64,000 bases of DNA from Lytechinus pictus (taxonomy: Eukaryota): the NCBI RefSeq assembly GCF_037042905.1, contig NC_087261.1, positions 29,636,001-29,700,000 on the forward strand, given 5' to 3'. Each line of letters begins with the position of its first letter. Position 1 is the stretch's first letter. The position numbers were made by a program, and so were the translations under genes. Below, one piece after another: positions 1 through 64,000 of the stretch. The notes beneath the pieces are model-generated. The model ran no database searches, was not told the origin of the DNA, and saw only the letters and a program-made list of their open reading frames with translations.

Positions 1-284
1 AGTGGCAAAGAAAAATCACTTTTTTAATCAAAAGAGATTGGATTCATTTCAGTTTACTTGCAAAAGGGGTTAGGTCCACAATGTTAATCTTTTTAAAAAA
101 ATATATATAAAAAATTTAAGACAGGTAGATTTCTTTTATACCCAATTTTATGTTCACATGATAGGGTATTACATCATGACAATTTAGTTTCTCATAAGAA
201 TATTGCAATAAGTGAGAATAAAAAACATGGTTTTTCTCGGAATAGTCCAAAGTGGATCTAACCCCTTTTGCAACTAAACTCTTC
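1..284. mobile_element. Right part of a non-autonomous TIR element, same family as 14438-15230
   Basis: Aligns by eye with ~14950-15230 (gattggattcatttcag...gcaaaaggggttaggtccac...ctaaccccttttgcaact..tcttc). Ends in ctcttc followed by atat. Confidence 0.8.
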
Positions 285-2317
285 ATATGTATCTCGTTAG
301 ACGCATGAATTAAATGCACCATATTGCATTGCAAAAAAAAAAAATCATAAAGATTGATTGCAAATGAAATTTATTCCAAATGAAGCTAAATCCACTCTGT
401 GGTAAATAGAAATTGGTTAATTTTATTACTTAACATAAAGTCATATTTTAACATTCTAGGTACATATACTGGATACAATTTCTAACCATCAGTGCAGATT
501 TTGATACTTTGATAAAATAACATAATTTTACTATTTTTTTAATAATATTTCTGGGTAAAGTTCTTCTAGGAATTATCGTAAAGTCACCGTCCTTAGAAAA
601 AAGCCGAAATATATATTTTTTCTTTTTGAATTTGTATGGTAAAACATTAGAAAAGATTCAAAATGTACTATGCTAGCAATATTTATGTGATAATGCTTAT
701 TCAACAATAATAAACATGTTAAAATAAGGAAAAAATTGACGTTCGACCTAGGTCTATTACAAAAGGAGCTAGATCCATGAAAAATAAAATTAAAAAATGT
801 TGACAATTTATATTGAATGCTAGTTTTTTTTTACATGATTCAATTGATCTAAGATGATTGAACTATCATATATATCAGGTAAAATAGCAGTGGATAAGGG
901 AAAGTGGTAAATAAAAAAAAAACTATTTGCAGAAAAACGCTAAAAGTGGATTAAGCCCCTTTTGCTATTTTGGAATAAAACTCTTCATATGTCGTTTGTC
1001 CCGAGTCCAGGGCGAAACTGCTGTTTTTTCACCGATTTTAGTCGAAGATTGCTTTCTCATAAAGGGCTTTTGACAATATATATTCTATGTTGCAGAATTA
1101 GTCCCCGTTGCCATTGCTAAAACTCCATTTTGTTGGTTTGAAGCTGTTTTATTATACTGTCATGGATTGTCAACACATATCATCAATAAATTCTTGCCAA
1201 TCGGAATGGTATTTAAGTTATAAATGACAATGTCACTAAAAGATTTTTAGAAATAATCAGAGTGCCAATCATTGTCAATGCAAAATATCCATATTTGGGT
1301 TTCCCTGAATTTATATTATTTTGTAACCAGGGTGAAATGACTGACATTTGAACAAGGGAGTTAACGCCATGCCAAAATAACTAAATTGTCACTTACCAAC
1401 GCAGTTAAAGTAGAAATCCAAACAACAATCCCCAAATAATTCGCAGTTATCCGTGCACTGGCATATGTTCGTCAAGTTGTAGTGATCAAGGCATCTGTCT
1501 TGGCATGTGTGTGTTCCTTTCATGAACAAAAATGAGAATATGATAATCAGACAAGTTCATAATGTATGTGGTGCAGTCAAGCTCCTTTCGGGATTGAGGG
1601 TGCGACTGCCTGCAACCGTTGGGATAATGGCATCGTATTGTGACCAAACAATCCCACGAGCAATTGTAAAAACCCTCGGCTGGGTCTCCGAATCTACATG
1701 GAATAGTGTATAACTTAAAACTATAGATGAGAGTTTAGCTACCATGATTTTAACTCGTTCGATGTAGCATCTCCCGGATATGGCTACAAGTACTATAAAC
1801 ATGATAAAGGCTAAAGCTAAACCGTTCGGAGGTGTAGAGACCTTCCTCAGGGGCTGCGGGGGGGGGGGGGTCTTTGGTCCCCATTTTTTTCATAAACCGT
1901 GTACAAAAACGTAAGAATGACCATATGATTGTGATTTTTTGCATGGTCAGCCCCCCACCCCACTTTGAAAACAGTTCCGTGGCCCCTGTTCCCTACATAC
2001 AATATGTGTTAAAGATAAGAGGTTATGCCTAGTTAAGAACATGCGCGTCTTATCATGGTTATAGGAGTTTTCGCCCTGTGCCATTGCTTGCCCCAATAAT
2101 CTTTAAGAATTTGAAAGAAAAGATTCTCTTCAAATCCTTGACTCATTACACTATACAGTATTAATACATGAACGTTTTATACTTTTCTGCACACATCCGC
2201 CCGACTTGTTTTACTCGTCGCAAAAAAAACTATTTCTGAGATTTAAATCTTTAATGCAACGCATTCTTAGTATAATGACGAACATCGCGGCTACAGGGAC
2301 CAGGGTTCCTGCTCCAG

Positions 2318-3094
2318 GACGCCGTTTCATAAACCTGTTCGTAAATTAAGAGCGACTTTAAGAAAGACTGGTTATCCTTTCTTATGCGCTAACCCATCGC
2401 CAATGAACATACCATTTACCACAAAAAAGGATCACCAGTCGTTCTTAAAGTTGCTCTTAAAGGTCAAGTCCACCCCAGAGAAATGTTGACTAGAATAAAA
2501 AGAAAAAAATAAAACAAGCATCATGCTGAAAATTTGATCAAAATCGGATGTAAAATAAGAAAGTTATGACATTTCAAAGTTTCACTTATTTTTCACAAAA
2601 CAGTTATATGCACAACTCAGTAACACGCAAATGAGAGAGTCGATGATGTCCATCACTCACTATTTCTTTTGTTTTTTTTATTATTTGATTTATATACAAT
2701 ATTTCAATTTTTAACAATTTGACATCATGGACCAACTTAACTGAACCATAAAATGTTATAACAATGGTAATGCCACAAGTACAGTGAGAAAAACTTTGTT
2801 TCACAGGACAATGAGGAGAAAATTTGAATATTTCATATTTCATATAATAAAATACAAAAGAAATAGTAAGTGATGTCATCAGCCCCCTCATTTGCATACC
2901 GAGCAAGATGTGCTTATAACTGTTTTGTGAAATTAAGCGAAACTTTAAAATGCCATACCTTTCTTATTTTACATCCGATTTAGATAAATTTTTCAGTGTA
3001 ATGCTTGTTGTATTTTTTTCTTTTTATTCAAATCAACTTTTCTGGGGGGTGGACTTTGTCCTTTAACTTACAAACAGCTTGATAAAACACCTAC
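2318..3094. mobile_element. Harbinger-like MITE (CWG target) interrupted by a TTAA element
   Basis: Left arm ccgtttcataaacctgttcgtaaattaagagcgactttaagaa is the reverse complement of ttcttaaagttgctcttaa|cttacaaacagcttgataaaac once 2461-3062 is removed. Flanked by cag at 2315-2317 and 3095-3097. Confidence 0.7.
2461..3062. mobile_element. Kolobok-like (TTAA|AGG...CCT|TTAA) non-autonomous element
   Basis: TTAA at 2457-2460 and 3063-3066. Termini aggtcaagtccacccc / ggggtggactttgtcct, with long imperfect inverted arms (aaaatcggatgtaaaataagaaag / cttattttacatccgattt). Confidence 0.8.
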
Positions 3095-4489
3095 CAGGAG
3101 GAAATGGCGTTGATGTTTTTTTTTTTCCAGGAAAAGGCAGCGAGGCACCGTTCACATGGTTCCCCTGCCCTTGGTCCATAGTTACCTCTTTTTTTACAGC
3201 CTGATGGCCTTTCATGCAAGATGATTGTCCTTATAAAAACGAAACATGTTATTTATTTGAACATCAAATCCAGAATATCTCTTTTGGAAAGATTACAGTG
3301 GCACACTGTGTGATCACAGTTTGTTCATACAGTGTACTACGTGAAATCATTACGCATTTAAAATGTCTGGAATTCGACATTGTGAACATATTAACGTGAC
3401 TGTTCACAGCGTGTTCACATTGGGTCGACTACGTGAATTATGTGAATCACGCTGTTGAAATGCTTAAACCTTACAGTGTGAAGGGGATTTCACACTGTTT
3501 TCCACACTTTGAACGCACTTTGGCACAAACTATGGGACACTGTGTACTTATACTGTTGCTTCTGTCGAATCACATAGGGAACTCACCTGGTGTAAATGTT
3601 ATACCAAAGACGGTTGGAAGAAAACACAGGATATACAATGAGTATTTCATTCTGTATTGAGCTCCAAACCATGGCATAATAGAGAATGTTTCCTACAAAG
3701 AGATGCAAGCAGATAAACACACGAATAAATAAAGAAAGGAAAGATGAAGTGTTTGACCATGATATCGAAAATTATGTCTAAATGAACAAAAGAGTAAACG
3801 AAAAACAATAAGTTGCATCTCCTGAAATAAATTAATTAAAGAGGTTCGCAAAAATATTATTAAATATAATAAGTATGCATTTACGATGAAAAGGCATGTC
3901 GTCGGAAATGATGTTTTAATGATCAAAATGAGCTATATGATTCAGAATGCACTTCAATTAGTTAAATGTACAAGTAAATGTTTATGATAATGCCTACAGG
4001 TTAATCAAAATTTGATTTAATTATATATGAATAATGAAAACATTAGATTTGACGATCCGTTGTCACACCAGAACAAGTCATAAAGGAACAAAGTTAAACT
4101 TATTCATCAGGTTCATGGTATTTTTCAAATTATAACATATTAAACACACTCATGTACATTATTTAACTTTATCAATATTATGAACATGCAAAATAAAATA
4201 TAGTATAGATGGACCCTTGAAACACAGGCGATACAAATGAACTTCGTTCTGTTTGTATATTCGTACTGAACAACAAATCAACATTCCCGTCAAAGCCTTG
4301 GTTACTGATAATATAAGAGCGTAGATTAAAATACGGAGGTATATTTTTCTTTCGGTCATTAATTAACGACAGCTCCCCCAAAGACTTTATCTATGAAAGA
4401 TATAACATTACCAGGGATATGCAAAATATCTACATGCCCATAGAGGAAATGTTGAACATGCACATGTCGTAAATGTACATGTACGCTAA

Positions 4490-4612
4490 AATAGTTGTGG
4501 CATTGATGCATTATTTGCCAATAAATGCTTTACTGGACTAAATTTTTCGACAGTCGAACATTCGAGTTCAATAAAGCGTTTATTGGCAAAAAACATCAGT
4601 TGTCACTACTAT
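4490..4612. repeat. Imperfect palindrome (hairpin or MITE-like)
   Basis: aatagttgtggcattgatg..ttgccaataaatgcttta pairs with taaagcgtttattggcaa..catcagttgtcactactatt. Confidence 0.6.
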
Positions 4613-7600
4613 TCTGTTGTTTTATTCGACCCAATACCTAAAAGTGCAATAATAATAATAATAATAAATATATATATATATATACCGTATGAAAAACAGG
4701 TCAACCCATATAAATTCAATAAAATACGTTCTATGTGAAATTTTTCGAAAATCGGCCCGGATTCTCACTAATTAAAAGTTATTCCAATCGATATTTGAAA
4801 GAAGGCGTGATACATGACTTAGCTATTTCAAAACGATCATACATTGATATTACCATCCATTAATTATGGCATTTTTCGCGTGGGGTTGTGCAATCCAAAC
4901 ACAATTGCAAAAAATATTGTTGCTGCAGAAGAAGGCCCTTAGAATAATTTTTCAAACTCATTTCAGATCACACACAGATGTCCTTATTTCCAAAATAATA
5001 TTCTCTATGTGAATGATTTATATATTTTACAACTCGCCCAATTTATGTATAAACTAAGTAAAGATGATCTCCCCACATTTTTTTAATATGTTCTACCCAA
5101 ACCCGTACATATATTAGCAAAAAAACTCTTTCGCCTTTTTTGAACCAGTGTATTGAAATTCACTGCCCAATGACTTTAAAGAATCACAAAGTATTACTAT
5201 TTTCAAGCGGAAACTTAAAAAGAATACCACACCAACAAATCAAGCTAACATATAACTGTAACTAAACGTATTTAAATCCAATCTTTAACTATCAATAAAT
5301 TAGTCAAATATTATTTATTCTAAATAATGTCACTACAGTGCCTAATGACCTATGTATATACCTGCAATGTTCCTCCTTTCATTTTCAGTTCTATTTTCAC
5401 CATCCCTTTCTCCCTCCCTCTTTCCTTTGCCTCCCTTTTGTCCTCTTATAATTTCTACTTTGCTTTAATTTGAAATTTCTACTTTGCTTTAATTTCTACT
5501 TTTTTGCTTGGATATATTGTACTCTGTTTTGTTTTACTTTTACTTATAGATATCATATATTGTACATGCCTCAATGTATTTCGTCTGTATAAGTTCATTG
5601 TAATTATTTCGACCACATTACTTTGTTCTGTTGAAAATTAAACATAATAAATTGAAATTGAAATTACTTTAAATTCGTCATTATTATCGTTATCATTACA
5701 ATTATCTAAATTACTTTCCATTTTTCGCTGTCGCTTATTCGCTCTGTTTTTGGTATTTTGTAGATTACTTATTTTAAGCTCGTTTTCCGTCCGTCTCTTG
5801 TATATAGGTTATGTTAATTAGTATTGGAACTAAGTTTAGGGACTTGCCTTTTTTACAAGCTCTGCTTTTCTTGGCAAGTCCCACGGCTCAGTTATTTTAG
5901 CTTCAATATTTGTTATGAAATGTCTTTGAACTTTATGTATTATTTTGAACATGTACTTGTACTGTTACTCCGATTATATTATTTTGTTGAACGGAAATAG
6001 ATAAATCTAAATCTAAATTATCACTAATATATGGTTAAACAATTTTAGTCTTGAATAATGTCTTGCTGGAATGTCAAATAACTCGTATGCTGTATCGACA
6101 TTTACATCTTGATAATAAATTTTAAATTTAAAGATTTTAATGTGCAAATTAGTAAGAACCAGGTCAGTGTCACAATGACGATTCTGATAAGAGATTTGCA
6201 AATAATTTCACCCTAACTCTAAAGCCTAAAGTACAATGGTAGTTTAGTGCATGGTTTTGCCAATGCATAGACCTACTTAATCAGGCTGGCAATCTCGAGA
6301 TGTCTATATACTTTATAGCCATCAGTAATGATAAATATTCTCGAAGAAGCGCAACATGTGATTGTTTCTATTGGGATTATCACCTAATGACCATTATAAG
6401 GTCTAGGTTCGTGGTCTATGCAAATATCTCTTTTCTTTCTGGGTCAAACTTCAAATAAATCAGTTCAAAACAAACAACTGTGTTTGCATTGGTTATAAAA
6501 GATCAGTGCACTTAGAGTTGATAAAATAAATAAAGCATTGTAAAATTTGATATACTGTCCTGATATTAGCACAATATGATCGCACAAAAGGACTGAAAAG
6601 TGTAGTTGGTTTGTGTTCATGAAAATTTGATAATTTTCATCCACGGGAATTATTTCATTGCATGTATATATTAATGTAAAAAATTTAGAATTTCTGAAAA
6701 GAACAGAGGTTTATAGAAAGACTATGTAGTGGATACCAACATATTAAAAAAGAGCTAAATGTGTATTGGAAAGTTTCATAATACTTGTGCTTTCCACGAT
6801 GAATTTAAAGGTATAAGAAAACAAAATATATCCGTCTAGTATTTAAATAATTATATGTTGTTCAATGTCGTATTTATATTTTTACATTTTCTTGTATGTT
6901 CTCGATCGGATTGGTTTACGTGAAATTAATATTTATATTTTGATTGCGTTGATCGGTTCAATTGCTAAGGCTGCAGGTGATGGGGTGGCCGGGCGGGAGG
7001 GCGTTGCTCTTGATATTAGCTGTACGGAGTGTCTATATCTGCATGGATTGAAATACTATTGCATTGGTCTAAAAACACCGAGGGCAAGGATCATTTACCT
7101 TATATAAATAATCAAACAGAACAAAACAACATAATGAAAACAGAGGACGGGGGGACGTGATGACATGTGTTACAATATCACCCACGACTCTACTAATATA
7201 AGGCACATTTTACAACGCTATCTGAATAACTTACAGCAACAGCCACAACACCATCAACAACAACAAAAACGATAGTGATAATAATAACAGTAATAATGAT
7301 GACAATGACAATGATATTACAGTAATTACACATTGTAATTATATAGAAATATATCTGAATATATTATATATGATTAAACAGCATCAGCCATCGATAAAAT
7401 ATTGAATCAGAAATAAATAAAACAAATAAGATTGAAAGCAAAATTATTAAGGGAAGTCCCTCCTCCCTCTTCCTTCCCTTTACAATATTATGTTAAAACA
7501 CATGATCACTTAATAGCAAGTGAATGTTTGCTCTGTTCATATTTCAAAATATTGACAAAAGCTACGAAGTTATTGTAATTAATCTAAATTTAATCATTTT

Positions 7601-8259
7601 TTTAAATTACAACGTTAGCTTGAAAAACTGTGTGTCATTATTACGGTTGTCAAGTCTGTAGCGTGCCAAAATAAAATTACAAAGTTAGTATTCAAATACT
7701 TACTTCAATAAAATATCCCACTCTGAGACGAAATAAAAAATGCCGAGATTTACCATGTACCACAGTTGTTTCCTTCGACATGGACCTGGTTTAAAATGAA
7801 TGCTATATGTGCAGATCTTCAGATTGTCTCAAAGGTTTATTTACCTGTTTAGGGGCGTCCGTATTGCATTATAAACTTATGGGGGTATTGATTTACTTAG
7901 GAGTTACAGGGAATTCACATGTTCGTAGCATTAGACACAGAATTTTGTCACGGATTTTCGGGATGTGGTGACCACTAAATATCATTTTACTAAGAAAACG
8001 TCCATTACAAGATAAAAATAGGGAATTTCCTCATAAAACTGGTTAAAAAGATGGCAAATATTCTAAGGATATTCCCTGCGTAATGCGTTTCCGCTTGTTT
8101 ATTTATGTATTTGTTTTCATGTTTATTCATATGTATATTTATGCTAAAGTGTCCTTGTTCATGAAACATCGTATTGTCAAAAAAAAAACTATCGCGCGTG
8201 AGCTTGTGGGCGAAACTTTTGTCAAACAGATCTTATCGAACGGAATGAAAGTAGACTTC

Positions 8260-8815
8260 TTGACATGGAGATCGAAGAGAGGAAAGAACGCGAGTTTAGT
8301 TATCTTCATAAAAGCATCAACAGATAATTTGAGAATTCGAAGAAAGTAGAAGACCCCATCAACCCACCAGATCAATACTCCACTCGCTGCTGTCTACGGA
8401 TCTTCGGAATAGATGAATCATCTACAGAAAACACGGATAATGTTGTTTGCAATCTGGCAGATTGGAAGCTGCATGGATGCTCCACTCCTTTAAAACGACA
8501 TCAATAGGTTCCATCGCACCAACAAGAGGAATCTGACGGAAAAGCATTCACGACCAATTATTTTGTAAGTTGTGCAACTACAAAAATAGAGCACAAGCTA
8601 TAAAATCGCTAAGGAAGGTGAAAATTATGAAATCAACATCCAAGAAGACTTGACGACAAGGACCAGGAGATCTATAGAATAGCCTACAGGAGTGAGAAAG
8701 TGATATCTGCTTGGACAAGAGATGGTCGTATGTTTGCCCTATTCAAAACCGCTGGCAAGGATGGAAAGAATATTATAAAGCGGATCACAAGCGTCCATGT
8801 ATTGGAAATTATATG
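8260..8815 (+). mobile_element. Degenerate LINE ORF1 (L1-type RRM/CTD, as in CR1/L2-group elements)
   Basis: Manual translation across frameshifts: DQYSTRCCLRIFGIDESSTENTD, NDINRFHR, SRPII, INIQEDLT, SAWTRDGRMF. These match the EQYSRRxxLRIxGIxE / DIxRxHR / RPIIVKF / INEDLT / WTxDG motif series. Confidence 0.8.
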
Positions 8816-11092
8816 AAATTGCTTGTTATTTTAATCAGTGTCTAGTTAAGAGGAAATATTAATTTAAAAGTCGGTGAATAGTAAGTTCACACGCTGGTGA
8901 AAAGAAAGTTCAGAAGCTGATGATGACATGTACTCAAAACCGCTGACAAGGAAGGAATGGAAGGTCATCACAAGCGTCCATGATTTCGATATTGAAATTG
9001 CTGGTAATACTGGAATTTAATTGTGTTTTTTCATTTTTTTCATGGTTTTTATACATTGTTGACAATTCAATTTATCACTGATATGCAGTGTTATAATTGT
9101 GTCATAATGTGTGAAAGAAATTAATGTTTGTAAGTCGTGCAGTCACCAATATGTAGTACAAAATGAAGGTCAAATACCAGTTATTACGAATTGTGCAGAT
9201 TGTAAACCTAATAGAAAAACATTATGTATATAGTCCTAGTCTTTCCAATTATATTATAGATAATATAGGATTCCAGCCCTCACAGAAGAAAGAATTACGT
9301 AATACAAATGGTCTTTCATTAATAGATATAAATCTAAATAAGTTCCTTTGTACAAATTATGAACTGCTTTGTTGGATCACCTATATATAAACAAAACACA
9401 AATCAAAGCAAACTGATTCGAAAATTTATAGATGTTCACGGATATTACTCAGGATATTCGCATTTGTAAATAGAAGCGGTCACAAGTTAACATAAAAATA
9501 AAAACATATAAAAAATAATAGAAATTAAATATAATTTAATACATAATGTGCTGTAGAGGAGCAATAAGCATGATAAGAGAGTACAAGTATTTTAAATACC
9601 ATCCTCTGAGCAAAATAAAATTGTCAATGTATTATGTGTAAATGCCTGTCTCGTTGAAGCCTGCAAACGTTATACAAATTTACTTCGACGAAAGAAAAGA
9701 CAATAATTAAAAGTTATTTGCACAGCCTGCCTACGTTCCTTGAAACAAATTATCCCAAAGCATGTTTATAACACGTTAGCTTCCGGTGAAATCAAGAAAT
9801 TTTCTGCCAACAAATTTTCATGATATGACTTTGCCAATCGTTTTAGCGCTTTAGGTGCTAGTCAAACAACACAACAGACAGTGGAAGCGGATTCTGCTTT
9901 AAAAAATGATTTAAATGGACCGATTCTCCTGAAGACAACAAAAACACACTTGTCGAAATATCGAGTTTGGGTGGTCCTTTTAAGGACCAACGCTTGCCCA
10001 AGAAAGATGGTGTACGGTGAAACCTTCTACACTAGTGCACCGATCATAATGAAACAGGTAGAAGCTATTTGGTTTTCCCTCGCAATTACCGAGTAATGGC
10101 TAGTTTTCCTCTTTAGAAATTATGCCTGCTATGCCAGAATATTTACAAAATACAGATACAAATTCTAGAATGTAAAAAAAAGTTACAATAAGGTTCACAA
10201 GATATTGCTATGATCAGTGGATGATGAAATGAAAGAATTTATTTCTAATGAATAACCGTGGGTTAGCGCTAAAAACAATCCGGAAGACTCCAGTTGGTTT
10301 TTCAGAATAACCAAACATAGACGACCAGGACAAACCTTGAATTTTGCCAACTAATTTCCCTCATACATTTACCGCAACATCTGGCACTTTGCAACTCATG
10401 TCGTGTTGCAAACAACAAATGAAAAATAAATTATTCCCATGACCATGATGCCATTGTTTTAACATTATGCATCATCTATTCTTTTGCGATTGTTTTTTTT
10501 TTTACGCGATATATTTCATAAATGCATTAAGGATTCACCCTCTTTAAAAGGGAATGAGGCCAGAATCAGTAGCAAGTTCAGTTAAATCTGTTGAAGCAAT
10601 ATCGAATAGAAAGCGAAAAGACACGAAAACGTGATAATTGAATAACGGTAAAGTGAAGGTGGAGCTCCTTATATTCCGTGTATGTTTACACACATATTCA
10701 TTTTTCAGAATTATCCTCACCTTTTCAGTAATTCAGTAAAACAGAGACTGCTGAAATGGTTTCGTTAAAAGCTGTTACAATAAGTCTCTTTGGATGCTGA
10801 CCCTTCATCATAAATCTGATTACAAATTTATTGTCCTTTTTCCTTTTTTTTTATAATAATATAGTGCGTATGTAGAGGCCTTGTTGTGATCATTCCATGG
10901 AATTCGTACTCGCATTTGAAGGGATCTTTCTTTCCCTCTCTCTCTTTTTCCTTTTTCGCCTTTCCCCCGTTTTTTTTTTTATTTTACCGGTGAAATCCGC
11001 CAGAGGGGGGGGGGGGGGCAGCTTGTCCCACTGCCCCCCCCCCTCGCCTGTTACACCATTATTTGTACCAGCTTGGGTTTGTTTGATCACCC

Positions 11093-13469
11093 TGTTGCAC
11101 CCACAAATGTAATAACGCCCACAAATGTAATAACACTTTACCCACAAATGTAATAAATTTTTACCGACAAATGTAATAAATTCACCCACAAATGCAATAA
11201 TGCACTTTACCCACAAATGTAATAATTTTTGATCGCCCACAAATGTAATAATGACTTTACCCACAAATGTAATAAATTTGAAGGGATTTTTTGCGAATCC
11301 GTTCTAAACTAAAATCCTATAGTAATGCGTTCATATAGCACTAAGGTGCACAGTCTTTTTTCCAGACCCAGTTAATTCAACATTATAGTACAAGTCCAAG
11401 GTCTTTTTCCAGACCCGGTTGTTTCAAAATTATAATATACGTCCAAAGTCTTTTTTCCAGACCCGGTTAAAAAAAATATATAATATACGTCCAAAGTCTT
11501 TTTTCCAGACCCGGTTGTTTCAAAAATTGTAATATAAATCCAAATTCTTTTTTCCAGACCTGGTTGTTTAAAAGAATTATAATATAAGTCCAAAGTCTTT
11601 TTTTCAGACCCGGATAATTAAGCAATTACAAAGTCCAAAGTCTTTTTTCCCGAACCGGTTGTTTCAAAAATTTTAATATGAGTCCAAAGTCTTTTTCCAG
11701 ACCCGGTTGTTTCAAAACTATAATATACGTCCAAAGTCTTTTTTCCAGACCCGGTTTTTAAAAAAATATAATATACGTCCAAAGTCTTTTTTCCAGACCC
11801 GGTTGTTTCCAAAATTGTTATATAAATCCAAATTCTTTTTTCCAGACCTGGTTGTTTAAAAAAATTATAATATAAGTCCAAAGTCTTTTTTTCAGACCCG
11901 GATAATTAAACAATTACAAAGTCCAAAGACTTTTTTCCCGAACCGGTTGTTTCAAAAATGTTAATATGAGTCCAAAGTCTTTTTCCAGACCCGGTTATTT
12001 CAAAAAAATTTACGATAATGATATTCCAGGGAAAAAAAGAGAATCGAGCTTAGTCTTTTCTCCAGACCCAGTTAATTAAAACTGGCGGAATTAATGTCTT
12101 TGTTGTTGTTTCAACTTATACGGCATATATTGTGAATAAATGTGCTAAGAGTAAATTGAGAATCAAGCATAGTCTTTTCTCCAGACCTGGTTACTTAAAA
12201 CTAAAAACTAAACCCTATAGCAATGCGTTCATAAAGCACAAAAGTGCAAAGTCTTATTTCCAGACCCGGATAATTAAACAATTACAAAGTCCAAAGTCTT
12301 TTTTCCAGACCCGGTTGTTAAAAAAATTATGATATAAGTCCAAAGTCTTTTTTCCAGACCCGGTTGTTTCAAAAAATTTAATATAAGTCCAAAGTCTTTT
12401 TCCAGACCCGGTTATTTCAAAAATTATAATATAATATATATATATAAGTACAAACTAAGTTACAACCGGGTCTGGAAAAAAGACTATGGACTTGCATTAT
12501 AATTTTTGAATTAACCGGGTCTGGAAAAAAGACTTTGGATGTATATTATAATTTTTGAAACAACCGGGTCTGGAAAAAAGACTTTGGACTTATATTTTGA
12601 TATTTTAAACGACCGGGTCTGAAAAAAAGACTTTGGACTTGCATTATAATTTTGTGATTAACCGGGTGTGTAAAAAAGACTTTGGACTTGCAGTATAATT
12701 TTTGAAACAACGGGGTCTGGAAAAAAGACTTTGGACGTATATTATAATTTTTGAAACAACCGGGTCTGGAAAAAAGACTTTGGACTTATATTATAATGCT
12801 TGAAACAACCGGGTCTGAAAAAGAGACTTTGGACTTGCATTATAATTTTTGAAACAACCGGGTCTGGAAAAAGACTTTGGACGTATATTATAATTTTTTA
12901 AAACAACCGGGTCTGGAAAAAAGACTTTGGACTTGCATTATAATTTTTTGATTAACCGGGTCTGTAAAAAAGACTTTAGACTTGCATTATAATTTTTTGA
13001 TTAACCGGGTCTGGAAAAAAGACTTTGGACTTGCATTATAATTTTTGAATTAACCGGGTCGGGAAAAAAGACTTTGGACGTATATTATAATTTTGAAACA
13101 ACCGGGTCTGGAAAAAGACTTTGGAATTGTACCATAATGTTTTATTAACCGGGTCTGGAAAAAAAGACTTTGCACTTTTGTGCTATATGAACGCATTACT
13201 ATAGGATTTTAGTTTAGAACAGATTCGCCAAAAATCCCTTCAAATTTATTACATTTGTGGGTAAAGTCATTATTACATTTGTGGGCGATCAAAAATTATT
13301 ACATTTGTGGGTAAAGTGCATTATTACATTTGTGGGTAAAGTGCATTATTACATTTGTGGGTAAAGTGTTATTACATTTGTGGGCGTTATAATATTTGTG
13401 GGTAAAGTGTTATTACATTTGTGGGCGTTATTACATTTGTGGGCGACTATTACATGTGTGGGTGTAACA
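11093..13469. mobile_element. Foldback-type non-autonomous DNA transposon with TGTT...AACA ends and 5-bp TSD (Ginger-like)
   Basis: Whole element is an inverted repeat centred ~12440. Outer arms are acccacaaatgtaataa repeats; inner arms are ~46-48 bp aagtccaaagtcttttttccagacccggttgtttcaaaaattataat repeats. caccc at 11088-11092 and 13470-13474. Confidence 0.85.
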
Positions 13470-14437
13470 CACCCCCTCCCCTTAAAAAATGCTAGCTAAG
13501 GACAGTTTTAAAAAATGCATGAGTAAATGGAAATGTTTGTACTCACAAAGCACATGTTCAATAATCTGAAATCATTATCAACAGGTTCAACAATAAAACT
13601 CGCGCTGATTCGAACAATCACATAGTGTGTATGAAATATAGTTTCCACCACGAACAATTACTCATCGGTAATCATACTGATTCTAGGCTAGCAAAAGGTT
13701 AAAACGCAAATCGCTCTTCCTTTGTTTATTATTCACCAGGCACTATTTCGTGCAGAGCACGATCTTATTTCGTATATGAACTTCAGTATGGACGCTTTGT
13801 CACTAATGCTTTTTCACTTTATTGAGAATGCACCACTATCAACGGATTAAAAGAGAAATCTACTCATCATTTTTTTTCTTCAGATTTTAAGGAATATCAT
13901 AAACTGTAAAAGATATAAGAAATAAAAGAACGAGTGAAATAGTGAAATATGGTATCCATATTCATATCCATATAAGAAAAAGGGTCAATGACGCTGCAAA
14001 ACTTTTTTTCTTCTCAGAAACACACAAAAAATCAATTCCGGTTAGGCAGGCGGGAGAACTGTTAAAAATATTTGATTTTTATTGCACTTTCCGAGGGGAA
14101 CATTATGCAATTTAAAATAGTTAAACTCTTGCAAGATATTTGATTCACCATGACGTTACCGATTGCCTGATATCATAACCACGATAACAGCGGAGAAAGT
14201 GATGAAATTCGATTTGGATTTGAATGGAGTTGGCAAGAATAAAAATCGATTTTTAGGCCCATGAACTAGGCAAAGTAAATCCAATCAATAAACGTTTTTA
14301 AAATATCAAGAAATAATTTTATTTCTTTGAGTTTTTCTTCAGTGAGTCGATTCCTTAAGTGTATAATTATTTGACTGTCAGTGAAAAGAATAGGAAAAAA
14401 AACTGGCGCAGTGGAAAATCTAATATACTGCTTATTT

Positions 14438-15230
14438 GAAGAGCTCACTTGCAAATGGGGTTAGGTCAATTTTTCATCAAATTTGATTTTTTGGTCTCAA
14501 TGTATAGATCTTTAGTACCTCTATAAGATGATACCAAAGAAAAGTTGAAATTCTCATTAAAAAGTGATCTAAAATGGCAAAGAAAAATCACTTTTTTTTT
14601 CGAAAGGGGTTAGGTCCATTTCAGTTTGGTTGCAAAAGGGGTTAGGTCCACACAGTATTTTTTTTTTAAAAGAATATTTAAAAAATATGAAGACAGGTAC
14701 AATTTATGTTCTAATGGTAGGGTATCATGAAAATTTAGTTTTGCATAAAAATATTGATATATGGGATAATAAAAAAAATATTTTCTTGGAGTGGACCTAA
14801 CCCCTTTTGAAAACAAACTATTCTGAAGAGCTAAGGGGTTAGGTCCATTGTTCATAACTTTTTATTGTTTTCTGTCTCAAAACCTCTAAATGTTTAGTCA
14901 TTCTGATGAAAACAATGAAAATTTGAAATTCACATGAAAACGTGAATAAAAGTGGCCCCCCCCCAAAAAAAAAATCGCCTTTTTAATCAAAATAGATTGG
15001 ATTCATTTCAGATTAGTTGCAAAAAGGGGTTAGGTCCACGATGATAATATTTAAAAGAATATATAGAAAAAAATTGAAGACAGGTAGATTTCTTTTATAC
15101 CCAATATTATGTTCACATGATATGGTAGTACATCATGACAATTTAGTAATGCAGTAAGTGAGAATAAAAAACATGGTTTTTCTCGGAATGGTAAAAAGTG
15201 GACCTAACCCCTTTTGCAACTTAATTCTTC
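14438..15230. mobile_element. Non-autonomous TIR element with 4-bp ATTT TSD (Sola-like)
   Basis: TIRs gaagagctcacttgcaaatggggttaggtc / gacctaaccccttttgcaacttaattcttc. attt at 14434-14437 and 15231-15234. Internal reiterated ggggttaggtcc motifs. Confidence 0.7.
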
Positions 15231-15322
15231 ATTTTTATCAATGTATTTAAAAAAAAAAAATTCTGGATTTGGACCGCATAAACATGAATTGAAATTACCA
15301 CCCCCCCCCAAAAAAAAAAAAA

Positions 15323-15369
15323 ATATATATATATATATATCTATAGAGAGAGAGAGAGAGAGAGAGAGA
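15323..15369. repeat. (AT)n(AG)n compound microsatellite
   Basis: Directly visible. Confidence 0.9.
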
Positions 15370-15722
15370 TAAATACAAAATATGACGTGTGATGAGCGAA
15401 CAGCATCACAAACTTACTAACACAATTAATATTTCTTGGACTATATGGCAAGTCTTTAAACCACAAGAAAAAAGGAGTAAGAAAACATTAAGAAGAATTA
15501 TATAAAATAAATAAATTGTTTAATTTAGTCAACTTTTGATCGCACACGGACTGTAACTTTTGTCTGCTTGGTCATAAAATATAAACTTGTAAAACTCGGC
15601 AGGTATGAAAAGCAGGAAATAAGATACATAGGGAATCAGAGAAAGTGGAGGAGAGAGTAAATGTGGGGGGGGGGGGGTATGTAGATAGGTAAAGATAAAG
15701 CGAAACAAAAATGGAGAGAATG

Positions 15723-15940
15723 CACTGTAAAAACTGTGGTGTTAAAACTGACACCAATTGGTGTTAATAGAGGACCACACCCTGAGGTGTTAAAATTACA
15801 CCCTAGAGATTAAACATAACACCAAAGAGTGTAAATGTAACAACAAAAGGTGTAAAACTAACACCACCAATTTAACACAGGTGTAAAATAACTGGTGTGG
15901 TCCTCTATGTACACCGGTTAACACCACAGTTTTAGCTGTG
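15723..15940. mobile_element. MITE with CAC...GTG termini and 2-bp TSD (CMC/EnSpm-like)
   Basis: cactgtaaaaactgtggtgttaa / ttaacaccacagttttagctgtg; inner IR agaggaccacacc / ggtgtggtcctct; tg on both flanks. Confidence 0.7.
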
Positions 15941-16321
15941 TGGGAGACAGAGATAGAGAAAGAGAGAACCGAAGTTCTAATAAACATAACTCTTAAGGAA
16001 AAGTGAAAATAAAAATATACCGCGGGAGTGACGATATGAAAATATGTAATAAAGTTAATAACAGGTACTTTATGAAATACGTATATTATTGATTTTGTTT
16101 ATCCTTGATATTTCGATTAAAATGCGAAAATAACGGGATAGCCTAATGATTTGTGATTGATTAAAATAATAAGTTATATTTGATATTCATCCTGATCATT
16201 AGTATGTTGATGCCACTATAAATATAGCTGAGTGGGTGAAGGCATACTAAGAGTATAATGATACAGCCTGTTTTCTTTATCATTGAAAAACATCTCATCT
16301 ATGAATTTAAATAAGATGATC

Positions 16322-17070
16322 AGAAAGTCAAAAGGGGCCTAAGCTTTCGATCCTAGCAGAATCTTCGTCGGAGGCAAAATGACAAACATATTAAGTGGAA
16401 CAACCATAATATAGACCACAGACAAGCTACAGCAACGCTAGAAACAAGGAGACAAAAGGGGCATTAGTGAGTAGAGAAGACCAATCAGGTTAGTGAAGGG
16501 GATGAAAGAAAAGGAGTAGGCAGACACAATGGGAAGTTAGTGTAAGGCCAATGAAAGACCTCAAGCCAAGATGGATTAAGATAAAGAGGCAGGCAACATC
16601 AAACAGGATCTGGAACAAAACAGTGATAGAGGGTATAAGAAAGAGATGAATAACAAGATAATTAGTGAGAGGTGGGTCAAACAGGTTGCAAAGAAAGGCA
16701 TAATAAAAATTACTGGTGCAAAAGAGTGGAGGGAAAAAAGGAAAAGAATGGAGAACAACTGATAATGTGCAAAAGACATTTAAGTATATGTGATAAAGCA
16801 TTAAACAAATTAAGAGAAGGTAAGTGTAAATATGCATCTATAAGTAATATGTATATAAATATATCCAAAAAAGAAATGTATATGAAAAAATATGAATATA
16901 CATATGGTGTAACTGATATAAGATAAATAAGATGATCAGTTGGACAAACAAAATATAATGTAAAAAGAAGGGGAAAACGTGACAATATAAATATATTGTT
17001 GTTTGCTCTACCATACAAGGCCAATAAATAAAGCGGTTATTTGATAAAGAATGAATGAGACATAACATGG
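16322..17070 (-). mobile_element. Probable Penelope-like retroelement terminal repeat remnant
   Basis: CT-rich minus-strand tract ending in a hammerhead motif. The far boundary is approximate and no RT sequence is recognised. Confidence 0.4.
16337..16375 (-). ncRNA. Minimal type I hammerhead ribozyme motif (Penelope-like element type), U4C variant
   Basis: Minus strand reads GCCU-CCGACGA-A-GAUUCU-GCU-AGGAUC-GAAA-GC-UU-AGGC: stem I GCCU/AGGC, core C(C)GAnGA, stem II, GAAA, palindromic minimal stem III. Confidence 0.6.
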
Positions 17071-17510
17071 CGAAAATCAGAACGGTTGTAAAAAGTCAAA
17101 ATCTTATTTCCTTGGAAATAGATGAATGGACATGAAAAATAGTTATGTAACCTTCTTCGACCTTTTTACGTTTTTCCCCCCTTTTTATTAAAGTAGTGAT
17201 GTATTGATTTCTGTAGTGAATAACCGAAAAAAAAAAAGAAGAAAGAAAAAGCGAGTGCGTAAAGGTCTCGTGTTCAAGATTATATCTCCGTTCGTGTCAT
17301 CAAGACATCTCATTGAGCAATTGAGTTACTAGAGACACAAGACGAAGCCATTCGAAGTTATTGCAAAAGCAACGTATTTCAGGTTTCAGGTCATGTCTTG
17401 AGAGCAAAAATTTGATTATTGCAAACTGGTGAATAAACTGTTCTGTAAGGCAATTTCTTTGAACAACTACCCTTTGCTCTGATAAATATCAGTGCAGAAG
17501 CAGGTGAAAG

Positions 17511-18719
17511 ATGGGAAAAATTATTTGCTCTATTCTGCTCCTCTTTTTAAAGAGCTACGTTGGAAAAACTTTTTCTGACAGTGACGTTGGGCAGGAATGG
17601 ATAGATTGGATGCATAACAGTTCTATGAATACTTATACTGCGATTTGGACAGAGCAAACCATCGAAGGATCGGTTCAAGATTCAACGAATGACTCTCAGG
17701 ATTATTCTCTTATTGAATCCACGGAAGAGAATGGGGATAAGAATGTCGCATCGCCTACTTCGATGTCCTGGCTTTGGCAACCGATAACCTGGTCCTGGTG
17801 GGTCATTTTACAGATGACAACTGCACTTTTTGGTATCGTTGGCAACTCTCTTGTCATCATAATCATTTTCCAAAGACGAAAGAAGAGTAGATCCACGGAC
17901 ACACTGGTTGGTGCCCTGGCAGTTGCCGATCTTATCACGTCGATCTTTATGGTGCCACTGCCACCAACAAATCGAGTACCTTCAACTGCACTCGGCAAGT
18001 TTTACTGCAAGGTAGTGTACACATCAATGTTCATGTGGGTTTCGGTTACTGCATCTATTTTTACACTCACCTTCATACCCATTGAACGCTATATTGCCGT
18101 GGTGTACCCATTCCGTTTCAAAGAACTTCTAGCTCCAAGACGAATCTCAATTGCCATAATCTGCCTCTGGTTCACCGCTTTCATGTTAAATTCGTTCCTG
18201 TTTTTCATCTCGACTGTTGACCCATCTGCGGCGCAGTGCAGAGTGATTTATCCCAGAAGGTTCCAGATTGCCATGGGTGTGTTCCTCAACCTGATTGGGT
18301 TCTTCTTTCCAGCAATCCTGACAATAACCTTTCAAGTCCTTACAGCACATGCATTGCATCGCCAGGCACGACTTCAACTAGGTGAAGCGAAACAGCTTGA
18401 CAGATCCAATCCTTCAACCCGACATCTCATCGCCAAGAATCGCGTCCTGCATACACTATTCATCGTAGTTTTGATCTTTCTGATCTGTTGGGGGCCTGCT
18501 CATATAGTCTACCTTGCTTTTAACCTAGGATTCATTCCAGATTCATACCCTTATAGCCCGTTTAACCACGCTCTTGCAACCCTAGGGTTCTGCAACTCAT
18601 GCGCCAACCCTATCATCTATACTGTTCGCTACCCTGAATTCCGTACTGCTGTGCGAGAGCTTTTCACCAGAGCTCAGCTCGCAGAGGCTCCACTATTTGG
18701 AGATAGGGAAACCAAGTAA
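17511..18719 (+). CDS. Intact intronless class A GPCR (galanin/allatostatin-receptor-like, lineage-expanded type), 402 aa
   Basis: Seven hydrophobic segments; GN (TM1), LAVAD (TM2), YC before TM3, ERY, CWGP (TM6), NSCANPIIY (TM7), FR in helix 8. Confidence 0.95.
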   Translation: MGKIICSILLLFLKSYVGKTFSDSDVGQEWIDWMHNSSMNTYTAIWTEQTIEGSVQDSTNDSQDYSLIESTEENGDKNVASPTSMSWLWQPITWSWWVILQMTTALFGIVGNSLVIIIIFQRRKKSRSTDTLVGALAVADLITSIFMVPLPPTNRVPSTALGKFYCKVVYTSMFMWVSVTASIFTLTFIPIERYIAVVYPFRFKELLAPRRISIAIICLWFTAFMLNSFLFFISTVDPSAAQCRVIYPRRFQIAMGVFLNLIGFFFPAILTITFQVLTAHALHRQARLQLGEAKQLDRSNPSTRHLIAKNRVLHTLFIVVLIFLICWGPAHIVYLAFNLGFIPDSYPYSPFNHALATLGFCNSCANPIIYTVRYPEFRTAVRELFTRAQLAEAPLFGDRETK

Positions 18720-18959
18720 CACTTTGAATGAAGCAATTCATTGCCTTTATTATGTTTCGCTTTTTAGGCTGGCACGTACGTGCCAGTGATGATTAATGAT
18801 AAATATATGCAATAGTAAATATTTCACTTTGTCAAGGAAATGACACTGTTTATTTCAATTTAATTTCGTTACAGCGTACTAAAATGTATACTGTTAAATG
18901 AATGGGGTGTCTGTAAATTAAGTGGAAGATATTGTCAAGTGGTGAGACTATACGAATGG

Positions 18960-21492
18960 CAGTGGGGCACGTATCTCTCCTCCCCCTAACCCGTCCACTG
19001 GCAAAAAAAAAACAGGGGAAAGAGGGGGAAAGAAAGAGAAACGTGATGGGACAATAATAACTTTCTGTGTACTATATTATATCATATATAAATTATATAT
19101 ATATACAGTGCGTATAAAAAAAACGGGACATATTTGAAAAGTCTATAAAAATTTTGTTTCAAATAGTGATGTCTATATTTTGGTGTTAATAGATGCTCTA
19201 AGGTCTTATCTTTGAAATGCAATTAAACAAGATAAATTTTGTTCATGCTTGAGCGAACACGGGACGTTTTTGTTTGGGGTTCAACAAGAGGCTTGCGCCA
19301 GAATTGCAGAATATGAGTAATATGATGATCAGACTTCTTGCTAATCGGGAGACTTCCTCTTGACCTTTTCATTATCTATGCCACAATTTTCGAATTATGC
19401 TGTCAAATTTCATTTACAAATTTATTTATTTAATTGATATTTTGTTTTTTTCATTTAAACTTCTCTTACCTTTTAATTTTCCTTCATAAGTAACTGAGAA
19501 AAGAAGATTTTTTGTCAACCCAAGCAAAAAGATTTGAATTATTAATTGGGAAAACTTGTGATTATTCAAATCCTTTTATTATGTGAAACAAATTATGTTA
19601 TGTACCTTTAAAAGACATGAATCTTTTTTTTCTAGGGGTCATTAATTCCTTGACTTAGTTTATTTGCTTGACAGTAAACACAGGAAGGGATTCATGTCTT
19701 TCAATGACAATTGTGTATTGAGTCAATTTTGAAGGAGCTAGATATGGCAGATCGGGTAAAATGTATTAAAAAGTTGTGAGCGAGCGAAGTGAGAACGCAA
19801 AAATTCCCACTTTTTTATTACAATATTAAATTTTGTGATAGATTTTGACATAATATTCAGAAAATAACACATTTTACTTTCTTTCTTTCCTTTTATTTCC
19901 TGTCCACTCTTTTTCTTGGTCATGATTTTTTTTTTATTGAGGGGGGGGGGGAGCATCCCGAGCGCCCGCCCATCTGTGTGGCACTGTTCAAAAGGCACCA
20001 TAACCTTTGTAGCACTCAATGAAAGGATTTGAATAAAAAAATCCATGCTTTCCCATGATTCGGCTGAAACAAAATTGTTTTAGCTTGAAGAAGGAATATT
20101 CAAAGCTAACAGAGAGCATATTAAAAAGAAACATAATAATTCAAGCAAATAAATAGATCTGAAAATGGATTTTGACCGCATGATTTGAAAATCATGGCAA
20201 AGATAATGAAAAGGTTAAGAGGAAGTCTGCTAATTAGCAAGAAGTCCGATCATCATATTTATAATTTTATGCCATTTTGGCGCAAGCCTCCTGTTTAACC
20301 CCAGACAAAAACATTCCGTGTTTGCCCAAGCATGAACGAAACTAAATTGTTTCAATAGCATTTGAAAGATAAGACCTTAGAGCACCTATTAACACCAAAA
20401 TATAGACACCATAATTTGAAATTTTTTTTTTAGACTTTTCAAATCGGTTTTTTTTATACGCACTGTATATACATTGTTTAATAACTTCATGAACCATAAT
20501 TCGCTTAGGGCTTATGTGTTCATCACTCCTGGTGCTCACAATATCTGTTTAATGTAATTAATAATCTTGTTCAAGGGGATTAAACGGCACACGCCATATT
20601 CAAGTCAAATTACACCAAATATATTTCCTCACACTTTAAGTTTTTAATCATTCTATGTAGTGACAAATGTTTCTTTTCATGACTACTTTAAAAAGTGATT
20701 ACCCCTTTTAAGGTCTGAATATAAAAAAATTCCAGTCCGTGCTTACGTTCGCCTTAGTAGACTGGTGAAATATATCTGCTCTTCATGAATTCCTTAAAAA
20801 GTCCTAAAATGTCCCCTTTTCCTTTCAAAAAAAAAAAATTACAGCTTGCGCTTCGCGCTCGCAACATTAAGTTAGTGCAATACGTATGGGCTTAACAAGT
20901 TTCATCATCCAACAAACAAGTCTTTGAATGTCCCCTGCAGGTCTGAATGTTAACATTTTTAGCTCACGTATTGCGCTCACATTATTTGATACGTATCATG
21001 TTCATGATTACAATGACTGCAAAAAGTGATTCATGTCTTTAGGTGGAATTCTAAAAAAAAAAATCAGCCTGCGCTTTGCGCCCGCATTAATTTACTCTGG
21101 TTAGATATGTATGCTCTTCATGAAGTCCTCAAAAATGTCCTTAACATTTCCCTGTTTAGGCCAATAAAAACAAAAACCCCTGCTCGCGCTTCGCGCTTGC
21201 ATTGTTTGTTTAGTGAGAAAGGTACGTATCATGATTACAAATATTTGCTTGTAATGTCCCTTTTTAAGGTCTGAATATAAAAAAAAATTAGCTCGCGCTT
21301 CGTGTTTGCGTTTAATTTTTTTGATCGGTGATATACATATCCGTTTAATGGCACAGTCCTTTAAATCCTTTTTTTTTAAGTTCAGTATACGTGGCAATTG
21401 AGCGCACTTCGCGCGCCCACTAAATGACTCAAACTTTTTGCTGTCCCCCCCCCCCCCCCCACCCCGATGCCGTGACCCACGGTACGCCACTG
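18960..21492. mobile_element. Composite non-autonomous element with cagtgg...ccactg ends and internal gctcgcgcttcgcgctcgc repeats
   Basis: cagtggggcacgt at 18960 and ggtacgccactg at 21481-21492. Periodic GC hairpin motifs at 20740-21420. Interrupted by 19106-20465. Confidence 0.5.
19106..20465. mobile_element. Tc1/mariner-like non-autonomous element with ~320 bp TIRs
   Basis: ta|cagtgcgtataaaaaaaacg ... ttttttttatacgcactg|ta. Long inverted arms (gaggcttgcgcca / tggcgcaagcctc; acttcttgctaat / attagcaagaagt). Confidence 0.85.
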
Positions 21493-21765
21493 GTCAGTGA
21501 AGTTCATTGACAAAATCTAGCTCCAAGAGATGGACAATTTTTACCTTACAGTTAATTTTCATCAATGAAGGTTACTTATCCTTTTATGTTACCTTGCCTG
21601 CATTTAACCATCAAGAGAGTGACCTGGAAAGCTACGCCGTATAATAATTTATAAAAAAGGGAACAAGAAGAAGTTTATTTTGTGAACTGTTTAATCATGA
21701 GGCTTCGTTTACGTACAGCGGAGTGACAGTTCTGGAAATAGCATATACAGCAAATACAACTGATA

Positions 21766-22512
21766 AATGAGCGAGAGCAACGTTTTATTTGTCTGTTGTA
21801 TAATTATTGGCGTTCGATAAATCAAGTGAGGTCTAAAATGAAACGTGGGTCTACTGTGAATACCAACTAGTCTCGCGGCCCTGATAATCGGTCAGATGCA
21901 TAAAAAGTTGTAATTGTTGGAAAGCAATTGCTTCAAGCACAATCAATTGCTAGCTAAGCAAAATATCATAGAAATGGCTTTATTTCGTATGCATAACCCA
22001 TTGTTTGTGCTTAAACACGTTTCTTGACTTCAAAAAAGGAATGGCAAGCGGGTTGAACAATAGCGCCATCACACGACTCACAAAACCAAGGATGGATTCA
22101 AATGCAGTGGTGAGGTAGTGGAAAATTCCGCTTCTTTCATGTAACAAGTTTTTCTTAGCTGTGATGTCAAATTATTCATTTAATTGTTAATTTGTTTTGA
22201 ATTGATACATTTATGTGATTTACATCAGGTCTGCACTTACTAGGAGGAAAATATATTCATGTAGGTTTATGTACACCTTGGAGTTCTCTCTCAGGTGCAT
22301 AGACGTGATTATGAAACGCGAACGCCCTAATCAAGCAAACGCTCAAGCTGCTCTGACAGAGCTTGACAAAAGCCAAAGAAAAGCTGAAACGCACAAGCAA
22401 AATGTTTGCTTTATGCAGAGGCTTTAAAGCAATAGCTTAATCGTCAAGCAATTGCTATCAGGCAGTTAGCAATTGCTTGAGCTTACTAGAAAAAGCATTT
22501 GCTCGCTCATTT
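21766..22512. mobile_element. Possible MITE
   Basis: Inverted ends aaatgagcgagagcaa / ttgctcgctcattt; internal agcaattgct motifs. Confidence 0.4.
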
Positions 22513-22577
22513 GTATGTATACAATGTACGGAATGAAAGCAAAGGCCAGGCAAATACCTAGCAAAAGCGAATGCTAG

Positions 22578-22745
22578 TTTTTATGTATCTGACCCAGTGG
22601 CGTAATTTTGCTCACAGACGTAGAGGGGTTTTATTTTTTATGTATCTGACCCAGTGGCGTAATTTTGCTCACAGATGTAGAGGGGTTTTATTTTTTATGT
22701 ATCTGACCCAGTGGCGTAATTTTGCTCACAGACGTAGAGGGGCTT
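22578..22745 (+). repeat. 57-bp tandem repeat, ~3 copies
   Basis: gacccagtggcgtaattttgctcacagacgtagagggg starts at 22591, 22648 and 22705. Confidence 0.9.
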
Positions 22746-22872
22746 TAGCGACATGAGTGGGTTTTGGAAGCAACGTCCGATGGGCTCGATGAAAAAAAAA
22801 ACTGTGGTAACGATCACAAAATGAGTTCGAACAAATCCAATAAAATGATAACCCAAGTTTTGTGTGTATGAA

Positions 22873-23720
22873 CAGGGGCGGATCCAGCTTTCGCCAATGG
22901 GGGGGGGGGGCGAAAAATATTTTCATCAACATTTTTCTCGATTTGCCGCTATAATCTGATTTATTGTTGGTTTTCAGGGGGTAGTCCTAACTAAAGACTG
23001 AATTTTTAAGAATATGTTAGTTTTTATTGTTATAAACAAAATAAGGTATCTCATGTGGTCTTAATATATAATGCGAGCGCGAAGCGCGAGCTCAAATTAT
23101 TTGATATTTTATTTCCTTAGACCTGAAGATTCTGAGGAGATTTTATAATCATGAAAAAGATAAGTACCCAACTAAACAATGCGAACGCGAAGCGCGAGTC
23201 GAAATTTTATTATAGTAACGTGAAAAGGGACTCAATTAGGACTGCTCTTTAGTGATTAATGAAGAGGGTACAAGTATCACCCATTAAATAATGAGAGTGC
23301 GAAGCGCGAGCTCAAAATTTTTGATATTCCGACCTGAAAATTTGACAATCTAAGCGCGTTTTTATTTAAATAAAGAACAAGTTGTGCGTTCACAAACAAT
23401 TACATGCGAGTGCGAAACACAAGCTTAATTTGTTGATATACTGACATGATAAAGGGGCATTTTGACAAATTTTGGTAAGAATTTTCAAAGAGGATGGGTA
23501 ACTCACAAATCAAACAATGCGAGCGCGCAGCGCGAGCCGAAAATCTTGATAAACAATTTGTTTAAATCAAACAAAATAATGAAAGCTTGATGTGCGAGCT
23601 AAAATATTGTGTGTAAATTGATTTCAGAACTGGATATATAAGTGTCATTGATCCTCTTGAATGGGATTTATTACACAAGCAATGCGAGCGCGAAGCGCGA
23701 GCGAATTTTAATTCGCCAAG
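22873..23720 (+). mobile_element. Non-autonomous element (caggggcggatcc terminus) with ~112-bp internal repeats
   Basis: aatgcgagcgcgaagcgcgagc variants at 23073, 23181, 23293, 23406, 23519 and 23684. Confidence 0.65.
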
Positions 23721-23974
23721 ATGCACTGATACGAAGTAGTAGTAGCTGTCGGATAAAACCATTTCATAAAACGCTCCCTAGCGTAAAATATCGGCAATTT
23801 CGCTGTTTAGGGCGCGCACGATCCCAATGGCCGGAGGACGCAAAACCTATGCATAAAGGATACAGAGTACAAGCAAAATTTCGGGGGTACTTCAATCCGT
23901 TTTCATCCGCTCCAGAAAATCGGCAACAACGGTAAAGAATTAACTCACAGTCGACGGATGCTCGATGGATATAC

Positions 23975-24180
23975 AGTGCGTATCAAAAAAAGTTTACCCT
24001 TGGAAAAAATCCTGTAAAGTTATACATTTGTAATATCCTGAATTTTTTTTTACGTTTTAACATTGGAAGAGATCCATTTAAGCAAATGACGATATAACTG
24101 TCGAAAAATATTTCCGCTTGAGTGAGCACCACTTAATTTTGAAAAGTTAGTGAAAAATGATTTGCGCAGAGCTTTGAAAT
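23975..24180 (+). mobile_element. Truncated Tc1/mariner-like end directly upstream of a GPCR pseudogene
   Basis: ta|cagtgcgtatcaaaaaaagttta resembles the terminus at 19106; no matching right end seen. Confidence 0.5.
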
Positions 24181-24324
24181 AGGAGAATAAAGAATAAGAG
24201 AAAGAGAATGATAAAATAAGATCAAGCTTGCTAAATGCTAATTTACTTTATCTTAACCTTGCCATCGACGTATAATGCGTATTGTGTCTCGATTGAATTG
24301 TTTGGCACTAGTGGGTTATAACCC

Positions 24325-25316
24325 ATGTTAGTGGTGATGAATATCCGTCAGGTCTCGGAAAAGAAGATTCCACCATGATGACCGATAGATGGCTCTGGGT
24401 ACCTATAAAATGGAACTGGTGAACAATCGTACAAATGGCTACGGCAGTCGTAGGGATTCTTGGCAACCTTCTCGTAATCGTTCTGCTTTTCCAGCGCCGT
24501 AAGCAAAGCATGGCCACAGACACACTTATAGGAGACCTGGCTACCGCAGATTTCGTCACATCGCTCTTCATGATACCACTTCCAACTGCTGCACGTGTAC
24601 CAGTGACGGCGAAATATACTGCAGGCTGATTTTTAGCAAATTCCTCTTTTCTTCAACTGTTGCATCTATCATGGCACTTACGAGTATTGCTATTGAAAGA
24701 TACATCGCAGTTCTCTCCCTGAGGAGAATCCGAACAGCCATTGTCTTGACATGGGTTCTTGGCGCAACGTTGCATTCGCCTTTCTTATACACCAACTTTC
24801 TATATCCTAAACATAAATGTGATTGGGAATTTCCGTCGAAAGAAGTACAAGTTCTAATAGGCGTCGTCCACTTCACAGTTTTTCATCCCCATGATTGTGA
24901 GTCTCACTATGCATGGGCTAACAGCACGTACCTTGCACCGTAAAGCAAATCTTTACCTCGGTGAGAACAAAACTCCTGATGCAAAATCCATCCCTCCGTC
25001 ATGTCCTCGCCAAGAAGCGCGTTCTCCAAACGCTATTCTTAGTGATAATGTTCTTCAACATATGTTGGGGGTCTATCCAAGTTGGTTTTTATTCTGTTTG
25101 ATCTCGGAATTATATCAATGACCTTCGACGGTAGTACTATACAGCATATTTCATCATATTGGCGTTGTGGAACTCATGTGCGAACCCATTCATTCACGCA
25201 ATTCGCTATCCAGAATTCCGAAAAGTTATACGGGAGCTCTTCAATCCGAATCGGAACGATCTTTGTTCGGTGACAGAGGCGTAAGCTCATCACCGTTCAC
25301 AACAAATGTGTTGTAG
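24325..25316 (+). pseudogene. GPCR pseudogene, paralogue of 27207-28258
   Basis: High nucleotide similarity to the paralogues. TGA at 24420-24422 replaces Trp; several deletions and frameshifts. Fragments GILGNLLV, LATADF, IERYIAV are retained. Confidence 0.92.
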
Positions 25317-25867
25317 ATAAATGTACTTTCAAACGTTATTTCTTAATCACACATGGACTTTTGCTAATACGTTTGATTTTAAGATATTGTCTTTGCCACG
25401 ATGAATCGAATTGATCAGAGGGCGCTATGCCAGTTTATGTTGATCACGGAATCTTTGTATACAAAACAATACAGCTGCTGTCCCTGGATATCAAATCTCT
25501 TTCACGAGTTAAATGCTACTGTGTTTCCTCTAAAATGTCCCTGGATATTAAATCCCTTTTCACATGTTAGATGCTCTGTGTTTCCTCTAAAATGTTGAGA
25601 ACGTGTAAACACATTTTGTGCTAATGGAAATGTAAACGTGAATGTTCCGAAGGTAATTAACTATTCCCGGTGGCTTCCGACATTCTTTCGAGGCCATAAT
25701 CCCCGCCTCTTCTCCTTGGATCTAAATTTCGCTCATTGGTTAAGGCTAAAGAGCGTGTTGTCATTTTGACAGTGCGCGGCTCCCCTGGTTTTTAGAATAG
25801 GAGCTCTGATCGGACACTCTCTATGTTCTCTGATTGGGTATATGTAACTGACTGTGTGATTGGTAAT

Positions 25868-26382
25868 TTAAAGGGATAAATAGAGTAAAATTCACAAAGC
25901 AAAATGCTAAAAATTTGATCAAAATCGGATAACAAATACAGAGATTATGGAATCTTAAAGATTTACATTATTCCGGTGAAACAGTTCTGGGCATGTATTT
26001 ATGAATATTCATTGTGTTTGCTTATGATATCATATCACCACTTGTTCTTTTTTATTTTAGTATCTCAAATTAGGTTTATTCATTTTTTTTTATACCAAGA
26101 ACTAAAACAATTCGATTGATTACTGATTAAGTGCACTAGTTATTTACTGCCGCAACTTATTTCATCATGATGGAGACACATCATTTAAACATGTATGAAC
26201 AATGAAACATTTATGATTTCATGTAATAACGTAAGAAAAAGAAAAGTGGGGATGTTACATCACTAGCCCATCTAATGTATATTCATGATGATGTGCAAAA
26301 TATTGATAAAATTCAAAATTCAATAACTTCGTTATTTGTTATCCGATTTTGATGAAATTTTAAGCATTTTGCTCTGTGAATT
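25868..26382. mobile_element. Kolobok-like element related to 2461-3062, inside an older inverted-repeat element (~25670-26420)
   Basis: ttaaaggga start; arms aaaatgctaaaaatttgatcaaaatcggataac / gttatccgattttgatgaaattttaagcatttt; outer IR tccgacattct / agaatgtcgga. Confidence 0.6.
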
Positions 26383-27206
26383 GTAATAGCCAATGTACTT
26401 TGAGAATGTCGGAGAGGACGGCCATTTAGCGCAAAGGATGAAGTCATTGTTCAAATTTCGATCGCAATTTTATCATTGTCAAATCTTATTGTCTTGCACA
26501 TAGGCATGTTTATTGTATTGTGCTACTGCAATCTATACAAGCACTAAAAAGATTTAGCGCATGTGCAATAATGAGGATGATACGATGATTTTGATAGTGA
26601 AATTTTCTGAAATATACTAGTATTCTGACAGTCACACAATTACATCTTTGGTGATAAAATGACTTGAACTCCTTTGTTTAACTGTGGAGCAAATATTTCC
26701 GTTACCTCTTAGTTGGCAATCATAGCACGGACAGTATAATTTAATTACAATTTGCTCTTGACAGGTCAACAATAACCACAAGTTTAGAATACTTAGTATT
26801 GTTTACCTTTGATTCATAAAGGTTACATGTCACAACACTGTCTAATATTTAATTAATTTGGAGAAATGATAAATGAGATCCATGTACGTGATAGAAATAA
26901 TCGACTGTACAATTGTAAATATTTGATTTAATACAAAGATTCCATTTTCACAGATGAGTATGGCATAATGATTAGTTTGTGCTTCAAAGACCAGGTAAAA
27001 ACTTATAAAGGCGTTTTCAATTGAGTGTTTCGTAATTATCACTTCAGTGGCGTTTGTTTAATGCTGAGGTCAAGTCTAGTCTCTGAAATATTCGCATGGA
27101 GACGAAGATCAAGCATGTTAAGAGGCTGATTTACTCCGACTTTAATTCGTAATCGACGTACGAATTGTGTATTGATTGGGTATTTGGGAAACAGTGGTGA
27201 TAAGCA

Positions 27207-28258
27207 ATGTTACCTGGAGATCAACATATATCAAGTCTTGGGGAAGAAGAATTCTCAAATGATTCCGCAATGGTGACCGATAGATGGCTCTGGGAACCTA
27301 TACAATGGAACTGGTGGACAATCGTACAAGTGGCTACTGCAGTCGTTGGGATTATTGGCAACCTACTTGTAATCGTTCTGCTTTACCAGCGTCGCAAGCA
27401 AAGCAGGGCCACAGACACGCTCATAGGAGCATTGGCGATCGCAGATTTTGTCACATCGATCTTCATAATACCACTTCCAACAGCTTCGCGAGTACCATTG
27501 ACGATGCTTGGCGACGTTTACTGTAGGCTAATCACTAGCAGGTTCCTCTTGTGGTCTTCGACATCAGGATCAATCATGGCACTTACGAGTATTGCTGTCG
27601 AAAGATACATCGCAGTTGTACACCCACTGCGTTGCAAGGAGCTTCTCTCTAGGAGGAGAATCCGTACAGCCATTGTCCTGAGCTGGGTTCTTGGCATGAC
27701 ACTACACACGCCTCTTCTATACACCAACTTCCGTAATCCTCAACAGGAATGTGAATGGGGGTTTCCGTCCAGAGAAATACAAATTCTGATAGGCGGTGGC
27801 CTCTTCTCAACTCAGTTTTTCATCCCCATGATTGTGAGTCTCACTGTGCATGGGCTAACGGCACGTACCTTGCACCGTAAAGCAAATCTTTACCTCGGTG
27901 AGAACAAAAATCCTGATGCAGAAATCCATCCCTCCGACATGTCCTCGCCAAGAAGCGCGTTCTCCAAACGCTATTCTTAGTGATATTGTTCTTCATCCTA
28001 TGTTGGGGGCCTATCCAAGTTGGCTTTATTCTGTTTAATGTCGGAATCATACCAATGACCTTCGAGGGTAGTACTATACAGCGTATTTTCATCATATTGG
28101 CGCTATGGAACTCCTGTGCAAACCCATTCATCTACGCAATTCGCTTTCCAGAATTCCGCAAAGCTATAAGGGAGCTCTTCAATCCGAATCGGAACGACGC
28201 CCCTTTGTTCGATGACAGATGCCTAAAGACTGCACCGTTGCGTACAAAAGTTGTATAG
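27207..28258 (+). pseudogene. Intronless class A GPCR with a single frameshift at ~27921 (young pseudogene or sequence error)
   Basis: ORF 27207-27980 gives TM1-TM5. The shifted frame from 27923 reads NPSLRHVLAKKRVLQTLFLVILFFILCWGP...NSCANPFIY to the stop at 28258. No other lesion seen. Confidence 0.9.
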
Positions 28259-28319
28259 AAAAACGTGCATTCATAACGTTTCTTCTTATACACAGATATG
28301 CTTTTCACACTGCATTTCC

Positions 28320-28450
28320 TTAACCCCATACTATCCTTAACCCCGGACTATCCTTAACCCCATACTATCTTTTTTCGATTCACAATGTCTTTCTTAACCC
28401 CATACTATCTGCTCAGCCAGGGTTAATGCCTTAACCCCGGACTATCCCTC
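28320..28450 (+). repeat. Short tandem ttaaccccatactatc repeats (TE subterminal type)
   Basis: About five copies visible. Confidence 0.7.
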
Positions 28451-28859
28451 AGCTCATGAATATTGAATTTTTGTCAATTTGTTTTCCTACGGAAAATTTG
28501 CCCCCCACCCCTTTGGAAAACCCTTGATCCGCCCCTGATGTTTATGATAGCAACATAAAGGAGTTAGGTTTTGAGATTTTAAACAGTCCAATGAGTTTTA
28601 TTTCTTTTTAATGACATAAGTGAATGTTATGTCTTATGCAAATTACAAAAAAATTGGTAGTGAATATGACAAGGCATTTATCAATAATCAGAAGTTATTA
28701 AAAATGACTAATTTTCATATATCTGTAATCGACATGCTCCTGTAAAGGAAGTAAGGGTTAAGAGCAGATACAATCCTAGGATGACTAAATTATATTTTTG
28801 AATTACTCATCAACCTGACTACACTTAAGATGAAGTCTGATGGTGATGAAGAATCAAAA

Positions 28860-30610
28860 GATGAACACCGTTAAAAAGTAAAAAATAAAAACATCTGTTC
28901 TGTTCGTTACGCAAAAAATAAATATTTCATTGATATTTTAACCAGGTTGAAATTACCCTAAACGCGTTGAAAAGAGCTAAATATGGCTACCGTCAGTATG
29001 AAGTATTCGGATTCTGTTCACAATGACCTTAACACCTGATAACCCAAGTAATCAGCTTGCTAATGTTATACGAAATATTACTAATTCTCTTCATCATTGC
29101 AAACAATCGAATTTGGGAAAACCATAAAATGTGTATATTCCTTTGAATATGAAAGTTATATCCGAGAGTGAGGTTTTCAAGCTTTTATCTAATCTTTGAT
29201 GGAAGAGAAGCTTAAAAAATTTAGATTTTGATAGTAAAATCCTTACTAACCATCATCTCTCTTACTTAGATCGATGACTTGTATGCTCAATTATTCTTTA
29301 AAAAGTATCATAGTATCTGATGACTGGAAGAATTCAAAAGTAACATTTACTTTTAAAGGAAGGGGGCGAAATGATTCATGTTCAAATGATGGACTGATTT
29401 CAGTTGTATGCCATCTTGCCAAAGTATGGAGAAATTAAATTTGTCTTTATTCTTATTTTACTGAAAATTATTTTATAACATCTTGTCAATCTGCAAAAAA
29501 AAAAATCCCTCTGCATAACTTGTCTCAATCGTGTTATAGATGACTGGTATGATGCACTTAGTAAGCACGAAACCAGGCGCTTGTTTTTTTTTAAAGACAT
29601 ATTAAAGTGCTTTGACACAATCATGAAATGTTATTATTTGAATAATAAAAGTTTTATGGTTCACGACTTACTTGACAAACCAGAAGCAATCAGTAAGATG
29701 TCATGGAAATTAATTAAACCCTATTGATTAAAACGTTGTTGTTCCACAGGGGGAGTATTAGGCCCGGATTTATGTTAATATTCATAAATGATTATTGTGC
29801 AAAGCGTTTCGACTGATGTTTGTGGTATTATTGCTGATGATGTTATTGTGTACATTTCCGACTCTACGTTACGTAAAATTCAACGTGATTGACAGGTATG
29901 TATGTTCACATGAAATTAAGCGGTATAGTGATAATTGTCTAAAGATTAACATCACTTAAACACATGTTATGCTTATTTCAACAGGTTATTCGAAAACCAA
30001 AGGAAAACTGGTTGTAAAACTTAATGGCGAGCAACAAGTTAATTCTGTAAGATATTTAGACGTTGAAGATGATAATAATCTCATATGGAATATACATGTA
30101 AAACATTTTTGTAGATCGATATCATTTAAGTTACATGCTCTTTAGTCATTTAAATGAAATCCAGAATACCCCAGCTCTGAAAAAAAAAATTGAATACTTT
30201 ATATAAAACAACTATTTAGCCATGAACAGATTATGATTGTTGGGTATGGGGAAATTATCATGAGATTGCAAAGACGAGCGGCACGTACAGTGATGAAGGA
30301 ATATTGTTATTTTTTATGTAAATGTTGTACATGCAGATTTAATGAAGAACTTAACTTGCTATCTTTTGATACAAGGAGGGATCATTTCTTATGTATTTTA
30401 GCTTATCAGTGTATATATGGCCTTGCACCTATTATACTTTGTAATAATATTTAATTATTTATTGTATATAGAATGAAGAACACAAAATGCCGATTCACGT
30501 AATGCTGTATTACCTATTGTTTCAAGCAAGGCATGGATCTCCTTGCCAAATGAACTCCCGAATACTCCAAACCTCCTACCCTTCAAGCAGACTTACAAAA
30601 ATAAGTATTT
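28860..30610 (+). mobile_element. Highly degenerate CR1/L2-group LINE ORF2 (RT and C-terminal region)
   Basis: Fragments DDWKNSKVT..FKG, LKCFDT, VVPQG..LGP, ADD, LQRRAAR, YQCIYGLAP occur in the order expected for a LINE RT. Confidence 0.8.
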
Positions 30611-31374
30611 GTTTAAATTGACAGTAGATATTTTATCCATATCTTATTGTATAAATTCCGTTTATTTTGTAATATGTGGTTGCACTCCATTCTTTTCTAA
30701 ATCTCTATCTCTCTTTCTTCCTATTCCCATATCTATCCTCCTGCTCTTCTATTTTATCGTAACTTATATTGTAAATTCAGTATATATATTCGTGTGTCAT
30801 TATTATATTTGTTCATTAGTCAGTATTGTTTTTTTAACCGTTAAGTTATTGTATGCATTTTTAGTAATGCAACATGACCGTATTTAAACATAGTGCATTT
30901 TATGTGAACATATTATCATGTATAAAGATGTTTGAAAAACTACACTTTTGTTTACATTGATTTGTTTCGGGTTTTTTTTTCCTCGGATCCAGTTGGCACA
31001 AACAATTAAACAGTTTTGTAAACTAAGGAATAAAATTTTCTCTTGGGTTATAAGATATAAAATTGCATCTGTTTTATTTCCACTGATACAAAATGCGAAA
31101 GTAATATGAGCGATTTAGCGGCGCGGTCAGTTCAGTTTTTCATGTTATCTTTCCCTTTTTGGCACAGCATGAAAACTATTTTAGTAAATGAGAAAGAATA
31201 AGCCCTCACACAGAATGGTGACATGTTTTAAAGTCGATGAATCTAGGAATCTTCCACAAGATGTGGATATGATAATTACAATATTATGCCTCACTCGAGA
31301 TGACAGTGTGAACATGTTGGCTTTGTATATTCCCAAAACGGTAGTTTTAGTGGAAAGAGGGACGCGTTAACCAT

Positions 31375-31975
31375 TAAGTCCACCCCAGAAAAATGTTGAT
31401 TTGAATGATTATAGAAAAATCAAACTAACATAACACTGAAAATTTCATTAAAATCGGATGTAAAACAAGAAAGACATTTTAAAGTTTCCCTTATTTTTCA
31501 CAAAACAATTATATGCACAACTCAGTGATGTGTAAATGATACAGTCGAAGATGTTCCTCACTCACTTTTTATTTTGTTTTGTTTTTATTGTTTGAATTAT
31601 ACAGTGTTTCATTTTTTACAGATTTGACAATAAGGACCAACTCGACTAAGCCATATAGTATAAAACGATACTAATTACAAATGTTCAGGGAGGAATTAAT
31701 TATTGTGTCATTTGACAATGATGACAAAATTCGAATATTTCATATTTCGCATAATAAAATACAAAAGAAATAGCGAGTGTATGACGTCATCAGTCTGCTC
31801 TTTATCATACCGACCAGGGTGTGCATATAATTGTTTTGTGAAATTAAGTAAAATTTTAAAATGTCATAACTTTCGTATTTTACATCCGATTTTGATGAAA
31901 TTTCCAATGTTATGCTTGTTGGATTTTCTCTCTTTTCATTCAAATAAACTTTTTGTTGGGGTGGACTTGTCCTTT
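31375..31975. mobile_element. Second copy of the Kolobok-like element at 2461-3062
   Basis: aagtccaccccagaaaaatgttga ... ttggggtggacttgtccttta; internally colinear with the first copy. Confidence 0.8.
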
Positions 31976-32139
31976 ACGCTTAATATGTGGTATGGTTGCA
32001 GCCGGTGGAGAGAAGATAAAAAAGCTGTGAAATCAGTTTTGCTTCTCTTCAGCTCAGGATAGTTAAATGCCATCCGCATGTTTATTTCAGAAAACAAAGT
32101 GGGGTTTTCTCAAATGTTTCATTGACATTTTCAAGAGAG

Positions 32140-34344
32140 TGAGTGTGAAAGTAATGGTCGGATATCCTCGGCAAAGCAAATATACTGTCGACCACATTAC
32201 ATATAATATTAAGCACGGTGTCTTGATAGTTTTCATCTTTCAAAATACTAGTGTTCATTTTCCTATAACCAGCCGGTCTAATATCTGAGTTTATTACTCT
32301 AGGCTGTACATTTTTGTTTACAAGCCACTAATCTAGTCTTAATGTGATTCATAGAGATAGGTTTCTCTATGTAAATTATTTGCATAATGGGTTCATTTTT
32401 CTCCAGATATTACAAAGGGAATATCGTTTGAACGGTTTACAAAAATTTCGTGTTTTTTAAAATTAGATTTACTGCAGGTACCTTGATCATCACGAGCATT
32501 TAATACACAATTCCAGTCTCCAAATAAGATGAGATTAGAGTCTGAATAATTCACACCATTCCTACTAAGAAAAGGTTGTAAATTAAAAAACATCTCTCCT
32601 TATTGTTTTTATGTATGTCCATATATATTAAAAAGAGAATAATGCATAATATCAATAACAATTTTCAGAAGCAACTTTCTCCCATAATTATTCTGTTTTT
32701 ACAGATATAACATCAACACCAAACTTTTGATTAAAAAAGAACTGCAATTGCTGATGAATGATTCGATCCATGTGAAAAGTAACATGGTCCATGCCATATA
32801 TTTCTGATTAATTTCTCTATATCAGTTGTCCAATATGTAAAAGGATTTTATCAGTTTTTTGTCGTTGGAACCATCGAAATATATGTCTTCTCTTTTCTTT
32901 ATTTCTAAGTCCGTGGACATTAAGACCAATCAGATGACAGACTGACATCGGAAAAACGGATATATATGTATAAAATCGTATTCAAATATGCTCATTTCTT
33001 ATTTGATTGTCTTTTGATTCCTTTCTGATTCTTTTTTTTTTTTTTTACTATAGACGCTTCCGGATCTTAAACGAGGTCGAACAAACTCTGGTGACTCAGC
33101 TGAGACATCAGAGAAACGAGAAAATCAGCATGACTATTAGCGTGATGTTGACTTTGCACTGGAGTATCGCTGTAAGAAACTCCAGAAGCTTGGTCTTGTA
33201 GAAGAGGCGAGCTGTTGCTGAAAAGATCTTGTTGCGGGTTGCATGTAGCGGAGACGAAACGTGTTATCTTCGATTGTGATGTTGTGTCGCTTGACGCTCA
33301 ATCGCAATTACGGGTGGGCCTTGATGGTTCGCTCTCGTCATCCCCGTCGTTGCTAGAATCGTCGTTCGAAGATTGCACCTCGAAGGTGGGAACCACATTT
33401 TCCGTGACCATGCTAACTGCTTCCCGTTCTTTCTGCAAGAATGTCGTGATCATGCTTTGTTGTGCTACATTGGAAGGTTTATCTCGCTTGTTAGATGGTG
33501 ATGAGGCATCCTGTATTCCGGGTTGAACAGTGTCGTCACGTGAAGCAGGGGAAATGCCTGGGTCTGTAGTAGTGCAGTCTCTCTGATAGTGGCCAGTTTT
33601 GCGACAAAAGCGGCAGATTACTTCATTCTTGCAATTGGAACGGTGATTGCCCCTTTCCAGATTTTTCAAACAAACCATGGTCGTATTGTTGTCGGTGATC
33701 TGATTTGGATTGAACACTTTCGCTTTGAAGGCGCCAAAATTGACAAAGCTTGGCAGGGATTGGGGGGGGGGGGGTTTTCGATGTAGAACACCCTGTCCCC
33801 GGCTAGACATTCTGCCAGATTACTATCGACTCGAAGTCTTTGCAGTATGATCTTTCCGACTATTTTCGATTTCCTAGCTTGGAATTCATTCAAGATAACA
33901 TCATCATGAACATGTAATGGCAACTCTTTGATCAGTACTCTGGTTAGGTTGCCCTGGCTAGCAGGTAGGTCCCGAGGTAAGTATGGGTTTAGCTCAAGAG
34001 AGTGACACATGAGTTTCGTAAGTCTAGACCTTTTGTTATGAGGTCAATTCGGAATGCCACGCAATTTCGTGAAGGAAAGTGTTCTAGTTGTTACGGCATT
34101 GTCGTTGGACAAAGGTATATCACTGTGCTTGATGAAAACACGCTTACCTTCCGTGTTCATAGCGTGACGTTCATGCTCCTGTGTACCTGCTTTCGTGGCG
34201 CTATCGTAGGATGAACCTCGGGAAAACCCACTAGCCGCCATCTTACCACCCAATTGGCTGTAGAAAAGTTCAAAGATTTAGGCAATCTAAAGTCCAAATT
34301 CTCCAAAACGACGAGATCACAGGTCGACAAAGTGTTTCTGAAAA
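32140..34344 (-). mobile_element. L1/Tx1-clade LINE 5' portion: gag-like ORF1 with zinc knuckles and start of the APE endonuclease
   Basis: ORF1 from 34241 (MAASGFSRGSSY), RVLIKELPLHV, CRFCRKTGHYQRDC. ORF2 from 32948 (MSVCHLIGLNVHGLRNKEKR), LILFGDWNCVLN, RLD, ISDH. Frameshifted; no RT follows. Confidence 0.85.
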
Positions 34345-34352
34345 TTATGCAG

Positions 34353-37041
34353 CAGTGTTGTAGTGCCTAGATGCTCGGCCTTGGCCTTAAGTCGCCTTAA
34401 GGCCTATTTTTTCAAAGCCTTGGCCTTGAACATTCAAGCCTTGGCCTTGGCCTTGAGGATTTTTAGCCTTGAAATTTCAAGGCATTTTCAAGGCATTTTC
34501 AAGGCTTTTTAAAGGCATTTTGTATTTTGTACTTTCATTTGTTTTATATAAGTAATTATACATGTTTCAATTGTTCTGTATATCTAATGACACTAATGGT
34601 CAAAACTACCAGTAGAAGCAGCAGTAAGTGTTCTAGCAGTGTCATCAATTGTAATTATTAAATCATCATTATTAAGAATAATCATCACATATGTAACAAA
34701 GAAAACAGCAGTGATGAAAAATAACTCTATTATTGGTAATGTGCTGTAATCATGAATAATGTTGATAATGACAATATTAATGATAATGATAATAATGACA
34801 GTAATAATGATTATGATCAAGATTATAGTGCTTTGATGACAGGAATAATTCTGACAGATCTGACTGCAATTTGGACAACAACATTCATACTTTAAACATA
34901 GCTAAGTCTAAAAAACGATTTATAACAAGGTTGATTTCTGTTCCATTAGGATTTTCCTTGTATTATTTTCTTTAGCCAAAAAATAATGCTTTAAGTCTTA
35001 ATGATATTCTGAAAAGATTTGGAAAACTTGAACACAGTCTTCAATTTTGTTATATCCAAATGAGCTATGTCAATGGCATGATGAGCCAACAATTTTGAGG
35101 GGCCAAGCATGGCATAGCCTATAGAACAAAATTTCTGCCAAAAAAGTTGGAAGCGATTGAAGCGAGCGGGCGAACAAAATTTGTCACCCTCTTGCTATAA
35201 GAAAAGCGATTTTTTTTTTGATAGATAGTGACAATATGTTTAGAAAATAATATCAAATTTACTCCACCTTTTCCTTTATCCCCCTATTCTAAGTTTATTC
35301 TTGGTGGTGGAACTTCTTCTCTCTCTCTCAATTTTTTTTTTTTTTTTGGGGGGGGTTCTGATATATTTTCAAACAGACGAGAAAGAGGAATGGGAAGAGA
35401 GAGAGAGAGAGGAAAATGGAGAGAAACATGTAAGGGCTTAAGAAAGATGGGGGTGGCTGGTTAAGCAGAAAATACTGCAAATTAGTTAATAATGATAGGC
35501 AGTACATCTTTTCTAAATTGTAAAAAAAAGAAATCCCTGTAGGGAAAAAAAATGCCTCTTTTTCCAGAGTTGAAAATGCCTTCTTTTTTCAGAATGAATT
35601 ATGCCCCTTTTCAAAAAGAAATACCTTCTTTAATAGAAAACATAATTTTAGGTACGAAAATCACAAATTTTGAATCGTGCTTACATCAATTATTGTTTAG
35701 TACAGAGTAAAATAACTGATGCGAGTGCAGAAAGCGAGCCACTAATTTGTGATATTCTAACCAGAAAACACAATTCTATACATTTGTGTAACCATTAACA
35801 GGAGTAGTACTGTACTGTACAGTACTACTCCTGTTCATGGTTACACAAATGTATAGAATTGTGTTTTCTGGTTAGAATATCACAAATTAGTGGCTCGCTT
35901 TCTGCACTCGCATCAGTTATTTTACTCATTCTATTCCTGTTTACACACAAAAAATGCTTAGAATGTCCAATTTTCAGGTTGGAATATCACAATTTTTTTT
36001 AGCTCGTGCCTTGCGCTCGCATTACTTTGATTGGTGAGTTATGTATCCTATTAAAAATGCAGTCCTTAACTGCTTCCTTTTCTGATCTGTATATTATCTC
36101 GCGTTATTTCTTTGGTTAGATACACATCTTTTTCATGATTACAAAAACAGCTCAGAATATTTAATTTTCATGTTTTATTACAAATGTCCACTGTCCAGAA
36201 GTTCGAGCTCGTGGTTCGCACTGGCAACATCACGCAACAGTGATTTAGCGATTTCACAGTCATTAGCCCCATAATTGACAAAAAATTGAGTTTCACAACT
36301 TCAGAATTGATTTTTTTTTTCAAAACCGCTTGCTCACTACGCTTTCTCGCTGAGAAGTAAAACCTAAATCAAAATATTTATCTTATCAATTAGAAATCAA
36401 TTTAAAAAGGCTTTGCTCAACTTAATTTCTACAAAACACACACCTATTTCACGCAGTTGATAATCTCATTTTGGAAATACATGTATCTGTTTGCACCAAA
36501 ATGCCCATTTCGGTATATAAGTGCCTTTTTGGCTTTGAACCCCCCCCCCCCCCCCCCGCCCAAATAAAAATAGGTTCTGACGCCCCTGTCTCAGGGAGTG
36601 AAGAAAATCATACCGGTACATTGAAGATGCCAGGATCAGATGACCATGGTAATAATAATTATTGCAATGTAAATCGCATAGAAAAATTATGTATTAAATG
36701 TACAAAGGTAACTATATTATTATTATTGTAATATTATGTCTAAATAAATCATGAAATTTTTATTTTTTTTAAATGTACAAGGGTTAAATTCTTTTTTTGC
36801 TCAGTCCGCTCGCTCAGGTACATTTTTGCCATGTGTGATGTCTGCCACCTAAGCATTGTTAGCTCATTGTTCTGTATATCGTAAGTCTGAAATGCCTTGG
36901 CCTTGGCCTTGAGGTTTTCAGGCCTTGGCCTTGGCCTTGGGTTTCCATGCCGTGGCCTTGGCCTTTGGTATTGAAGCCTTGGCCTTGGGTATTAAAGCCT
37001 TGGTCTTGGCCTTAGAGGTTTGAGCCTTGACTACAACACTG
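34353..37041. mobile_element. hAT-like non-autonomous element with 8-bp TSD
   Basis: TIR cagtgttgtagt / actacaacactg; ttatgcag at 34345-34352 and 37042-37049; subterminal ggcctt arrays at both ends. Confidence 0.9.
35705..35927. repeat. Near-perfect 223-bp palindrome (111-bp arms, 1-nt spacer)
   Basis: Centre ...gtagtactgtac-t-gtacagtactac... at 35816; one mismatch seen between arms. Confidence 0.92.
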
Positions 37042-37479
37042 TTATGCAGTCCTTATAAAGAGTATTCGTAGTCCGATTGATGAGATATCGAGGGATTTTT
37101 TTCTCCGGTTTTTGAAGTCGTGACTATCAATATACCGTGAAAGGGCGCCCTCCGCCAATACTGTTGAGCTTCAGCATATTTACTCCAGTAGGCCAAGAGT
37201 TGAGTCAAAATGTTCATATCTAATGCAAAGATCATAATTAGTTCCATTGTAAATCCAAGAATGAAATCAATTTCCCCTTCTGTAACTGGTTACGACACAG
37301 ATAATTAATTTATGATAGACGATAACATAGTGGTGTTGCGCCAATACTTGATGCAACACATGCTTATACCCTATTATACACATGTATACGTCTCTTTTGA
37401 AACTATCATGCATAATATCCTGTTATATTTTAAATTACAATTAGCACCGTTTTTGTCACAAAGACTATTTTCATTTCAT

Positions 37480-37628
37480 TTTCGGATTAAACCTTATTTC
37501 GTTTTTGGACTAGCGAAGCTTCGGATTAACGAATCTTATTTCATTTTTGGAGTAACGAACATTCGGAATGACGAACCTTCGGAATAATGAATCTTTGGAA
37601 TAACAAACCTTCGGAATTACGAATGTCA
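37480..37628 (+). repeat. Partial (cgaaccttcggaata)n arm, same family as 42658-43035
   Basis: Reiterated ttcggaat.acgaa units ending in ggaattacgaatgt. Confidence 0.7.
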
Positions 37629-38672
37629 CACATACAATACAACTTCTCATGCTTACTACACCCCGAACTTCAATCCTTTTCTCCTTATCTTTTGAAGCTG
37701 TCGCTGAACTTATTTTTAATTCAAACAGGCTTGTGACTATTATTGTTGATCTTTTTTTTTATTTTATTTATATATCATTTTAAAACTTAGGATGAGGTAT
37801 TCTAAGCTCAACGAAGCTCTCAAAATTCATTTTGGTTTTGCGGTGGCTGGCCACAAATGTGCTTAAAAATAAAAATCAATATCACCATTTTCCCCTAGGT
37901 ATTTTACTTTAAATAATTATAATGCAGTTCTTTGTTTTTTATTTTAGTTTTTTATGTCTTTTTTTAGAAATTGTTGGTGACTTTATTCTGACCATAAAAA
38001 TCACATAAAATGAATTGAGTTTAAGCAGTAAAGGAAGAAATAATGATAGATTTATGAAATTTGGCTGCAAACACAAATTTACATTTGAATTTTACACGAA
38101 TTCCCGTTTTGGAACAATTTTTTGGTCTGACATGGCTTCAGAAAATGTGCTAATTCGAAACCGCGTACTCGGGGTGGCAAATCTGCTCTCAAAAAATTTG
38201 CGAGAGTAAAAAGTAAAAAGCCAGCGAGCAGTGTGGTCTAAAATTTCGCGTTGAGGATTTAGAGCGAAAAATGTTTAACTGTGGAACGAACATTTCTTTT
38301 ACATCTAAAAGTAAATTGGCTATCATAGCACGGGCAGTATACGCCAAGTGTAATTTGCTCTTGACAGGCCATCAATAGACACTATTTTAAAATATTCATA
38401 TTGTTCACGTTCGATTGCACCAAACAATTGCTCAAGGCTCCATATCATAACGTTGGAGAGACGATAAATGAGATACATGTACGTGGAAGGAATAATCGAC
38501 TGTAAATACCTGCTTTGAATAGGTAGCTGTCATTTCCAAGAATGCGTATGCCATACTGAACAGTTCGCGCGCTTTCATTTGATCGTATTGTAATATCACT
38601 TCAGTGGCATTTTTTTTTTGCTAAGTTGATTTCCTCCTCATCGGTCAAATTTACGCCTAGTCTATGAAATAT

Positions 38673-39222
38673 GATGATCTACAGCATTTATATTGCGCCA
38701 TATATGTATTAAAAACATTCATTGGCGCAGGCTCATCCAATGTGTTAGTCACTTAACATCTGCCGAAATAAGTGAGTTTTGAGAGACGGTTTAAAGAGTT
38801 CCATACCATCAATTACACGGAGTGAAGAAGGGAGGGAGTTCCAAAGGCGTGGAGCAATAGTAGAAAAGGCATGGTTTCCAAATCTCTTCAGGTGTGTGAT
38901 GGGTGCATGAAGAGTGGCACCAGTACCAGATGAGCGCAAGCCAGGAGGTACACGGCGTTGTTCTATAAAGGAGGTCACGCATCCTGGAGCTAAACCATGC
39001 ACAGCCCTGAAAGTAAGGAGGAGGATTTTGAATTCGATCTTGTACTAAATTTGGTAGCCTAATGCATTTCTGTAAGAATAGGGGTAATGTGGTCATATTC
39101 CTTTGTACCAGTTAGCAGACGAGCAGCAGTATTCTGTACGCCTTAATGTCTGTCCAGCATAGTGGAAGGAAGACCAGCCAGCAGACTGTTACAGAAGTCA
39201 ATCCTGGAGGTAATTAAGGAAT
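38673..39222 (-). mobile_element. 5'-truncated L2 LINE 3' end inserted in the 5' flank of the fourth GPCR copy
   Basis: Minus strand SRIDFCNSLLAGLP, VQNTAARL, DHITPIL, AFSTIAPRLWNSLP, FKPSLKTHLF, then an L2-type tail gcgccaatgaatg...gcgcaatataaatgc. Splits the sequence gaaatattcgcatggaga that is intact at ~27085. Confidence 0.9.
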
Positions 39223-39326
39223 GAATATTCGCATGGAGAAAAGAGATCAATCACGTTAAGAGGCAATTTACTTTAGCTTAACTTCACCAACGACGTATGA
39301 TAGTTGGGAACTAGTGGGAATAACCC

Positions 39327-40376
39327 ATATTACCTGGTGATCAACATCTGTCTGGTCTTGGGAAGGAGGTTTAACAAATGATTTCACCATGGTAACCGAC
39401 AGGTGGCTCTGGAAACCCATACAATGGAACTGGTGGACAAACGTACAAGTGGCTACGGCTGTCGTAGGGATTCTTGGCAACCTTCTCGTAATCGTTCTGC
39501 TTTTCCAGCGTCGTAAGAAAAGCAGGACCACAGACAAGCTCATAGGAGCATTGGCTACTGCAGATCTCTTCACATCGATCTTCATGATACCACTTCCAAC
39601 TGCTGCACGTGTACCAATGACGATACTAGGCGAAATCTACTGCAGGCTGATTTCTAGCAAGTTCATATTGTGGTCTTCGGCAGCAGCATCTATAATGGCA
39701 CTTACGAGTATTGCTATCGAAAGATACATCGCGGTTGTACACCCACTGCGCTGCAAGGAGCTCCTCTCCAAGAGGAGAATCCGAACAACCATTGTCTTGA
39801 GCTGGGTTCTTGGCGTGACACTACATTCGCCGTTTCTCTACACCAACTTCCTAAATACTCAGCATGAATGCGATTGGGAATTTCCGTCTAAAACAAATTC
39901 AAATTCTAATAGGCGCTGTCCTTTTTGTATTTCAGTTTCTCATCCCCATGATTATGAGTCTCACTGTGCATGGGCTAACAGCACGTTCCTTGCACCGCCA
40001 AGCAAATCTTTACCTCGGTGCGAACCAAACTTCTGATGCAAATCCATGCATCAGACATGTCCTCGCCAAGAAGCGCGTTCTACAAACATTATTCTAAGTG
40101 ATATTGCTCTTCATCATATGCTGGGGGCCTATCCAAAATGGTTTTATTCTGCTCGACATCGGAATCATACCAGTGACTTTCGTGGGAAGTACTACACAGC
40201 ATGTTTTCATCATATTAGCGTTGTGGAACTCATGTGCGAACCCGTTCATCTACGCAATTCGCTTTCCAGAATTCCGCAGAGCTATAAGGGAACTCTTCAA
40301 TCCAAATCGGAACGACGCATCTTTGTTCGATGACAGATGCCTAAAGTCCGCACCGTTGAGAACAAAAGTGGTATAG
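39327..40376 (+). pseudogene. GPCR pseudogene, paralogue of 27207-28258
   Basis: Start ATG>ATA at 39327; +1 A at ~39890; TTA>TAA at 40095-40097. Otherwise TM1-TM7 are recognisable. Confidence 0.92.
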
Positions 40377-40427
40377 ATTAACGTACATTCATAACGTTTC
40401 TTCTAATACAGAGAGCGTACCCCCCCC

Positions 40428-40462
<35 letters not shown>

Positions 40463-41018
40463 TTTACAACTTTTTAATGATGAATTGATCCCATATAATC
40501 GTATACTAATAATACCCCTGATTTTTTTATGCCAATTCAAATGAATACCAAAAATGCACAGATTGTGTTTTTGCACATACATGTACTCTGACAGGTTCGA
40601 CCCCTTTTCGGGTAGTTATAATTCGAGAAATGTGTAAAAATGGGTTTAGCTATGGCGGTTATCATAATAGTTTAGAACTCAATATGGCGGTCCATTATGT
40701 CATACACATGTAAATTGACATGATAAGCATCATTTCCATATTTCGTTAAACAAAAACAGAATTTGAACGAAAATCAGTGTCTATGATCTGAACTAATGGT
40801 CAAAATCTTTTTTTTTTGTGCAGGGGAGCATTTTGAATGTGAAAATTACCGCCTAAGATGTCGTAAAAAAAGAAAAGTGAATGTAAAGTTTTTTTTTTTT
40901 TTCAGCACCTGCGATTTTAAAAAATTGGCCAAAGAGATTCATTTTTACACAAAAAAATATATTTGGACCCAATATGTTGACTTAGCAGACTGTAGGCAAC
41001 TGATCCGGATATCTTAAT

Positions 41019-41144
41019 GGTCCCGTAACACAAAGGTCAGCAATTAATCGTACGCTTTATTTTTACGATTGATTGCACTGTACATTGTAATCAATGGAAT
41101 CAAAATGTTCTACGATCATTGCTAAGCTTTGTGTTACGGGCCCC
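41019..41144. mobile_element. Short MITE (Harbinger-like)
   Basis: ggtcccgtaacacaaagg / ctttgtgttacgggcccc inverted ends. Confidence 0.7.
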
Positions 41145-42390
41145 ATGAGATTTCGGTTGCCCTCATATTTCATCGGTGTGCAGCATGAAGAACCCGTTAA
41201 ATAACATATTTTAATACCCCACCAAGGAGTTAACTCCTTGCCTCCACTAAGTGAATTATCACCATTGTAATAGGTATGCTATTATTCATAATGTTTGTTA
41301 ACCTAAGTTTTTTTCTGTCGTAATTGAATCTTTTTACTGTTATTATCGCTTTTTCGTGTTGAATATCACTTGCCAAAAAATTACTCTCGCGGGCAAAGTA
41401 AACATTCCTATAAATAATATTAATAATAATAAAAATAATTCATTGGCCCAACACAGCGGGCGCAAGCTAATATAGTTTTGTCACAATCGTTTGATTTTTT
41501 TCATCAATATTTTTGAGAAGGTGAAAATATTAAAGGCTTGTGCAAGTGCACTACATTGTTTAGGAATAATTATTCTCAGAGCTCTTGCACATGACACTAC
41601 TGCCAAAGATATTCAAAATGAATGAGTATCTAAACTATGCTTTGTTTCTTCTCATAAATCAAAACGGACTGACAAAAATATAGGAAGGTTGTTATTGTTA
41701 AAAAAATCGATATGAATTTGGCTAAATTGCACTTGCTAATATGTTTGTTTAAGTTGTTCAAGAAATTATAAATGTCTACAAGCCCTTCGTGTTTATTTTG
41801 GGGTACTTAGTGGTGCTCAAATGTGTAAAGCAACCATGCTATCCTTTAGGATTATGTTACACTTGCACAATCCACTAAAAACCACTGAAAACCAAGTTAG
41901 TGCCCATACATTCGCCATTTGTATCCCTAGAAACGCCTGTTTCGCCTGCAAATTGAATTTGATAGGACTGACCACTACCTTTTAAATGTTGCATGTTTAT
42001 TTTACCCATTGCAGATGTATTTTTTATACACGGGTTGACGTGAGTATACTATAAAGCAAAACACACAGAAAATATTTTGAATGCAGGCGTAGCAAGGTGC
42101 TTCTTATCGGAGAGATAAAATCACTTGACCACGTTGATTGCTACACGTATCTCGAATTTTATTCATCGTTTCAAACATTGTGCTTAACGTTACTTAAGCA
42201 CGATAAAATATATGTACATCCTTATTTTGTTGTTTATTATATAGTGGGTTCCAACATGACATCACCATAGAGGACATCACATAACAATAGGATACCTGAG
42301 CAACATTCCATAAAAACAATGATTGATAACACATTTTTTATTGTTCTTACTCCAACATGTCCAAAATGACTGCTTGCGGGAACTACCTAA

Positions 42391-43780
42391 AGGCCTGGTC
42401 ACACCGCCCGAGCGTTGTTGGAGCGGTCGTGGAGCGGTAGGGAGAGAATGTCGAATTTCGACAACGCTCGTCACCGCACACAAAATTGGGGAAAAAATCG
42501 AAAACATGGGCGTTGCCTTAGCGGTTCACCGCTGAAGCCAGCGTAGCTTTAGCGTTGGTTTAACGGTGGCGAGCGGTCGCGAGCGTTGATAGAGCGGAGT
42601 TCTGCGCATTCGGGCGTCGCACAGTGGGCCAGAATGAGTTGAAAGTGCGCCAAAATTGGTTACACTTCGTAATTCCAAAGGTACTTTATTCCGAAGGTTC
42701 TTAATTCCGAAACACGTAAATTGCCTTTACCTCGATGTTCGTTAATCCGAAAACGTAAAAGGGTTCGTTAATCCGAAAACGTAATAAGGTTCGTTGTTCC
42801 GAAGGTTCGTTAATCCGAAAACGAAATAAGGTTCGTTAATCATTTCGTTTTCGGACTAACGAACCTTCAGAATTACGAACCTCACTTCGTTTTCGGACTA
42901 ACGAACCTTCGGAATTACGAACCTCATTTCGTTTTCGGAATTACGAACCTTCGGAAATACGAACCTTCGGAATAACGAACCTTCGGAATATCCGAACGTT
43001 TGGAATAACGAAGCTTCGGAATTACGAATGTATGCGCCAAAATTATTTTCCGTGTTATATTTTTACTTTAACATGTAGATTAAGGGTAATTTTGGGCGTA
43101 GAATCGACTGAACATAATTTAAAGCCCATATGACGTCACTTTGATACCTGCTTTAAAACCTATCTGTGAAAAGAAAAATTACGCTAAATAATGTGAAGTA
43201 TATAAACTTTGTGTTATGTGTTACTTTAAGATTGATCAGATTGAATGTTGGTTTATGCTTCTCACATGCCTAGAAGTGTGTATGAGATCCTGAAAATAAT
43301 TTTATGGCATCAAAATGATCATCACCGCAATGGATCGCTACTTTAACGCCCAGCACCGTTCCAGCAATCCCGTGTCCGCTCGGAATACGCTTACAACCGC
43401 TCCACCAAAGTTTGTGAACTGTTAAGTCACCGGCCGGGCAACGCTGGCGAAGCAGCGGTTGTCCAGCGTTCAATATTTCTGCGTTGGCCTAGCGGACCCA
43501 AGCGTTCACGAACTTTCGTCTAGCGGTGTCAAACTTTGACTGGGCGCTGTTATAGCGGTAGTCAATTTTGCTGGAGCGGAAAATTGCCCGCTCCTCACCG
43601 CTCGCAATATTTTGAGCAGCTCAAAACTTTCGGAGCGGTAGGAGGGACCATCAGCTGTGGCCGAGCGTATTCGGCGTTGAATTAACGGAGGCCAACTTTG
43701 GTTCAGCGGTAGCGAGCGGTGATGATTTTATTCTCCGCTCCACGTCGCTCCAACAACGCTCGGGCGATGTGACCAGGCCT
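42391..43780. mobile_element. GC-rich non-autonomous TIR element (Harbinger- or Kolobok-like) carrying nested insertions
   Basis: aggcctggtcacaccgcccgagcgttgttggagcg / cgctccaacaacgctcgggcgatgtgaccaggcct; flanks ctaa / ttaa. Confidence 0.8.
42658..43035. mobile_element. MULE-like foldback MITE with 9-bp TSD
   Basis: gccaaaatt at 42649-42657 and 43036-43044; arms of ttcgttaatccgaa repeats and their reverse complement. Confidence 0.8.
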
Positions 43781-44707
43781 TTAAGCAAAGGAAGCACTCG
43801 TGTGTCACACCGTCTGTTTGTTTTTATTTTTCTGCGGATGTACATATTAGCAAGTTTCAAGATAAATGCTGAGGTTGTAAGTCTGTATTACATAAAATTC
43901 GAGTCAATGATTAACAGAATGCATTTATGACTGAATTATTCATCTTCATCTCAGCACTGCTCAATAATACCCTCGTTCAGACCTGGGTTTCTAGTTCGAA
44001 TAAAATTCCATTATAAAAAAATTGAAATTCATTTATATTATCACAACCAAGACGTAGGCTGTTTTGATGGGAGGAAAGGCCGGAGTAGTGCTCGTCTGGA
44101 CAGAGTTACTCCGACTTATCTCTGACCACGATACTCCTGCGTGGTTGGAGGTAGAAGCCCTCGTCTGAACGATGCTTATTGATTCCCATAATGCAGGCGA
44201 GACTGCCATATGCGTTAAGAGAATGACATGTAGACCAATATGCAGAAACTCGCACCGCAATTAATACTAAGCCTTTGGAAATTTTATATTCTGACATTTA
44301 ACAAAAGGCAACCGTAACAAAGGCCTCTACAAGATTTCGATGTTTAGATATATCAACCTGATATCAAATCTGTTTTCAGTTAATTCGTGCAATTAATCCA
44401 AACGAATTAATTAAATCCAATTAATCCGTGAAAAATGTGGAGTCAATGGTAAAGAAAAAGAATCATAAATACCAGCAAAATGAAACATCTTAAATACCAT
44501 AACATCCATAACATATTAGAGCACAATCAATTCTTTAAAATACCTGAATAGCATTGCCTCAACTAAATTATATCTACTATACATTTATGTTTACTCATTA
44601 TAGGTTTGCTTGTTTCAAACTATATACAGAATTAAGTTTTGTTCTCATTACAACTATAAGAATGCATGTATAAATCAAAAACAATTCTTAATATATCATA
44701 TACATTA

Positions 44708-44976
44708 GTCTTCGGACTTTGAAACAGAGGGTCGTGGGTTCGAATCCCAGCCATGGCGTAATTTCCTTCAGCAAGAAATTTATCCACACTGTGCTGCACT
44801 CAACCCAGGTGAGATGAATGGGTACCCGGTAGGAAGAAATTCCTTGAATGCTTTGAGCGCCTAGGCAGCCCAGCTAAAGCCGGGGTAATAATAATAGCAG
44901 GGCCCGCTGAGAGAACAGTTTTCGGAACTGAAGCGGCTTCCCTGGGTAAATATACCTGTATTATTATTATTATTAT
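44708..44976 (+). mobile_element. tRNA-derived SINE, head slightly truncated
   Basis: B box ggttcgaatcc; conserved-core-like cactcaacccaggtg..aatgggtacc; LINE-like tail gagaacagttttcggaactgaag; (tta)n end. Confidence 0.85.
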
Positions 44977-45214
44977 ATAATAAATGTGCTACAAAAATGT
45001 ACCTACATTTAATAACTACCAGTCTTATTTGATTACAAAAGGGTGCAGCTTCATCCTATAGCTTGTACATACATGCTGTACATACTACATACACATTTTT
45101 CTTTATGAACTAACAAAAAGATCTCTAAAATTTCACTTTATGTTTAGACCGGAGCATAGCATAGCATCAACTAATTCTTCTGTGCCAGGATGTCTCTGGT
45201 TTTTAAGGGTCCTG

Positions 45215-45371
45215 GGGAGCGTTTCATGAAAGGACTTGTCGGACGTTTTATCCGACAAGTCCTATTTTATCCGACAGTTACTATAGTAACAGTGCTTCTT
45301 AACCAATCAGAATCCAGGAAAGTTGTCAGATCTGACGACTTGTCGGACGAAAATATTGATGAAACGCCCCC
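45215..45371. mobile_element. Harbinger-like MITE with CTG TSD
   Basis: ctg|gggagcgtttcat ... atgaaacgccccc|ctg. Confidence 0.8.
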
Positions 45372-45923
45372 CTGGTTCCTCACACACAACCCAATGTCTA
45401 AAATCGAATGCGCTGTCATGGTGCTATGTCTGTATACTCATTGATTAAGGGAGTGCTAGATACAAATGTGGTAATCGTGTAGTGCAAAAGTGGAAGTAAG
45501 AAAAAAGTGCTAAATCACTTTAAATTTGCGCTAATTTTGGTGAGCTATTTTATGAATTTAAATGTACTTTCATTACATTAAATGTATCTCATAAATTCAA
45601 ACGGACTGAGAACCGTATTCAAAATTATAGCACACGCTAATTATATATGTATTGATAAAATTGTAGGTTAGTCATCGTGTTGGTTGTCATTTTTGTTATA
45701 TGAATACCAAGTAGTACGTTAGTATTACAACCAAACAAATTGAAGTTCCTCGTTTGTTTGGACAGCAAGTTGAAAAGTGTTGTAAGAATGGCTGATTTTT
45801 CTAGCATGGAATCGCCCAATATTAGGTTTTGCAAGATGTGAATTATCAATATCCACTCATCCCGTATGAACCGTTGTGTCTACTTGCTCAGTCGGGTATC
45901 TGCATAAGGCACAGTCTCCTTCC

Positions 45924-46130
45924 CTTGCGAGATCATTTCAACATTAATGAATTAATGACAACGACTTGTGACAAGTAAATTTGACGAACTCAAATAAAGA
46001 ATTTGCCTGAAAATGAGAAAAAAAGCTTGCGAGATCATTTCATTATTAATGAATTAATGACGACTTATGACGAGTAAATTTGACGAACCCTTCAATTTTA
46101 AGAATTTGCCTGAAAAAAAATGAGAAAAAG
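45924..46130 (+). repeat. ~102-bp tandem duplication
   Basis: cttgcgagatcattt...taatgaattaatgac...gtaaatttgacgaac...agaatttgcctgaaaa occurs twice. Confidence 0.8.
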
Positions 46131-49100
46131 AATAAAAAAAAAATTTTCAGGACAGCCGCCCCCCAAAAAAAAAATACAGAAAGGAAAGAGAGGAATGATG
46201 AATTAATAGCTGCCTTTAATGATTTTATTAATGATATTTTTCGCTATTTAACTGACGCATGGTCTAAGAGTTACGATTCATCAACAAATATTAAATATGA
46301 ACAACTATTATTTTTAGGTTGTAGGTTTTAGTTGTAATAAATAATTATAAAATATAATAGGCACATCTTATGTCATGTATCACTACATGCTTTAGATCTT
46401 TACCCTGTAGATTTCCAAAAATAAGTCTGCCAATGCATACATAATTTATTGACATGAATAATTGATGTAGAAACCGGGGGAATTCATGAGATTAAAAACT
46501 GTATTATTTATAGGCACGGTAGTCTGGAATTAGTAAACCCATCAAATCAACCGCGAGCGGTTGATTGTGTTCGAATTATTATATGGTTGAAGAATTTTTC
46601 TGAAAAAAAGAACAAGAAGAACTATTTATTTATTTTCATCTAGTCATTTATTTTATTGATTTATTACTCTTGCATTTTTTTATTATTGGTTTTGTATTCA
46701 TATTCATAATTTATTTATTCATTTATTCTTTATTTATTTTCATTTATTTATTTAGTTAGTTATTTTTTTAGGGGGTGGGGGCTTTTTTTCAACCCGACCT
46801 CTGAAATTAATTAGCTCTGAATTTATGCAAACCATTGCGTATGTTAGTTGGAACACTCATTGACCGTGCATACAAATGGGACACGTCTTTTTTATTCCGT
46901 AGTAAATATATGTACGACAGTTGGGGCGATCAACGTGATGCTCGTCTATTGAACAGAAGCTCATTACATCGGTATTGTTAACATTGTAATTAATTTTTGG
47001 CGAGCTTATTCGTTATAGCCCTTGATATTCATGCATCATTTGCCCCTGAAAGCAGTGCCTAAGTTAGTTATAACATTTCATCCCAGGATATGTAATACTA
47101 ACGAATCCCGTTAAACAAGTCAGCTATTCAAATTCTCTTTGAAATATCAAGGTGGTATTCCGTGTATACTATTTTCATCACTCATGCAACAATTACAACT
47201 CATTACTGCATACATTAATATGATTTATAACAACCAAAATGTTCATGCCAACGTCTGTTAACCAGTTCGTATCAACACATTACTTCATTCGTCAACGCAG
47301 CTGTGCGAGAAGCCAAAAAGGTAGTGAAACATAGCAAATGTAGAAAAATATTTGTAAAAACCACGAGCGAGTGAAACGAAGGAGACTAATTTTTACCTAA
47401 AAATGTTTGGGCTTAGACTTTCCGGAAAGAAAACAGCTTCGTATCATCCTATCGCTATGCCGAATGAATATTGCACGATCCAGAGCATAAAAGGTGATAA
47501 TTCAAAGTCATAAGCATGAAAAATTGAATTCAATTTATCTGCTACACTATACAATATCCTGAACTACATAATGTTGCAAATGGGTAGAACAATTGCAGTA
47601 CCTTATTCAAAGAAGCCTTCTTTAATGCCCAAGTGCCCATCGTGAATTTTACCCAAAATAATATTTAACTGAAATATCAATACTGATACCCCAGTTATTA
47701 CAGAACATGCTATACTATGCTATGATATCATGAACATCAAAGTGATTTGATTTGCTATCGCCAGAATACTTTATAATTGTGATCCTAAATTTTATAGAGC
47801 CCCCCCCCCCCTCCATAAAGTCCAAAGGAAACAAGGAATTAAACGAATGAGAAACAAACAAATATAAGGGGAAAGTATAAAGCCTACATGCATACATTCC
47901 TTTCTCCACAAATAACCTTGAAACTATATCCACCTCCTTTACTGATCAATTAATTAATCATTTAAAATAATTAGCACCATCAAAATTATAATAAAATGCG
48001 TCCATTAATAAATTACATTATCAAATTGGCATTGAGTAGTCCTGATGTATTTAGTAGAAGGTTAGAGGCAAGTAGGTGATGCATATTATCATAACTATCA
48101 GTGCATGTATATCACTTTCAGATAGAGTAGTATGGCGACCGTTGTTATAATAGTAATATCACTAGAGTTTTATTAGTTTGGAATCATCAGATCATTCACT
48201 TCCTAATTCATTCGAACTCTTTCAAATCCCTCCCACTTATCCTATCGATCCCATTTGTTTTTTCAAAGAAATATATTCAATTTATGTCATAGATTTTGGC
48301 ATAATCCTTGTAAAATAACATCGCATTTATTGGTTTCCTCTTTTCTTGTCTTAATTTTCTCTTCTTTTTCTAAGTCATGAAACATTCGGGAGATCCATCG
48401 CCTCCCCCCCCCCTCCTCTGCACGCCAGTGATATTTGTCTTTTTTAAAAGGTTTTAAAAACTAATACTTGTCAGAATTAGTTCAGCTCTGTCCGTATTCA
48501 TCACTCATGACTCTTTTGATTTTTATTTTTCACACGGCATGTTGAATAAAATAGTTTTTACATGTTTTATGCGAACTGCTATGGATTCAAACATTGAAAA
48601 TGAAGTAACTGAAAATCAATGTCGGCCTTTACAATGGTCCGAGGTATACATGTAGAAAAGAACGAAAGGGACGGGAAAGGGGGTGATATATGTTATAGTT
48701 TCTCATTAAATATTATTTCAAAACTTATCAAGGAAATAGATTTTTCATTTTAGAGTGGACACATTTTCGTGTGATCTTTGCTTCCTCTCGACTTATTAGG
48801 AATGCTGCCAGTTACGCAATATTGTACCCCCTTCAAAGTGGCTTGTCTATTACGCCACTGAATACTATGTATCTCAGTAAAAATAAATGCAGATTTGATG
48901 TTGGAGTGGTAAGCCAGTGGCGTATTTAACCCAACAAATTTGAGGGGGCTAGATATGGCGTATGAGCGTAAAATTAGTTTAAAATAATTCGACATTTTTT
49001 TCACAAAAATCCAATATAAGATAGATTTTGACATAATAATGAGAAAATGATTTCATGTTTCACCCTTCTATTTGTCCTTTTCTTAATTTCTTTCCTTGTC

Positions 49101-49497
49101 TCTTTTTTTTCTTGGTCGTGACTTTTTATTTTTTATTTATTATATATATATATATTTATATATATATATATATTTTTTTTTTTGGGGGGGGGGAGCGTCC
49201 CCAATCTCTATGTCATTGTGGTAAATCCCCTTTAAACGTGTTAAATTCAGATGCTACTTTCGATTTATTGGCCATCTCCACTTGTCTAAGTTTCCGTCTA
49301 TAATTGTTCTTTCTCAGTCTCTACCAATTTACCAAAGGCATAATAACAAAGCTCACTTCCTGATATCTACTCTGTCCAAATGTGCTTTGTGGTAAATCAA
49401 ATCTATCAAAATCTTCCACCTCCGATTTCAACTTCATATTTTTCTTTAAAAAAAAACATCAGCAGGTGGGATTGCAGTAATATTGATTAACCTAAAT

Positions 49498-49597
49498 ATG
49501 GTAAGACTCCGGAGATTCGTCGGTGTTTTGACAATTTTTCTCCAAGCTTGGTTTGTTTTGGTCATGCTGGTAAGGGCTGTGGAAGGAAGAGGCTCTG
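49498..49597 (+). CDS. Coding exon 1 (signal peptide) of WSC-Sushi-TM receptor gene
   Basis: MVRLRRFVGVLTIFLQAWFVLVMLVRAVEGRGS: basic n-region, hydrophobic h-region, VEG cleavage-like site; phase-1 donor CTG|GTAAGT. Confidence 0.75.
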
Positions 49598-49945
49598 GTA
49601 AGTACTGAGTAAAGCATTTATTGTTATTCAACTGTTTAATTTTCATCTATTTCTTCAATAATATCTTTATTGGTTGATTCTTAAGAAGACTTAAACTAGC
49701 CGGAAAATGTTAAAAAAGTTAATACGTGTGGTTCTTTTTTATTCACACGCCGATGATATTCTCAGGTTTTTTTCTCAACAATATCGGATTATTGTGCTGC
49801 GGCAAATTTAAAACGAATTTGGACAGTTTAGAATCATGATTTTATTAATATTCATATAATCATTAATGAGTGTAAAGATTGTTTTACCATAGAACAAAAT
49901 TAAATGTTGAACAAGCTTGAAATAGACTAAAACATGATGAACATA

Positions 49946-52900
49946 TAGTCCGGCAGCCCAGGAGGTTTATTCAACCGAAAGCCGGACAAGCAAATGACCC
50001 CATAGCTGGATGGCATGGACCCTGAAGTTTACAAAAATGCATTGCTGCCGGGTTCTATCCGTGGTCTTCTATCCGAAATGACGTAATATATGACGTCACT
50101 ACAAAATTGCCCTATTTCACAATTTTTCAGACATTCTACACATAGCATGAAGTCAAGGGATAATATCTCAGCCAAACCATGCTTGTTTTGTATGAAACTT
50201 TCAAAATATATTGTTCAAATAGTGCACAAAAGATATACAAAATTTCACGAACAGATTTTATTGTTTACATATGCAAATTACGTAATGAAATTTGCATATC
50301 ATTAGTTGGGGAGATTTCTTGCTTCAATAATTGTCGAAAATCGATTCAGAAATTTATTTTCTTTTTTAGTGTACTTTATTTGATATATTTCCTCACAAGC
50401 ATAATATCATTCTCTTTATCTATATCTCTACTTCAAGAAAATATATGCCAGTAATTGGAAATGACATTATAGACTGTGATTTCAGCCCCCTTTTCAATAT
50501 GGTGCGCACATAGAAATAGTGCGTTTTTTGCCTATTTTCACCATATAGCTGAGGTGTGCGAACGATATGCCTACTTCATTGATGTTTCCTGCATTTTGCA
50601 TGATATTAAATCTGCCAAACAACATATTTTCATCTTCATTGTTTCTCTGCTGATAAATAAATGATTTCAGCAAGGATTGATTGCTCACTGGGCTACGTTT
50701 TCAGCCTAGTTTTCAACAACGAACCTATACCATGTATGACTGCATCGTTGTAGTTGAGTCGGATAAGGGTGTTCCTGTGTACCATCAAAATATTTTCATT
50801 CAACGCTTTTGTATTTGCCTGAAGTGTCTAGTTAATGAATCTTGATGTTCCCTTTTCAAAATCGTGTCCAACGGGGTTCAAATAGATATCTTTGGCGGCC
50901 CTCTTGGACTTTTTTAATGAAAATCAATTATTTTCATATTTTATTGCACAGAGTCTGACAATTGGACAATCTTAAAGGTAAATTAGATTTAGATTAGATT
51001 TATTGATTTATTTCATTTCTTTTCTTTCCATTTTTCACATACAAGTCAAAATACATATTAAATACAAATACATAAATACAATTACAAAAATGAACAAAAG
51101 TAACGACCTTACATTTGCAAAGATTGGGTAATTATACGAACAAAATACGATACTTATATCCTCATTTTATAAAACTTAACATTCTTAAAAGCATGAGTAT
51201 TCGTGTGTATGTTAAATGCTAGTTTTGGTAACGATATCAAAATGAGTTCGTACAGAATCCAATGAAATGACCACCAAAGTGTTTGTTTGTATAAATAAAA
51301 CATATGTGCCAAACGATTTTGGAAGAAATTGTGTAATTGCTGAGAAATCAGCAAATAAGCACAGGATTTCGGGTAGAGCGTCGGGCCCGACATTTGAAGC
51401 AATAATTATACACTGTCCCACGTGCGCTTATCTGTGTTATGATATCGTGCTTTTCGGAGCCCCCAATGTGGCAAAATTTTGTTTTGGGTATGTATTTTTT
51501 CATTTAAATCACTTAGAGACAAAAGAGTAGGCTTTTCTCTATCAGCTACATATAAAGAAGTTAGGGCATAGCAAAGCCTACCCCTCAGGTGGCTGCCAAA
51601 GTCACCCAATCCTTTTTTCGTATTTTGCCAATTTCTCGGAAAATTCGTCATTTTGGAGAACCATTGAGGCAAAAGGTGTTTCTGCCTTGCAGTAAAGCCC
51701 TTGTTTTTGTTTTGTAAGCACATAAAGATGACAAAGTAGGATCTTCTTGATCAGTTACATATAAAGATGTGGTAGCACACTGAAGGCTCCCCCTTCAGGG
51801 GGCTACCTCTTCCAACTTTTAAGTCTATTTTCCCTCTTTATTGAAAAAATTGCAGTGTTTGAGCCCCCATTCAGGCAAAAGGGCATTTCTGCTATATAGT
51901 AAAGCTAGTTATGATTTTGGAAACCACTTGGAAATAAACGAATAGGCTTTTTTCTATCAGCTACATGTAAAAAAGGGCTGGCACATCGACTTCTACCTTC
52001 TTCAGAGGCTCCAAGATTGGCAGATTTTCCCATATATTGGAAAAAATATGGAAAAGGGGTGGGTGACTTTATGAAAACCTAGAGGGATAGGCTTTGCTGT
52101 GCAACCACTTATTAGCAGCAGATAGAAGAAAGTCTACTCATTTAATTCCACGTAGTTTCAAAAGAATAAAATTGGCTTTACTATATAGCAGAAACACTTT
52201 TTGCCTCAATGGGGGCTCGAGAATAGCATATTTTCCCATAAAAAGGTAAAATATGGAAAAGGGGTGGGGGATTTGTATTCTTTTTTACCCATGTAATTTT
52301 GGATTATATCCATGGGGGGGGGGGTATACTCCTATATGCCAACACTTCTTGATATGTAGCAGATAGAGGAAACTCGACTCTTTCGTATCCACATAGTTTA
52401 AAAGCAATAAAAGTTGCTTTATTCCATATCAGAAACATTTTTTGCCTTAATTGGGGCTCCAAATTAGCATATTTTCCCATAAATGGGTAAAATACGTAAA
52501 AGGGATAGGTGATTTCGACGCCCTCTTAAGGGGGTATGCTTCAATATGCTAGCAGGTTTTTATATGTAGCAGATAGAGGAAACTCTACTCTTTTATCTCC
52601 ATGTAGTTTCAAAAGAATGAAAATGGCTTTATTCCATATCAGAAACGTATTTTGCCTTAATTGGGGCTCCAAATTAGCATATTTTCCCATAAATGGGTAA
52701 AATACGTAAAAGGGGTGGGTAACTTTGGCAGTCCCGAGAGGGAATAGGCTTTGCTGTACCAGCACTTCTTTATATGTAGCAGATAGAGAAAACTCTACTC
52801 TTTTATCCCTAAGTGGTTAAACAACAATAAAAGTGACTTTACTGCAAAGCAGAAACGTCTTTTCCCTTCAATTGGGCTCCAAAAATGTCGAATTTTCCAA

Positions 52901-54391
52901 GAAATTGGCAAAATACGAAAGAAGGATGGGGGACTCCGGCGGTCCCATAAGGGGGGGGGGGGGCTAGGCTTTGCTACGCCCTCATTTCTTTATAATGTAG
53001 CTGATAGAGAAAAATATAATGTTACAGAGGTCGCTTTTTGGTGTCATTTTATCGCAATATCGAGTAATATATGGTATTTGCCCTTTAACTAAGCAAATTA
53101 AGACATACATACTGTCATGAAGCGTTTCAGTATTATCGGTATATAATATCCTCTTTCGTGTCGAATGCTGATATTTTGCAGTAGTTGCTTATGTTAATGA
53201 TTGAACAGATAGATATCAATGCACATGAAAATTTTTGACCACATTCATTGCAATTTCGTGGTAAATTTTATTTCAAAATATGTTAGCTTTCCAGAAAACG
53301 AATTCAATCGATTTCTACTATCCGAATCATAGTGAAATGCGTATTCATTTAAGATTGTTCCATTGTCACACTCTGTGCAAAAAACATGAAAATAATTACT
53401 TTTCATTAAAAAAATCCAAGAGGGCCGCCAAAGATATCAATTTTGAACCCCGTTGGACACGATTTTGCGAAGTGAACATCAAGATTCATTAACTAGACAC
53501 TTCAGGCAAATACAAAAACGTTGAGTGAAAAATATATTATGATGGTGCAAAGGAACTCCCATTTCCGACTCTAAAACAATAATGCAGTCATACATGGTAT
53601 AGGTTAATTGTTGAAAACTAGGCTGAAAACGTAGCCTATAGACTGCCCAGTAGGCAATCAACTTTGCTGAAATCATTTATTCATCAGCAGAGACATAATG
53701 CAGATGAAAATATGTTGTTTGGAAGATTTAATATCATGCAAAATGCAGGAAACATCAATAAAGTAGGCATATCGTTCGCACACCTCAGCTATATGGTGAA
53801 AATAGGCCAAAAACGCACGATTTCTAGGTGCGCACCATATTTAAAAGGGGGCTGAAATCACAGTCTATAATGTCATTTCCAATTACTGACATATATTTTC
53901 TTGAAGTAGAGATATAGATGAAGAGAATGATATTATGCTTGAGAGGAAATATATCAAATAAAGTACACTAAAAAAGAAAATAAATTTCTGAATCGATTTT
54001 CGACAATTTTTGAAGCAAGAAATCTCCCAAACTAATGATATGCAAATTTCATTACGTAATTTGCATATGTAAACAATAAAATCTGTTCGTGAAATTTTGC
54101 ATATCTTTTGTGCACTATTTGAACAATATATTTTGAAAGTTTCATACAAAACAAGCATGGTTTGGCTGAGATATTATCCCTTGACTTCATGCTATGTGTA
54201 GAATGTCTGAAAAATTGTGAAATAGGGCCATTGTGTAATGACGTCATATATTACGTCATTTCGGAGAGAAGACCACGGATATAACCCGGCAGCAATGCAT
54301 GTTTGTATACGTCAGGGTCCATGCCATCTAGCTATGGGGTCATTTGCTTGTCCGGCTTTCGGTTGAATAAACATCCTGGGCTGCCGGACTA
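49946..54391. mobile_element. Academ-like non-autonomous DNA transposon with ~1 kb TIRs, in intron 1
   Basis: ata|tagtccggcagcccagga ... tcctgggctgccggacta|ata; 49946-~50976 is inverted at ~53347-54391 (mirror ORFs in the track). Confidence 0.85.
51500..53012. repeat. Inverted array of ~180-220 bp tandem units (foldback-like) inside the Academ-like element
   Basis: tctctatcagctacatataaaga units (3) then tatgtagcagatagagga units (5); orientation flips at ~52030. Confidence 0.75.
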
Positions 54392-54669
54392 ATACTTGAT
54401 ACAAAAGGGTCATGGTTTACAACGTATGCAAAGAAATAAGGGTTCCACTGGTTACAAAAGGAACACATACAGAGTATGAACAGTTTCAGAATACGACTAG
54501 TTTCTTGCACGTTTCATGATAACATAAACAATCAAAATTGGGTATGATTACAATCGACATACACGTCACAATATTAAATGACTCAAAGAAACACATTAAA
54601 ATTACTATAATATTCAGGACGATGCCATATGCATAAATAATAAAATATATTGGTAATTAGCACCGGACA

Positions 54670-54900
54670 AGGTGCTAAGATATAGCGCCCGCCCATGAAC
54701 GGGAGGTCGCGGGTTCGACCTCAGGCCGAGTCCTACAAAAGGTTTATAGATAAATGCGACCTTGCACCTTCTTAACAGAAGGTAGAAGGCCAGTGACAAC
54801 ATTATGCAGCATCCACTGGCCAGGAGAACAGTTCTTAAGAGCTGTAGTTGCTACATCAATAAATAATGATAACTATTATTATTCTCTTTTTATTACTATT
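54670..54900 (+). mobile_element. Degenerate tRNA-derived SINE
   Basis: gaggtcgcgggttcgacctc B-box-like head; ggagaacagttcttaagagctg tail; (att)n end. Confidence 0.5.
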
Positions 54901-55359
54901 ATTATTATCATTACTATTTATATTATTACTTTAATTAATATCACCACTTCTATTATCGTTGTTGTTGTTAGTGTGATTGCGTGGTGATTGATGATAGCAG
55001 TTATTGTGATTGTTTTTGCATGCTGGAAAATGGTGCAGATCAAAAAACTGATTCTGAAAACACAATCATGTTCCTCCCTTTTTCTTTCTGTCATTTTGGT
55101 AACACTTTAAAGTGTTTCCACACTCTTTATTCTTACTTTTCTCTTTCTGTCTTTTTCCTCTTTTGCTTATTTCTTTCTCTTTTCCCTTTGTTTCTTTCCT
55201 AATTTAGCTCCGTGGTTCTTTCTGTCTTTCTTTTTTTATTTTGTCCTTCTTTCTTTGTTATAGCCCTTTATTTAACATTGTCAAATTATTCACTCTCTTC
55301 ATTTGGGATACATCTTTTCAATATTTCATCAGTTTAATTAATCCCTAATATTATTGCAG

Positions 55360-55623
55360 GATACATCGGTTGTTATCCGGTGGGATATCATGTCCAATCT
55401 GTTTTCAACCATCAACCATACAACACGACGACAGTAGACGAATGCTTGCTGTTTTGCAGAGACGATTTTGAAAAACATGCCTCCATTTTGGGAAATTCGT
55501 GTTTTTGCAGCAACAGCATTCCCGATGACAGCGGGACAATCGAATAGGCTGAAAACGACTGGTGCGATAAGAATTGTTCGGGAAACTCTGGTCAGAAATG
55601 TGGTGGGAGGGCGCACTACTCAG
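55360..55623 (+). CDS. Exon 2: WSC domain, with in-frame TAG at 55545-55547
   Basis: ttgcag acceptor, CAG|GTAATT donor, phase 1-1. Translates YIGCY...TTVDECLLFC...SCFCSN...IE*AENDWCDKNCSGNSGQKCGG, the 8-Cys WSC pattern. Confidence 0.85.
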
Positions 55624-55799
55624 GTAATTTTTTTTCTACAATTATTATAAATCAACATCGGCAAACGTCGATAATTCACTTTGTCATCCCCTTCACATAA
55701 ATCTTGTTTCTCTCGCAATTTCATTCTTGCTTAATCTTTCACGTTTAAGGCCCCCCATTTTCTGCTTTGTTTTGCTCTTCCTTTCTCAGTTTTTACCTT

Positions 55800-55970
55800 T
55801 CTTTTTCCTTCTATTTTTCTTCTCCTCCTTTTCTTTCTTCTTCTTCATCATCATCTTCGTCTTCTTCTGTTTCTTCTTCTTCTTCTTCTACTTCATATTA
55901 TTCTTTTTGTTCTGATCCTTCTCACTCACTTCTTCTTCTTGTTCTTTCGGGTCTTGTTCTTCTTCTTATC
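55800..55970. repeat. Imperfect (TCT)n microsatellite
   Basis: Directly visible. Confidence 0.85.
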
Positions 55971-57539
55971 CTCTATATTACACACAGGTATGAGTTTTAG
56001 GGCTTTATGAATGTGGCGTGTGATCCGTCGAACAATAAACAAGACCCAAGCATCAAACCGTATATTCGTTTACAGACAGTGCGATCGGTCCAATCTGCTA
56101 TTTAATAGAGAGTAAACAATAAACACCAGTGGCTGTATAAACTGACTGGGCATAAACATGTCATATAGAAATAATATTTGCTGTCTCTGACTTCAAAACA
56201 AAACAAATGAATGTTGACTTGCATAACAACTTACAAAATACTGTATCTATTCAACAACTAATAATTACCTTGACATGATTCAAGGTCATATGAAGTATTA
56301 GTATACTGTATAGTATGTCATTCACTGATTGTTTGCCACAAATTCCACTTTTTTTGTTAAACAACTTTCATGAAAAAATACGACTTTAAATGTATTTCTT
56401 TTTTACATTTTTGTTATGTTAACATAGTAAATGACAATGCATTCATCCCGTGCCCGAAGGCGCCAAATTCAAGTTGCTTGCCTTTACACGATTAACTACG
56501 CTGCATAAGACTGTACATGTACGCAACATTTCCATGTGAACTAATTAATTTGGCCTCCGTAACTTTAATTTGATTACTTACAAAACATATTTCTCCATGC
56601 CACTCGGCTTAGATGATAATGTAACAAATAAACTTTGATATAACAAATGATACTCACATCATTGGGCTCGTATCACGAAATCTCAAGAAATTAAACAGCA
56701 ACTATGGGCAAACGGCACAATTTAGATGATGAGACATAATAGCAATACGCATCAATCGGTAAATTCACATTGATATCATCGATTTACAAGAAGAAACAAG
56801 AAATTCATAACAAATTAAGCAGTTATAAAAAAATCATAATAATTCTTTGCACGACAATGAATATATAAGAAAGTATGTTGCTAAGATAACATAGGTTTTC
56901 TGTTTGTTATGCTATTAGAAAAACATTAAAACAATTTATGACTGCACCAATCATTGATCGTGGACCAATATTAGGCATATCATATTCATCTTACGTTTCT
57001 TTCCGAATTCCTCTTTATCTTTTTCTACTTAGATTAGTCTTCATATCCTTCGAGTTTATGTTCGTATGCTTATTCGTCTTGTTTTACATTGTTTTCATCT
57101 ACATCAAACCCATTCACATTCCTTTTAAATAGGAAACACAGTTGAAATAAAGATACATTAATTCTTTATTCTTTATCGAGGCACTTCACCAAACATGCCC
57201 AATGCCATTTGAGAGGAACTTGTAAAAAATTCATGTTTCAATTTCATATACTAACGTGTTCAAGAGATACTTTCCAAACGATTCCAAACTATCTATTTGC
57301 ATTGAGTGGAAATTAATACGAAACATCAACACGCATGGCGATACAGCCGTTCACATTGATACACTTTTTCCAGATTACAGTGACATCCAATTAAATACAA
57401 ACAACCCTATTAATTGACTAATTTTAATTAATAGGTAATTACTCATCGAGGATAATATCTTTGGTTTGTTTTGTTACTAATAATATTTTCATTATATATT
57501 CTGTTTGACTTTTAACGATGTATTAACGCCTATCAATAT

Positions 57540-57646
57540 GGCGGCTTAGCTACAACCGGGGTAATAATATGATACCAAGTATCAAAGCGCAGTTGAGTAT
57601 ATGCACATAGTATTCTGCGCTATATAAATGGACATATTATTATTAT
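57540..57646 (+). mobile_element. SINE/L2-type 3' tail fragment
   Basis: ccggggtaataat (shared with the SINE at 44880), then aagcgcag...tgcgctatataaat and (att)n. Confidence 0.6.
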
Positions 57647-57868
57647 GTATGGGATAGTAGCTACAGTGAAAATCGATCTTGCGCTGCTCAGTGTCTGCCG
57701 GACCAAAGAGAAGAGGGGAAATTATTTTTTAGAGCATTTGTATTCCAGATACCGATTTCGAACAATGACAGTATGGATTTTCGTTTTCGTTGGTCATATG
57801 TTTAATAAGCAATATACATTTATCGGGGTGATTGAAATTTTGTAATTTTTTCATCATCAAATCCGCAG

Positions 57869-58072
57869 TGTTTAACACAACAGTTGGCATCTGTCCGCCG
57901 TTGATGCCGCCGTCAAATGGTGGAGTGAGCCGAATACTCTTTCGAGAAGGAGAACGGGTCAATTTTAGCTGTCGACCTGGCTATTCCCTGATTGGAAATG
58001 ATACCATAGAGTGTTTAAGTTCCCAATGGGAGACTGGAAAACCTATCTGGAGTGGAGATGCACCAAAATGTG
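57869..58072 (+). CDS. Exon 3: Sushi/CCP domain
   Basis: ccgcag acceptor, G|GTAGGA donor, phase 1-1. CPPLMPPSNG...GERVNFSCRPGYSLIGNDTIEC...WSGDAPKC. Confidence 0.9.
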
Positions 58073-60289
58073 GTAGGAACAACAATATTCCGCACGTTGC
58101 TATCAGATATGTAAGGACATGTTTACCATCGCCAATTGGAAGTCTTATTTTTTTTATCTAATCCTCAATGATTGCTAAGTTTCAGTTTCGTTCATGACAT
58201 TTCCAAGTAGATTGAAAAATAATATTCGATGTAGCAATCTGACAGCCATGCATATAATTTATTATCAAAAATATACGATCGATTACATTTATTATACGAA
58301 AATAATTACAGCTGACACACTTAGCGTAATTTGATCTTGAAGGGAAAATATCAAAGTTCACACGGATTATTTATTTCATCGTCTACTATCATTCTGTAGT
58401 AGTAATGAACAGATACGTAAAAGATTTGATAAAGAATAATTGAAACATTAATTTCCGCATTCATCGTACATGAATGAATATACATATTATATCACATAGT
58501 GAATACAATTATCTTTAAATGTCTTCTTTTATATTCAAAATCCTTTTCACCAGCGCACTTTCATTACTTGCTTGATGTTCTTTTTCTGGTTCTGTATCGG
58601 TGCTGAAATCAAATCACGAATAGCACCTTCGGCAGTTATTTCAAAGATACTATTTTTCTTATGTCTTAAGTCAGGTCATGATTAATATTTCAATTTTTTT
58701 CCAGAAATAACCAACCAAACCGCATCTGAGGATAAAGGTAAATATTACTGCACACTCTCCTTGCAAAAATAGTGAATAGTGAGAGTGCGATGAACGTGCA
58801 TAGTCCATAACATTGTCGCGTATGAGATATGCATGTATCCACTTTTAAGGGCGGGGGAGGGTAAAATGTAAAAAAAAAAAACCTATAATCAAAGCCAGGG
58901 TGGAGCAAGCCAAACGAACTGATGATAACCCCCCCCCCCCTTAATTCTAGATTAATTAACCAAAATTAACAGACTTAAAAGTAAAATTGATTAAAATCAA
59001 AAGTAATTGATGAAAGTTCAGGGTCAACTGCCTACTTTTCATTGAGTGCAGGTCATAGCTCAATGATTTATCACAAGAGGATTTGTTTTATAGCTGAGAA
59101 GAAATGATTCCAAGAGATCATTAATTGTATTAAATGCCAACGTTCTGCCTAAGCACCCATCTATCACCCAAATTGACTCAGCAATGATTAATCTCCTTTA
59201 AAGTTAAGTACATGTAGGTTCTAATAGAATTTCAACAAATAAATTAATAAATATACAAATTCAAGATGTGACAAGCAGCCAGATAAATCAAAAACAATTT
59301 GGTCGCCATAAAAATATCAGTAAAATAATTAAATATTAATTTGCTTTTCAGGAAATGAAACCTAGATTAAAAAAAAAACATGAAAAATTGGGTGATCTAA
59401 AAGAGTAAGCCTTTTTTTCTGGATCTTCTTCTACTCCTTAATACTTTCAAAGGTTGTTTAGCGACGAAAAAAAATCTAACTCTATCTTTTCTGACTACGA
59501 GGAAGTTATACTGTACAGTGTGCACATGTAATGCTTATGTGAGCTTCTAACTTGAAACCTTACTTACATTTTAAGCAATACATTACAGCTACATTTAATC
59601 AAGTTCTTGTGTGGATTATTGCTGATCAATTTTGATAGATTATGTATTATTTTAAAGCTTAGGGTGTGCCTTATCAAGATCAATTAAAGTATTTAAAAAA
59701 TCCAGCGACCTATTACTGCTTTCGGGGTGGCGGGTCACATACGAAATAAGAAAAGAGAAACAAAATTAGAGATATGACCGCATTCCTGATCGATTGCCAT
59801 TATTATGCTGTGCATTATTTGTAAAATGTAGTATTTTCCCCCGTTTCCTTTGTAAGCTGGTAAGGGAGTGTATTTTTTTTTTTTCAATTTAATTATCAAA
59901 TAAAGCTTTGCTTTTTCCTATTTGCGCTTTAAATCATTTAAAGCAATACAAACCAATTATAATGGATAACCTAATGAATGTTAATACCGTTTTACAAATT
60001 ATGTGTACATAATCATAATATGTCATATTGCAAGATTTACATGTAACAACAATGTCTATTTGGATTAAATCGACTTCCGCCTATTTACATATTTTTGGGG
60101 TAATCATCGATTACATTTATTTTCTCGGTTTCTTTCATTTCTGATTAGAGATGTATAGGGCAAATATACGCGATTGTGTCAGATTAACATGTTTAAACAA
60201 TATCAACATTTCAATTCAGTTATATTGGTCGACTGATTGATTTATGAAATTGATTCCACTCGTATCGTTTTCTCTTCTTTGTTTTTCAG

Positions 60290-60383
60290 GAGCATCAGGA
60301 GCATGGTCCCTGGGATGGGTTCGGTTGCTAATTGTTGTAGCTGTTTTAATAGCTGGGACTTTCTTAATCATTCTGATTTTCTT
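60290..60383 (+). CDS. Exon 4: transmembrane helix
   Basis: Polypyrimidine tract plus ttcag acceptor, TT|GTAAGT donor, phase 1-2. GASGAWSLGWVRLLIVVAVLIAGTFLIILIF. Confidence 0.85.
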
Positions 60384-60619
60384 GTAAGTGATGTGTACTC
60401 CCTAATCAATTTGCGAACTCAATTTTGAACAGCGCCAACTTGAAACCTGAGCTAGTCATTTAGTTTCTGGACCCTTGCACAGGATGAAACATTTCGATTA
60501 TGAAGTCTTATCACACATTTCACATGAGGCCAATTATATTTTAATACCACTTTTCTATATCTATTATTATTATTATTATTTATTTTTTCATTTTAATAAA
60601 ACGTAAAAAATACCATCAG

Positions 60620-60774
60620 GGGCTTGTTTCATAAAGGACTTACAACTGTTGTAACTTTGCCATAATGGCAACTACCATGGTGACAGGGCTCAGCAGCCTA
60701 TCAAAATCAGATTTCCATGGTAGTTGCCATAATAGCAAAGTTACAACAGTTATAACTCCTAATAATTCGTGCCC
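60620..60774. mobile_element. Harbinger-like MITE
   Basis: Inverted arms caactgttgtaactttgccataatggcaactaccatgg / ccatggtagttgccataatagcaaagttacaacagtt; CWG flanks. Confidence 0.75.
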
Positions 60775-61102
60775 CTGGTTGTGATTTTTGTCATGGTCAG
60801 TAGTTTTCAATCACTAGTTAACTGGGCGGATAATCATCTTCGAATTGAGGAAAAAGAAGGAAATTTGAAATAATGGGAGAAAATGAATTTCATACAGCCG
60901 AGGGACATTGACAATGTGTTATGAACTTTAAGAAATGCCATGATGACACACAATTGTGCTAGACTGAAGCGTAGACCATATCCATAACATAATTGAAATA
61001 AAAATACAGATGGATTGATATGTTAACCTTTTCTCTTCAAAATCGTTATTCCTTTTCCTTTCACCTTTCAATAAAGTCACATTATTATTATTTTCTTTTT
61101 AG

Positions 61103-61949
61103 TACGTTGAGGGCGCGTCGTTGTTGTCCAAAAAAATCACGCACTCGTACTTTAACCACGAGAGAAGACTTCTCCATGCCAGATTGTGCCATGGCCAGTA
61201 CGCTCGATTCCAAGCACAGTCCTAGGATCCTTACCCGAAGTTACAGAAGCTTCTCATTCGAGAATAGTTCAGAGGTGAACTGGGAAGATGATCAGGAGAA
61301 GGATGACGCTAATGATGCAGTCACGACTACGAGCATGGGAACCGCGGTAAAATCACGATTAAAGGCCCCTGAGAACGACGATCAGGGAAACAAAACACAA
61401 CCAAGCGCTGACAATAGTTGCCCAGGATCTTCTAAGAAAAAAGGGGGCACCAACAGGATAAACTCTTTCGCGGATATCTTAAGGCCATCATTTCCTGGAA
61501 GAGCAAAACAAGGAACTGAAATAGCTTCTAGCTGCACCTCCACCAAACCACCCAATGTCCCCAAAAAGCCCTCTAAACTCGAAGAAGCTTCAAGGCCGAA
61601 TGTCGAGTATACTTCTATCAAACCTCGCTGCAAATCTGCCTATATTCCGAATACTCAGAAATGGAAAAGCAAATCCGTACAGCAAGAGACCAAGAAGACA
61701 GGAGATGTCAGCCAGGACGATGACAGACGACGTAACCATGTCCATAATCAACACGATCGAAAGTCAGATATGTATTGCAATACAGCTGAAATAGCTAGTA
61801 GATGGCGTGTCAAGCAAGGCATTCAAGTAGATCAAGATGGAGAAGGAACAGGATCTGAAAACGTAAGGTCAAGACCAGCCGTAATGCCACGACCAAAACT
61901 CCCCAAATTTAGATATCGCGAGTGCTTTTCAATGCAAGAGCTAGATTGA
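61103..61949 (+). CDS. Exon 5: cytoplasmic tail (~281 aa, likely disordered)
   Basis: ttttctttttag acceptor in phase 2 joins ORF 61020-61949: TLRARRCCPKK (stop-transfer, Cys pair), PPNVPKKP, VEYTSI, MYCN, PAVMPRPKLP. Confidence 0.85.
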
Positions 61950-62715
61950 GGATTGTGATATTGCAATATTATCTCTTCTCTTGTGAAAGAATATATAAAT
62001 ACTATTGCTTTTAGAAACATACAGGTTTAAAACACATTTCTACGTTGGGTAATTAAACTGACCCAATGCGCCCAGCTTGGAGTGGTTCCATCACAGCAGA
62101 ACGTCTCTTGAATCTACTTCCGGGGACACATAGCGGATACTGGAAAACGTTTCAGATGTACTTGACTAGAAATGATATTATGCGAACATGATAAGGCAGC
62201 ATGATGATTCATTTACAGTATCAGATACTCGAAGAGAACATTGAGACCTCTGTCTTCTGATTACTTATTGATAAAAAAATGGCATAGAAAGATAAATATG
62301 TCGCGGTGCGATGGGCCACCCGGTCCATATGCTGGCACCACATTCATGGCAACAGCCTAGACAAACTATCTGAACCAGAATACAAACTTATACTTACAGG
62401 AAAATGATGTGTATAATATACACATTAATTTCATTTAAGTAATCATTTGCTATACTACAGGAAAACGATTTCGATCTACAATATGTGTGTATATTCTCTT
62501 TGCACGTTACTCACTTAAAAGTAAAAGCACACAGAGAATGGTGTACATAATATGACAGTTATCAGTTACCGTCAAACATAATATCATATGTATATATTCT
62601 GCGTTACACTGTTACATTTTTCAAGAAATATTAAAACATTTGGCATTGTAATGTCTGCGAAGAATGCGTCCTGTTAAAACAAATAAAAAAAAATAAAAAA
62701 AAGCTAATCATGTTC

Positions 62716-63035
62716 TGTGTGTGTGTGTGTGTTGGTAGAGTGGTGGGTATGTTGACAGAGTGGTGGGTGGGTGTGTGGATAGAGTGGTGGGTGGGGTGTG
62801 TGGATAGAGTGGTGGGTGGGTGTATTGGTAGATTGGTGGGTGGGTGTGTTGACAGAGTGGTGGGTGGGTGTGTGGATAGAGTGGTGGGTGGGTGTATTGG
62901 TAGATTGGTGGTTGGGTGTATTGGTAGATTGGTGGGTGGGTGTGTTGACAGAGTGGTGGGCGGGGTGTTGACAGAGTGGTGGGTGGGTGTGGGTAGAGTG
63001 GTGGTTGGGTGTATTGGTATATTTTGTGGATGGGT
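62716..63035 (+). repeat. GT-rich 24-bp minisatellite
   Basis: Units such as ggtgggtgggtgtgtggatagagt and ggtgggtgggtgtattggtagatt. Confidence 0.9.
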
Positions 63036-63084
63036 CGGGATAATGACAGACCTCAGACACAGTTGTTTGGGAATTTTGTTCAGC

Positions 63085-64000
63085 ATATTAAAATTTTAGG
63101 TGTTTATTTTTCCCTTAATGTTATATTAAAAGAAGACATGAATTACAAAGAAATACTTAGTAACATAAAAAGACTGTTGGGATGGTGAAAACAAAGGGAT
63201 CTCACACTTATGGGGAAAATTCACTTGTTAAAAACATATGCATTGTCAAGGCTAAACTTTGTTTCGTCACTAATAGTGGTTCCTCAGTGGTTGTATGCTG
63301 AGGTTGAAAAGATCACATTTGAATTTTTATGGTCCGGAAAAGATCGGATAAAGATAATTATAATGTACCAGGATTACTCACAAGGGGGTTTAAAAATGAT
63401 GAATTTTAAGTTGTTTGTAAAGTCTCAACGTTTAATGTGGCTTAAACGATTACTTTACGGAGAACGAGATGCAGGATGGAAGTTGTATTTTGATTTTTGT
63501 TTTCGATCAGTTGGGGGGAGATTTCTGTTTCTATGTGACTTTGACACTTCAAAATTAAATACAAAAATGCCCCCATTTTATTCAGAAATGATGAAGGCTT
63601 GGCAAGACTTAAGGAGATTTCGTTATTCTGAAGAGGAGGTTAACCCTATTATATTCAATAATCAACATATTTGTATAAAAGGTAAAACAATTTTTGACAA
63701 TGATCTTTTTAATAAAGGAATATTTAGCGTTGATCAAATCTTTGATAATGGCCACTTGAAGCCTGTGACTTTTTTTCAAAATCTCGGTATTACCGCAAAT
63801 CAACTTCTCCAAATAATAGATATTGTGCACGTTATACCAGCAAGCTGGAAAAATTTTAATAGTTTAATAAAGTTTAAAAAATTGATTTGGTAGACTTTGG
63901 GATAAATATGAATATTGGAAAACAGGAAACAGCTTTTGAAGTAATTCAAAAACAATTTATAACTTGTTTATTACTAAGCTACAAGAGCTATGCAAGTTAA
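63085..64000 (+). mobile_element. L1/Tx1-clade LINE ORF2 C-terminal region (5'-truncated), running off the window
   Basis: KILGVYF, W*KQRDLTLMGKIHLLKTYALSRLNF, FLWSGKDRIK, GGL motifs; TGA at 63186. Confidence 0.85.

What the first reader, a model, noticed from the sequence alone, without database searches (positions are those of the whole stretch)
49498..61949. Hidden five-exon type I receptor: signal peptide - WSC - Sushi - TM - tail with ITIM-like and SH3/SH2 motifs
Seen: exons 49498-49597, 55360-55623, 57869-58072, 60290-60383 and 61103-61949 have canonical GT-AG sites and compatible phases (1,1,1,2). They sum to 1509 nt (502 codons plus stop), and the WSC end continues across the junction (HYS|VFNT). 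Known: WSC is a putative carbohydrate-binding module (yeast Wsc1, Kremen, polycystin-1) and CCP is a complement/adhesion module. Seen in the tail: VEYTSI fits the ITIM consensus [IVLS]xYxx[ILV], YCN fits a Grb2-SH2-type YxN, and PPNVPKKP and PAVMPRPKLP fit class II SH3 ligands. Inference: a candidate uncharacterised glycan-sensing immune or signalling receptor. I do not recognise this architecture as a named gene.
Basis: partly seen in the sequence, partly recalled or inferred. Interest (0 to 1): 0.8.

Follow-up and report, generated by a model that had tools for sequence, protein, structure and literature searches.

The report
Sea urchin WSC-Sushi membrane receptor gene
This is a real, transcribed gene of the painted sea urchin for a single-pass membrane protein with a sugar-binding-type (WSC) and a Sushi domain outside the cell.

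Summary
The gene is real, but the model needs two corrections. The window is Lytechinus pictus, contig C17.

- **Domains.** Pfam confirms WSC and Sushi.
- **Splicing.** Spliced transcript contigs from two studies show three GT..AG junctions (exon 3 to a micro-exon, micro-exon to exon 4, exon 4 to exon 5) and indirectly support exon 2 to exon 3.
- **Reading frame.** The frame is 513 codons, not 502, and is not open here. Codon 96 is TAG (55545-55547) inside the WSC exon. One low-depth transcript contig reads AAG there, and paralogues have Arg at that position.
- **Exon 1.** No read confirms it. It is the only suitable candidate in 15 kb, and it resembles the first exon of a paralogue.
- **Annotation.** NCBI annotates only the tail (LOC129280744, 257 aa).
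- **Tail motifs.** In two orthologues the island P[DN]VP[EK]KP…VEY[AT]S[IV]…PRCKSxYIP is invariant in 5 of 5 copies. The YCN and C-terminal SH3 motifs are not conserved.
- **Family.** The nearest relatives are tandem neighbours. One intact 391-aa paralogue has the same exon phases. The genome holds at least 114 WSC exons, 82 of them on C17.

The scan has already noted similar WSC receptor families elsewhere in this genome. A receptor role is inferred, and an immune role is untested.

The parts
49498..49597 (+). Exon 1 (proposed): start codon and signal peptide MVRLRRFVGVLTIFLQAWFVLVMLVRAVEGRGS, phase 1 donor
   Evidence: It is the only ATG-to-GT segment in the 15 kb upstream of exon 2 that has phase 1, a good donor and a hydrophobic core. 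Its end (VRAVEGRGSGY) aligns with the first exon of paralogue par2 (VRNVAGNGLGY). No read confirms the junction.
55360..55623 (+). Exon 2: WSC domain (264 nt, phase 1-1), eight Cys
   Evidence: Pfam PF01822 scores 30 bits (cut-off 27.8) on 55362-55544 plus 14.2 bits on 55548-55622. Read through the stop it scores 44.5 bits. Contigs from runs X1 and X2 cover it.
55545..55547 (+). In-frame TAG (codon 96) in a loop of the WSC domain. A transcript contig reads AAG (Lys).
   Evidence: The TAG is seen directly. The X1 contig reads A at 55545, at depth 3.4, and this is its only difference in 231 letters. Four of the aligned paralogues have Arg at this position.
57869..58072 (+). Exon 3: Sushi/CCP domain (204 nt, phase 1-1)
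   Evidence: Pfam PF00084 scores 40.5 bits against a cut-off of 20.7. Contigs X1-6 and X2-13 cover it without differences.
58705..58737 (+). It encodes EITNQTASEDK, a short stalk with an N-glycosylation sequon.
   Evidence: Joints 58071>58704 (cut +1) and 58735>60288 (cut +2), both GT..AG, appear in one contig each of X1 and X2. The flanking letters are ccag|…|gtaaat.
60290..60383 (+). Exon 4: membrane span (WVRLLIVVAVLIAGTFLIILIFF), ends in phase 2
   Evidence: The hydropathy peak is 3.27. The joint 60383>61103 is GT..AG in X1 and X2.
61103..61949 (+). Exon 5: 281-aa cytoplasmic tail and stop codon. The 3' UTR probably runs on to about 62545.
   Evidence: P0001 (LOC129280744) matches it apart from one residue. 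It occurs once in the genome. 78% of its residues are disorder-promoting and it has no Pfam hit. The 1415-letter X2 contig starts at 61131; the UTR length is inferred from that.
61542..61664 (+). Conserved tail island: PxxPxK (PNVPKK), VEYTSI (ITIM-like, Y401), PRCKSAYIP (Y412)
   Evidence: It is invariant in 5 of 5 module copies of L. pictus, P0003 and P0004. It is unique in the genome.

Best explanation
The locus is a transcribed six-exon gene of Lytechinus pictus. Public annotation covers only its last exon, as LOC129280744.

**Protein.** It encodes a 513-residue type I membrane glycoprotein with these parts in order:
- a signal peptide;
- one WSC domain;
- one Sushi/CCP domain;
- an 11-residue glycosylated stalk;
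- one membrane span;
- a 281-residue disordered cytoplasmic tail.

**Origin.** It arose by tandem duplication within a large echinoid expansion of WSC-ectodomain single-pass genes concentrated on contig C17. In these genes, phase 1-1 domain exons such as Sushi come and go.

**The stop.** The assembled allele has a premature TAG at codon 96. At least one transcribed allele reads AAG. The stop is therefore most likely a segregating null allele or a base error, not loss of the gene.

**How it most likely works (inferred).** The WSC and CCP ectodomain binds an extracellular glycan or glycoprotein. The signal passes through the conserved tail island: a PxxPxK site docks an SH3 protein or kinase, and the two invariant tyrosines (VEYxS[IV] and SxYIP) are phosphorylated and recruit SH2 proteins. 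By ITIM analogy the recruited protein would be an SHP-type phosphatase.

**Shown:** gene structure, transcription, domains, family context and motif conservation. **Inferred:** ligand, phosphorylation, partners, and the direction of signalling.
For: - **Exons, TAG and revised frame:**
- **Domains:** WSC and Sushi. The nearest solved WSC domain is Kremen1, weakly (E 0.036).
- **Transcripts:** spliced contigs in two studies, and A at 55545.
- **Organism and partial annotation:**
- **Uniqueness:** the tail is single-copy, and P0003 hits only this locus in reverse.
- **Motif conservation:**
- **Constraint on the tail:** dN/dS is about 0.4 against the orthologues, with dS saturated.
- **Paralogue par2:** an intact 391 aa with identical exon phases, 28% identity running from the end of the signal peptide through the membrane span.
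- **Tandem neighbours:** they are the best WSC and Sushi matches.
- **Family size:** at least 114 WSC exons, 82 of them on C17, and only two contain stops.
- **Ectodomain features:** six N-glycosylation sequons, eight WSC cysteines and four Sushi cysteines.
Against: - The reference allele cannot make the protein because of the TAG at codon 96.
- The intact allele rests on one contig at depth 3.4.
- The exon 1 to exon 2 junction was not observed.
- Expression is low. Contig depth is 2-5, and two RNA runs sampled at about 6% gave no exon reads.
- L. pictus has one tail module, while the orthologues have two. It has also lost their GY[AD]VM (YxxM) motif. This could mean decay.
- The two orthologues differ from each other at dN/dS of about 0.9, so most of the tail is barely constrained.
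- No full-length orthologue was found, so conservation of the ectodomain is unknown.
- No data address ligand, phosphorylation or tissue.
Confidence: 0.6

Rival explanations
1. The gene is a decaying duplicate, a unitary or polymorphic pseudogene in L. pictus. It is still transcribed but no longer makes a working receptor.
For: - TAG at codon 96 in the assembly.
- It is one of only two WSC exons with a stop among at least 114.
- It has lost one tail module and the YxxM motif relative to the orthologues.
- Transcript depth is low.
- NCBI could model only the tail.
Against: - Apart from one base the whole 513-codon frame, all splice sites, all 12 domain cysteines and the conserved tail island are intact.
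- A transcript contig reads AAG, a sense codon, at exactly that base.
- Paralogues carry a basic residue at that position.
- Tail dN/dS against the orthologues is about 0.4.
Confidence: 0.2
2. The protein is an adhesion or matrix-binding surface protein, or a regulator of complement-like proteins through its CCP domain. Its tail would serve trafficking or cytoskeletal anchoring rather than phosphotyrosine signalling.
For: - CCP modules are typical of complement regulators and adhesion proteins (established knowledge).
- The conserved tail island also contains basic and Cys residues (KPRCKS).
- The conserved C-terminus FS[MI]QEL[DE] could be a sorting or docking motif.
- No kinase or other enzymatic domain was found.
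Against: - Two tyrosines and a PxxPxK site are the invariant core of the only strongly conserved tail island, and that island is duplicated as a unit in the orthologues.
- Paralogue tails differ in sequence but again carry Tyr motifs: GEGYVPM and ANYENR in par2.
Confidence: 0.15
3. Carriers of the TAG allele skip the 264-nt, phase 1-1 WSC exon and make a shorter signal peptide-Sushi-membrane protein.
For: Exon 2 is a multiple of three and symmetric in phase, so skipping keeps the frame. A neighbouring paralogue lacks a whole domain exon, in its case Sushi, which shows such exons are dispensable over evolutionary time.
Against: No contig joins exon 1 to exon 3. The contigs entering exon 3 carry the end of exon 2 ('CAG'), not that of exon 1 ('CTG'). 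The only contig across the site carries the sense allele.
Confidence: 0.05

Closest known systems
Sea-urchin WSC-ectodomain single-pass gene expansion
   Same: It shares a signal peptide, a WSC exon in phase 1-1, a membrane span and a disordered tail with tyrosine motifs. It lies in tandem arrays on contig C17. Its neighbours par1, par2 and par3 are its best matches.
   Different: It has one Sushi exon and a micro-exon stalk. Its tail sequence is unique in the genome, with no detectable similarity to any other member. It carries a nonsense codon in the assembly.
Kremen1/2 (vertebrate Dickkopf co-receptors)
   Same: Both are type I membrane proteins with a WSC domain in the ectodomain. Kremen1 is the nearest solved WSC structure by sequence, though only weakly (E 0.036).
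   Different: Kremen has Kringle and CUB domains flanking WSC. Neither appears in any exon or in the open frames of intron 1. The tails are unrelated.
Yeast Wsc1/Slg1-type cell-wall stress sensors
   Same: The layout is the same: signal peptide, WSC, stalk, single membrane span, then a signalling tail.
   Different: The yeast proteins are fungal, have a long Ser/Thr-rich stalk and no CCP, and their tail binds Rom2. No homology is detectable outside WSC. This comparison rests on established knowledge and was not tested here.
ITIM-bearing inhibitory receptors of vertebrates (for example Siglecs, PECAM-1)
   Same: Both are single-pass receptors with a glycan-binding-type ectodomain. The motif V-x-Y-x-x-[IV] is conserved in all five orthologous module copies and sits next to a second invariant tyrosine.
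   Different: The ectodomain is not of the Ig type. The second tyrosine (YIP[NS]) fits neither the ITIM nor the ITSM pattern. The spacing of 11 residues is shorter than in typical tandem ITIMs. Phosphorylation and SHP binding are untested.
Selectins (C-type lectin, EGF, CCP repeats, membrane span)
   Same: The logic is similar: a lectin-type module followed by CCP module(s), a membrane span and a short signalling tail.
   Different: The lectin module here is WSC, not C-type. There is no EGF domain and only one CCP. The two are not homologous as whole proteins.

Membership tests
WSC domain (Pfam PF01822) | HMM score above the gathering threshold (27.8 bits) | tested here: met
   30 bits on the part before the stop alone. 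44.5 bits over profile positions 1-82 when read through the TAG.
WSC domain (Pfam PF01822) | Eight conserved cysteines | tested here: met
   The translation shows GC, EC, FC, CFC (two), WC, NC and KC, which makes eight. The same pattern is seen in the paralogues.
WSC domain (Pfam PF01822) | Carbohydrate binding | not testable with these tools
   It needs recombinant ectodomain tested on glycan arrays.
Sushi/CCP (Pfam PF00084) | HMM score above threshold (20.7 bits), with four Cys and the conserved Trp | tested here: met
   40.5 bits over profile positions 1-54. The pattern ICP…FSC…IEC…IW…PKC is present.
Type I membrane protein | N-terminal signal peptide plus a single membrane span, with the ectodomain between them | tested here: inconclusive
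   Hydropathy peaks lie at residues 6-28 and 210-232, and there are six N-x-S/T sequons between them. No dedicated signal-peptide predictor was available, and exon 1 is not confirmed by reads.
Kremen family | Kringle, WSC and CUB domains in the ectodomain | tested here: not met
   Only WSC and Sushi were found in the exons. Transcript contigs join exons 3, the micro-exon, 4 and 5 directly, and exon 2 to exon 3 indirectly. No Cys-rich open frame was seen in intron 1 on reading the translations by eye; no Pfam scan was run on them.
ITIM-type inhibitory receptor | [IVLS]xYxx[ILV] in the cytoplasmic tail, conserved in orthologues | tested here: met
   VEYTSI in L. pictus, and VEYASV in both copies of P0003 and of P0004.
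ITIM-type inhibitory receptor | Tyrosine phosphorylation and recruitment of SHP-type phosphatases | not testable with these tools
   It needs biochemistry.
ITAM | Yxx[LI]-x(6-8)-Yxx[LI] | tested here: not met
   In YTSI-KPRCKSA-YIPN the first half and the spacing fit, but the second tyrosine has N or S at position +3 in all copies.
   The five copies read MYCN, IYYS, INCS, IYCS and INCS.
Local WSC(-Sushi) tandem family of L. pictus contig C17 | Same exon order and phases (1,1,1,2), and closest WSC and Sushi similarity to neighbours | tested here: met
   par2 has exons of 97/261/216/76/526 nt with the same phases, and its 391-aa product is 28% identical. The best WSC and Sushi matches lie at C17:29.70-29.93 Mb.
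Local WSC(-Sushi) tandem family of L. pictus contig C17 | Homologous cytoplasmic tail | tested here: not met
   The tail and its conserved island hit only themselves in the genome, even at E up to 10. By contrast the tails of par2 and par3 are 74% identical to each other.

The most novel reading that the evidence does not exclude
This gene and its C17 neighbours belong to an undescribed, echinoid-specific superfamily of WSC lectin-like surface receptors. The ectodomains would diversify by shuffling of phase 1-1 exons. The tails would fall into inhibitory (ITIM-like, as here) and activating (YxxM or YxN, as in par2) types, with null alleles segregating. That would be a sea-urchin counterpart of vertebrate paired receptor clusters such as KIR, Ly49 or the Siglecs.
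Probability: 0.15. Interest if true: 0.75.

Novelty: new variant of a known kind. Interest (0 to 1): 0.45.

Why it matters
Sea urchins are known for very large innate-immune receptor repertoires (TLR, NLR, SRCR). A further expanded set of single-pass receptors built on the WSC module, clustered on one chromosome and carrying conserved tyrosine motifs, would add a receptor class that I found in no paper searched.

For this gene the practical results are:
- a corrected gene model, where public annotation has only the tail;
- a candidate natural null allele in a laboratory species that can be bred and edited;
- a short, sharply conserved tail island that gives a direct handle for testing signalling.

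On its own, though, it is one ordinary member of a lineage-specific expansion, and its ligand and tissue are unknown.

Tried and rejected
- **Tail homology searches.** Searches with the tail and with a tail profile found only the L. pictus models and two orthologue fragments from genomic Logan contigs. The extra hits P0005 and P0006 are translated tandem repeats, not relatives.
- **Paralogue tail search.** The search with the par2 tail found nothing.
- **ESM Atlas look-up of the tail.** Scores stayed at or below 0.77, which is noise.
- **P0002 ('uridylate-specific endoribonuclease-like').** It looked like a fusion partner. Its EndoU exons lie about 20 kb upstream of the window on the opposite strand, and its N-terminus is translated intron. 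I treat it as a chimeric gene model.
- **Signal-peptide similarity in other paralogues.** The apparent tblastn extension into the signal-peptide region is translation of polypyrimidine tracts, with a stop in one case. It is not evidence. Only the spliced exon 1 of par2 counts.
- **Genome-wide Sushi list.** It was truncated (150 of 883 candidates scored), so the count of adjacent WSC-to-Sushi exon pairs, 10 or more, is a lower bound.
- **Raw RNA runs X15 and X16.** They gave no exon coverage at about 6% sampling, which does not show the gene is silent.
- **Source species of the orthologue contigs.** It could not be traced from the accession numbers.
- **NCBI gene range for P0001.** It was not retrievable.
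Full report
**Observation**

Each acceptor ends in AG and each donor starts with GT. The phases are 1,1,1,2 and the lengths sum to 1509 nt.

The translation is not open, however. Codon 96 is TAG at 55545-55547, inside the proposed WSC exon. The same reader logged this stop in a separate note.

Pfam confirms both domains:
- WSC is split by the stop but stays in one frame. The part at 55362-55544 scores 30 bits on profile positions 1-59, and the part at 55548-55622 scores 14 bits on positions 65-82.
- Read through the stop, WSC scores 44.5 bits over positions 1-82.
- Sushi scores 40.5 bits on 57871-58071.

**Transcripts**

I laid two contig sets (X1 and X2, from different studies) and two raw RNA runs on 55300-61299. 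X1 and X2 cover the exons and little else in the stretch, apart from two abundant intronic repeats and a few faint bins, and they contain joints with the introns removed. They must therefore derive from spliced RNA.

The joints are 58072>58705, 58737>60290 and 60383>61103, all GT..AG. It keeps phase 1 and encodes EITNQTASEDK, which includes an N-glycosylation sequon.

The contigs entering exon 3 carry 'CAG' in front of it, and one has 13 further letters that do not fit the intron. This matches the end of exon 2 (…CTCAG) and not that of exon 1 (…CTCTG). Exon 2 is therefore included in these transcripts.

The corrected model has six exons, 1542 nt and 513 codons.

The exon 1 to exon 2 junction was not seen. 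The X1 contig over exon 2 has 12 more letters upstream that the tool did not show. The raw RNA runs, sampled at about 6%, had no reads on the exons. Expression there is low or absent, and their tissue is unknown to me.

**The stop codon**

The single X1 contig across the site reads A at 55545, which gives AAG (Lys). This is its only difference from the window in 231 letters, at depth 3.4. The X2 contig ends 14 letters before the site.

A random single difference would fall on a stop-removing change in roughly 1% of cases. I therefore take it as a real allele or as a correction of an assembly error, with the caution that it is one low-depth contig.

At the aligned position four paralogues have Arg (…IARAGDE…, …ITRAGDE…, …ISRLDNE…, …SRVTDD…). 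A basic residue is thus the expected state.

Among at least 114 WSC exons in the genome, only this one and one other contain a stop.

**Organism and annotation**

The tail is identical, apart from one residue (H444P), to NCBI 'uncharacterized protein LOC129280744 [Lytechinus pictus]'. That model has 257 aa and starts at an internal Met of exon 5. The window is contig C17:29636001-29700000 of an 812-Mb assembly. The full-length architecture is therefore absent from public annotation.

A second model, 'uridylate-specific endoribonuclease-like' (P0002), joins translated intron, most of the tail and an EndoU enzyme. Its EndoU exons actually lie on the opposite strand about 20 kb upstream of the window. 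I regard it as a chimeric prediction.

**Exon 1**

The same scan finds one or two such candidates (sharing a donor) 1-2 kb upstream of the WSC exon of two paralogues.

In the spliced alignment with paralogue par2, similarity runs from the end of the signal peptide across the junction: VRAVEGRGSGYIGCYPVG against VRNVAGNGLGYMGCYPVG. Exon 1 is therefore probable but unproven.

**Family context**

The best matches to the WSC exon in the genome are seven exons on the same strand at C17:29.707-29.874 Mb, plus one at 20.99 Mb. The best Sushi matches include exons 1.5-4 kb downstream of three of these.

I modelled one neighbour, par2 (C17:29.733-29.741 Mb). It has five exons of 97/261/216/76/526 nt with phases 1,1,1,2 and an open 391-codon frame. 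Its layout is signal peptide, WSC, Sushi, membrane span and tail, and it is 28% identical to this gene through the membrane span.

Another neighbour, par3, has a WSC exon and a tail 74% identical to that of par2, but no Sushi exon between them. The Sushi exon is therefore gained or lost among close relatives.

Genome-wide there are at least 114 WSC exons, 82 of them on C17 in several clusters. At least 10 WSC exons are followed within about 4 kb by a Sushi exon on the same strand. This count is a lower bound.

The scan's earlier notes describe similar WSC receptor families elsewhere in this genome. I used them as leads only. My own counts agree that such an expansion exists.

In the searched literature I found WSC mentioned in sea urchin SRCR-family, PKD1/REJ-family and WSC-domain sulfotransferase contexts (PMC10855680). 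I found no description of WSC-Sushi single-pass receptors.

**The tail**

The 281-aa tail has no Pfam match, and 78% of its residues are disorder-promoting. It occurs once in the genome, even when searched with its most conserved 41 residues at E up to 10.

Only two relatives were found in very large protein collections: P0003 (413 aa) and P0004 (351 aa). Both come from short contigs of unidentified species, with intron-like, non-coding sequence upstream of P0003. P0003 hits only this locus when searched back, so they are orthologues.

In both orthologues a module of about 115-140 residues is duplicated. Aligning the five module copies gives these results:
- **Invariant in all five:** P-[DN]-V-P-[EK]-K-P, V-E-Y-[AT]-S-[IV] and P-R-C-K-S-x-Y-I-P.
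- **Conserved in the orthologues (outside or at the end of the module):** the juxtamembrane stretch RTLTTREDFS.PDCAM.STL…RSYR.FS and the C-terminal FS[MI]QEL[DE].
- **Lost in L. pictus:** the orthologues have GY[AD]VM (a YxxM pattern) in all four copies, and L. pictus has a four-residue gap there. par2 has a similar GEGYVPM, plus ANYENR.

dN/dS of the tail is about 0.4 against the orthologues, with dS saturated. It is about 0.9 between the two orthologues. Constraint is therefore confined to short islands, as expected for linear motifs in a disordered tail.

**Interpretation**

What is shown:
- The gene is spliced and transcribed.
- It has a WSC, Sushi, stalk, membrane-span and tail layout.
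- It arose by tandem duplication.
- Its tail carries one sharply conserved island built around a PxxPxK site and two tyrosines.

What is inferred:
- The ectodomain binds a glycan or glycoprotein. WSC is a putative carbohydrate-binding module, and its nearest solved relative by sequence is the Kremen1 WSC, though only at E 0.036.
- The tyrosines are phosphorylated and recruit SH2 proteins.
- The VEYxS[IV] motif acts like an ITIM.

The gene is not a Kremen, because it has no Kringle or CUB domain. The motif pair does not fit an ITAM. An immune role has no direct support.

The main rival is that the L. pictus copy is decaying, given the stop, the single module and the lost YxxM. Against this stand the otherwise intact frame, intact splice sites, intact cysteines, the conserved island and the sense allele in RNA.

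**Verdict**

This is a genuine and under-annotated gene with a corrected structure. It is a new variant within a large, lineage-specific receptor-like expansion, not a one-off architecture. Interest is moderate. The family as a whole, and the possibility of paired inhibitory and activating tails with segregating null alleles, is more interesting than this single member.

Noticed in passing
window 17511-18719 (+), 27207-27980 (+), 39389-40036 (+): Three intronless rhodopsin-type GPCR open frames match Pfam 7tm_1. The first is full length (402 aa, profile positions 1-260). The other two stop after profile positions 185 and 148, so they are truncated copies or need frameshifts or introns. This looks like a tandem GPCR cluster upstream of the WSC gene.
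   Followed up: partly
window 57523-57646 and 60627-60740: Two short intronic stretches have summed contig depth in the thousands, many variant letters, and reads on both strands in all four runs. They are abundant dispersed repeats that are transcribed somewhere in the genome.
   Followed up: no
G000:C17:29613375-29618179 (-), about 20 kb upstream of the window: The EndoU/XendoU gene whose exons NCBI model P0002 fuses to this gene's tail lies here on the opposite strand. One matching exon has a TGA inside the match. P0002 looks like a chimeric model from another assembly version.
   Followed up: partly
G000:C17 as a whole: 82 of at least 114 WSC exons in the genome lie on this one contig. The clusters are near 6.4, 9.7-11.7, 14.3, 15.6, 21.0, 22.4-23.3, 25.1-25.3, 27.3-27.4, 29.3-30.0 and 31.4-31.7 Mb.
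   Followed up: partly
L011:1991-2290 and L011:6410-6709; L012:1421-1984 (C17:29.779-29.789 Mb): Two similar WSC exons lie 4.4 kb apart. They are followed by a membrane-span and tail exon 74% identical to that of par2, with no Sushi exon in between. Only a 26-residue weak Sushi-like remnant follows the first WSC exon. This shows domain-exon loss or gain among close paralogues.
   Followed up: partly
G000:C17:23025619-23025855 (-): This is the only other WSC exon in the genome list with an internal stop (TAA).
   Followed up: no
window 62635-63096 (also just past the window end at C17:29701200-29701547); window 63189-63890: A minisatellite translates as GRLVGGCVDRVVGGC repeats and flanks long open frames with no Pfam hit. 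These look like a degraded mobile element just downstream of the gene.
   Followed up: no
window 33301-33810 (-): A 170-aa open frame carries a CCHC zinc knuckle and is probably a retroelement gag remnant.
   Followed up: no
window 61103-61949: Runs labelled as a second organism (organism B) hold 7-10% of the sampled words of exon 5. A congener therefore probably has a close orthologue. I did not lay these runs.
   Followed up: no
window 61211 and residue 444 of the model: There is a synonymous C>A at 61211 in both transcript sets (TCC to TCA, Ser268). NCBI's P0001 has Pro where the window has His at residue 444, so several haplotypes of this gene are on record.
   Followed up: partly
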